Source of the DNA: a virus
Lineage: Duplodnaviria; Heunggongvirae; Uroviricota; Caudoviricetes
Virus record (IMG/VR): IMGVR_UViG_3300028532_000009
Reading direction: 5' to 3' (one strand)
Length of the DNA stretch: 13,497 bases
Shown: piece after piece, positions 1-13,497 of the stretch
Position numbering within the stretch: position 1 is the stretch's first letter
How the letters are laid out: each line of letters starts with the position of its first letter
Translations under genes and position numbers: made by a program
The notes under the pieces: generated by a model
Told to the model about the DNA's origin: nothing
Databases searched by the model: none
Seen by the model: only the letters and a program-made list of their open reading frames with translations

Positions 1-36
1 GTTGATCACGATGTTCGGTGCAGGCGGTCGCCAGCT

Positions 37-591
37 ATGAGTTTCAAAAGCGGTGTAACAACGAGGGTGGATAACGCTAAGGCCATTCTGGATGCGCTCA
101 GGTCGTTAACCAAAAAAGATGTGCTGGTCGGCATCCCTTCGGAAGACAGCGGGCGGGATGATGTTCCGTTTGGTAATGCGGGCATCGGTTACCTCAACGA
201 ATACGGCTCACCAGAGCAGAACATCCCGCCACGACCTCACCTGGTCCCCGGCGTTAAATCGGCAGAAGAGCAGACGGTGCCGCAGCTCAAAGCCGCGGCG
301 CAGGCTGCTCTTGATGGTAATGCTGCGGGAGCAGAAAGCGCACTCAACCGTGCCGGAACGCTGGCCGCTAATGGCGTCAGGCGTTACATGACCATTACCG
401 GCTTTACGCCGCTTGCTGACAGTACTGTTGAAGCCCGGGCTCGTCGGGGGCGCAAGGGGGCAACACTGGAACTTGCCCGGCGTGCTGCTGGCGAATCTCC
501 GGGAACCGATCTGGCGAAACCATTAATTGACACCGGGCAATATCGCAGAGCCATTACCCATGTTGTGAGGGATAAAGATGCCGACTCTTGA
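37..591 (+). CDS. Phage virion/tail-completion-like protein (184 aa), function by position only
   Basis: ATG at 37 overlaps the TGA (38-40) of an upstream frame that runs off the window start (ATGA coupling). Uninterrupted 184-codon ORF overlapping the next gene by 14 nt. Sits upstream of the sheath gene, where head-tail joining or tail-completion proteins normally lie. The same frame is open back to position 1, so the true start could lie upstream. Confidence 0.55.
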   Translation: MSFKSGVTTRVDNAKAILDALRSLTKKDVLVGIPSEDSGRDDVPFGNAGIGYLNEYGSPEQNIPPRPHLVPGVKSAEEQTVPQLKAAAQAALDGNAAGAESALNRAGTLAANGVRRYMTITGFTPLADSTVEARARRGRKGATLELARRAAGESPGTDLAKPLIDTGQYRRAITHVVRDKDADS

Positions 592-967
592 TGTAACAGA
601 TGTACTTTTTGACCCCGATTTTTGCGACTTCAATTTGTGGGTAACACGCCGAGTGCAAACGGTGGATGAGGACGGGATCGGCAGCGACAGTGAAGTTAAA
701 AAGCAGTTTGCCGGAGTCGTAACTGTTGATCGCTCTCTGGAAAACCGCCGTATGCAGGCAGGGCAGGTAATCAGTGGTGCAATTCTGATTGTGACGACTG
801 AGCGACTGACGCAGGGACAGACTGGCCGTGATGCCGATATCGTGACGTATCAGGGCCGTGATTATCGTGTGACCTTCGTCGACCCGTATACAGCTTATGG
901 GGCCGGATTCGTTCAGGCGCATTGTGAGTTGATGCCGTTTGATGGAGGAACTCCGGTTGAGCAATAA
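578..967 (+). CDS. Hypothetical phage structural protein (129 aa)
   Basis: ATG at 578 preceded by GAGGG (565-568). Overlaps both neighbouring genes in the operon. No recognisable motif; role inferred from synteny only. Confidence 0.55.
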   Translation: MPTLDVTDVLFDPDFCDFNLWVTRRVQTVDEDGIGSDSEVKKQFAGVVTVDRSLENRRMQAGQVISGAILIVTTERLTQGQTGRDADIVTYQGRDYRVTFVDPYTAYGAGFVQAHCELMPFDGGTPVEQ

Positions 968-1505
968 CACCAGTACAGAGCGCGGATGGTTAATACCAAC
1001 CAGTGGCGATCCGGATTATGACGAAGCGCTCGACAGGCTGTTAAGCCAGTGGATGCGTAACGTTTCCGGTCTGTCTGCCGGGATGGTTCGCCCGCGCTGG
1101 CAGAAAGAGCAGCCGCCACTGCTACCGGTTGAAACGAACTGGTGTGCGTTTGGGGTTATCGGATGGTCAGGTGATGACAGTCCGGCATTCACCAGACAGA
1201 CCGATGATGGCTCTCAGCTCTGGCGGCATGAAACGATTGAGTGTATGGCTTCGTTTTATGGACCGGCGGGGATGGTGTATGCGTCCCGGTTTCGTGACGG
1301 TATATCTGTGCCGCAGAACAATGCAGCACTGAATGCGCTGGGGCTGTCTCTTGGCGATTACACAGGTCTGACTCCCTTCCCTGAACTTATTAATCAGCAA
1401 TGGGTCCGCCGCTACGATATGACGGTGTGCCTGCGCCGGAAGGTTGTGCGCGAGTACGGTATTAAATCGCTGGTGGAAGCACCAGTCATCTTTTTCGGAG
1501 ATTAA
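942..1505 (+). CDS. Hypothetical phage structural protein (~183-187 aa)
   Basis: Open frame ending at TAA 1503-1505, directly before the sheath-like gene. Start is ambiguous: ATG at 942, or TTG at 957 placed 8 nt after GGAGG (944-948). The ORF-track start at 939 is a TTG. Overlaps the previous gene. Confidence 0.5.
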   Translation: MEELRLSNNTSTERGWLIPTSGDPDYDEALDRLLSQWMRNVSGLSAGMVRPRWQKEQPPLLPVETNWCAFGVIGWSGDDSPAFTRQTDDGSQLWRHETIECMASFYGPAGMVYASRFRDGISVPQNNAALNALGLSLGDYTGLTPFPELINQQWVRRYDMTVCLRRKVVREYGIKSLVEAPVIFFGD

Positions 1506-1508
1506 GCT

Positions 1509-2654
1509 ATGGCACAGGGCTTGCCTGTATCAAACGTTGTTAATGTTGATGTGATCATGTCGCCGCGTGCAGCATCAGGGCGAAATTTTGGTGCATTACT
1601 CATTCTCGGCCCGTCCACAATCATTCCGGTAAGTGAGCGCATTCGTCGTTATTCTGCCGCGGAAGATATTGGAAAAGATTTTGGCGTGGAATCACCAGAA
1701 TATAAAGCTGCGCAGGTGTTTTTCTCACAATCACCGAAACCTCAGGAGGTTTTTGTCGGTCGTTGGGTGAAAACGAAGGGAGACAGCGAACAGGCCACGC
1801 CTGAGACGCTGGAGCAGGCTGTGAATGCCATGCTTGATTATACTTCATGGTATGGACTGGGGATTGCAGACGATGCAGATATTCCGGATGCAGACTGGCT
1901 GAAAGTGGCTGCGGCGATCGAATCCTCTTCTGTAAGCCGTATTCTGGCGATTACGACAAGCGATGAGAAATGCCTGCAGACTGCATCCAGCGATGATTTG
2001 GCATCAAAACTGAAAACCGCCGGATATTCACGCAGTTTTATTCAGTATTCATCGGGTAATAAATACGCTGCGTTATCTGCATTTGGCCGGGCATTCACGG
2101 TTAATTTCAATGGCAGTAATACCGCGATTACGCTCAAGTTTAAGCAGGAGCCGGGTGTCGGGTATGAAACACTGACAGTCAGCCAGGCATCGGCACTTGA
2201 TGCAAAAAACTGCAATGTGTTCGTGTACTACCAGAATGATACAGCTATCCTCCAGCAGGGAGTGATGGCTAACGGCGATTTCTTTGATGAACGCCACGGC
2301 CTGGACTGGTTACAGAATTATGTGCAGACCAGCCTCTATAACCTGCTTTATACCAGCACCACGAAAGTTCCCCAGACTGAAGCCGGTATTACCCGACTGT
2401 TATCAAATGTTGAAAAATCACTGGATCAGGCCGTTCAGAATGGACTGATTGCTCCGGGCGTATGGAACGGGGGCGACCTTGGTCAGTTGTCATCAGGTGA
2501 CACACTGCCCAAAGGTTATTACGTATACGCCCAGCCGCTGGATGAACAGGCACAATCAGAACGTGAAGCCCGTAAGGCTCCGGTGATTCAGGCTGCAATA
2601 AAACTTGCAGGCGCGGTTCATTACGCTGACGTACAGATTAACGTTGTTCGCTAA
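1509..2654 (+). CDS. Tail sheath-like protein (381 aa)
   Basis: ATG 1509 with GGAG (1497-1500) 8 nt upstream. Size and position immediately 5' of the tube-like gene, chaperone and tape measure. From memory it resembles the DUF3383-type sheath proteins that pair with a small tube protein; not verified by search. Confidence 0.65.
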
Positions 2655-2664
2655 GGGGAAGTGA

Positions 2665-3105
2665 ATGTCTACCTATTCTTTTATGGATGTCACTGCGACG
2701 CTGACCGGGCCGACCGGTTCGATTGACCTCGGGTACGGTTCGGCAAGTTCTGAAGAGGGGATTGTGGTTGCGATGGGCGGTCCTAAAAACACCATGACCA
2801 TCGGTGCTGATGGCGAAGTGATGCACAGTCTCCATGCAGATAAAAGCGGGACGATTACCGTTAACCTTCTGAAGACATCACCGACAAATAAAAAATTGTC
2901 GCTGGCGTATAACGCACAGAGCCAGTCTTCTGCCACATGGGGGAATAACGTTATCGTGATCCGCAACAAGGTCAGCGGCGACATCATCACGGCACGCAGT
3001 GTTGCGTTTCAGAAACAACCGGATAACGCCAACGCTAAAACCGGTAATACGATGCCGTGGGTGTTTGACTGCGGCAAGATTGACCAGGTTCTCGGGGAGT
3101 TTTAA
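2665..3105 (+). CDS. Tail tube-like protein (146 aa)
   Basis: ATG 2665 preceded by AGGGGAAG (2654-2661). Small protein between the sheath-like gene and the chaperone; resembles DUF3277-type tube proteins from memory. Confidence 0.65.
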   Translation: MSTYSFMDVTATLTGPTGSIDLGYGSASSEEGIVVAMGGPKNTMTIGADGEVMHSLHADKSGTITVNLLKTSPTNKKLSLAYNAQSQSSATWGNNVIVIRNKVSGDIITARSVAFQKQPDNANAKTGNTMPWVFDCGKIDQVLGEF

Positions 3106-3108
3106 TGC

Positions 3109-3561
3109 ATGGAATTCGAAATTAAAGGCGTGAAATATCGCACGGCAAAACTCAGCGTTTTTGACCAGTTGAAAGTGACCCGCAAACTTCTGCCGGTGCT
3201 GGCAGGAATGATGTCAGATTTCGGGAGCATTCGCTCCCGTTTGCCTGCTGATGGCAAAATCGACACCGTGAAATTCGAGCAGTTAAAACCGGTGTTTGAA
3301 ACCATGCTCCCGCGTATCGCTGAGGAACTGTCTTCCCTGACCGAAGATGACACCGATGCGATTATTCATCCCTGTCTTGCGGTGGTATCGCGGCGTCATA
3401 TGGACGGATGGGTGCCAGTATTTACTCGGGGCGAACTGATGTTTGATGATATTGACCTGCTGGTCATGCTTCATCTGGTGGCGCGGGTGGTCGCCGATTC
3501 GCTGGGAAATTTTTTGCCTACACCCCTTACCAGCACGACGCAGAGCCTGCAACAGGGCTGA
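3109..3561 (+). CDS. Tail assembly chaperone (150 aa), zero-frame product
   Basis: ATG 3109 with GGGGAG (3094-3099) upstream, stop TGA 3559-3561. Lies immediately 5' of the tape measure gene and contains an in-phase slippery run followed by an open -1 frame (see next two features). Confidence 0.65.
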   Translation: MEFEIKGVKYRTAKLSVFDQLKVTRKLLPVLAGMMSDFGSIRSRLPADGKIDTVKFEQLKPVFETMLPRIAEELSSLTEDDTDAIIHPCLAVVSRRHMDGWVPVFTRGELMFDDIDLLVMLHLVARVVADSLGNFLPTPLTSTTQSLQQG

Positions 3562-3749
3562 CGTTTAACAGCCTGCCGGACGGGCTGTCCTACCTTCTCA
3601 ATCCGGTTGACGCCGGGTTAATTCCTTATACAGCACTTAAAGATGGCTCTGTCGATTTGTACGACATTGCTCTCTTGAATGACCATCTGGCGGTAAAAGC
3701 GGATAACCAGCGGCGCATTGAGAAATGGAGAGAGGATAATGAACGCTGA
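3109..3749 (+). CDS. Tail assembly chaperone, putative -1 frameshift fusion product (~213 aa)
   Basis: The -1 frame relative to the chaperone is open from 3456 to TGA 3747-3749. A slip at T_TTT_TTG (3510-3516) would append ~79 codons (FAYTPYQHDAEPATGLTFNSLPDGLSYLLNPVDAGLIPYTALKDGSVDLYDIALLNDHLAVKADNQRRIEKWREDNER) that read like genuine protein. Analogous to the lambda G/GT arrangement. Confidence 0.45.
3510..3516 (+). other. Candidate -1 ribosomal slippery heptamer T_TTT_TTG
   Basis: Six consecutive T then G, phased as X_XXY_YYZ in the chaperone frame (codons AAT 3508-3510, TTT 3511-3513, TTG 3514-3516). It lies inside the ~105-nt overlap between the zero frame and the open -1 frame. Confidence 0.4.
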
Positions 3750-5745
3750 AACTATTAAAGATTTCCTCGTCTCGCTTGGCTTCAGTGTGGATGATGCAGG
3801 AGCGAAAAAGTTCGGTTCTGTCCTCGCCGGTACAACTGCAAATGTCATCAAAATGGGGCTGGCCGTCGAAGGAACTGCACTGTCCGTGGTGGCCTTCACG
3901 GCTAAGATCGCCTCCGGTCTGGATAATCTTTACTGGGCGTCACAGCGCACCGGCGCGACGGTCCATGGAATTCAGTCTATTGGCTATGCGGTTTCGCAGG
4001 TTGGCGGCAGTGCAGACGCTGCGCGCGGGTCACTGGAGAGCCTTGCCCGTTTTATCCGTAATAGCCCCGGGGCTGAGGGATTTCTGAATCGCCTGGGCGT
4101 ACAGACCCGTGATGCCAGCGGTAACATGCGTGACATGGCTGCTATCTTTACGGGCGTTGGACAGAAACTCAGCAGCATGCCGTATTACCGGGCTAACCAG
4201 TATGCGCAGATGCTGGGCATTGACGAAAATACCCTGATGGCTATGCGTCGCGGAGTGGGGCAGTTCAGCGCTCAGTATTCAGAAATGGTGAAAGCGATCG
4301 GATTTAATGCCGATCAGGCTGCCTTATCGTCAAACCGGTTTATGACCTCGCTGAAATCGCTCGGTGAAATGGCCGGGATGGCGCGGGACAAAATCGGATC
4401 GAATCTTGCGGACGGACTGGCGGGGCAGATTGATAACCTGCGCAAAAAGATAATTGAAAATTTTCCCAAAATTGAAGTCACCATCACAAAGGTCATAAAA
4501 GGGATCCTCTGGCTGGGTGAGATAGTCGGGCGGGTTGCATTTCGGATAGTCGATGGTGTCGGAGATATCATCGAGTGGTGGGGAAAACTGGATGCCGAAA
4601 CGAAAACCCTGATAGAGGTTATCGGCGGCCTGGTTGTCGCCATGCGGATACTTAACTCTACTTTCTGGATGTCACCTATAGGGCTGATTACTGGTCTGAT
4701 CGTGGCTCTCGGTCTCTTGTGGGAAGACTACAAAACATGGAAAGAAGGCGGTAACAGCCTTATCGACTGGGAAAAATGGCAACCGGCAATAGATAAAGCG
4801 AAGGATGCGATCACCTGGTTCCGCGACAAATTACTCGAGCTGAAAGACAGCGTGGGGGGATGGCAAAAATCACTGGAAATCCTCGGTACATTCATCGCGG
4901 GTGTCTGGATATCCAAGGTTCTGGGGGCTTTCGGAAAAATATCAGGTTTGCCGGTCCCAGCCTGGCTTAAATTGTGGGCGCTTTACGCAGGTTATATTGT
5001 TAGTGACAGAGAAAATATTGCCGATAGCGCAAAATCTTCACTGAGGTATACGAAGCGAATTATCGGCGACACGCTGGCTGCTATTGGTATAAAAACAGAT
5101 ATCGGACGCAGGGATGTCAGTGAGGTCCGTGAATGGCCTGCGTGGATGGACTGGTTGCACGGGGGACCCGGTAAAGTTATCCGGCAGGGACAGAGTAACG
5201 GTGTAGTGCATGGCTCCAACGTCCAGCCCGACATCCCCGGCGGCGGTACTCTTGCTGATCGCAACAATAACCCCGGGAACATTCGCCCGGTGAGCGGTAA
5301 AGGGTTCCGGTTTTTCGAATCAGCTCTTGAGGGCTGGGAGGCGATGAAAAACCAGCTCATGCGTTACTTTACCGGGAAAACAACCGGACGAGCATTACAG
5401 ACTATTCAGGATATTGTCAGTACCTGGGCCCCGGCAGGTGATAACAACGATCCGAAAAAGTATGCACAGGATGTTGCGAAATGGATGGGAGTATCACCGA
5501 ATGCAATATTGAATCTTACAGATCCCCAGACTATGGGAGCATTGATGCAGTCGATGGCGCGCAAAGAAGGTTATTCAAACTGGAACAGCCCGCTGGCGTA
5601 TCAGGCCGCCGCTGGCAGCCTTAACCAGCAGACTGTTATAAATGTTCATGGAGTTAACAACCCTCAGGAGGCGGCTAATCTGATCGCTGACAAGCAGGGG
5701 GCTGTAAATGCCAGGGCGGTACAGCAATTGAAAGGACCTGCGTAA
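3739..5745 (+). CDS. Tail tape measure protein (668 aa)
   Basis: ATG 3739 preceded by GGAGAGAGG (3726-3734); the ORF-track start at 3718 is a TTG with no RBS. Largest gene in the cluster, located after the chaperone. Two long hydrophobic segments (about 4610-4725 and 4873-5010) and a hydrophilic C-terminal module. Confidence 0.85.
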   Translation: MNAETIKDFLVSLGFSVDDAGAKKFGSVLAGTTANVIKMGLAVEGTALSVVAFTAKIASGLDNLYWASQRTGATVHGIQSIGYAVSQVGGSADAARGSLESLARFIRNSPGAEGFLNRLGVQTRDASGNMRDMAAIFTGVGQKLSSMPYYRANQYAQMLGIDENTLMAMRRGVGQFSAQYSEMVKAIGFNADQAALSSNRFMTSLKSLGEMAGMARDKIGSNLADGLAGQIDNLRKKIIENFPKIEVTITKVIKGILWLGEIVGRVAFRIVDGVGDIIEWWGKLDAETKTLIEVIGGLVVAMRILNSTFWMSPIGLITGLIVALGLLWEDYKTWKEGGNSLIDWEKWQPAIDKAKDAITWFRDKLLELKDSVGGWQKSLEILGTFIAGVWISKVLGAFGKISGLPVPAWLKLWALYAGYIVSDRENIADSAKSSLRYTKRIIGDTLAAIGIKTDIGRRDVSEVREWPAWMDWLHGGPGKVIRQGQSNGVVHGSNVQPDIPGGGTLADRNNNPGNIRPVSGKGFRFFESALEGWEAMKNQLMRYFTGKTTGRALQTIQDIVSTWAPAGDNNDPKKYAQDVAKWMGVSPNAILNLTDPQTMGALMQSMARKEGYSNWNSPLAYQAAAGSLNQQTVINVHGVNNPQEAANLIADKQGAVNARAVQQLKGPA

Positions 5746-6395
5746 TGGACTTTTTATCTGTTTTACTGCAGCAGCAAACCCGCTCAATAGGAATCATTAT
5801 TCCTGATGTGGTTATTACCGAAAAGCACACTGACGCCCTGGAAATTACGGAACATCCGGTTGAACAGCCCACGAATGCTGGTGCCAGTGGTGAGGGCGCT
5901 GGTTATATATCAGAACACGCATTCAGGCGCCCTTCTGAGGTTGTGATGGAAACCGGTTTTTCCGGAGGCGGATCGCTGCTTGATTTTGCCAGTAACCTGA
6001 CGGCTACCAGTTTACTGGGGCTGAGCCCGAAAGAACTGTATCAGGAACTGCTTAACCTGCAGCGGAATCGTATTCCTTTCGATGTGACAACCGGCAAGCG
6101 TATTTACAACAATATGTTGATAAAAACGCTGGAGGTTACGACCGATAAGAGTAGTGAAAATGTGCTTCTGGCGACACTTACCCTCAGGGAAGTAATTATT
6201 ACCTCCACGCAGTCAGTCAGGGTTGCCCCGAAAAACAATATGACCGAGGGAGTCGGAACGTCTGCTGTGCAGAATACAGGCACCAAAACAACGGGGCTGC
6301 CGAATAATTCCATTCTGAAATCGCTGCCACAGATGGCGCAAGAAGGTATCTCCACTGTTGATGGGTATTTGAGCAATTTATTTCTGGGAAGGTGA
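5745..6395 (+). CDS. Post-tape-measure tail/baseplate protein (216 aa), function unassigned
   Basis: ATG 5745 overlaps the tape measure stop (TAATG), with AAAGGA upstream (5729-5734). The position corresponds to the distal tail or baseplate initiator of contractile tails. No diagnostic motif recognised. Confidence 0.55.
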   Translation: MDFLSVLLQQQTRSIGIIIPDVVITEKHTDALEITEHPVEQPTNAGASGEGAGYISEHAFRRPSEVVMETGFSGGGSLLDFASNLTATSLLGLSPKELYQELLNLQRNRIPFDVTTGKRIYNNMLIKTLEVTTDKSSENVLLATLTLREVIITSTQSVRVAPKNNMTEGVGTSAVQNTGTKTTGLPNNSILKSLPQMAQEGISTVDGYLSNLFLGR

Positions 6396-6398
6396 TTC

Positions 6399-6701
6399 AT
6401 GCAAGCCGTAGAAATCCCACTGGTTGCTGACAATCAGACTTTTGCCACCACAATTAACGGTTCGGTTTATCACCTGTCTGTCATCTGGCGAGGCGAGTAC
6501 TGGGTTCTGGATCTTGCTGGCAGCAATGGCTCCGCCATTATATCAGGTATACCGATGATTACTGGGGCTGACCTGCTGGCACAGTATCGATATATGGATC
6601 TGGGTTTTTCTCTGGTGGTGCTCTGCGACGTGGCAGGGCAGGAGAATCCGACGCAATTCGATCTTGGAACGCTCTCACACCTCTATGTTTTCACGGAGTA
6701 A
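6399..6701 (+). CDS. Small tail/baseplate protein (100 aa)
   Basis: ATG 6399 preceded by AAGGTGA (6389-6395). Tightly packed between neighbouring tail genes. Confidence 0.5.
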   Translation: MQAVEIPLVADNQTFATTINGSVYHLSVIWRGEYWVLDLAGSNGSAIISGIPMITGADLLAQYRYMDLGFSLVVLCDVAGQENPTQFDLGTLSHLYVFTE

Positions 6702-6703
6702 CA

Positions 6704-7735
6704 ATGTCGAAAAACTGGATGCGTCACTTTGAATTATTGCTTGTTGATGATAAGGGCGACGGGATAAAAATTTCTGAGCTTAAAGTCACTTTCAATATTC
6801 AGAAAATGCCTGCGACCATATTTAATGGATTCGTTGGAAATTTTAAGGTTTATAACCTGTCTCCTACCACTCAGAACCGGATTATGCAGAAGGAGTTTTC
6901 GCGTATACAGGTTATTGCCGGATACAAGGGGCAACCGGATGCAGCAGGTAATTATCCTGATGAAAACGTTGGTATGATATTCAATGGAGATATCCGTTTT
7001 ACTGTCACTGGTAAAGATAATGCCACAGACAGTTGGATCATGTTGCAGTGTATTGACAGCTGGGAAGGCCACCTGAACGCAAGTGTGAAAACCACAGTGG
7101 CATCTGGCTGGAAGTACAGAGATCTTTTCAGTCTGGGTATGAAATCATTCGAACCATATGGCATCGAATCCGGCGCAGTTCCTGACATGCCTGAAACGGT
7201 ATTTCCCCGGGGTCGCGTTGTTTATCAAAACACATCAAGGTTGATGAATCATATCGCAGGGCAGTGTAAGGCTAACTGGTGGTATGAAAATAATCTGGTA
7301 AATATTGTTCCTGAAGATAAATATATTGGTGTTGCTACGGTGTTGAATGCTAACACCGGGCTTATCGGTATGCCACAGCAGACGATGGGAGCTGGCGTAA
7401 ATGTCAGATGCCTGATTAATCCAAATATTAAGCTCGGTGGGCTTATTCGTCTGGATCAGGCATCTGTATACCGTGCCTCTTTGAGTAATGACCAGGTAGC
7501 GAAATCGCCAGCACGACTGGATGAGTCTGAAAGCGACGGTAATCTCTACGTTAACGGTCTGCCAGGCATGTCACAGCCTGCCAGCATTAATACTGACGGT
7601 GATTACATTGTGGGCAGCATTGATTATACTGGCGACACCCGAGGGCAGGCGTGGTATATGGACCTGCTTTGCCTGGCTAAAGGTGGCAAAGAATTGCTTA
7701 ACTCGAAAGGGATTGATGCGGCGAAATACACATGA
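6704..7735 (+). CDS. Baseplate hub-like protein (343 aa)
   Basis: ATG 6704 with GGAG (6695-6698) upstream. Size and position between tape measure and spike match a hub of the gpD/Mu-P/XkdQ class. Looks more AT-rich than flanking genes by eye. Assignment is by synteny. Confidence 0.55.
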   Translation: MSKNWMRHFELLLVDDKGDGIKISELKVTFNIQKMPATIFNGFVGNFKVYNLSPTTQNRIMQKEFSRIQVIAGYKGQPDAAGNYPDENVGMIFNGDIRFTVTGKDNATDSWIMLQCIDSWEGHLNASVKTTVASGWKYRDLFSLGMKSFEPYGIESGAVPDMPETVFPRGRVVYQNTSRLMNHIAGQCKANWWYENNLVNIVPEDKYIGVATVLNANTGLIGMPQQTMGAGVNVRCLINPNIKLGGLIRLDQASVYRASLSNDQVAKSPARLDESESDGNLYVNGLPGMSQPASINTDGDYIVGSIDYTGDTRGQAWYMDLLCLAKGGKELLNSKGIDAAKYT

Positions 7736-8067
7736 AAAGACCATTGTTGACAGTTTTACTTGTCTGTATCTCCTTCATTTCCTTTGCTGATACCGGTTGC
7801 GGACCATTTACGATCAACTGGAAAGCGCAAGACGGACTTGCAAGGATTAATGGACAGAAACCGGAGACACAGAAAATCATCTTTCTCAAACAGGAAGGTG
7901 ATTATGACAATGTGAACATCCAATGGATGATTCCGGGTAATGGGCGTTGGTTAGGGATGGATTTTGTGGCCAGAAATGGCAAGCCGATCCTCAACGTTGA
8001 AGTTATCCGCAAAAATATGGACGAGCCTCGGGAGTTCTGGACGTATGATTGCCGGAAGGTGAAGTGA
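7732..8067 (+). CDS. Small secreted protein of unknown function (111 aa) with N-terminal signal peptide; accessory (moron) gene
   Basis: ATG 7732 overlaps the hub stop (ATGA). N-terminus MKRPLLTVLLVCISFISFA followed by DTG is a typical Sec signal peptide with an AxA-like cleavage site. The mature part has two Cys, one near each end. The RBS is weak, so expression probably depends on coupling to the hub gene. Confidence 0.6.
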   Translation: MKRPLLTVLLVCISFISFADTGCGPFTINWKAQDGLARINGQKPETQKIIFLKQEGDYDNVNIQWMIPGNGRWLGMDFVARNGKPILNVEVIRKNMDEPREFWTYDCRKVK

Positions 8068-8142
8068 ATTACATTGGCGTCCAGCTTCTGCAGAACAGCA
8101 TGGATGCGCCGAAAATCATCGGTTCCTTTCCATGCAAAAAGA

Positions 8143-8170
8143 TTGTTGATTAATCACTCGTAATTATAAT
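8143..8170 (+). promoter_or_regulatory. Sigma70-like promoter for the small membrane-protein gene
   Basis: TTGTTG (8143-8148), 16-bp spacer, consensus TATAAT (8165-8170), about 37 nt upstream of ATG 8207. Short inverted repeat ATCAC (8153-8157) / GTGAT (8171-8175) brackets the -10 box and could be an operator. Confidence 0.5.
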
Positions 8171-8206
8171 GTGATACTTCTACTTTCACGATAAGGAATT
8201 TGTCAC

Positions 8207-8446
8207 ATGTTCGGATTTGATAAATTAATAACTCCAAAAATCATCAACGTTCTGTATGGCATCACAATGTTACTTCTGGTTGTTGCCGCCATTATAACGT
8301 TTGTTAATGGGAAGGCTGCTGGCGCTTTAGTGCTTTTGTTATGTGCTGTATTTTGCCGAATATTCTTTGAGTGCATCATGGTTTCATTTAAAAACAATGA
8401 GTATCTTCGCCGAATAGCTGAAGCGTTAGAAGCAAACAAGCAGTAA
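8207..8446 (+). CDS. Small two-helix inner-membrane protein (79 aa), possibly DUF4282-like; accessory (moron) gene
   Basis: ATG 8207 with AAGGA (8193-8197) upstream. Two hydrophobic helices (INVLYGITMLLLVVAAIITFV and ALVLLLCAVFCRIFFECIMVSF) and an amphipathic charged tail. The N-terminal FGFDKLITPKIINVLYGI motif matches my recollection of DUF4282 small membrane proteins (unverified). Has its own promoter and terminator and is AT-rich. Confidence 0.7.
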   Translation: MFGFDKLITPKIINVLYGITMLLLVVAAIITFVNGKAAGALVLLLCAVFCRIFFECIMVSFKNNEYLRRIAEALEANKQ

Positions 8447-8462
8447 TGAAACTTCAATAATG

Positions 8463-8487
8463 AACCCGCCACCCGGCGGGTTTTTTA
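8463..8487 (+). terminator. Rho-independent terminator
   Basis: GC stem CCCGCC (8465-8470) / GGCGGG (8475-8480) with 4-nt loop ACCC, followed by TTTTTT (8481-8486), 17 nt after the stop of the membrane-protein gene. Confidence 0.75.
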
Positions 8488-8505
8488 CTTTCTGGAGACA
8501 TATGA

Positions 8506-9258
8506 ATGCCCGTTTCTTTAAGCGCTCAACTTGGTAGCAAAGAACAGGCCGATGTAAGACTTGCTGGCTCTGTCATGTCGGCGCTGCGTGTTTCTATGCC
8601 CGGCATCGTCCAGTCATTTGATCCGGACACGGTAACAGTGGTTGTTCAACCTGCGATTAAAGGCTATGAGCCGGACTCAAATGGAATCAACCAGTCGACG
8701 ACATTACCCCTGCTGGTGGATGTACCAGTGGTATTCCCGCGCGGCGGAGGCTGTACGTTGACTTTTCCGGTAAAAGCCGGGGATGAGTGTCTTGTCGTTT
8801 TTGCCGATCGTTGTATTGATTTCTGGTGGCAGAGTGGCGGTGTGCAGGAGCCTGTCGACGACCGGGTGCATGATTTATCGGATGCTTTCTGTATCGTCGG
8901 GCCGCAGTCTCAGGCGAGGAAGATTAGCGGTATTAATACCAGTGCTACACAGTTGCGTAGTGACGACGGCAGCACCTATTTTGAGCTTAATCCTGATACC
9001 CGGAAAATTAAAATTGTCGCTCCGGGGGGGCTTGATGTGGTTGCCCCTCTGGCTGATTTTTCTGAGAAAGTAACCATTCATGGCCTGTTAACCTGGATGG
9101 GTGGCATGGTGGGGTCTGTTGTTTCTGGTGTGGCTTCAAAAATCACTGGTGCTGTTGAGTTTTTGGGTAGCGTGAAGGCTAACGGCAAGCCAATCGATGA
9201 TACGCACACTCATGGCGGTGTTCAGCGCGGTGGAAGCAATACCGATGGGGTAAACTGA
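8506..9258 (+). CDS. Baseplate central spike protein, gpV/Mu gp45-like (250 aa)
   Basis: ATG 8506 with TGGAGA (8493-8498) upstream. First gene after the terminator, so transcription resumes or reads through here. The N-terminal part and Gly-rich C-terminus (HTHGGVQRGGSNTDGVN) resemble spike proteins from memory. Position before wedge and J-like genes. Confidence 0.65.
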   Translation: MPVSLSAQLGSKEQADVRLAGSVMSALRVSMPGIVQSFDPDTVTVVVQPAIKGYEPDSNGINQSTTLPLLVDVPVVFPRGGGCTLTFPVKAGDECLVVFADRCIDFWWQSGGVQEPVDDRVHDLSDAFCIVGPQSQARKISGINTSATQLRSDDGSTYFELNPDTRKIKIVAPGGLDVVAPLADFSEKVTIHGLLTWMGGMVGSVVSGVASKITGAVEFLGSVKANGKPIDDTHTHGGVQRGGSNTDGVN

Positions 9259-9611
9259 TGCGATACAGACGTGAAGACGCCGATGGCGATTACACCTTTG
9301 GCAGCGGTGATGACACCTGGCTGATTAACTCACCGGAGGCCGTGGCGCAGGCGGTAAAAACGCGATTCGAATTGTGGTATGGGCAATGGTTTCTCGACAC
9401 CACCGAGGGGACTCCGTGGATCCAGTCCGTACTCGGTAAGCAGAAGCCGGAAACCTACAACCTGGCGATCCGTAAGCGCATCCTCGAAACGCAGGGCGTT
9501 AAATCAATCCTCTCTTTCAATACGACGGTGGATACCACGACCCGACGTGTCATGTTTTCCGCTGAAATCGACACTCTTTATGGAATAACGACTGTTACAT
9601 CGGAGGCGTAA
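9258..9611 (+). CDS. Small baseplate wedge protein (117 aa), gpW/gp25-position
   Basis: ATG 9258 overlaps the previous stop (TGATG) and its own stop overlaps the next start (TAATG). Size and synteny between the spike and the J-like protein. Confidence 0.55.
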   Translation: MRYRREDADGDYTFGSGDDTWLINSPEAVAQAVKTRFELWYGQWFLDTTEGTPWIQSVLGKQKPETYNLAIRKRILETQGVKSILSFNTTVDTTTRRVMFSAEIDTLYGITTVTSEA

Positions 9612-10810
9612 TGGCTCTGAACCTTGATTCTCTCGGTTTATCTGCAAAGGTAACCGCGGAGGGGATCAGTGCGCCTGATTATCAGACGATACTCAGCACC
9701 CTGATTAGCTATTTTCAGCAGATTTATGGCAGTGATGCCTACCTCGAACCGGACAGCAAAGACGGCCAGATGGTGGCTCTGATGGCGCTGGCGATTCATG
9801 ATGCCAATAATATGGCGATAACTGTCTACAACTGTTTTTCACCAGCAACCAGCTATGGGGCTGCACTGACCAGTAACGTGAAAATAAATGGTATTTCACG
9901 TAAAGGCGCGACGAACTCTACGGTTGATTTGCTTCTTACAGGAACTGCCGGAACAACCATCATTAATGGCAGCGTGAAAGACAGTAATAATGTGATATGG
10001 CGTTTGCCTGCTTCAGTGGTGGTCGGCGTGGATGGTACAGTGATGGTGACCGCAACATGTTCCGTCAGTGGTGCAGTGGCGGCGCTGGCTGGAACTATCA
10101 CTGAAATTAATACGCCAACCCGTGGCTGGGTTTCGGTAACCAATCCTGCTGCGGCTACTGTGGGCACTCCGGCAGAAACTGATGCGGAGTTACGTATCCG
10201 ACAGTCGCAAAGTGTTGCGTTGCCATCAATAACCCCATTTGAAGCACTGAATGGTGCTGTTTCTAATGTTACCGGTGTAACCCGCCACAAACTCTATGAA
10301 AACGATAATGGTTCGGAGGACGGTAACGGGTTACCGCCACACTCTGTTGCTGTAATTGTGGATGGCGGTGATGTGACGGATATTGCTCAGGCTATCAGAG
10401 GGAATAAAGGCCAGGGGACAGCCACTCACGGTACAACATCCGTTACGGTTCCGGATAAATACGGCAATCCCCATGTAATCAAATTTTCGCGTTCCAGTGA
10501 TGTGCCTGTTTATGCCCGGATTAAATTAAAAGTTTTTACGGGTTATACCTCACAGATAGGGCAGCAGATCCAGCAGGCTATTTCCGACTATATCAATAGT
10601 CTGATGATTGGTGATTCGGTCCTTTTAAGTCGCATTTACTCACCGGCGAATCTTGGCGTGGTGAGTGGCGGGAATGCACGCTATTACGATATTCAGGAAC
10701 TGACGATTGGGAAATCCCCGGGGGCTTTGTCGTCATCAAACATTGATATCAGATACAACGAATCTGCGTCCTGTACCCCGGAAAATATCGTTATAACGGT
10801 GGAGTCATGA
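9611..10810 (+). CDS. Baseplate J-like protein (399 aa)
   Basis: ATG 9611 with GGAGG (9602-9606) upstream. Size and position (wedge, J-like, next baseplate protein, fibre) match P2 gpJ / Mu gp47 / XkdT-type proteins. Confidence 0.7.
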   Translation: MALNLDSLGLSAKVTAEGISAPDYQTILSTLISYFQQIYGSDAYLEPDSKDGQMVALMALAIHDANNMAITVYNCFSPATSYGAALTSNVKINGISRKGATNSTVDLLLTGTAGTTIINGSVKDSNNVIWRLPASVVVGVDGTVMVTATCSVSGAVAALAGTITEINTPTRGWVSVTNPAAATVGTPAETDAELRIRQSQSVALPSITPFEALNGAVSNVTGVTRHKLYENDNGSEDGNGLPPHSVAVIVDGGDVTDIAQAIRGNKGQGTATHGTTSVTVPDKYGNPHVIKFSRSSDVPVYARIKLKVFTGYTSQIGQQIQQAISDYINSLMIGDSVLLSRIYSPANLGVVSGGNARYYDIQELTIGKSPGALSSSNIDIRYNESASCTPENIVITVES

Positions 10811-11487
10811 GCAAATACACCGAACTAATCACGAACTACCACGCCACCAAACCTAAATTTCTTGCACATGTTGATCTGATGACCCGGCCGCTTATTGATG
10901 TTGCGGCTGCCACCAGAGGGCTGATTACTGCATTTGATATTGACTCTGCGGTTGGTGTGCAACTTGACATTCTGGGATTGTGGATCGGACGTAGCCGTGT
11001 TGTCAGCCAGCCTATTTCAGGTGTTTATTTCAGCTGGGATACCGACGGGCTTGGATATGATCAGGGTGTATGGCAGGGGCCATACGATCCTGATTCCGGA
11101 TACATGTACCTCAGCGATGAAACTTATCGTGTCATCCTTAAAGCGAAGATTGCGATTAATAACTGGGACGGACGGAATGATTCGCTTCCGGCAATTCTTG
11201 ACGCGGCAACAGCAGGATCCGGACTGCGAATGCAGATAGTCGATAACCAGGACATGACGATATCGGTCTGGGTCTTTCCTGATACTGATATTTCAGATGT
11301 ATCGCGTGAGTTAATTGCGGCAATTAAACAGGGGTATCTCACAGTAAAAGCCGCCGGGGTATGGGCGGGTGGCATTGAAACACCTTCGGTGGAAACCCCA
11401 TCGGAAGGCTCAAAATTTTTTGGTTTTGATATGGATAACGAATTCATCAGTGGTTTTGATGTAGGGGCATGGGGAGTATTACTCTGA
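10807..11487 (+). CDS. Baseplate/tail protein, Mu gp48 / YmfQ (DUF2313)-like (226 aa)
   Basis: ATG 10807 in ATGA overlap with the J-like gene. Lies immediately upstream of the tail fibre gene, as gp48/XkdU/YmfQ-type proteins do. Confidence 0.65.
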   Translation: MSKYTELITNYHATKPKFLAHVDLMTRPLIDVAAATRGLITAFDIDSAVGVQLDILGLWIGRSRVVSQPISGVYFSWDTDGLGYDQGVWQGPYDPDSGYMYLSDETYRVILKAKIAINNWDGRNDSLPAILDAATAGSGLRMQIVDNQDMTISVWVFPDTDISDVSRELIAAIKQGYLTVKAAGVWAGGIETPSVETPSEGSKFFGFDMDNEFISGFDVGAWGVLL

Positions 11488-12554
11488 TGGCAAAAAATGA
11501 CTTTAAAGCATTCGCAACGGGTAAAAATGCCAATGTTATGCCGCAGGAGGAATGGGAAGCGTTGCCTGCGCTTTTATCCGGATTTACAGCAGGGAAAGCA
11601 TCCAGTGCGCAGGTGAACAAAGCCATTCGACAGGCCAGCTTTATTACGGCAGCGCTTGCACAGTACACAGCTAATAAAAGTGGGCTGGATGTGCTTGATG
11701 ATGGTGACCTGAACGGGTTTATCTCCAAAATGGAAGCGGCTTTGGGGAAGGATTTCCAGGCGCTTGACGCCACGCTCACTGCACTGGCAGGCCTTGCCAC
11801 TGCGGCAGACAAACTACCGTATTTTACGGGGAATGATACAGCCAGCCTGACAACCCTGACTAATGTTGGACGGGATATTCTGGCTAAAACAAGCAAACAG
11901 GAGGTTATTCATTATCTTGGTTTGGGAGCTACAAACGGATACGTGGGACGCTTGGTGAATACCCGGGTTTTCACGTCATCAGGTACGTACACCCCGACGC
12001 CAGGAACAAAACGGATCAGGGTCACAATAACGGGCGGCGGTGGCGGAGGGGGCGGCTGCAAGGCTATATCCAATAATGAAACGTTTTTCGGTGCTGGCGG
12101 TGGGGCCGGTGGAACAATAATGTCAATAATGACCCCGACACAGAATAGTTATCCAGTCACTATCGGCGCAGGTGGGGCCGGTGGTGTTAGTGCGACTTAC
12201 GGCATCAATGGCGGTAATAGCTTATTCGCATCGTTAATTGCTCCTGGTGGCGCAGGCGGCGGAAAATCAGGAGTCACAAACACAAACGGTGGTAACGGAG
12301 GTGTGCCGAGTACTGGCGATATAAACATCATTGGTGGATGTGGAGGCGACGGTCAGTCCGGAAATATCGGCGTTAGCGGTGAAGGCGGAACATCGTACTG
12401 GGGTGGCGGTGGACGCGCAGGCGCTGGCGGTGGTGTTAGCGGCAAGGCATATGGTTCAGGTGGCGGTGGTGCATACGATGCCGGTTATAGCGGAACCAGT
12501 ATGACGGGCGGGAAAGGCGCTGCAGGGATTTGTATTATCGAGGAGTTTGCATAA
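11487..12554 (+). CDS. Tail fibre protein (355 aa) with glycine-rich C-terminal receptor-binding region
   Basis: ATG 11487 overlaps the previous stop (TGATG) with GGGGAG (11471-11476) upstream; an in-frame ATG at 11469 is an alternative start. N-terminal fibre-like region followed by a C-terminal half dominated by poly-Gly motifs. Followed directly by a tail fibre assembly gene. Confidence 0.75.
   Translation: MAKNDFKAFATGKNANVMPQEEWEALPALLSGFTAGKASSAQVNKAIRQASFITAALAQYTANKSGLDVLDDGDLNGFISKMEAALGKDFQALDATLTALAGLATAADKLPYFTGNDTASLTTLTNVGRDILAKTSKQEVIHYLGLGATNGYVGRLVNTRVFTSSGTYTPTPGTKRIRVTITGGGGGGGGCKAISNNETFFGAGGGAGGTIMSIMTPTQNSYPVTIGAGGAGGVSATYGINGGNSLFASLIAPGGAGGGKSGVTNTNGGNGGVPSTGDINIIGGCGGDGQSGNIGVSGEGGTSYWGGGGRAGAGGGVSGKAYGSGGGGAYDAGYSGTSMTGGKGAAGICIIEEFA
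12033..12056 (+). repeat. (GGN)8 codon tract encoding eight consecutive glycines
   Basis: ggc ggc ggt ggc gga ggg ggc ggc read directly in the fibre frame. Further GGN-rich runs follow through ~12500. Confidence 0.85.
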
Positions 12555-12964
12555 TGAATACGTCATATGCAGTTATTGAAAATGGGATGGTTGTGAATGT
12601 CATTGTCTGGGATGGCGAGGCTGAATTCACAGTGCCGGATAATCAGCAGCTCATTGATATTTCTGATATCAGTGAGCATCCCGGAATCGGCTGGGGGTAT
12701 TCAGACGGGGTATTTACTGCGCCGCTCCCTCCGGAACGTTCTCATGATGAACTGGTAGCTGACGCTGAACAGAAAAAACAGTCGCTGACAGACGCAGCAA
12801 TGGCTAATATCAGCGTGATTCAGTTAAAGCTGCAGGCCGGGCGCAAACTGACGCAAGAAGAAACTACCCGACTTAACGTTGTGCTGGATTATATCGACGC
12901 TGTGACGGCAACAGATACCAGCACCGCACCGGATGTCATCTGGCCTGAACTGCCGGAGGCGTAG
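12554..12964 (+). CDS. tfa: Tail fibre assembly chaperone (136 aa)
   Basis: ATG 12554 overlaps the fibre stop (TAATG) with GAGGAG (12540-12545) upstream. C-terminus LDYIDAVTATDTSTAPDVIWPELPEA matches the conserved Tfa C-terminal motif (lambda Tfa ends ...RVDTSTAPDIEWPAVP..., recalled from memory). Confidence 0.8.
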   Translation: MNTSYAVIENGMVVNVIVWDGEAEFTVPDNQQLIDISDISEHPGIGWGYSDGVFTAPLPPERSHDELVADAEQKKQSLTDAAMANISVIQLKLQAGRKLTQEETTRLNVVLDYIDAVTATDTSTAPDVIWPELPEA

Positions 12965-13043
12965 GCCATTCAATATCTGGCGCACCGGAAGTATCGACCA
13001 GTTCCAGTGCGTCCAGATAATCCAGCCACAAATTATATTGCAT
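12936..13043 (-). pseudogene. C-terminal fragment of a second, convergent tail fibre assembly gene (tfa-prime remnant)
   Basis: Minus-strand translation gives ...EELLMQYNLWLDYLDALELVDTSGAPDIEWPTPPAVQAR-stop (stop at 12936-12938). This parallels the plus-strand Tfa C-terminus motif for motif (LDY-DA...DTS-APD-WP). Only ~35 codons remain, with no N-terminal domain and no RBS. Confidence 0.6.
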
Positions 13044-13129
13044 CAGGAGTTCCTCGCCAGAAGGTGGCGATCATTTATGATGTTGGCGTATCGACTTTGT
13101 ATAAGAAGTTTCCGGTCGGAGATAAATGA
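13028..13129 (+). pseudogene. C-terminal remnant of a Pin/Gin-family serine DNA invertase (HTH tail only)
   Basis: Plus-strand frame encodes ...NYIASGVPRQKVAIIYDVGVSTLYKKFPVGDK-stop (TGA 13127-13129). This closely matches the C-terminal HTH of the e14 Pin invertase as I recall it (...IAAGTPRQKVAIIYDVGVSTLYKRFPAGDK). Upstream in the same frame the sequence is unrelated, and no other frame encodes the catalytic domain. Confidence 0.65.
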
Positions 13130-13497
13130 AACCGTAGCACGTCGTATGCAAGAACGTGCCACGGCTGGCTGATGGACGTTCGATAGCGCGAGTTTGAATG
13201 AAAATCAGCCGGAGGTGATTTTACATAATTGTTGCGGAATCATTCAATATAGGGATTGCTTATTTCTGCCTGGATTGGTCTGAAATAGTCCCGAAATTTT
13301 CTCTAAAAAACTCGAAAAAAATGGTAACTAATTGAATGCATTAATATGCAATGGTACGTGTTTGGGATTAAAAGATGAGCGTAATTTTGCTTAACAAATT
13401 AATTTAAAAAGGGTTTCTTGTTTGTTGACGAAAACAGGAATCGTGTTCGGTCTCTTTTTATCTGTTAAAAGCCAGAAGCATTTCCTTCGCTGACTTT

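What the first reader, a model, noticed from the sequence alone, without database searches (positions are those of the whole stretch)
3456..3749. Probable programmed -1 frameshift extending the tail chaperone into the tape measure start region
The chaperone frame stops at 3559-3561, but the -1 frame is open for 98 codons from 3456 to 3749. Within the overlap there is an in-phase T_TTT_TTG (3510-3516). A slip there would append ~79 residues with plausible protein composition, ending 11 nt into the tape measure gene. A chaperone with a frameshift extension immediately 5' of the tape measure is a conserved tailed-phage arrangement (lambda G/GT), and here it appears in a contractile-tail cluster. 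A T-rich heptamer ending in G is less canonical than A_AAA_AAG, so efficiency is uncertain.
Basis: partly seen in the sequence, partly recalled or inferred. Interest (0 to 1): 0.45.

Follow-up and report, generated by a model that had tools for sequence, protein, structure and literature searches.

The report
Tail chaperone -1 frameshift, SEN34-like prophage
This E. coli prophage almost certainly makes a long and a short form of its tail assembly chaperone by a programmed -1 ribosomal slip just upstream of the tape measure gene. This is a well-known phage trick, but genome annotation pipelines miss it here and call the second part a separate gene of unknown function.

Summary

**Gene layout**
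- The chaperone (3109-3561; Pfam Phage_TAC_15) lies between the tube gene and the tape measure gene of a SEN34/Brunovirus-like contractile-tail prophage.
- The -1 frame is open from 3456 to 3749. It has no ATG or GTG and encodes Pfam DUF6889.

**Conservation in 91 dereplicated homologues (chaperone identity 46-100%)**
- 90 of 91 keep the in-phase T run at synonymous sites.
- 86 keep a -1 extension of 78-84 codons that ends at the tape measure start. Three more are cut by contig ends and two are broken by indels.
- Codon-position variability switches from the zero frame to the -1 frame exactly at the slippery stretch.

- T_TTT_TTG is not marginal. It is the established phage P2 E/E+E' slip site.
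- It is the last of three back-to-back in-phase heptamers: G_GGA_AAT, A_AAT_TTT, T_TTT_TTG (3504-3516).
- No conserved downstream RNA structure exists.

**Annotation status**
- RefSeq annotates the tail end as a separate "DUF6889 family protein" with a CTG start.
- GenBank records of Klebsiella phage Mulock (same motif) and Burkholderia phage Magia already annotate the frameshift product in this family.

**Verdict:** a real but ordinary feature, a new member of a known kind. No experiment exists for this family.

The parts
2665..3105 (+). Tail tube gene. It is context only, being the gene immediately upstream of the chaperone.
   Evidence: Pfam KPP10_Orf10 at E 9e-61. RefSeq names it a DUF3277 family protein. 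The sheath gene (DUF3383) lies at 1509-2654.
3109..3561 (+). Short chaperone form (TAC-N): the zero-frame tail assembly chaperone, 150 aa, stop TGA at 3559-3561.
3504..3516 (+). Slippery stretch GGGAAATTTTTTG. It holds three consecutive in-phase heptamers: G_GGA_AAT (3504-3510), A_AAT_TTT (3507-3513) and T_TTT_TTG (3510-3516).
   Evidence: Read from the sequence. Among 91 dereplicated homologues, 81 keep all three heptamers, 90 keep the T-run heptamer, 85 keep A_AAT_TTT and 82 keep G_GGA_AAT. Synonymous-site entropy is 0.09-0.21 bits here, against 1.33 bits at third positions upstream.
3510..3749 (+). The -1 frame extension: 79 codons plus TGA at 3747-3749. The frame itself is open from 3456. 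Joined to 3109-3510/3516 it gives a 213-aa long form (TAC-NC).
   Evidence: tblastn finds a homologous -1 peptide at the same place in nearly all homologues, E 1e-19 to 1e-48. Third-position variability follows the -1 frame from the heptamer onward. P0004 is a natural in-frame version of the fusion, caused by a T7 run.
3624..3740 (+). DUF6889 domain, the conserved C-terminal helical part of the extension.
   Evidence: Pfam PF21829 at E 2e-20, residues 57-95 of the 97-aa -1 translation. phrog_4364, unknown function. AF2 gives a disordered linker of about 25 residues followed by three helices, mean pLDDT 74.5.
3585..3749 (+). The stretch that RefSeq/PGAP annotates as a stand-alone 'DUF6889 family protein' (54 aa) with a CTG start. 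I read this as an annotation artefact of the unrecognised frameshift.
   Evidence: locus L004 6477-6641 corresponds to window 3585-3749; codon 3585 is CTG, and there is no ATG or GTG anywhere in the -1 frame between 3456 and 3749.
3739..5745 (+). Tape measure protein gene with a C-terminal lytic transglycosylase region. Its ATG overlaps the end of the extension by 11 nt. A GGAGAGAGGA Shine-Dalgarno-like run lies at 3727-3736.
   Evidence: phrog_2276 'tail length tape measure protein' at E 6e-246. RefSeq product name is 'lytic transglycosylase catalytic'.

Best explanation
This is a programmed -1 ribosomal frameshift of the lambda G/GT and P2 E/E+E' type.

**What happens**
- Most ribosomes translating the chaperone gene (3109-3561) terminate at 3559-3561 and make the 150-aa short form.
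- A minority slip back one base on the U-rich stretch GGGAAAUUUUUUG (3504-3516). The likely sites are A_AAU_UUU and/or U_UUU_UUG.
- Those ribosomes then read the -1 frame to the TGA at 3747-3749.
- The result is a 213-aa long form. It consists of the chaperone core, a disordered linker of about 25 residues, and a small three-helix DUF6889 domain.

**What the products do (inferred)**
By analogy with lambda, both forms coat the tape measure protein through the shared N-terminal domain. The C-terminal domain of the rare long form recruits the tube protein to start tail polymerisation. Neither form ends up in the virion.

**Shown versus inferred**
- Shown here: the gene layout, the slippery motifs, the lack of an independent start, the frame switch of purifying selection at the site, and wide conservation.
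- Inferred, not shown: that the shift is ribosomal, its efficiency, the exact slip codon, and the binding partners.
For: **Position and identity**
- The chaperone lies between the tube and tape measure genes.
- The fold model resembles the HK97 tail assembly chaperone.

**The -1 frame is coding**
- It is open for 97 codons, the longest such run in the window.
- It encodes Pfam DUF6889 at E 2e-20.

**No independent start**
- There is no ATG or GTG in the -1 ORF.
- PGAP has to use CTG.
- The protein database holds only 26 clusters of 43-78-aa fragments for the extension (apart from two longer chimeric calls and one weak 132-aa hit), against 718 hits for the chaperone.

**Conservation**
- 86 of 91 dereplicated homologues keep a -1 extension of 78-84 codons, and 90 of 91 keep the T-run heptamer.

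**Synonymous-site constraint**
- GGA AAT TTT TTG is almost invariant, while flanking Val, Asp and Ser codons vary.
- Entropy is 0.09-0.21 bits at the site, against 1.33 bits at third positions upstream.

**Frame switch of selection**
- Upstream of the site the most variable codon position is zero-frame position 3.
- From the heptamer onward, including the 14 codons before the zero-frame stop, it is -1-frame position 3: 1.33-1.34 bits against 0.55-0.90.

**Mapping the site**
- In L057 (GGT GAT TTT TTG) and L052 (GGT AAT TTT TTT) a -1-frame stop sits immediately before the T run. In those two the shift can only occur on the T run.

**Distant relatives**
- Phages at 27-39% chaperone identity (Bordetella, Acinetobacter, Ralstonia, Providencia, Burkholderia) keep the -1 DUF6889-like ORF ending at the tape measure start.
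- At the aligned position they carry different but canonical heptamers: C_CCT_TTT, G_GGT_TTT, A_AAT_TTT, G_GGA_AAT, T_TTT_TTT.

**Precedent**
- P2 E/E+E' shifts at TTTTTTG with no downstream structure (PMC3091744).
- The lambda G/GT mechanism is reviewed in PMC5009743.
- GenBank curators annotated the frameshift product in homologous Klebsiella phage Mulock (same 13-nt motif) and in Burkholderia phage Magia.
Against: - There is no experimental evidence for this family: no mass spectrometry, reporter assay or ribosome profiling.
- No conserved stimulatory RNA structure or upstream Shine-Dalgarno-like element was found. Efficiency may therefore be low. Lambda and P2 also lack such elements.
- In E. 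coli reporter assays codons such as UUG and AAU in the A site are weaker shifters than UUU/UUC and AAA/AAG (PMC4066793).
- The exact slip codon is unresolved.
- One homologue (L025) and a Pantoea subgroup (P0102, P0116, 'GNIL') lack the T run. L025 keeps G_GGA_AAT at the DNA level. For the two Pantoea proteins only the sequence was seen, so their heptamer is inferred from the L025 case.
- Sequence alone cannot distinguish a ribosomal slip from an RNA polymerase slip on the T6 run.
Confidence: 0.9

Rival explanations
1. Transcriptional slippage. RNA polymerase stutters on the T6 run and inserts an extra U into a fraction of mRNAs. Normal translation of those mRNAs then gives the same fusion protein (...GNFFAY...).
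For: - The site contains a homopolymer (T6).
- The DNA-level equivalent, a T7 run, does give an in-frame fusion in one public assembly.
- A different mechanism has been proposed for the chaperones of T4-like phages. I know this only from the title of Vladimirov et al. 2022, as cited in PMC12846349; the paper could not be read.
Against: - From general knowledge, six residues is short for efficient bacterial RNA polymerase slippage, which is typically seen at runs of about 8-9 or more.
- Distant homologues keep the two-frame architecture with no long homopolymer at all: CCCTTTTA in Magia and BgManors32, GGGAAATAC in Bordetella phage IFTN9, AAATTTTA in Acinetobacter phage Ab105-1phi.
- What those homologues do keep is an in-phase X_XXY_YYZ pattern, which is the requirement for tRNA re-pairing rather than for polymerase stuttering.
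- P2's identical TTTTTTG is described as a translational frameshift.
Confidence: 0.05
2. Independent small gene. The DUF6889 peptide is translated on its own from a non-canonical start (CTG at 3585, or TTG at 3657 or 3675), as the RefSeq annotation implies. No frameshift occurs.
For: - PGAP annotates a 54-aa 'DUF6889 family protein' at 3585-3749 in most of the E. coli records listed, out of 346 genomes that carry the region.
- Several phage records call a short ORF at this place.
Against: - There is no ATG or GTG in the whole -1 ORF in the window.
- 80 of 91 homologues have no ATG or GTG in the first 25 codons after the heptamer, and where starts do occur their positions are not conserved.
- The -1 peptide is conserved, and under -1-frame purifying selection, from the heptamer itself (FFARTP[YR]Q.D...). 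That is about 25 codons upstream of the PGAP start and inside the chaperone ORF.
- Upstream -1-frame stops approach the slippery stretch but never fall after it.
- No promoter-like site occurs in 3000-3900.
Confidence: 0.04
3. Chance open frame. The -1 ORF and the heptamer are coincidental and have no function.
For: In-phase X_XXY_YYZ heptamers are not rare. There are 16 in the 4174 codons of this window.
Against: - Geometric P of about 5e-4 for the open run.
- The Pfam and PHROG hits.
- Conservation across genera, with a frame-specific substitution pattern.
Confidence: 0.01

Closest known systems
Bacteriophage P2 E / E+E' tail chaperone frameshift (Christie et al. 2002; Xu, Hendrix and Duda 2004; as summarised in PMC3091744)
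   Same: - An E. coli contractile-tail phage.
- A -1 shift near the 3' end of a small gene lying between the tube and tape measure genes.
- The identical heptamer T_TTT_TTG.
- No downstream RNA structure.
- A long form that shares its N-terminus with the short form.
   Different: - No detectable sequence relationship. The chaperone hits only Pfam Phage_TAC_15, even at E up to 10.
- The proteins are larger (150 and 213 aa, against 91 and 142 aa).
- The tail module is of the SEN34 / E217 / Pam3 type (DUF3383 sheath, DUF3277 tube), not P2-like.
- Two additional in-phase heptamers directly precede the T run.
Bacteriophage lambda G / GT
   Same: - The same genome position and logic: a chaperone plus a frameshift-extended chaperone upstream of the tape measure gene.
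- The first heptamer here, G_GGA_AAT, differs from lambda's G_GGA_AAG (from my own knowledge) only in its last base.
- Presumed roles: the N domain binds the tape measure protein and the C domain binds the tail tube subunit (PMC5009743).
   Different: - Lambda has a non-contractile tail.
- There is no sequence homology.
- A final T instead of G is predicted to weaken that heptamer in E. coli (PMC4066793).
- The conserved element in this family is the T run, not GGGAAAN.
Klebsiella phage Mulock CPT_Mulock_014/015 and Burkholderia phage Magia CPT_Magia_015/016 (GenBank MN098327, MT701587)
   Same: - True homologues. The Mulock chaperone is 58.5% identical, carries the same GGGAAATTTTTTG, and has a -1 DUF6889-like extension ending at the tape measure start.
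- Both records annotate a joined 'tape measure chaperone frameshift product'.
   Different: - Those annotations are curator predictions without experiments.
- The Mulock genome announcement does not mention the frameshift.
- Magia uses C_CCT_TTT instead.
- The E. coli prophage copies and SEN34, YP3 and the vB_EcoM phages are not annotated this way.
Pakpunavirus / Vandenendeviridae chaperone -1 frameshift (Pseudomonas phage Adele, PMC12846349)
   Same: - Myophages with a related tube family.
- The downstream ORF is routinely mis-annotated as a hypothetical protein.
[quoted passage not shown]
- The argument is of the same comparative kind.
   Different: A different phage family and host. No homology test was made here between those chaperones and this one.

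Membership tests
Conserved tail assembly chaperone frameshift (lambda G/GT type, Xu et al. 2004) | Two overlapping ORFs located between the major tail/tube gene and the tape measure gene, on the same strand. | tested here: met
   Tube 2665-3105, chaperone 3109-3561, -1 ORF 3456-3749, tape measure 3739-5745.
Conserved tail assembly chaperone frameshift (lambda G/GT type, Xu et al. 2004) | [quoted passage not shown] | tested here: met
   - No ATG or GTG in the -1 ORF.
- PGAP resorts to CTG.
- No conserved start in homologues.
Conserved tail assembly chaperone frameshift (lambda G/GT type, Xu et al. 2004) | An in-phase slippery sequence in the overlap, conserved among relatives. | tested here: met
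   - Three in-phase heptamers at 3504-3516.
- The T-run heptamer is kept in 90 of 91 homologues, with synonymous-site invariance.
- Canonical heptamers lie at the aligned site in distant phages.
Conserved tail assembly chaperone frameshift (lambda G/GT type, Xu et al. 2004) | Both the short and the long protein are made, in a fixed ratio, and both are needed for tail assembly but are absent from virions. | not testable with these tools
   This needs protein analysis and genetics. None is reported for SEN34-like phages; the SEN34 paper has no mention.
Tail assembly chaperone fold (HK97 / lambda gpG-like) | Structural similarity of the N-terminal domain to solved tail assembly chaperones. | tested here: inconclusive
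   - The AF2 model has mean pLDDT 71.6.
- These scores are modest. There is no PDB relative by sequence.
Pfam Phage_TAC_15 (PF21822) and PHROG 1688 | Profile match above the curated threshold. | tested here: met
   105 bits against a cut-off of 22. phrog_1688 at E 2e-64.
Pfam DUF6889 (PF21829) | Profile match above the curated threshold in the -1 frame translation. | tested here: met
   72.6 bits against a cut-off of 23.9, residues 57-95 of the 97-aa -1 translation. The same two domains occur in the natural fusion P0004.
P2 gpE / gpE+E' protein family | Sequence homology to P2 gpE. | tested here: not met
   A Pfam scan of the fusion protein at E up to 10 returns only PF21822 and PF21829. The resemblance to P2 is in mechanism and heptamer, not in ancestry detectable by sequence.

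The most novel reading that the evidence does not exclude
The invariant 13-nt GGGAAAUUUUUUG may be a purpose-built triple slippery array rather than one heptamer with incidental neighbours.

- It would give each ribosome three successive chances to shift (G_GGA_AAU, A_AAU_UUU, U_UUU_UUG).
- This would replace an RNA stimulator and set a relatively high, robust ratio of long to short form.
- It would yield two junction isoforms: ...GNFF-AY... and ...GNFL-AY....

A corollary concerns DUF6889. It would be the tube-recruiting 'T domain' of the whole E217 / Pam3 / SEN34 class of simple myophage tails.
Probability: 0.3. Interest if true: 0.35.

Novelty: new member of a known kind. Interest (0 to 1): 0.15.

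Why it matters
**Annotation.** This is the main consequence. The region is present in 346 of 5,426 complete E. coli genomes. In most of the records listed, RefSeq shows a stand-alone 54-aa "DUF6889 family protein" with a CTG start, and some nr entries even call it "NTP pyrophosphohydrolase". The data here say DUF6889 is the C-terminal domain of a frameshifted tail assembly chaperone. That would give a function to a Pfam DUF and to PHROG 4364, and would justify a ribosomal-slippage rule for Phage_TAC_15 genes.

**Biology.** It extends the conserved G/GT logic to the SEN34 / Brunovirus-type contractile tails. It adds a clean comparative example in which the slip site can be mapped from natural variants. 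It does not change any concept.

Tried and rejected
- **Downstream stimulatory RNA structure.** The fold of 3504-3610 is no better than shuffles (z = 0.01). RNAalifold on 33 diverged homologues finds only 2 invariant pairs and no covariation. A long-range CUCCCC/GGGGA pairing appears in some Erwinia-like sequences but is not conserved.
- **Upstream Shine-Dalgarno-like stimulator.** Third-codon positions upstream vary freely, so no conserved element exists.
- **Internal promoter or terminator.** No promoter-like site was found. One weak terminator-like hairpin at 3600-3619 is no more than shuffles give.
- **Fold of the extension.** The AF2 model (pLDDT 74.5) has no PDB match by Foldseek; the best E-value is 6.6.
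- **One-piece model of the fusion.** MAFFT mis-aligned the chaperones against the DUF6889 fragments, so the two halves were modelled separately.
- **Internal duplication.** That mis-alignment suggested chaperone residues 59-101 resemble extension residues 30-73. BLASTP gives E = 0.14, which is not significant.
- **NCBIfam.** No model matches either part.
- **Literature.** No paper mentions DUF6889, PF21822, PF21829 or the PHROG ids. The SEN34 and Mulock papers do not mention a frameshift. Vladimirov et al. 2022 could not be read.
- **Independent-gene and chance-ORF readings.** Both were considered and rejected (see rivals).
Full report
**What the window is**

The 13.5-kb window is the tail module of a temperate myovirus integrated in E. 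coli. It is 100% identical over the queried stretch to E. coli strain R1 (NZ_CP031706) and about 98% identical to Escherichia phages vB_EcoM-606R2, -689R2, -611R5 and -683R1. It is 83% identical to Yersinia phage YP3 and 75% identical to Salmonella phage SEN34, the type of the genus Brunovirus. SEN34 is a viable phage with a contractile tail (PMC5261728).

The gene order is:
- neck terminator
- sheath (DUF3383, 1509-2654)
- tube (KPP10_Orf10 / DUF3277, 2665-3105)
- tail assembly chaperone (Phage_TAC_15, phrog_1688, 3109-3561)
- tape measure protein (phrog_2276, 3739-5745)
- baseplate genes (Dit-like, Pam3 gp18-like plug, E217 gp41-like hub, spike, Baseplate_J, DUF2612)
- a tail fibre gene and its assembly protein

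**Checking the observation**

- The chaperone frame stops at TGA 3559-3561.
- The -1 frame has stops at 3444, 3447 and 3453, and then none until TGA 3747-3749. That is 97 sense codons.
- The zero-frame codons across the site are CTG GGA AAT TTT TTG, so T_TTT_TTG at 3510-3516 is in phase.
- From 3510 the -1 frame has 79 codons.
- The tape measure ATG is at 3739, so the extension ends 11 nt inside that gene.

The open run is not a chance event. Within the genes of this window, -1-frame stop-free runs average 11.7 codons and never exceed 62. A geometric model gives about 5e-4 for 97 codons.

GGGAAATTTTTTG (3504-3516) reads as G_GGA_AAT, A_AAT_TTT and T_TTT_TTG, back to back.

**What the -1 frame encodes**

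The -1 translation matches Pfam DUF6889 (PF21829, 72.6 bits against a cut-off of 23.9) and phrog_4364, which has no assigned function. It contains no ATG or GTG at all. The only TTG codons, at 3657 and 3675, lie inside the conserved domain.

RefSeq nevertheless annotates a 54-aa "DUF6889 family protein" at 3585-3749, which requires a CTG start.

In a database of 5.8 billion protein clusters, the chaperone has 718 hits, with cluster sizes up to about a thousand members. The extension has only 26 clusters. Apart from two longer chimeric calls and one weak 132-aa hit, these are fragments of 43-78 aa, named "DUF6889 family protein" or, wrongly, "NTP pyrophosphohydrolase". Gene callers rarely find this ORF because it has no start of its own.

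**Comparative test**

I collected 61 loci from one-genome-per-species bacterial contigs and 80 from IMG/VR, plus annotated phage records. After dereplication there were 91 distinct loci with chaperone identity from 46% to 100%. Fifty of them are below 70%.

*The -1 extension is kept.*
- In 86 loci the -1 frame runs 78-84 codons from the slippery stretch to a stop that overlaps the tape measure start.
- Three are cut by contig ends.
- Two are disrupted: L035 is broken by a visible indel and L048 by a rearrangement. This is what decaying prophages should show.
- The -1 peptide is homologous throughout, with tblastn E from 1e-19 to 1e-48.
- It is conserved from the very first codons after the slip site (FFARTP[YR]Q.D..P..GL.L..LP.G...). 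That is well upstream of the PGAP start and still inside the chaperone ORF.

*The slippery stretch is kept at synonymous sites.*
- The T-run heptamer is present in 90 of 91 loci, A_AAT_TTT in 85 and G_GGA_AAT in 82.
- GGA AAT TTT TTG is nearly invariant, while the neighbouring Val, Ala/Gly, Asp and Ser codons use many synonymous forms.

*Selection switches frame at the site.* The figures below come from 33 sequences sharing less than 95% identity. Values are column entropy in bits at codon positions 1, 2 and 3 of the named frame.

| Region | Frame | Pos 1 | Pos 2 | Pos 3 |
|---|---|---|---|---|
| 40 codons upstream of the site | zero | 0.65 | 0.44 | 1.33 |
| The five codons L-G-N-F-L | zero | 0.19 | 0.09 | 0.21 |
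| 14 codons between the heptamer and the zero-frame stop | -1 | 0.90 | 0.77 | 1.33 |
| After the zero-frame stop | -1 | 0.66 | 0.55 | 1.34 |

Purifying selection therefore leaves the zero frame and enters the -1 frame exactly at the slippery stretch.

The chaperone model agrees with this. Its folded core ends at about residue 132, and the zero-frame tail (136-150) is disordered.

**Where the slip occurs**

Natural variants are informative.
- L057 (GGT GAT TTT TTG) and L052 (GGT AAT TTT TTT) have a -1-frame stop immediately before the T run. L056, L044 and L058 have lost the A run. In all five only the T-run heptamer is left.
- One Salmonella locus (L025, GGA AAT ATT TTG) has lost the T run and keeps only G_GGA_AAT. 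A Pantoea subgroup (P0102, P0116, "GNIL") probably does the same, although only the proteins were seen.
- Much more distant phages at 27-39% chaperone identity keep the whole architecture: a -1 ORF with a DUF6889-like domain ending at the tape measure start. At the aligned position they carry other canonical heptamers:
  - C_CCT_TTT in Burkholderia phages Magia and BgManors32
  - G_GGT_TTT and T_TTT_TTC in a Ralstonia phage
  - A_AAT_TTT in Acinetobacter phage Ab105-1phi
  - G_GGA_AAT in a Bordetella phage
  - T_TTT_TTT in a Providencia phage

The common denominator is an in-phase X_XXY_YYZ pattern, usually with a UUU codon in the A site, and not a homopolymer. This favours tRNA re-pairing on the ribosome over RNA polymerase stuttering.

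In E. coli reporter assays, X_XX.U_UU.Y motifs (including R_RR.U_UU.Y) are among the most shift-prone. "Heterogeneous" A-site codons such as UUG and AAU are weaker (PMC4066793). On those rules the middle heptamer A_AAU_UUU may contribute at least as much as U_UUU_UUG.

The two possibilities give junctions that differ by one residue: ...GNFF-AYTPY... or ...GNFL-AYTPY.... Sequence alone cannot decide between them.

**Stimulators**

None was found.
- The 107 nt from the site fold no better than shuffled sequence (z = 0.01).
- A consensus fold of 33 homologues has two invariant pairs and no covariation.
- Upstream third-codon positions vary freely, so there is no conserved Shine-Dalgarno-like element.

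This matches P2, whose E/E+E' shift occurs at TTTTTTG without a downstream structure (PMC3091744).

**The products**

The short form is 150 aa. The long form is 213 aa.

A natural in-frame version of the long form exists in one public assembly (P0004, SRR23924998). Its DNA has a T7 run, GGGAAATTTTTTTG, and its sequence reads ...SLGNFFAYTPYQHD....

The extension is modelled as a disordered linker of about 25 residues followed by three helices (27-34, 40-45, 50-77; mean pLDDT 74.5). It has no counterpart in the PDB.

The assignment of roles rests on lambda (PMC5009743), not on anything tested here. In that scheme the shared N domain sits on the tape measure protein and the C domain recruits the tube protein.

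**Comparison with what is known**

In mechanism this is the conserved tail chaperone frameshift of Xu, Hendrix and Duda (2004). It carries the very heptamer used by P2. Its first heptamer differs from lambda's G_GGA_AAG only in the last base.

By sequence it belongs to neither family. Only Phage_TAC_15 and DUF6889 are hit, even at E up to 10.

Within its own family the frameshift has already been recognised by curators. Klebsiella phage Mulock (58.5% chaperone identity, same 13-nt motif) and Burkholderia phage Magia carry joined "tape measure chaperone frameshift product" CDSs. The Mulock paper does not discuss it.

A 2025 paper makes the same comparative argument for Pakpunavirus myophages with a GTTTTT motif (PMC12846349).

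The following do not annotate it: SEN34, YP3 and the vB_EcoM phages, and most of the E. coli RefSeq records listed, out of the 346 of 5,426 complete genomes that carry the region.

**Verdict**

- Confidence that a -1 shifted chaperone-DUF6889 fusion is the functional product is about 0.9.
- The thing is ordinary: an unannotated member of a well-known kind.
- Its practical value is to correct annotation and to assign DUF6889 and PHROG 4364 as the C-terminal domain of a frameshifted tail assembly chaperone.
- The one mildly unusual feature is the invariant triple-heptamer array. Whether it acts as a unit is untested.

Noticed in passing
window 3585-3749 (L004 6477-6641): RefSeq/PGAP annotates the distal part of the -1 ORF as a stand-alone 54-aa 'DUF6889 family protein' starting at a CTG codon. 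Some nr and GenBank entries for the same fragment are named 'NTP pyrophosphohydrolase', which nothing here supports.
   Followed up: yes
L155 1895-1910 (Logan assembly SRR23924998; protein P0004): One public assembly has a T7 run instead of T6 (GGGAAATTTTTTTG). This fuses the chaperone and DUF6889 in one frame (213 aa; cluster of 16 member sequences). It could be a homopolymer sequencing error or a real mutant that makes only the long form.
   Followed up: partly
window 8207-8446, flanked by gaps 8068-8206 and 8447-8505: A small ORF (79 aa, Pfam DUF4282, with a weak YbhQ-like inner-membrane match) sits between the baseplate hub genes and the spike gene. It has untranslated gaps on both sides in an otherwise tightly packed operon, so it looks like a moron-type insertion.
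   Followed up: no
window 3739-5745, C-terminal third (residues about 488-667): The tape measure protein carries a lytic transglycosylase / endolysin-like region (phrog_873, phrog_7182; RefSeq product name 'lytic transglycosylase catalytic'). It is therefore a tape measure with a built-in cell-wall-degrading domain.
   Followed up: no
L013, L021, L030, L047 (Pantoea stewartii ATCC 8199, NZ_CP046558): One genome carries four diverged copies of this tail module (chaperone 49-71% identical to the window). Each keeps the slippery stretch and a -1 extension of 79-80 codons.
   Followed up: partly
L015 (contig labelled Chryseobacterium sp. 18061) and hit H61 (Elizabethkingia phage EKP1): Records labelled as Bacteroidota hosts carry chaperones 69% and 50% identical to this enterobacterial one. 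L015 also has the same slip motif. Mislabelling, contamination or a surprising host range are all possible.
   Followed up: no
window 3600-3619: A terminator-like hairpin (AATCCGG-TTGA-CGCCGGGTT plus a T-poor tail) lies inside the extension ORF. One site was found against 0.6 +/- 0.9 in shuffles, so it is not above chance.
   Followed up: yes
window 3283-3411 versus 3597-3728 (chaperone residues 59-101 versus extension residues 30-73): MAFFT aligned the middle of the chaperone with the DUF6889 region (L.PV...[LI]P..A......D..A[IL][IL]...LAV). BLASTP gives 29% identity and E = 0.14 for the single comparison, which is not significant.
   Followed up: yes
L136 and L012, match 3001-3451: Two homologous loci show a 1-nt length difference and lose the first 15-21 residues of the chaperone match. 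This suggests an indel near the 5' end of the chaperone gene, either a pseudogene or a sequencing error.
   Followed up: no

Follow-up and report, generated by a model that had tools for sequence, protein, structure and literature searches.

Why does a tailed phage carry, between the genes for its baseplate hub and its membrane-puncturing spike, a gene for a small protein that bears a predicted export signal? We address this question in the window, the whole 13,497-nt stretch of viral DNA analyzed here, which is the tail module of an E. coli prophage; a 921-nt query around the gene, hereafter gene X, is 100% identical to E. coli R1 (NZ_CP031706). The phage is temperate and of the SEN34 (Brunovirus) type, and its baseplate is of the "minimal myophage" kind described for Pam3, XM1, and E217 (PMC11633184, PMC10329688). 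The initial annotation had placed a 111-aa open reading frame between hub and spike, and both the frame (7732..8067, + strand) and its flanks (a PHROG 196 hub and a PF18352 spike) are borne out; a DUF4282 gene that also lies inside the hub-spike gap had been overlooked. The module is laid out as follows:

1509-2654, sheath (DUF3383)
2665-3105, tube
3109-3561, chaperone
3718-5745, tape measure
5745-6395, Dit-like protein
6399-6701, plug of the Pam3-gp18 type
6704..7735, + strand, baseplate hub of the E217-gp41 type (PF22759 E217_GP41, PHROG 196 "baseplate hub", E=8.7e-79)
7732..8067, + strand, gene X, 111-aa precursor of a small, predicted exported protein (PHROG 3443, homologues, AlphaFold2 pLDDT 88, dN/dS 0.11)
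8207-8446, + strand, DUF4282 two-helix membrane protein (PF14110, E=1.2e-10; PHROG 12129)
8506-9258, + strand, membrane-puncturing spike (PF18352, spike N-terminal domain, E=3.4e-44; GpV apex motif)
9258-9611, sheath initiator
9611-10810, baseplate J
10807-11487, DUF2612 wedge protein, followed by the fibre

At the margins of this layout, a small DUF6889 frame in the RefSeq annotation (3585-3749) shares sequence with the 3' end of the chaperone and the 5' end of the tape measure and may be a frameshift extension of the tail assembly chaperone. In the stretches 11469-12554 and 12965-13497, the tail-fibre protein contains long glycine runs, GGGGGGGGC together with many GG repeats, and 3' of its gene the RefSeq annotation shows tail-fibre-assembly genes that are broken, along with a fragment of a helix-turn-helix gene, at the prophage end beside pphA.

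X is a predicted Sec substrate with a conserved cysteine pair

The ATG of X (7732-7734) overlaps the TGA stop of the hub gene (7733-7735) as ATGA, in keeping with the coupling of the two genes proposed at the outset. No Shine-Dalgarno sequence is seen 5-10 nt upstream of the start, and translation of X therefore probably depends on coupling to the hub. The precursor divides into two parts:

7732..7788, + strand, signal peptide, codons 1-19 (MKRPLLTVLLVCISFISFA), read from the sequence, with a predicted signal peptidase I cut after S-F-A
7789..8064, + strand, mature 92-aa all-beta domain, delimited by conserved columns and model secondary structure

As marks of a Sec signal we took a basic N-region, a hydrophobic core of 10-15 residues, and small residues at -3/-1, all kept across homologues, and we judged them by inspection and with a hydrophobicity script. 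The N-terminus of X, MKRPLLTVLLVCISFISFA followed by DTGC, presents two basic residues, about 15 hydrophobic ones, and S-F-A at -3 to -1, and the arrangement (MKR, then PLLTVLLVCISFISF, then S-F-A before the D) is that of a signal peptidase I substrate. The classic signal peptide preceding DTG that was first described is thus confirmed as a layout, and it is common to the intact homologues, all of which carry 0-3 net basic N-terminal residues, a hydrophobic core, and an A-x-A-type site. All of them also place one cysteine 2-8 residues past the cleavage site and a second 4-6 residues from the C-terminus. In the window protein the cysteines noted near either end correspond to C23 (7798-7800) and C107 (8050-8052), while C12 lies within the signal peptide and is not conserved. 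An alignment of 58 sequences contains 17 invariant and 20 near-invariant columns, C107 being among the former and C23 among the latter. Such a pair, as read from the sequence, suits an oxidising compartment, and cleavage of X and its periplasmic location are predicted from the primary structure.

The initial annotation had also named lipobox prediction as a check, and the window protein contains no match to [LVI][ASTVI][GAS]C; D-T-G precedes C23, with the A-x-A-type site three residues upstream, and elsewhere in the family the first cysteine of the mature protein usually follows a Q. Judged by these features, X is not a lipoprotein.

X belongs to a widespread family under purifying selection

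X falls into PHROG 3443, its residues 6-111 aligning with profile positions 5-114 of 115 at E=3.5e-42, and is 61% identical to WP_000755137, named by NCBI a "STY1065/STY2022 family phage-derived protein"; both are catalogue entries without an assigned function. Scans of X against Pfam, NCBIfam, and PADLOC returned nothing usable: the NCBIfam release searched holds no model that matches it, and neither X nor the product of the DUF4282 gene matched a PADLOC family. Against PDB sequences, the profile drew chance nanobody matches alone (E>0.2). The profile search of the mature domain proposed in the initial annotation hence yielded the PHROG match, and none in Pfam, NCBIfam, PADLOC, or the PDB. 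The literature searched on STY1065/STY2022, DUF4282, or exclusion proteins near baseplate genes contained nothing relevant.

The homologue search returned 84 clusters, all from Enterobacterales, and when 1.84 billion representatives were searched with a profile, no more than 53 clusters matched, none of them an informative remote relative; one candidate relative, P0130, is a repeat protein and was set aside as a probably spurious match. Within its range the family is widespread, occurring in many E. coli, Salmonella, and Klebsiella genomes, and the exact window protein is found on 560 contigs, with two sister alleles on at least 1000 each. In protein clustering at 90% identity the window protein is grouped under a 344-aa hub representative, possibly owing to fused gene calls, which is probably why its exact sequence had no entry of its own in the homologue search. 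One locus with a clade B allele of X (L035, CACSKA010000001.1) is labelled Chryseobacterium sp. 18061 and contains an enterobacterial-type prophage tail module; this record is probably mislabelled or contaminated.

X has a median dN/dS of 0.11 over 97 distinct DNA alleles; the hub, compared over the same pairs, has 0.05, and no pair of X alleles exceeds 1. By these sequence comparisons X is a real gene under purifying selection, far beyond a chance open reading frame, and the overall value, with no pair above 1, gives no arms-race signal from point mutations.

X is predicted to fold as a small beta barrel

AlphaFold2 with the family alignment models X at a pLDDT of 88 and a pTM of 0.74 as a short N-terminal helix, corresponding to the signal peptide, followed by seven beta strands. 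The resulting all-beta small barrel runs from strand E21-23 through strand E101-109, the latter preceded by a loop at 92-100. The model puts C23 on the first strand and C107 on the last, and we infer a C23-C107 disulfide joining the two. The most conserved segment over both major clades is C-terminal, LNV[EQ]....N[MS][MD].P[RK] (LNV..R.NMD.PR), and includes the loop between the last two strands; in the model this makes the loop a likely binding surface. Foldseek comparison of the model with the PDB and with viral models gave nothing significant, and the fold matches no baseplate protein. Structure prediction with a fold search, by which a baseplate component might have been recognized, accordingly delivered a confident model without one.

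The hub-proximal slot is nearly always occupied by an exported protein

We compared 128 related prophage loci, 50 from a one-genome-per-species set and 78 assessable loci from IMG/VR. A member of the X family lies directly 3' of the hub in 110-111 of them (41-42 of the 50, with hub identity from 42% to 92%, and 69 of the 78). Among the remaining 17-18 loci, 13 carry a different exported protein in the same place and 4-5 are truncated or unresolved, so that all loci open to assessment encode an exported protein there. The isolated phages SEN34, Mulock, and vB_EcoM-683R1, which were checked directly, have X in the same position at 28-36% identity, and phages GZ7 and YP3 also have it. Where X is missing, it is replaced by an 80-aa cysteine-rich signal-peptide protein, by lipoproteins, or by a 154-aa signal-peptide protein, and no function was found for these alternative occupants or their neighbours. 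In the enterobacterial temperate lineage the exported-protein slot is therefore near-universal and fixed, not a sporadic insertion.

The 80-aa replacement contains a repeated C-T-T-x-N-T-G-T-T-Y-C motif, directly follows the hub (L006 4545-4787; also L069, L070, L076-L078, L096, and L115), and has no family match in Pfam, PHROGs, or PADLOC. Natural fusions also occur (L021 5075-5941, L022 5099-5989, P0091, and P0103), in which a lipobox (VAGC, VTGC, LSGC, LVSC) and a domain of about 170 aa precede a C-terminal X domain; these fusions alone bear a lipobox, and they bear it on the separate N-terminal module. At two loci the residue after the lipid-modified cysteine is T or A, which as a sequence signal suggests outer-membrane sorting. 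Burkholderia phage vB_PL1 has, between hub and spike but on the strand opposite to them, a gene for an unrelated signal-peptide protein of 123 aa (L138 3445-3816, minus strand); here an exported protein seems to have arrived at this junction independently.

The hub-spike gap as a whole ranges from about 200 to 2600 nt (loci L006-L136) and is an accessory-gene hotspot. Its other contents include PHROG 13007 exported proteins (for example L010 5349-5687), cysteine-rich proteins that have a single helix and a C-terminus resembling Mu F (L005 4339-4791), a Phd/Doc-like pair (L011 5429-6270), and a recurring pair of 263 aa and 130 aa whose small member weakly matches HEPN (L020 5510-6659; also L053, L021, L034, and L044). 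E217 gp42, encoded between hub and spike, was considered as an analogue of X and rejected, as it is unrelated to X and lacks a signal peptide.

Among more remote phages whose hub is the same, the spike gene directly follows that of the hub, as in Providencia PSTCR3 (38% hub identity), Acinetobacter Ab105-1phi, and Salmonella BP63. In Pam3 gp18, gp19, and gp20 are plug, hub, and spike in succession (PMC11633184), and the solved E217 baseplate contains no X-like protein (PMC10329688). This adjacency, together with the absence of X from the E217 baseplate, implies that the baseplate does not need X. X has neither a sequence or fold match to a baseplate structural protein nor a presence wherever this baseplate type occurs, and the literature, including the SEN34 paper, yielded no virion proteomics for any phage carrying X. 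The initial view of X as exported and not part of the virion gains indirect support from the conserved signal peptide and cysteine pair, the lack of a baseplate match, and the hub-spike adjacency elsewhere, and we conclude with a probability of about 0.85 that X is an exported non-structural accessory protein.

Alleles of X are exchanged as cassettes

Compared with the corresponding region of E. coli E9, the window is 98-100% identical across hub, DUF4282, and spike except for one sharply bounded block, which is followed at a short distance by a remnant of another allele:

7694..7984, + strand, swapped cassette of 291 nt comprising the last 13 hub codons and X codons 1-85, 26-72% identical to the E. 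coli E9 allele
8070..8153, + strand, fossil 3' end of a displaced 683R1/SEN34-type allele (GVQLLQNSMDAPKIIGSFPCKKIVD*), 25 codons and a stop with no start codon

The fossil matches at 84% over 25 aa by tblastn and is identical to the phage 683R1 allele at 55/63 nucleotide positions. Lying directly after an intact X, it marks a past cassette replacement, and like fossils are found 3' of replacement genes at L009 5320-5391, L044 4956-5009, and L029 6222-6260.

Over the compared loci conservation of X falls below that of the hub in 84% of locus pairs, and for hubs of 90% identity or more the mean identity of X is 76-83%. The dS of X is twice that of the hub in the same pairs, which points to a shuffling of old alleles rather than to rapid point mutation. 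Divergence of X tracks that of the hub (rho 0.71-0.81, against 0.34 for the equally adjacent plug), and the correlation holds along most of the hub, not at its 3' end alone. No co-evolution is seen between X and the lytic region of the tape measure (rho 0.37 overall and 0.00 among close pairs). The pattern fits a functional pairing of hub and X; plain linkage or shared clade structure could also yield it.

X probably depends on the tail transcript, and its DUF4282 neighbour resembles a moron

A consensus scan found no promoter for X above chance (4 sites against 2.4 expected). The GC content of X, 44-47%, is the same as that of the hub (about 46%), against 36-40% for the DUF4282 gene, and the swapped cassette brings 38 nt upstream of the X ATG and no more. 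Relative to the hub stop, X begins at -7 to +13 nt in those 44 loci from annotated records and genomes where the hub call is intact, and at -7 to +28 nt in IMG/VR loci; GTG or TTG starts occur in 14 of 46 homologues of the first locus set. The lack of a promoter of its own, the hub-like GC content, the short upstream segment in the cassette, and the GTG/TTG starts together suggest, at the level of sequence, low-level late expression from the tail transcript, and production of X probably accompanies that of the late tail proteins instead of taking place in the lysogen. X shows neither the promoter and terminator of its own nor the deviant composition of a classical moron. The initial annotation had likened the position of X to that of receptor-blocking or conversion genes of the lom, bor, Cor, or Llp type, and this comparison is not supported: X has no lipobox, no promoter of its own, a hub-like GC content, a start tied to the hub stop, and a fixed slot.

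The adjacent DUF4282 gene encodes a 79-aa product with two membrane helices behind a ribosome-binding site, AAGGAA, and is framed by two candidate signals:

8143..8170, + strand, candidate sigma-70 promoter (TTGTTG, 16 nt, TATAAT), identified by eye; its -35 element matches 3/6 positions and was missed by the consensus scan
8462..8493, + strand, predicted intrinsic terminator inside the tail operon, with a 9-pair stem (6 GC pairs) followed by a T tract

By these features the DUF4282 gene looks like a classical moron that is a neighbour of X and not part of it. With a strong terminator in the middle of the tail operon, late transcripts have to get past this site, presumably through antitermination.

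A tentative role in blocking phage entry from the periplasm

Neither the literature nor any experiment we found bears on the function of X, and the role that we favour is put forward tentatively: X may be a periplasmic blocker of phage entry. X would be exported via Sec and its 19-residue signal peptide removed, and the mature 92-residue domain would fold in the periplasm as a small beta barrel, probably stapled by the C23-C107 disulfide. Hub-coupled translation would supply it late and probably in small amounts. From the periplasm it would act against incoming phages with a related tail tip, its conserved C-terminal loop binding a component exposed there, while its export would separate it from the hubs that the same phage assembles into tails in the cytoplasm.

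The best candidate for that component is the hub, because hub and X are inherited together, even if the hub at the contracted tube tip is, taken by itself, an improbable target to name. In E217 the hub remains at the tip of the contracted tube once the spike leaves (PMC10329688), so that it would be exposed in the periplasm. A related phage would then contract and shed its spike, and X would bind the exposed hub of its own type and block exit of the tape measure and DNA, a chain of events that we regard as speculative and rather unlikely in its full detail. Were this plugging to occur, hub and X would form a lock-and-key pair, exchanged as a cassette much like toxin-immunity modules, and it would account for the lineage always keeping some exported protein in the slot. 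Against an entry block stands the probable timing of expression, since a protein made only late cannot protect the lysogen, unlike most exclusion genes. If X does block entry at the tail tip, it would represent a new exclusion mechanism, of consequence for prophage competition and for the choice of therapeutic phages.

The alternative that survives best, though unlikely, is an envelope- or receptor-directed factor of the Cor or Llp kind, which alters or masks an outer-membrane receptor from the periplasmic side and which, being made late, would mainly stop progeny from being wasted on debris or on already infected cells. The export signal of X agrees with this, as do the relatives that place an X domain on a lipoprotein module with T or A after the cysteine and the lipoproteins among the alternative occupants of the slot; late co-expression with tail proteins likewise fits protection of progeny. 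The window protein itself, however, lacks a lipobox, X has no similarity to any known receptor blocker in Pfam or PDB-sequence searches, and it is co-inherited with the hub and not with the fibre genes, unlike what is expected of a receptor-matched factor.

It is less probable still that X is a periplasmic inhibitor of a cell-wall hydrolase, comparable to T4 spackle, Ivy, or PliC, whose loop would enter the lytic domain of an incoming tape measure, or which would act on the phage's own endolysin and delay lysis; X has neither the family profile nor the inhibitory loop of MliC/PliC, Ivy, and other periplasmic lysozyme inhibitors.

We give little credence to X as cargo of use to the bacterial host or active in the environment, released at lysis or present at low level in lysogens with no part in conflict between phages. 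The hub-spike gap is indeed a general accessory hotspot (DUF4282, the Phd/Doc-like pair, the HEPN-like pair), and the modelled fold resembles ligand-binding barrels such as avidins and lipocalins. Such cargo, however, usually comes with its own promoter and an odd base composition, neither of which X has, whereas the start of X stays at the hub stop codon in almost all loci, and a slot so strictly reserved for an exported protein speaks for a role in the phage life cycle.

Finally, a virion or assembly component, with the N-terminus as a membrane-inserting helix or with X joining the baseplate after lysis, is very improbable despite translational coupling to a structural gene and occurrence in most members of the lineage, as X combines the classic layout of a cleavable signal with a conserved pair of cysteines, can be substituted by unrelated exported proteins, is absent from relatives with the same baseplate, and has no equivalent in the solved E217 or Pam3 baseplates (PMC10329688, PMC11633184).

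Comparison with known systems

The known system closest in action to the entry block that we favour is T4 spackle (Sp), a periplasmic superinfection-exclusion protein that inhibits the gp5 tail lysozyme. Like X it is a small phage protein with a signal peptide, and it acts in the periplasm on the incoming tail tip. The two share no sequence similarity, and the spackle fold is helical whereas X is modelled as all-beta; spackle is moreover an early gene unlinked to the tail genes, whereas X is coupled to the hub gene.

Most exported proteins encoded in tail regions that block rivals are either lipoproteins or self-contained morons that lysogens express. Cor (phi80/N15/T1) and Llp (T5) resemble X as exported accessory proteins among the tail genes of phages of enteric bacteria, a likeness extended by the X relatives that are fused to a lipoprotein module, but X has no lipobox and no homology to them, and it lies beside the hub and not beside the receptor-binding protein. 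Lambda-type morons (bor, lom) and HK97 gp15 are, like X, non-structural envelope proteins inside a late operon. Morons have their own promoter and terminator and an atypical composition, however, of which X shows none, and it is the adjacent DUF4282 gene that fits this description. The periplasmic immunity proteins of polymorphic toxins and type VI secretion differ in that no toxin partner is identified for X and its context is a phage baseplate, not a secretion system.

X consequently falls outside the lipoproteins of the Cor/Llp/Bor type, the classical morons, the lysozyme inhibitors, the PADLOC defence proteins, and the baseplate proteins. Phage-encoded exported accessory proteins in tail regions are an already known kind; what is unusual in X is its coupling to the hub at the level of the codon, the retained slot for an exported protein, and an exchange of cassettes that leaves fossils behind.

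Follow-up and report, generated by a model that had tools for sequence, protein, structure and literature searches.

A DUF4282 membrane-protein gene forms a probable moron in a hypervariable slot between the hub and spike genes of an Escherichia coli myovirus prophage

Introduction

Morons in the Juhala/Hendrix sense have been defined as DNA that is extra when related phages of conserved gene order are compared, deviates in base composition, carries its own promoter and terminator, and is expressed from a repressed prophage (PMC3594210). The best described example with a membrane-protein product is gene 15 of HK97, whose product has been shown experimentally to exclude superinfecting phages (PMC3594210). 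HK97 gp15 is a 62-aa membrane protein with one hydrophobic segment, and the terminator of its gene starts 6 nt past the stop codon and ends 12 nt ahead of the ATG of the tape-measure gene. T4 Imm and P22 SieA likewise block the entry of phage DNA, and T4 pairs the membrane protein Imm with the periplasmic protein Sp (PMC11436027).

Here, we analyze a small gene cassette, positions 8143 to 8487, in a 13,497-nt stretch of Caudoviricetes DNA (hereafter, the window). The host element is a lambdoid-organised E. coli myovirus prophage in which the slot that separates the baseplate-hub genes from the spike gene is hypervariable, and the gene that occupies this slot encodes a predicted membrane protein of the DUF4282 family. 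A moron is an ordinary kind of element; the cassette is compared below with the systems named above.

Results

The gene runs from 8207 to 8446 on the + strand and encodes a protein of 79 aa (MFGFDKLITPK...EALEANKQ; RefSeq WP_000466689.1, named there a DUF4282 domain-containing protein). Membership of DUF4282 had been raised in a first-pass annotation made from the sequence, and a profile search bore it out: the protein scores 42.2 bits with PF14110 in Pfam, for which the cutoff is 27, and its residues 2-71 align with profile positions 2-85 of 86, in agreement with the RefSeq label. It also matches phrog_12129 (E = 8e-48). The hallmarks of the family are present, namely FxxLITP ahead of helix 1 and Rxx(F)E in helix 2 followed by F(K/R)xNExL, and the same three motifs are found in distant tandem-repeat members. 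Within DUF4282, the protein belongs to a phage-borne Enterobacterales subfamily with a near-invariant C-terminal FKNNEYLRRIAE helix, and it is a single hairpin to which no other domain is fused. Because the family has no known function, membership is silent on mechanism. The only Pfam matches at E ≤ 0.01 were DUF4282 and, below threshold, YbhQ; no superinfection-exclusion family such as T4 Imm was among them. PADLOC gave no family for the 79-aa protein at E ≤ 0.1, PADLOC and NCBIfam together gave none for either this protein or its neighbor, and a search of the accessible literature found no publication on DUF4282, PF14110, WP_000466689, or phrog_12129.

Two hydrophobic helices and a charged C-terminal tail had been proposed for the product, and both hydropathy and structure prediction agree with this description. 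The hydrophobic segments cover approximately residues 12-33 and 39-61. Kyte-Doolittle windows of 19 residues exceed 1.6 over residues 7-62 and peak at 15-33 (2.67) and 41-59 (2.55), the two peaks being separated by an NGKAAG turn, and the AlphaFold2 model (mean pLDDT of 85) has helices at 10-33 and 37-78. Taken with the charge distribution, these results predict an inner-membrane helical hairpin whose N- and C-termini probably lie together on the cytoplasmic side. In the protein alignment, F4, L7-P10, R51, E55, and F61-I70 are invariant; the conserved parts are directed to the predicted cytoplasmic side, and a short, variable loop forms the periplasmic part. Foldseek comparison of the model with the PDB and BFVD gave no match at E ≤ 0.001 and is uninformative, since a two-helix hairpin is too simple a fold, and a sequence search of solved structures gave only chance-level matches (E ≥ 0.08). 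An ORF of 89 aa on the opposite strand (8203-8472) was interpreted as the kind of mirror ORF that commonly accompanies a hydrophobic gene.

The gene stands apart from its neighbors, as the first-pass annotation had noted. The flanking gaps of 139 and 59 nt are the widest within the tail module bar one other gap of 59 nt, which precedes a tail-fibre assembly pseudogene; the remaining genes of the module overlap or stand 0-23 nt apart in the RefSeq annotation. The ribosome-binding site attributed to the gene is likewise present (AAGGA, 8193-8197, + strand), 9 nt 5′ of the ATG, and is kept in the alignment of relatives. Upstream of it, a candidate sigma-70 promoter occupies 8143-8170 on the + strand, with TTGTTG at 8143-8148, a spacer of 16 nt, and TATAAT at 8165-8170, and transcription is predicted to start near 8177. 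The hexamers had been described as near-consensus, which is too strong a term for a −35 element that matches TTGACA at three of six positions; it is for this reason that the site is missing from a consensus-scan list. Scored with a position-weight matrix built from Hawley-McClure frequencies, the site nevertheless reaches 10.8 bits, the highest value for any + strand site of the window and rank 2 of 26,942 over both strands, and the chance of finding an equally good site within the 138 nt upstream of the gene is approximately 0.01. Both hexamers are invariant, while the spacer centre and the 5′UTR vary, in four distinct homologous sequences, in two of which the −35 is partly under coding constraint. 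A Pantoea subgroup keeps TTGAAA/G-17-TAAGAT (TAGGAT in one case) while its spacer diverges.

An inverted repeat, ATCAC/GTGAT, does bracket the −10 element, as had been reported. Its proposed role as an operator was rejected: an equally good repeat brackets 9% of the hexamer positions of the window, which is chance level, and the repeat is not conserved in relatives. No inverted repeat of 12 nt or longer was found in the cassette region by a repeat scan. Rfam gave over 7600-8700 a single sub-threshold match to a Phe leader (21 versus 55 bits, E = 0.98), so that this interval holds no known RNA element.

The gene upstream of the cassette (7732-8067, + strand) belongs to the STY1065/phrog_3443 family. 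It starts within the end of the hub gene (6704-7735) and encodes a protein of 111 aa with a Sec-type signal peptide that matches PHROG 3443 (E = 3.5e-42); the signal peptide and two conserved cysteines were present in all 10 family members examined, and a literature search on STY1065 and STY2022 found no relevant publication. Between this gene and the −10 element lies a remnant (8067-8153, + strand) of 28 codons and a TAA, which translates as VNYIGVQLLQNSMDAPKIIGSFPCKKIVD* and corresponds to the 3′ end of another allele of the same gene family. An intact family member matches it at 79% identity over residues 87-114 and is only 39% identical to the resident upstream gene. The −35 element of the cassette sits within the last codons of this allele. 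The remnant marks the left recombination joint, having arrived with the cassette. The secreted protein had also been proposed as the partner of the DUF4282 protein in a two-component system, and their distribution does not support such a pairing. In about 237 of 320 E. coli genomes, the match is confined to the remnant stretch, which there forms the coding 3′ end of the resident upstream gene, and there is no DUF4282 gene; conversely, in most other contexts, DUF4282 genes are found without a STY1065-family gene, as after tape-measure genes, after lysis genes, and in chromosomes.

Downstream, an intrinsic terminator occupies 8462-8486 on the + strand (stem 8463-8470/8475-8482, loop ACCC, T run 8481-8486), starting 16 nt past the DUF4282 stop codon, with its T run ending 20 nt ahead of the ATG of the spike gene. 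The latter (8506-9258, + strand; RBS GGAG at 8494-8497) lies outside the cassette and encodes a PF18352 spike N-terminal domain (E = 3.4e-44) and an Apex motif. The stem-loop at 8462-8483 has nine pairs, six of them G-C; among the terminator-like sites of the window, it is listed first and has the longest stem. It folds with −16.7 kcal/mol (z = −3.5), a value that none of 200 shuffled sequences equalled. Across seven loci, 96.4% of the cells are paired and two stem pairs show compensatory changes. A terminator follows the DUF4282 gene in all 78 viral loci, and the same hairpin family ends seven other cargos of the E. coli slot. The strong intrinsic terminator reported in the first-pass annotation is thus present and is the strongest of the window, but it is not part of the DUF4282 cargo: all cargos of the E. 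coli slot have it in common, and it forms the conserved right-hand boundary of that slot. The idea of a self-contained cassette has to be narrowed in the same way, with the candidate −35 inside a remnant of an upstream-gene allele and the terminator shared across the slot.

Several properties of the gene agree with the definition of a moron given in PMC3594210, the character that had been suggested for it. Its GC content of 37.5% compares with 49.8% for the window and 45-52% for the two flanking genes; it is the lowest among the 17 genes, and a value this low is reached by only 1.8% of 240-nt windows. The cassette is present in 83 of the 320 E. coli genomes that match this prophage region, and unrelated cargo takes its place elsewhere: seven or more further unrelated cargos were seen in the hub-spike slot, among them a YafO toxin pair and a DUF2335 protein, and five of the eight slot cargos have promoter candidates of their own. 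This composition and patchy presence, together with the scattered contexts of the homologues, support the view that the DUF4282 gene is an accessory cassette rather than a core baseplate gene, and by its genetic nature it is very probably a moron encoding a membrane protein.

The DUF4282 gene has homologues in five or more phage contexts, and others stand alone in chromosomes. Three other phage lineages carry the gene directly 3′ of the tape-measure gene. In phages of the GF-2 type, its start lies at 0 or −1 nt relative to the stop codon of the tape-measure gene, and in Pantoea prophages, it is found just 3′ of a holin-lysozyme-spanin cassette. The first-pass annotation had considered that homologues might regularly be structural genes of tail operons lacking promoter and terminator, and the largest non-E. 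coli group comes part of the way. Approximately 29 viral contigs of one myovirus lineage share the fixed order sheath, tube, chaperone, tape measure, DUF4282, Dit-like protein, with gaps of 8-59 nt and a promoter candidate in only four of the 29 loci; the terminator is still present there, however, and the gene is missing or replaced in six of 36 relatives, two unrelated small single-helix membrane proteins being able to take its place. This second phage lineage was surveyed with an alignment of the Dit-like protein, which gave 36 loci, a single-sequence query having given 5. In two phage lineages, the homologues mostly have no promoter candidate. The chromosomal homologues are 38-75% identical and found in many Enterobacterales in non-phage neighborhoods. 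A cryptic Escherichia copy lies in the order dnaE-accA-[gene]-yaeR-tilS, and further stand-alone copies occur in Enterobacter, Serratia, and Erwinia. The family as a whole comprises approximately 578 representative clusters, mainly single small proteins, and also takes in proteins with 4-6 tandem hairpins.

Discussion

These results suggest the following scheme for expression of the cassette. In a lysogen, host sigma-70 RNA polymerase would start near 8177 at TTGTTG-16-TATAAT and make a monocistronic RNA of approximately 310 nt that ends at the 8462-8486 terminator, a stop that would keep the spike and baseplate genes silent. During lytic growth, terminator-resistant late transcription would pass through 8462-8486; the layout of the prophage is lambdoid, a DUF1133 protein occupying the place of the Q antiterminator, and DUF1133 has been given as a Q antiterminator by HHpred (PMC8136144). 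The product would be a 79-aa inner-membrane helical hairpin, N-in and C-in, presenting as its conserved surfaces the N-terminal FDKLITPKI motif, the Arg/Glu pair of helix 2, and the C-terminal FKNNEYLRRIAE helix.

As to what such a hairpin does, our best guess, drawn by analogy and held tentatively, is superinfection exclusion through a block to phage DNA entry, as for HK97 gp15. The position after the tape-measure gene and the replacement by unrelated small membrane proteins parallel HK97 gp15 and lead us to favor a DNA-entry block, which would act on the inner-membrane passage of DNA delivered by tails of the tape-measure/spike type. A conserved cytoplasmic face with a short, variable periplasmic loop is not what one expects of a protein that meets an incoming tail tip, and the wide conservation of chromosomal homologues suggests a role in the cell outside phage biology. 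In one other reading, which we regard as rather unlikely on balance, the gene has no anti-phage role and serves lysogenic conversion or host physiology: DUF4282 would be a small modulator in the inner membrane (acting, for example, on a transporter, a protease, or envelope stress) that the phage borrowed from the bacterial chromosome and that benefits the lysogen. Stand-alone copies in non-phage neighborhoods of many Enterobacterales, a large family made up mostly of single small proteins that also includes 4-6 tandem hairpins, conserved residues on the predicted cytoplasmic side, and the absence of any matching PADLOC defence-system model are all in line with it. It leaves unexplained why the gene has repeatedly and independently come to sit by tape-measure or spike genes in four tailed-phage lineages, and why unrelated small membrane proteins substitute for it at the same position; moreover, since the chromosomal copies occupy several different contexts within one genus, they may themselves be mobile islets.

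The hairpin could instead be toxic or structural, or act in lysis. A membrane-acting abortive-infection or toxin-like effector would form an infection-triggered oligomeric pore or depolarising assembly and kill the cell ahead of phage release. Such an assembly would suit the two hydrophobic helices, the second of which contains the conserved Arg/Glu pair, natural proteins with tandem DUF4282 hairpins suggest oligomers of single ones, and a YafO toxin-antitoxin pair takes the same slot in another strain. The gene is a lone one, however, with no partner, antitoxin, or antisense element detected and no match in PADLOC, it has a candidate constitutive promoter, and its stable chromosomal conservation across Serratia and Enterobacter species is hard to square with toxicity; we therefore consider an effector improbable. 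The fixed position behind the tape measure in the approximately 29 myovirus contigs, usually without a promoter, and the start of the gene directly at the tape-measure stop in GF-2-type phages would fit a helper or structural protein made with the late operon that acts with the tape measure or spike in assembly or membrane penetration. An integral membrane hairpin cannot easily join a tail that is assembled in the cytoplasm. In addition, the gene is dispensed with or replaced in close relatives of that lineage (6/36) and in about three quarters of the E. coli prophages of the window's type, it always has a terminator at its 3′ side, and its chromosomal homologues lie far from any phage, which together make a tail role quite improbable. 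Very improbable indeed is a holin-like, antiholin, or other lysis-timing protein. Size and predicted topology agree with a class II holin (two transmembrane helices, N-in, C-in, charged C-terminal tail), and the Pantoea copies adjoin lysis genes; but no holin family appears among the Pfam matches, most copies are in tail modules or chromosomes, and a lambda-family holin is already part of the prophage's lysis cassette, the holin, endolysin, and lysis genes lying 18 kb upstream of the DUF4282 gene. A candidate constitutive promoter would, moreover, be expected to make a holin lethal.

A broader version of the DNA-entry block is speculative and, in our estimation, unlikely. DUF4282 hairpins would be a widespread and so far unrecognised family of DNA-entry blockers that form inner-membrane rings of 5-6 and, from the cytoplasmic face, target the channel made by the tape measure or spike. 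The junctions between tape measure and next gene and between hub and spike would be dedicated exclusion slots of Enterobacterales temperate phages, each closed by a conserved terminator insulating late genes in the lysogen, and the chromosomal copies would be domesticated. If a DNA-entry block is correct, a domain that is present in hundreds of protein clusters and has had no function assigned would gain one, and a second, unrelated case of a membrane-protein moron adjoining DNA-delivery genes would stand beside HK97 gp15, the only one studied well; if the protein is a host-physiology factor instead, the cassette is an ordinary moron. Whatever the function, cargo exchange within a baseplate operon is cleanly illustrated in nature by the hub-spike slot. 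Bounded by a conserved terminator and found with eight or more alternative cargos, it is also a place to seek new host-benefit or defence genes of prophages.

Compared with known exclusion systems, the DUF4282 protein shares with T4 Imm (with Sp) and P22 SieA the character of a small phage-encoded inner-membrane protein, and Imm and Sp superficially resemble the DUF4282 protein and its secreted STY1065-family neighbor. It differs from them in that no Pfam exclusion family is matched and in that the DUF4282 gene and the secreted neighbor co-occur inconsistently. T4 is a virulent phage, and imm is not a moron of a late operon. Closer in arrangement is HK97 gene 15, which is also a small membrane-protein gene in a tail operon adjoining a DNA-delivery gene, with an intrinsic terminator a few nucleotides past its stop and just ahead of the next tail gene; it is also optional among related phages, and its own promoter and terminator have been described (PMC3594210). 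The products themselves are unlike, one hydrophobic segment in 62 aa for gp15 as against two helices in 79 aa here, and BLASTP gave no alignment between them at E ≤ 100. At the level of the slot, the likeness is to the cargo and defence hotspots of prophages such as P2/P4 (cited in PMC11364771), where a fixed site flanked by conserved phage genes receives many alternative, unrelated accessory genes, and several cargos of the hub-spike slot have candidate promoters of their own, a further likeness to those hotspots. Unlike them, this slot lies inside a baseplate operon, between hub and spike, and has one conserved terminator as its right edge.

Results

The window matches, at 100% identity, a prophage that is integrated in E. 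coli strain R1 (NZ_CP031706.1) between yebY and pphA. The layout of this prophage is lambdoid and its early region Rac-like; a DUF1133 protein, from a family listed as Q antiterminator by HHpred (PMC8136144), occupies the Q-antiterminator position and is followed by a lambda-type lysis cassette and then the head genes. The contractile-tail module runs in the order DUF3383-family, DUF3277-family, chaperone, tape measure, Dit-like, plug, hub, 111-aa, 79-aa, spike, wedge, and baseplate J, with the DUF3383-family and DUF3277-family proteins in the sheath and tube positions and a transglycosylase domain in the tape measure. The early region of the same prophage (locus L093, 4237-6603) holds a Hok/Gef toxin gene and a nucleotide-binding-domain/SLATT-domain gene pair, which are likely to be further accessory or defence cargo.

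The gene for the 79-aa protein (8207-8446, + strand) is flanked by gaps of 139 and 59 nt, the largest in the tail module, where genes otherwise overlap or lie at most 23 nt apart. The first-pass annotation had described it as a self-contained transcription unit, and its reading frame and strong terminator were both recovered. Scanning and folding placed an intrinsic terminator at 8462-8486 (+), the first listed and longest-stemmed of the terminator-like sites of the window (-16.7 kcal/mol, z = -3.5), and the spike gene starts 20 nt beyond it. The promoter hexamers also lie where that annotation had put them, but "near-consensus" overstates a -35 box, TTGTTG, that matches the consensus at only 3/6 positions and for that reason was missed by a consensus scan. 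Using a position-weight matrix built from textbook Hawley-McClure frequencies, the site ranked first on the + strand and second of 26,942 positions on both strands; from this rank, an equally good promoter would arise by chance in the 138 nt upstream at roughly p = 0.01. The top promoter-like site of the whole window (TTGAAT-18-TAAAAT, score 12.0) is on the minus strand at about 13190-13247, among tail-fibre-assembly pseudogenes. An ATCAC/GTGAT repeat around the -10 box, proposed as an operator, is indeed present, but an equally good bracket surrounds 9% of the hexamer positions of the window, and the 5-bp inverted repeat is lost in relatives, so an operator role finds no support. By sequence, the cassette is a discrete unit in which an RBS, a strong -10, and a strong terminator accompany a -35 that is weak but conserved.

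The stretch at 8067-8153, directly after the stop of the resident upstream gene, is only seemingly intergenic. It translates to VNYIGVQLLQNSMDAPKIIGSFPCKKIVD followed by a stop codon and shares 79% identity with the C-terminal end of an intact protein from the upstream-gene family, to which the resident 111-aa protein is only 39% identical; it corresponds to 28 codons from the C-terminus of a second, different allele. This allele is intact in two metagenomic loci (L088 and L089) whose DUF4282 proteins are 84-87% identical, and also in many E. coli prophages where the gap measures 53 nt. Since the intact allele ends ...AAG GTT GTT GAT TAA, the -35 TTGTTG is made of its last codons, and TATAAT comes after the stop codon. 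In two further loci (L086 and L087), the remnant lies behind an unrelated 154-aa gene and has decayed and contains an in-frame stop, with the promoter hexamers still intact. When four distinct promoter regions were aligned, 82 of 136 columns were invariant, including TTGTTGATTAAT and AATTATAATGTG; the mid-spacer and most of the 5′UTR differed. This hexamer conservation is modest but genuine evidence for a functional promoter. The comparison also shows that the cassette, when it moves, takes along the end of its former left neighbour; the remnant marks a recombination joint and carries the -35 of the promoter.

The upstream gene itself (7732-8067, STY1065/phrog_3443 family) overlaps the end of the hub gene. 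Sec-type signal peptides and a pair of conserved cysteines are found in 10/10 family members examined (the window, L002, L003, L007, L088, L089, and L094-L097), which points to a periplasmic protein within the baseplate operon; a role as Spackle-like inhibitor of the tail transglycosylase would be purely speculative. The suggestion that this secreted protein and the 79-aa protein form a two-component system found no support.

The profile search assigned the 79-aa protein to DUF4282 (42.2 bits; gathering threshold, 27), which the first-pass annotation had named for checking, and to phrog_12129, a family without assigned function. Two helices are predicted at residues 10-33 and 37-78 (mean pLDDT 85), the second running on into the charged tail. 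The Lys + Arg counts (N-terminus 2, loop 1, C-tail 4) place both ends probably in the cytoplasm according to the positive-inside rule. Conservation is focused on F4, L7-P10, R51, E55, and F61-I70 (FKNNEYLRRI), and the hydrophobic cores and short loop are variable. Among 1.84 billion representatives, 578 relatives were detected at E <= 0.001, most of them with one hairpin and 78-140 aa. Tandem arrays of 4-6 DUF4282 units occur in a few proteins of 341-632 aa from metagenomic or genomic sources (P0115, P0123, P0138, P0168, and P0227), some of which also have double zinc ribbons at the C-terminus; the arrays suggest, without proving, that the single hairpins act as oligomers of about 4-6. Fold and sequence searches of solved structures gave no match, no similarity was seen to Pfam superinfection-exclusion families or PADLOC models, and the family is uncharacterised in the literature searched.

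Close homologues (45-75% identity) occur across Enterobacterales. In phages, the gene occupies the hub-spike slot in Pectobacterium and Erwinia as in the window; lies immediately behind the tape-measure gene in Klebsiella siphoviruses, GF-2-type myoviruses (0-nt gap), and a third myovirus lineage; and follows the lysis cassette in Pantoea prophages. Among chromosomal copies, those of cryptic Escherichia, E. ruysiae, E. whittamii, and Pseudocitrobacter have the order dnaE-accA-[gene]-yaeR-tilS, those of Enterobacter, Leclercia, and Lelliottia lie between two genes for GntR-aminotransferase regulators, and those of Serratia occupy several different contexts; homologues with 73-75% identity lie on an Erwinia chromosome and at a metagenomic non-phage locus. 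The accA-side homologue has 84 aa and precedes a glyoxalase-family gene upstream of tilS (L049-L055, L063, and L067); in E. coli K-12, this position is taken by ldcC. A canonical terminator follows the DUF4282 gene in 78/78 IMG/VR loci. Promoter candidates (p <= 0.05) were found in 30/31 window-type, 6/8 Pantoea-type, and 6/7 Klebsiella-type loci, in 4/29 loci of the third myovirus lineage, and in 1/3 GF-2-type loci.

The cassette is present in 83 of the 320 E. coli genomes matching the region; in about 237, the match is confined to the 3′ end of the upstream gene. The slot, equivalent to window 8068-8505, is a hotspot for cargo: at least eight unrelated ones fill it in related prophages (L094-L097 and L002-L004), among them a 170-aa ORF in phage vB_EcoM-689R2, genes of 256 and 131 aa in E2348/69, genes of 184 and 56 aa in O55:H7 CB9615, a DUF2335 protein in strain M-17, a 190-aa protein with a YafO toxin in strain ET776, two small secreted proteins in strain MFDS1022581, and a 266-aa ORF between perfect 124-nt direct repeats in Yersinia phage YP3. 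The YP3 repeats (L003, 4761-4884 and 5685-5808) take in the RBS and start codon of the spike gene and look like the footprint of an insertion event. In L004, an unannotated ORF at about 2317-2558 overlaps the hub stop; its product is small, rich in Thr, Gly, and Cys, and bears a signal peptide, and the gene for another small secreted protein comes next. For five of eight slot cargos, promoter candidates were detected at p < 0.03, such as TTGACT-18-TAAAAT in E2348/69. Because the terminator family ACCCGCC-NNNN-GGCGGGTTTTTT closes the slot in every E. coli variant, the terminator is the right-hand boundary of the slot and is not private to DUF4282. Behind it come a (C/T/A)(T/G)GGAG-type RBS (CTGGAG in 5/7) and then the spike ATG. 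In diverged relatives, representing a single lineage, 96.4% of cells in the hairpin alignment are paired, with compensatory changes at two pairs.

The DUF4282 gene at first appeared fixed in the third myovirus lineage, but a survey anchored on the Dit-like neighbour gene (L182-L217, about 2600-3000 in each; also L022 and L026-L028) showed otherwise: among 36 relatives, 30 have an intact copy, one keeps only a C-terminal remnant, and five have other genes in its place. The replacements, which include two unrelated small single-helix membrane proteins, always precede the same conserved box and terminator; in the loci inspected, the box is close to CAGCGGTAACACGATGTAACCC, with a few substitutions, whatever the cargo. 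The junction between the tape-measure and Dit-like genes is another cargo slot. As DUF4282 is lost or replaced even where seemingly fixed, the gene is dispensable cargo in every lineage examined.

Discussion

In the lysogen, host RNA polymerase would transcribe the 79-aa gene alone, and the cassette terminator would insulate the late genes; during lytic growth, Q-modified polymerase would read through this terminator.

Our best single guess at function, made by analogy and offered tentatively, is that the 79-aa protein may block phage DNA entry. We favour it because, in four lineages, DUF4282 adjoins a tape-measure or spike gene, because it can be exchanged for other small membrane proteins, and because the slot also carries other defence-like cargo. 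A rival but less likely reading, that the protein is a membrane factor of host physiology, is favoured by the predicted placement of the conserved residues in the cytoplasm and by the conservation of the chromosomal homologues.

The functional model for entry blocking is HK97 gp15, which prevents genome entry of superinfecting phages (PMC3594210). This 62-aa membrane protein has no sequence similarity to the 79-aa protein; the terminator of its gene stops 12 nt before the tape-measure ATG. The earlier interpretation of the cassette as a moron is supported, and the cassette is a further example of this familiar type of element.

Follow-up and report, generated by a model that had tools for sequence, protein, structure and literature searches.

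Organization of the right end of the prophage

The window (the whole stretch of DNA analyzed, 13,497 nt) was 100% identical to a stretch of the chromosome of Escherichia coli strain R1 (NZ_CP031706.1). After further long open reading frames (ORFs), it contained prophage tail and baseplate genes, encoding a spike, baseplate J/gp47, and a DUF2612 protein. The gene remnants described here, which we term the scar, are located at the right end of this contractile-tailed R1 prophage. They adjoin a tail fiber gene and the gene of its assembly chaperone (tfa) and consist of the 3′ end of a second, convergent tfa gene (tfa′) and the 3′ end of a pin-type DNA invertase gene (Table 1).

Table 1. Coordinates of genes, remnants, and sites at the right end of the prophage (window positions)
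Feature	Position	Strand	Description
Tail fiber gene	11469..12554	+	361 aa; N-terminal constant part and glycine-rich variable tip; from the ORF listing
Degenerate left crossover site, pixL position	11905..11930	.	TTATTCATTATC TT GGTTTGGGAGCT; inside the fiber gene
tfa, tail fiber assembly chaperone	12554..12964	+	136 aa from an ATG overlapping the fiber stop codon (TAATG)
tfa/tfa′ convergent 3′-end overlap	12936..12964	.	29 nt
tfa′ remnant	12936..13042	-	Last 34 codons and stop of a TfaP/YfdK-type gene (146 aa at full length); pseudogene
Deletion junction	13037..13042	.	ATTGCA microhomology common to antisense tfa′ and pin codons I155-A156
pin remnant	13037..13129	+	Last 30 codons and stop of an invertase gene (serine DNA invertase, Pin/Gin family); the C-terminal helix-turn-helix is kept only in part; pseudogene
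Conserved non-coding stretch 3′ of pin	13130..13224	.	Travels with the scar in all five carriers; hairpin at 13132-13164

Residues 170-358 of the fiber protein matched Pfam Gly_rich_2 (E = 2.6 × 10−13), and PGAP labels it 'glycine-rich domain-containing protein'. It belongs to the sole remaining fiber cassette, which is complete with its tfa and spans 11917-12964. The plus-strand Tfa matched Pfam Caudo_TAP (PF02413; E = 8.5 × 10−21, 74.9 bits) over profile positions 25-131. The 3′ half of tfaE from K-12 had ~88% identity to window positions 12779-12964, and by its sequence the C-terminal half of this Tfa can be assigned to the e14 TfaE type. PGAP marks the gene as a pseudogene ('missing N-terminus') starting at 12614. 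A 91%-identical tfa is annotated as intact in strain 14EC029 (126 aa). The pseudogene label probably arose artificially, the gene having been compared with Tfa proteins of greater length (~200 aa).

The minus-strand frame is the end of a second tfa gene

The minus-strand ORF (12936..13043) encodes a peptide of 35 aa (MQYNLWLDYLDALELVDTSGAPDIEWPTPPAVQAR). A preliminary description of the locus, made from the sequence only, had proposed that this frame and the end of the plus-strand tfa encode the same conserved C-terminal motif and that their 3′ ends overlap by ~29 nt (12936-12964). Both proposals were borne out: pairwise alignment yielded the common motif LDY(I/L)DA..(4)..DTS.APD(V/I).WP..P, both products matched Caudo_TAP, and the two ORFs end at 12964 (plus strand) and 12936 (minus strand). 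The peptide exceeded the cut-off of this profile (E = 3.5 × 10−9, 37.3 bits; cut-off 22.1), so that its proposed kinship with the Tfa family withstood the profile search, and it covered only positions 101-131 of 131, i.e. the C-terminal end.

The last 34 residues of the peptide were identical, at 34 of 34 positions, to the C-terminal residues of Tfa′ (Tfa2) of phage vB_EcoM-611R5 (ON470588; hereafter 611R5), a full-length protein of 146 aa, and near-identical to those of the tfa′ product in the prophage of E. coli EC20-4B-2. Nucleotide homology to intact tfa′ genes ends at 13041/13042. PGAP gives the full-length homologue of the stub the K-12 name yfdK, and the RefSeq PGAP annotation already labels the stub a pseudogene ('incomplete; missing N-terminus'). 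Since tfa′ is full length (137-146 aa) in the intact relatives, the 34-codon piece reflects truncation rather than the native end of a gene, which agrees with the earlier view that only the last ~35 codons of the second tfa survive. The second fiber gene, also thought to be lost, is indeed gone: there is no second tip in the window.

Positions 12870-13060 had also been described as an imperfect inverted repeat. What stands of this is the protein-level motif together with one DNA patch of ~18-23 nt; at the DNA level the similarity is otherwise weak. The arms (12866-12964 and 13043-12945) were 53.5% identical over 99 nt without gaps, and the longest exact inverted run was 10 nt. The only patch above shuffled controls was 12883-12900/13009-13026, with a local score of 15 (shuffles: mean 7.6, sd 1.2, maximum 14). 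The resemblance described as an 'inverted repeat' is chiefly one between proteins. Tfa proteins are modular, with a variable N-terminal fiber-binding domain and a conserved C-terminal oligomerisation domain, as stated in a passage of PMC9608196 that cites North et al. 2019; this explains why the likeness of the two tfa genes is confined to their C-terminal ends.

Intact relatives and other decay states of the segment

In intact relatives, the genes are arranged as fiber-tfa → ← tfa′-fiber′ → invertase, with a 29-nt tfa/tfa′ overlap. This overlap was found in e14 tfaP/tfaE, CPS-53 tfaS/yfdK, EC20-4B-2, and phage 611R5. The individual orders were (i) stfP-tfaP → ← tfaE-stfE → pinE in K-12 e14; (ii) stfP(constant)/glycine-rich tip/tfa → ← tfa′ (146 aa)/gp53-like tip → pin in EC20-4B-2; and (iii) fiber-tfa → ← tfa′ (146 aa)/fiber fragment → invertase in 611R5.

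The P segment of e14 comprises 1,797 bp with TTGGTTTGGGAGAAGG inverted repeats at its flanks and is inverted by PinE, PinQ, and PinR (PMC12529663). Window positions 12779-13046 matched e14 4703-4436 in inverted orientation with 87.7% nucleotide identity. This match, and the same layout in e14, EC20-4B-2, and 611R5, confirmed the earlier placement of the locus in the middle of an e14 P-type invertible segment. Because the match is inverted, the C-terminal half of the plus-strand Tfa belongs to the TfaE type and the stub to the TfaP type, i.e. the ancestor was flipped relative to K-12. Compared with e14, the window lacks pixR, half of pixL, the second fiber tip, 112 of the 146 tfa′ codons, and 154 of the 184 pin codons; it differs further in having another, glycine-rich first tip and another phage backbone (baseplate J/DUF2612 type).

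A direct precedent exists in K-12 itself. In the cryptic prophage CPS-53, tfaS and yfdK also converge with a 29-nt overlap and one partner is a truncated pseudogene, although the truncated partner is the other one, ~100 codons of it are kept, and it is not fused to an invertase stub.

Phage 611R5 resembles the window in its gene order (baseplate J, a 681-nt gene in the place of DUF2612, then the fiber gene); 689R2, a near-identical record to 611R5, displayed 98% identity over window positions 10800-11487. In both 611R5 and EC20-4B-2, the 3′ end of tfa′ is identical or near-identical to the stub, but the N-terminal part of tfa′, pixR, and the second fiber tip are retained, and pin is damaged at its C-terminal end, opposite to the damage in the window. 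The second tip is a 130-aa gp53-like ORF in EC20-4B-2, whereas the 611R5 annotation of that strand offers no more than a 55-aa ORF, named 'tail fiber protein'.

In the G segment of phage Mu and the C segment of P1, a serine invertase (Gin and Cin, respectively) swaps two convergent cassettes of fiber tip and Tfa (S/U vs. S′/U′). The likeness of the window to these segments lies in the design principle, as generally known for Mu and P1; it differs from them in being a copy of the e14 type that has decayed and no longer works as a switch.

Damaged segments of other kinds were also seen. In 611R5 (7915-9079) and 14EC029 (6793-7957), a C-terminally shortened invertase is followed by an 846-nt minus-strand ORF. 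As the invertase is shortened at its C-terminal end within the phage family of the window, the switch has been disabled independently and in several ways in one lineage. Strain 14EC029 was considered as a direct ancestor with the same fiber and rejected: the N-terminal part of its fiber is 100% identical, but the downstream region is different and also decayed.

In the e14-like prophages of many strains (e.g. E. coli 123636, 4537-5787), a minus-strand clpP-family protease gene is located between two damaged genes, a frameshifted tfa′ stub on one side and an N-terminally truncated pin on the other. This decay state of the switch differs from that in the window and is far commoner. Derivation of the window from such clpP-containing elements was rejected, as their tfa′ allele differs right up to the junction.

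A pin remnant abuts the tfa′ stub

The preliminary description had missed a second remnant (13037-13129), which abuts the tfa′ fragment. Its product, IASGVPRQKVAIIYDVGVSTLYKKFPVGDK, aligned with residues 155-184 of K-12 PinE and matched Pfam HTH_7 (PF02796; E = 5.1 × 10−7, 30.2 bits; cut-off 23.8) over profile positions 19-43 of 45. The N-terminal resolvase catalytic domain is absent; the stub is a fragment of this family and not a functional member. PGAP annotates it as an incomplete pseudogene ('HTH domain-containing protein, missing N-terminus'). At the nucleotide level, the stub was 92% identical to pin of strain 123636, compared with 85% to K-12 pinE (84.8% for window positions 13032-13130 against e14 pinE 6144-6241).

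A three-way comparison located the junction between the two stubs. Here, the tfa′ string is ATTATATTGCACCAG followed, after a gap of three positions, by TTCCTCACC, that of pin is GATTAATTGCATCAGGAGTTCCTCGCC, and that of the window is ATTATATTGCATCAGGAGTTCCTCGCC. In the corresponding longer strings, 611R5 tfa′ reads ...AAATTATATTGCACCAG, again a gap of three positions, and TTCCTCACC..., pin of strain 123636 reads ...CGATTAATTGCATCAGGAGTTCCTCGCC..., and the window reads ...AAATTATATTGCATCAGGAGTTCCTCGCC.... The change from tfa′-specific to pin-specific bases falls inside ATTGCA, to which the comparison with intact elements thus mapped the deletion endpoints. As the tfa′ stub is fused directly to the end of pin, the event was a deletion with one endpoint within tfa′ and the other within pin.

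The missing interval amounts to ~1.23-1.24 kb, as calculated from 611R5 or EC20-4B-2 coordinates together with full-length pinE. It contains tfa′ codons 1-112, the second fiber tip, pixR, the tfa′-pin intergenic region, and pin codons 1-154. None of the relatives recovered had both a tfa′ of the 611R5 type and a full-length pin, and pin itself is C-terminally truncated in 611R5, 14EC029, and EC20-4B-2. The single-step deletion and its size were, for this reason, reconstructed from composite comparators. A single microhomology-mediated deletion of ~1.23 kb most simply explains the arrangement and is its most parsimonious history; we infer both the single step and the illegitimate mechanism from the junction.

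At 13037-13058, antisense tfa′ (ATTGCACCAG, a gap of three positions, and TTCCTCACC) and pin (ATTGCATCAGGAGTTCCTCGCC) display a chance, imperfect similarity of ~22 nt, and this patch probably guided the deletion. It also accounts for the extension of the tfa′ pseudogene by PGAP as far as 13058, where GEELLM, encoded antisense to pin, mimics GEELVQ. For annotation, this extension represents chance similarity within pin sequence, and the two short ORFs are to be regarded as pseudogene fragments of what was most simply a single event.

Crossover sites and state of the switch

Both crossover sites are present in e14, 611R5, and EC20-4B-2, with CTCTCGAAAACCTTGGTTTGGGAGAA or a close variant of it as pixL and TTCTCCCAAACCAACGTTTATGAAAA as pixR, in agreement with the published e14 inverted repeats. 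Intact pixL in these three elements has the form CTCT(C/T)(G/C)AAAACCTTGGTTTGGGAGA(A/T). At the pixL position of the window, 10 of 12 positions of the variable-side half-site are kept, while the constant-side half-site matches at 5 of 12. In the alignment, homology to e14-type segments begins at the crossover core, CTTGGTTTGGGAG. The left site is degenerate because the constant part of the fiber was exchanged exactly at this core. Further searches of the window for the pix 26-mer of e14/611R5 (up to 7 mismatches) and for the AAACC-NN-GGTTT core (up to 2 mismatches) returned chance-level matches only, and the published 16-nt e14 inverted repeat (up to 3 mismatches) was not found in it.

The fiber gene is accordingly a hybrid, joined exactly at the former left crossover core (11905-11930), with a constant side unrelated to the e14 type. 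At the LGLG-coding site, the constant part was swapped either by site-specific recombination or by recombination through short homology.

A working switch of this type has two inverted crossover sites of ~26 bp, an adjacent intact serine invertase (about 184 aa, with an N-terminal catalytic domain), and two convergent cassettes of fiber tip and tfa. The window has no such pair of sites, codons 155-184 only of the invertase, and 34 tfa′ codons in place of the second cassette. Its descent from such a switch is evident from the homology to the center of the P segment, including the 29-nt overlap, next to homology to pin. As site pair, invertase, and second cassette are all missing, the locus cannot invert in cis, and without a site pair it cannot be inverted in trans by PinQ, PinR, or PinE either. 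The phage is fixed on the glycine-rich fiber and its cognate Tfa, and the switch is dead. The locus therefore stands outside the trans-acting Pin inversion (PinQ, PinR, or PinE on e14) recently linked to phage defence.

Efficient RecA-dependent exchange generally needs roughly 20-30 bp of identity. With a longest exact inverted match of 10 nt, further rearrangement through the residual inverted similarity is unlikely. The earlier idea that the remaining inverted homology might still give rise to rearrangements was not upheld, as neither a complete pix site nor an invertase is available.

Distribution of the scar

The identical junction was detected in 3 of 5,426 complete E. coli genomes. The scar adjoins ryeA/sdsR-pphA in R1 and ybhB/bioA in Br_190_kylling, whose fiber is the same as that of R1; in EcE.CRE.COL it is located at argW/intS, together with a different fiber and a 201-aa Tfa. 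Two IMG/VR contigs also carry the junction, with yet other fiber/tfa modules. No match to the junction was obtained in the GTDB species-representative genomes. The junction was not found in INPHARED phage records either: no match there reached even 80% coverage of window positions 10800-13200, and among the matches listed none extends past query position 2247 (window position 13046).

In the five carriers, the scar block (~12900-13170) was about 98-99% identical, whereas their flanks were only 67-89% identical and their upstream tfa, fiber, and tail genes only 67-91%. Since the block is uniform and the upstream modules are divergent, the conserved 3′ end of tfa represents a mosaic boundary for the exchange of fiber modules. 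The same junction at three different chromosomal sites and with different fibers indicates one ancestral event. Taken together, the sequences point to one ancestral deletion whose scar reached different fiber modules when recombination took place through the conserved 3′ end of tfa; such a scar can enter different fiber and phage backgrounds in this way. The identity within the block could be read as conservation, and recent spread by recombination could explain it equally well.

The near-identical block (~330 bp) spans up to ~12900-13224. Within it, the conserved YNLWLDY motif of the tfa′ stub has S in place of L in three of the five carriers, and the pin stub has undergone Q→L and P→L substitutions. 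Non-synonymous changes in both stubs are as would be expected of neutral decay.

Proposed history and alternative explanations

The locus is very probably a non-functional deletion scar in a former e14 P-type (Din-family, Mu G-like) invertible tail-fiber segment. The ancestor would have contained a constant fiber part, pixL, a glycine-rich tip with its Tfa, a convergent TfaP/YfdK-type Tfa with a second tip, pixR, and pin. Inversion by Pin between pixL and pixR would have swapped the tip-plus-chaperone cassette on the constant fiber part and switched the host range. A deletion of ~1.23 kb between ATTGCA direct microhomologies in tfa′ and in pin codons 155-156 would then have eliminated tfa′ codons 1-112, the alternative fiber tip, pixR, the pin promoter, and codons 1-154 of Pin, leaving 34 tfa′ codons fused to 30 pin codons. 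With the constant part of the fiber exchanged at the crossover core and the left site degenerate, inversion would be possible neither in cis nor by the invertases of other prophages. The locus would thus represent one more decay route of host-range inversion switches, in which a microhomology deletion leaves a tfa′ stub and a pin stub and fixes a single receptor-binding tip. The feature itself is ordinary, already known (both stubs are pseudogenes in public RefSeq annotation), and of low interest.

Alternatively, the segment may have decayed in several steps, e.g. if sequence between tfa′ and pin was first inserted or replaced, as in the e14-like prophages with clpP, and was lost later. The occurrence of relatives in several independent decay states (tfa′ stub-clpP-truncated pin; C-terminally cut pin) speaks for such a course, as does the pin stub, which is closest to pin of the clpP-type elements (92% vs. 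85% for K-12 pinE). However, up to the junction the tfa′ stub is the 611R5/EC20-4B-2 allele (AAATTATATTGCA), whereas the clpP-type allele reads AGATTAAACTGCA and runs on ~30 nt further. The clean 6-nt microhomology, free of filler DNA, likewise makes one event the most parsimonious solution, and we consider a multi-step origin unlikely.

Still less probable, to a degree that we regard as very low, is that the minus-strand ORF is a genuine small gene, whose 35-aa product would act as a Tfa C-terminal decoy against the Tfa-dependent fiber assembly of superinfecting phages. An in-frame ATG (13043-13041) preceded at 7 nt by a Shine-Dalgarno-like GAGGA was created at the junction, the ORF and its ATG are kept in five of five carriers, and the conserved Tfa C-terminal domain is described as the oligomerisation/assembly module (the same passage of PMC9608196, citing North et al. 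2019). Yet the ATG and the Shine-Dalgarno-like element arose incidentally from pin sequence adjoining the junction, and the peptide spans only positions 101-131 of Caudo_TAP. No promoter-like site is suitably placed, the one on the minus strand being ~175 nt upstream, and the L→S change affects the conserved YNLWLDY in three of five carriers. Moreover, over-production of full-length TfaP and TfaE gave no protection from T2 (PMC12529663). Equally slight is the chance that either the 35-aa ORF is expressed and its product, as a free copy of the end of the conserved Tfa domain, poisons the fiber assembly of superinfecting Tfa-dependent phages, or the scar block is kept and passed on between divergent phages since a locked fiber is advantageous.

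That the stub is simply the native end of the phage gene set or an assembly artefact, with nothing truncated, is hardly conceivable: apart from the closeness of the fragment to the prophage end nothing favors it, and it conflicts with the full-length homologues at the same position in related elements, the identical junction in five independent assemblies, and the match to Caudo_TAP over the C-terminal 31 profile positions only.

Residual signals and the prophage end

Returning to the deletion scar, it appears to be without residual function. The counts of promoter-like and terminator-like sites in the stub region were not above shuffled expectation, and the hairpin after the pin stop codon (13132-13164) was unremarkable (fold z = −0.54). 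In the Rfam search for sRNAs, the sole match in the stub region was a sub-threshold, partial one to CssrB (31.7 bits vs. a gathering score of 76).

CssrB is a chromosomal sRNA of Shigella. The match (13107-13163) covered the 3′ hairpin of the model only, which corresponds to the hairpin after the pin stop codon. Possibly, CssrB is derived from the 3′ end of a pin-like gene.

The prophage ends at the ryeA/sdsR small-RNA locus (window positions 13225-13497), with chromosomal homology starting at 13429. Positions 13429-13497 were 98.6% identical to K-12 ryeA/sdsR and cover only the last ~31 nt of sdsR. The phage-borne DNA upstream gave two sub-threshold Rfam matches, one to SdsR_RyeB (13378-13459, 23.4 bits; cut-off 38) and a second to SraC_RyeA. 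These matches suggest that a chimeric, partly reconstituted sRNA is present at attR.

Follow-up and report, generated by a model that had tools for sequence, protein, structure and literature searches.

The analysed window, a stretch of 13,497 nucleotides, is the reverse complement of E. coli R1 sequence (NZ_CP031706.1), identical over the tested stretch, and holds the right-end tail, baseplate and fibre genes of a ~41-kb prophage between yebY and pphA (window coordinates are L001 coordinates minus 3601). The modules of the R1 prophage comprise integrase, excisionase, recombination, repressor, replication, lysis, terminase, head and tail genes, and beyond the features described here only one other pseudogene is annotated in it. 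At the right end of the window a tail-fibre gene and its assembly gene tfa are followed by remnants of a second assembly gene, tfa', and of a serine invertase gene, pin, and by two hairpins (Table 1).

Table 1. Features at the right end of the window (positions in the window; strand as + or -)
Feature	Position	Strand	Basis or character
Tail-fibre gene	11487..12554	+	family-specific N-terminal anchor; glycine-rich distal 265-aa tip
Vestigial left crossover (pix-like) site, TTATTCATTATC TT GGTTTGGGAGCT	11905..11930	+	comparison with pixL/pixR of L004, L006 and L007
Tail-fibre assembly gene tfa, 136 aa, expressed orientation	12554..12964	+	Caudo_TAP, 74.9 bits
Remnant of alternative assembly gene tfa': last ~34 codons and stop, ending ...QYNLWLDYLDALELVDTSGAPDIEWPTPPAVQAR	12936..13041	-	homology
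Deletion junction, 5-bp microhomology ATTGC	13037..13041		three-way alignments with intact loci
Remnant of PinE-type serine invertase gene: codons 155-184 and TGA stop	13037..13129	+	homology
Two stable hairpins directly after the invertase stop	13132..13212	+	RNA fold

The prophage is inserted in the ryeA/sdsR small-RNA locus upstream of pphA (window 13225-13497). Homology common to all 5426 E. coli genomes starts at 13429, and sub-threshold Rfam matches to SraC_RyeA and SdsR_RyeB were found at 13360-13463. In Salmonella, phages are known to integrate into this pair of sRNAs (review: PMC7380047). The stretch 13162-13428 is shared by 228 genomes, which indicates that other elements use the same integration site. 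Further upstream, a variable cargo slot lies between baseplate genes at ~8068-8462, where the backbone homology breaks; it holds a DUF4282 gene (8207-8446) in R1, a Phd/Doc toxin-antitoxin in Br_190_kylling, and a TPR protein and a hypothetical gene in JNE23-001.

The plus-strand frame 12965-13129 translates to AIQYLAHRKYRPVPVRPDNPATNYIASGVPRQKVAIIYDVGVSTLYKKFPVGDK, followed by a stop codon, and ends with ...NYIASGVPRQKVAIIYDVGVSTLYKKFPVGDK. Its last 30 residues were identical (30/30) to residues 155-184 of the intact 184-aa PinE of strain CX05 (WP_000904992.1) and similar to residues 155-181 of Gin (PDB 4m6f, 3uj3; E=1e-6) and to the DNA-binding domain of Hin (1hcr; E=7e-6). The Pfam HTH_7 score was 29.2 bits (cut-off 23.8), covering only profile positions 19-43 of 45. 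The stub shows the C-terminal HTH_7 homology of small serine DNA invertases and corresponds to helices 2-3; it lacks helix 1, the GRRPK minor-groove arm and the catalytic domain, and a complete DNA-binding domain of arm and three helices is not present. The residues that precede position 155 in intact PinE (...GGRRPKLSPEQWAQSGRL) are absent from the window. At the DNA level the stub is 91.5% identical to positions 5001-5189 of the CX05 locus L004. As judged from its sequence, the identity of the stub as an invertase remnant is real, far beyond chance. The initial annotation had taken 13028-13129 for the C-terminal helix-turn-helix of a Pin/Gin-type invertase; the protein searches confirm the family and the end at 13129, whereas the true invertase homology starts at 13037 and not at 13028, because the codons upstream of it ('ATNY') are antisense of tfa' and not invertase. 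The risk of mis-calling that it had raised is not a practical problem, as PGAP already annotates the tfa' and helix-turn-helix fragments as partial pseudogenes. In another frame a 79-aa arginine-rich ORF (12933-13172) spans the scar and is also open in L013, L016 and L017; with no Pfam family and no PGAP call, it was treated as probably spurious.

Searches with tblastn revealed no credible match for PinE residues 1-154 in the window, where only residues 155-184 were found. Across ~68 kb, comprising the whole prophage and its flanks, only residues 153-184 were recovered and no catalytic domain, in line with the earlier statement that no frame encodes it. The stub does not include the N-terminal Resolvase domain with its nucleophilic catalytic serine (YVRVST motif). 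A weak tblastn match on the minus strand at 13384-13259 was considered as a hidden or relocated catalytic domain; with an E-value of about 0.03-0.13, interrupted by a stop codon and devoid of the catalytic motif and of any Pfam match, it is regarded as chance. In the genes for Gin, Cin, Pin and Hin, the recombinational enhancer sits inside the 5' part of the invertase gene. Alignment to intact loci showed that the 5' 462 bp of this gene are missing from the window, and therefore the enhancer cannot be at its normal place.

On the opposite strand, the tfa' remnant extends from 13041 down to its stop codon at 12936-12938, and the minus strand from 13058 to 12960 reads GEELLMQYNLWLDYLDALELVDTSGAPDIEWPT. 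It scores 34.7 bits against Caudo_TAP (profile positions 101-128 of 131) and shares 88% identity with the C-terminal end of CX05 Tfa' (tblastn, residues 100-139); its DNA is 97% identical to L007, where tfa' is full. The minus-strand fragment does not hold a full Caudo_TAP domain in an ORF with a start codon, and its frame is cut at the junction. The remnant overlaps about the last 30 nt of tfa, and the same overlap is seen in intact loci. The tfa gene itself looks intact: its Caudo_TAP match covers profile positions 25-131 of 131, a GAGGAG ribosome-binding site lies 8 nt 5' of the ATG (12554), and its DNA is 97% identical to tfa of P2-like and same-family prophages. PGAP labels tfa a pseudogene with 'missing N-terminus' (12614-12964), which is probably an over-call; in K99B and JNE23-001, short tfa genes of almost the same sequence carry an intact annotation.

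The two remnants meet at the pentanucleotide ATTGC, which is common to the antisense strand of tfa' and to pin codon 155; no filler DNA is present. The window reads ...CCACAAATTAT-ATTGC-ATCAGGAGTTCC..., the parental sequences are ...ATTATATTGCGCCAGTTCCTCACC on the tfa' side and ...GACTAATTGCATCAGGAGTTCCTCGCC on the pin side, and the pentanucleotide is embedded in a wider patch of imperfect similarity (ATTGC..AGTTCCTC). The initial annotation had let the invertase homology begin where the tfa' remnant ends, around 13030-13040, and the alignments place the meeting point within or next to this interval, at the junction given in Table 1. As intact reference for the size of the deletion we used the CX05 locus L004 with the layout fibre, tfa, tfa' (-), Sv' (-), pinE. 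Two stretches of L004 align with the window: 3531-3807, which holds the ends of tfa and tfa', and 5001-5189, which holds pin from codon 155 on and downstream DNA. The ATTGC copies of L004 lie at 3789-3793 and 5001-5005, and the distance between them, 1212 bp, is missing from the window; it comprises tfa' codons 1 to ~105, Sv', the right crossover site, the spacer 5' of pin, and pin codons 1-154. The comparison with intact relatives that had been proposed showed both flanks of the window to be collinear with the intact fibre-tfa-tfa'-Sv'-pix-pin loci L004, L006 and L007. Given this collinearity, one 1212-bp deletion at a 5-bp microhomology would explain the junction. A single microhomology-mediated deletion is the simplest and most parsimonious explanation, and we infer one step, in agreement with the earlier proposal that one deletion had removed the N-terminal part of tfa', the alternative fibre tip, a crossover site and most of the invertase. 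A pair of nested deletions would give the same junction, and so would illegitimate recombination between co-resident prophages.

The single crossover site of the window falls at the ...HYLGLGA... junction of the fibre. Its inner half-site and core are kept, and its outer half-site is degenerate, with TTATC for AAACC; CTTGGTTTGGGAG was found once where 0.03 occurrences are expected. The published e14 repeat is TTGGTTTGGGAGAAGG (PMC12529663), and the inverted repeats AAACCTTGGTTTGGGAGAAG / CTTCTCCCAAACCAACGTTT inside both fibre reading frames of CX05 L004 are the e14 P-segment repeats of the same study. The search of the window for a second crossover site that had been suggested, using the pix repeat, the published e14 16-mer and the Gin/Hin-type 26-bp consensus with up to 3 mismatches, gave 0 matches and left only the half-degenerate site at 11905-11930. 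Matches to AAACCNNGGTTT with 1 mismatch at 3286 and 11959 were considered as crossover sites and are at chance level. No match to Sv' was found in the window. Where a switch has two inverted ~26-bp crossover sites and two opposed Sv-tfa cassettes, this locus has one vestigial site and, as its second cassette, ~34 codons of tfa'. Three of the four switch components are lost and the fourth is degraded.

The present fibre matches Pfam Gly_rich_2 with 51 bits, and over residues 97-361 it shares 99% identity with the C-terminus of the P2-like H fibre of strain K99B. Window DNA 11766-12947 is 97.3% identical to the K99B locus, in which the fibre is followed by a short tfa and then the sheath gene, with no switch. 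This match of tip and tfa to a non-invertible P2-like module explains the half-degenerate left crossover site. With phage vB_EcoM-611R5 the fibre gene has its N-terminal ~310 nt in common, and homology to the invertible StfP-type locus L007 begins at 11908, at the crossover site. In L007, from EC20-4B-2, the glycine-rich tip and tfa of the window lie inside the invertible segment (97.2% identity over window 11908-13058). The induced phage vB_EcoM-611R5 shares baseplate genes with the window and has, in the same position, an e14-type segment with both pix repeats; the switch can be taken to have belonged to the phage family of the window.

Three module boundaries cluster around 11905-11930 (L007 at 11908, P1-like plasmid fibres at ~11932 and P2-like fibres at 11766), and the P2-like match over 11766-12947 points to a recent lateral exchange of a receptor-binding module between unrelated myovirus backbones. 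JNE23-001, which has the same backbone, matches the window up to 12934 and then carries an acyltransferase in place of the scar; it retains 48 bp equal to window 13127-13173.

The identical junction was found in 3 of 5426 complete E. coli genomes, namely R1 (integration site ryeA/sdsR-pphA), Br_190_kylling (ybhB/bio) and EcE.CRE.COL (argW/intS; different fibre and a 201-aa tfa). The exact 32-mer across the junction had no match in genome_contigs or viral_contigs; a pattern tolerant of two polymorphic positions detected it in 3 gut-metagenome and 2 IMG/VR contigs. At least 8 independent sequences carry the identical junction, and their backbones, att sites and fibre/tfa cassettes differ. L016 combines it with an e14/Mu-like tail backbone and an intact left pix site, L014 and L017 with DUF2612-type backbones, and L013 and L015 with other fibre/tfa cassettes. 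In all, 5 or more different Sv/tfa cassettes adjoin the scar, and 2 tail backbones carry it. The scar region of the carriers is 88-97% identical, compared with only 67-77% identity to the window for the baseplate genes of L014 and L017; this higher conservation could reflect horizontal spread, which we propose, or some selection on the region. As all carriers have the same breakpoint, the junction goes back to one old event, inherited and moved by recombination, and the deletion can be regarded as inherited or imported and not private to the R1 prophage. The initial annotation had described a deletion that locked this element into one fibre specificity. The single fibre stands and so does the lock, which is both fuller and more layered than a single deletion would make it, with a P2-like tip and tfa and a half-degenerate left site; the deletion is not specific to the element.

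Among the 8 copies of the stub, 5 synonymous and 5 non-synonymous types of variants were found. Of the non-synonymous changes, P160L is present in three copies and falls in the conserved G-x-P-R turn; the others are Q162L, A165V, K178M and K184E. This pattern would fit relaxed constraint, with small counts. A point on the other side is that synonymous variants are at least as frequent as non-synonymous ones, so that dN/dS, calculated from very few variants, falls below 1; this may reflect recombination with intact pin alleles.

Neither a functional invertase nor an invertible segment is present at the locus, which would class it, on sequence grounds, as a pseudogene scar and a decayed member of the Mu G/Gin, P1 C/Cin and e14 P/PinE class, closest to e14. 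We interpret it, with a probability of about 0.88, as the non-functional scar of an invertible tail-fibre switch of the e14/P-segment type, left by a microhomology deletion of ~1.2 kb. The ancestral locus would have had the order fibre (Sc)-pixL-Sv-tfa, followed by tfa'-Sv'-pixR on the opposite strand and then pin. An illegitimate deletion of ~1.2 kb would have fused the antisense 3' end of tfa' to pin codon 155 at ATTGC, taking with it tfa' codons 1 to ~105, Sv', pixR, the promoter region of pin and pin codons 1-154 including YVRVST. The pin enhancer, which lies in the 5' part of the gene in this family, is counted among the deleted parts. What is left would be 30 helix-turn-helix codons devoid of a start codon and a ribosome-binding site, and a fibre fixed in one orientation. 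The deletion probably happened once, in an ancestor, and the scar would then have travelled with the conserved 3' end of tfa into several backbones. As the order of events we infer that the deletion came first and the spread second, and that tip and tfa were replaced last, in the R1/Br190 lineage, with a right-hand crossover that presumably fell in the conserved 3' end of tfa.

The junction could also have arisen in several steps, or by illegitimate recombination of tfa' with pin between prophages, and not by a single in-cis deletion. Mosaicism in the fibre region is heavy, and other tfa'-pin rearrangements are more complex, such as the ST540-type loci with an inserted ClpP gene, or consist of reciprocal truncations in which only the N-terminus of pin is kept. 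Yet both remnants have exactly the order and orientation of the intact loci, and the breakpoint shows its 5-bp microhomology, within the wider similarity patch, and no filler, so we hold such an origin to be improbable. Inverted repeats of invertible segments can confuse assemblers, and the junction might then be an assembly or sequencing artefact that collapses a real invertible segment; this is effectively refuted by eight independent assemblies from different projects and sample types which all have the same junction.

A function of the retained DNA, as a late-operon terminator, the end of a CssrB-like sRNA or a right homology arm, would offer another account of why the scar persists and spreads. 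The hairpins are strong, folding at -37.2 kcal/mol (z=-3.9), and are kept 3' of intact pinE genes, collinear with L004 5094-5189; the 48 bp kept in JNE23-001, the partial CssrB match and the presence of the scar beside several different cassettes would also agree with a function. At 31.7 bits, the similarity of the first hairpin to the one at the 3' end of Rfam CssrB is far under the gathering score of 76, and as only this single hairpin matches, the sRNA reading was rejected. A simple consensus scan called no terminator at 13132-13212, no clear U-run follows the hairpins, and hitch-hiking with the conserved tfa end accounts for the spread without selection. We consider it unlikely that function explains the persistence of the scar; the hairpins may have a candidate role in terminating pin or the late operon. 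In a related reading, to which we give a small chance, the scar would be a portable right-end module (tfa 3' end, both stubs and double hairpin) that serves as homology arm and terminator for swaps of Sv-tfa cassettes. Phages that lack an invertase would then change host range by cassette swap with co-resident prophages and not by inversion, and the occurrence of one junction beside so many cassettes on two tail backbones is compatible with this. Finally, the stub might be expressed as a small helix-turn-helix peptide, from a GTG at 13007 or by read-through of the tfa TAG, and might modulate Pin-type invertases or bind pix. It lies in the tfa frame right after the tfa stop (12962-12964), from where read-through would append 54 residues, its HTH_7 score exceeds the gathering cut-off, and in R1 it is still identical to the intact protein. 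The shared frame, to be expected in 1 of 3 cases by chance, is probably a coincidence. The stub lacks an ATG and a Shine-Dalgarno sequence of its own, the GTG being the only in-frame start candidate; helix 1 and the GRRPK arm are missing, other copies carry the amino acid changes listed above, and PGAP calls it a pseudogene. Such a peptide is very improbable, and the stub of the deleted switch is presumably not expressed.

Read as the scar of a switch, the locus accounts for three small features labelled 'partial' at one end of a ~41-kb prophage that looks complete, and would mean that the phage cannot switch fibres. It records at base-pair resolution the loss of a phase-variable host-range switch at a 5-bp microhomology. 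One scar across several backbones and cassettes illustrates modular exchange around the conserved ends of fibre and chaperone genes, which is mildly useful for host-range evolution. As a degraded phase-variation switch it is routine and a case of ordinary gene decay, and pipelines already flag the fragments. A literature search on this scar or on locked e14-type switches returned only general work and the PinQ/PinE paper. The main value lies in annotation and in reading prophage evolution, and no new question is opened.

Similar switch loci that are broken differently are common. ST540-type L002, EC20-4B-2 L007 and vB_EcoM-611R5 L006 are e14-type switches with a damaged invertase annotated as partial, and their breakpoints differ from the one described here. 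L002 (6537-7787) has a tfa' remnant, behind which come a ClpP-family gene in the opposite orientation and then 134 codons of pin interrupted by a stop; this form of decay is frequent among the best matches listed, with many similar genomes. In L007 (6418-6540) pin is down to 41 N-terminal codons followed by a DUF262 gene, and in L006 (7315-7629) the invertase is C-terminally truncated with ~100 N-terminal codons left. Both L006 and L007 retain two crossover sites and full tfa' and Sv'. From these reciprocal truncations, invertase loss seems to be recurrent in these prophages.

Among working switches, the G segment of Mu with Gin and the C segment of P1 with Cin follow the same principle, in which the fibre gene is split, two Sv-tfa cassettes oppose each other and a small serine invertase is encoded next to them, and P1-like plasmids carry the glycine-rich tip of the window from ~11932 on. 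The Mu and P1 switches work, whereas the window locus derives from such a switch but is fixed, with a single cassette and without a recombinase. The orphan invertases PinQ (Qin) and PinR (Rac) are likewise products of the decay of fibre switches in E. coli prophages, and they act in trans on the e14 segment (PMC12529663). They represent the reciprocal outcome, as the recombinase is kept without an invertible segment of its own, whereas here neither the recombinase nor a second site remains, and therefore even a Pin acting in trans would have no substrate pair at this locus. The closest relative is the P segment of e14 with PinE, represented by its intact homologue CX05 L004. It shares with the window the same 30 aa, the convergent overlap of tfa and tfa', the gene order and orientation, and the crossover repeat TTGGTTTGGGAG, which lies at the LGLG motif of the fibre as here and matches the published repeat (PMC12529663). 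In contrast to e14, the window lacks 1212 bp, the outer half of its left site is degenerate, the expressed fibre tip is a glycine-rich module matching a P2-like one, and the backbone is of a different myovirus type with a DUF2612 baseplate.
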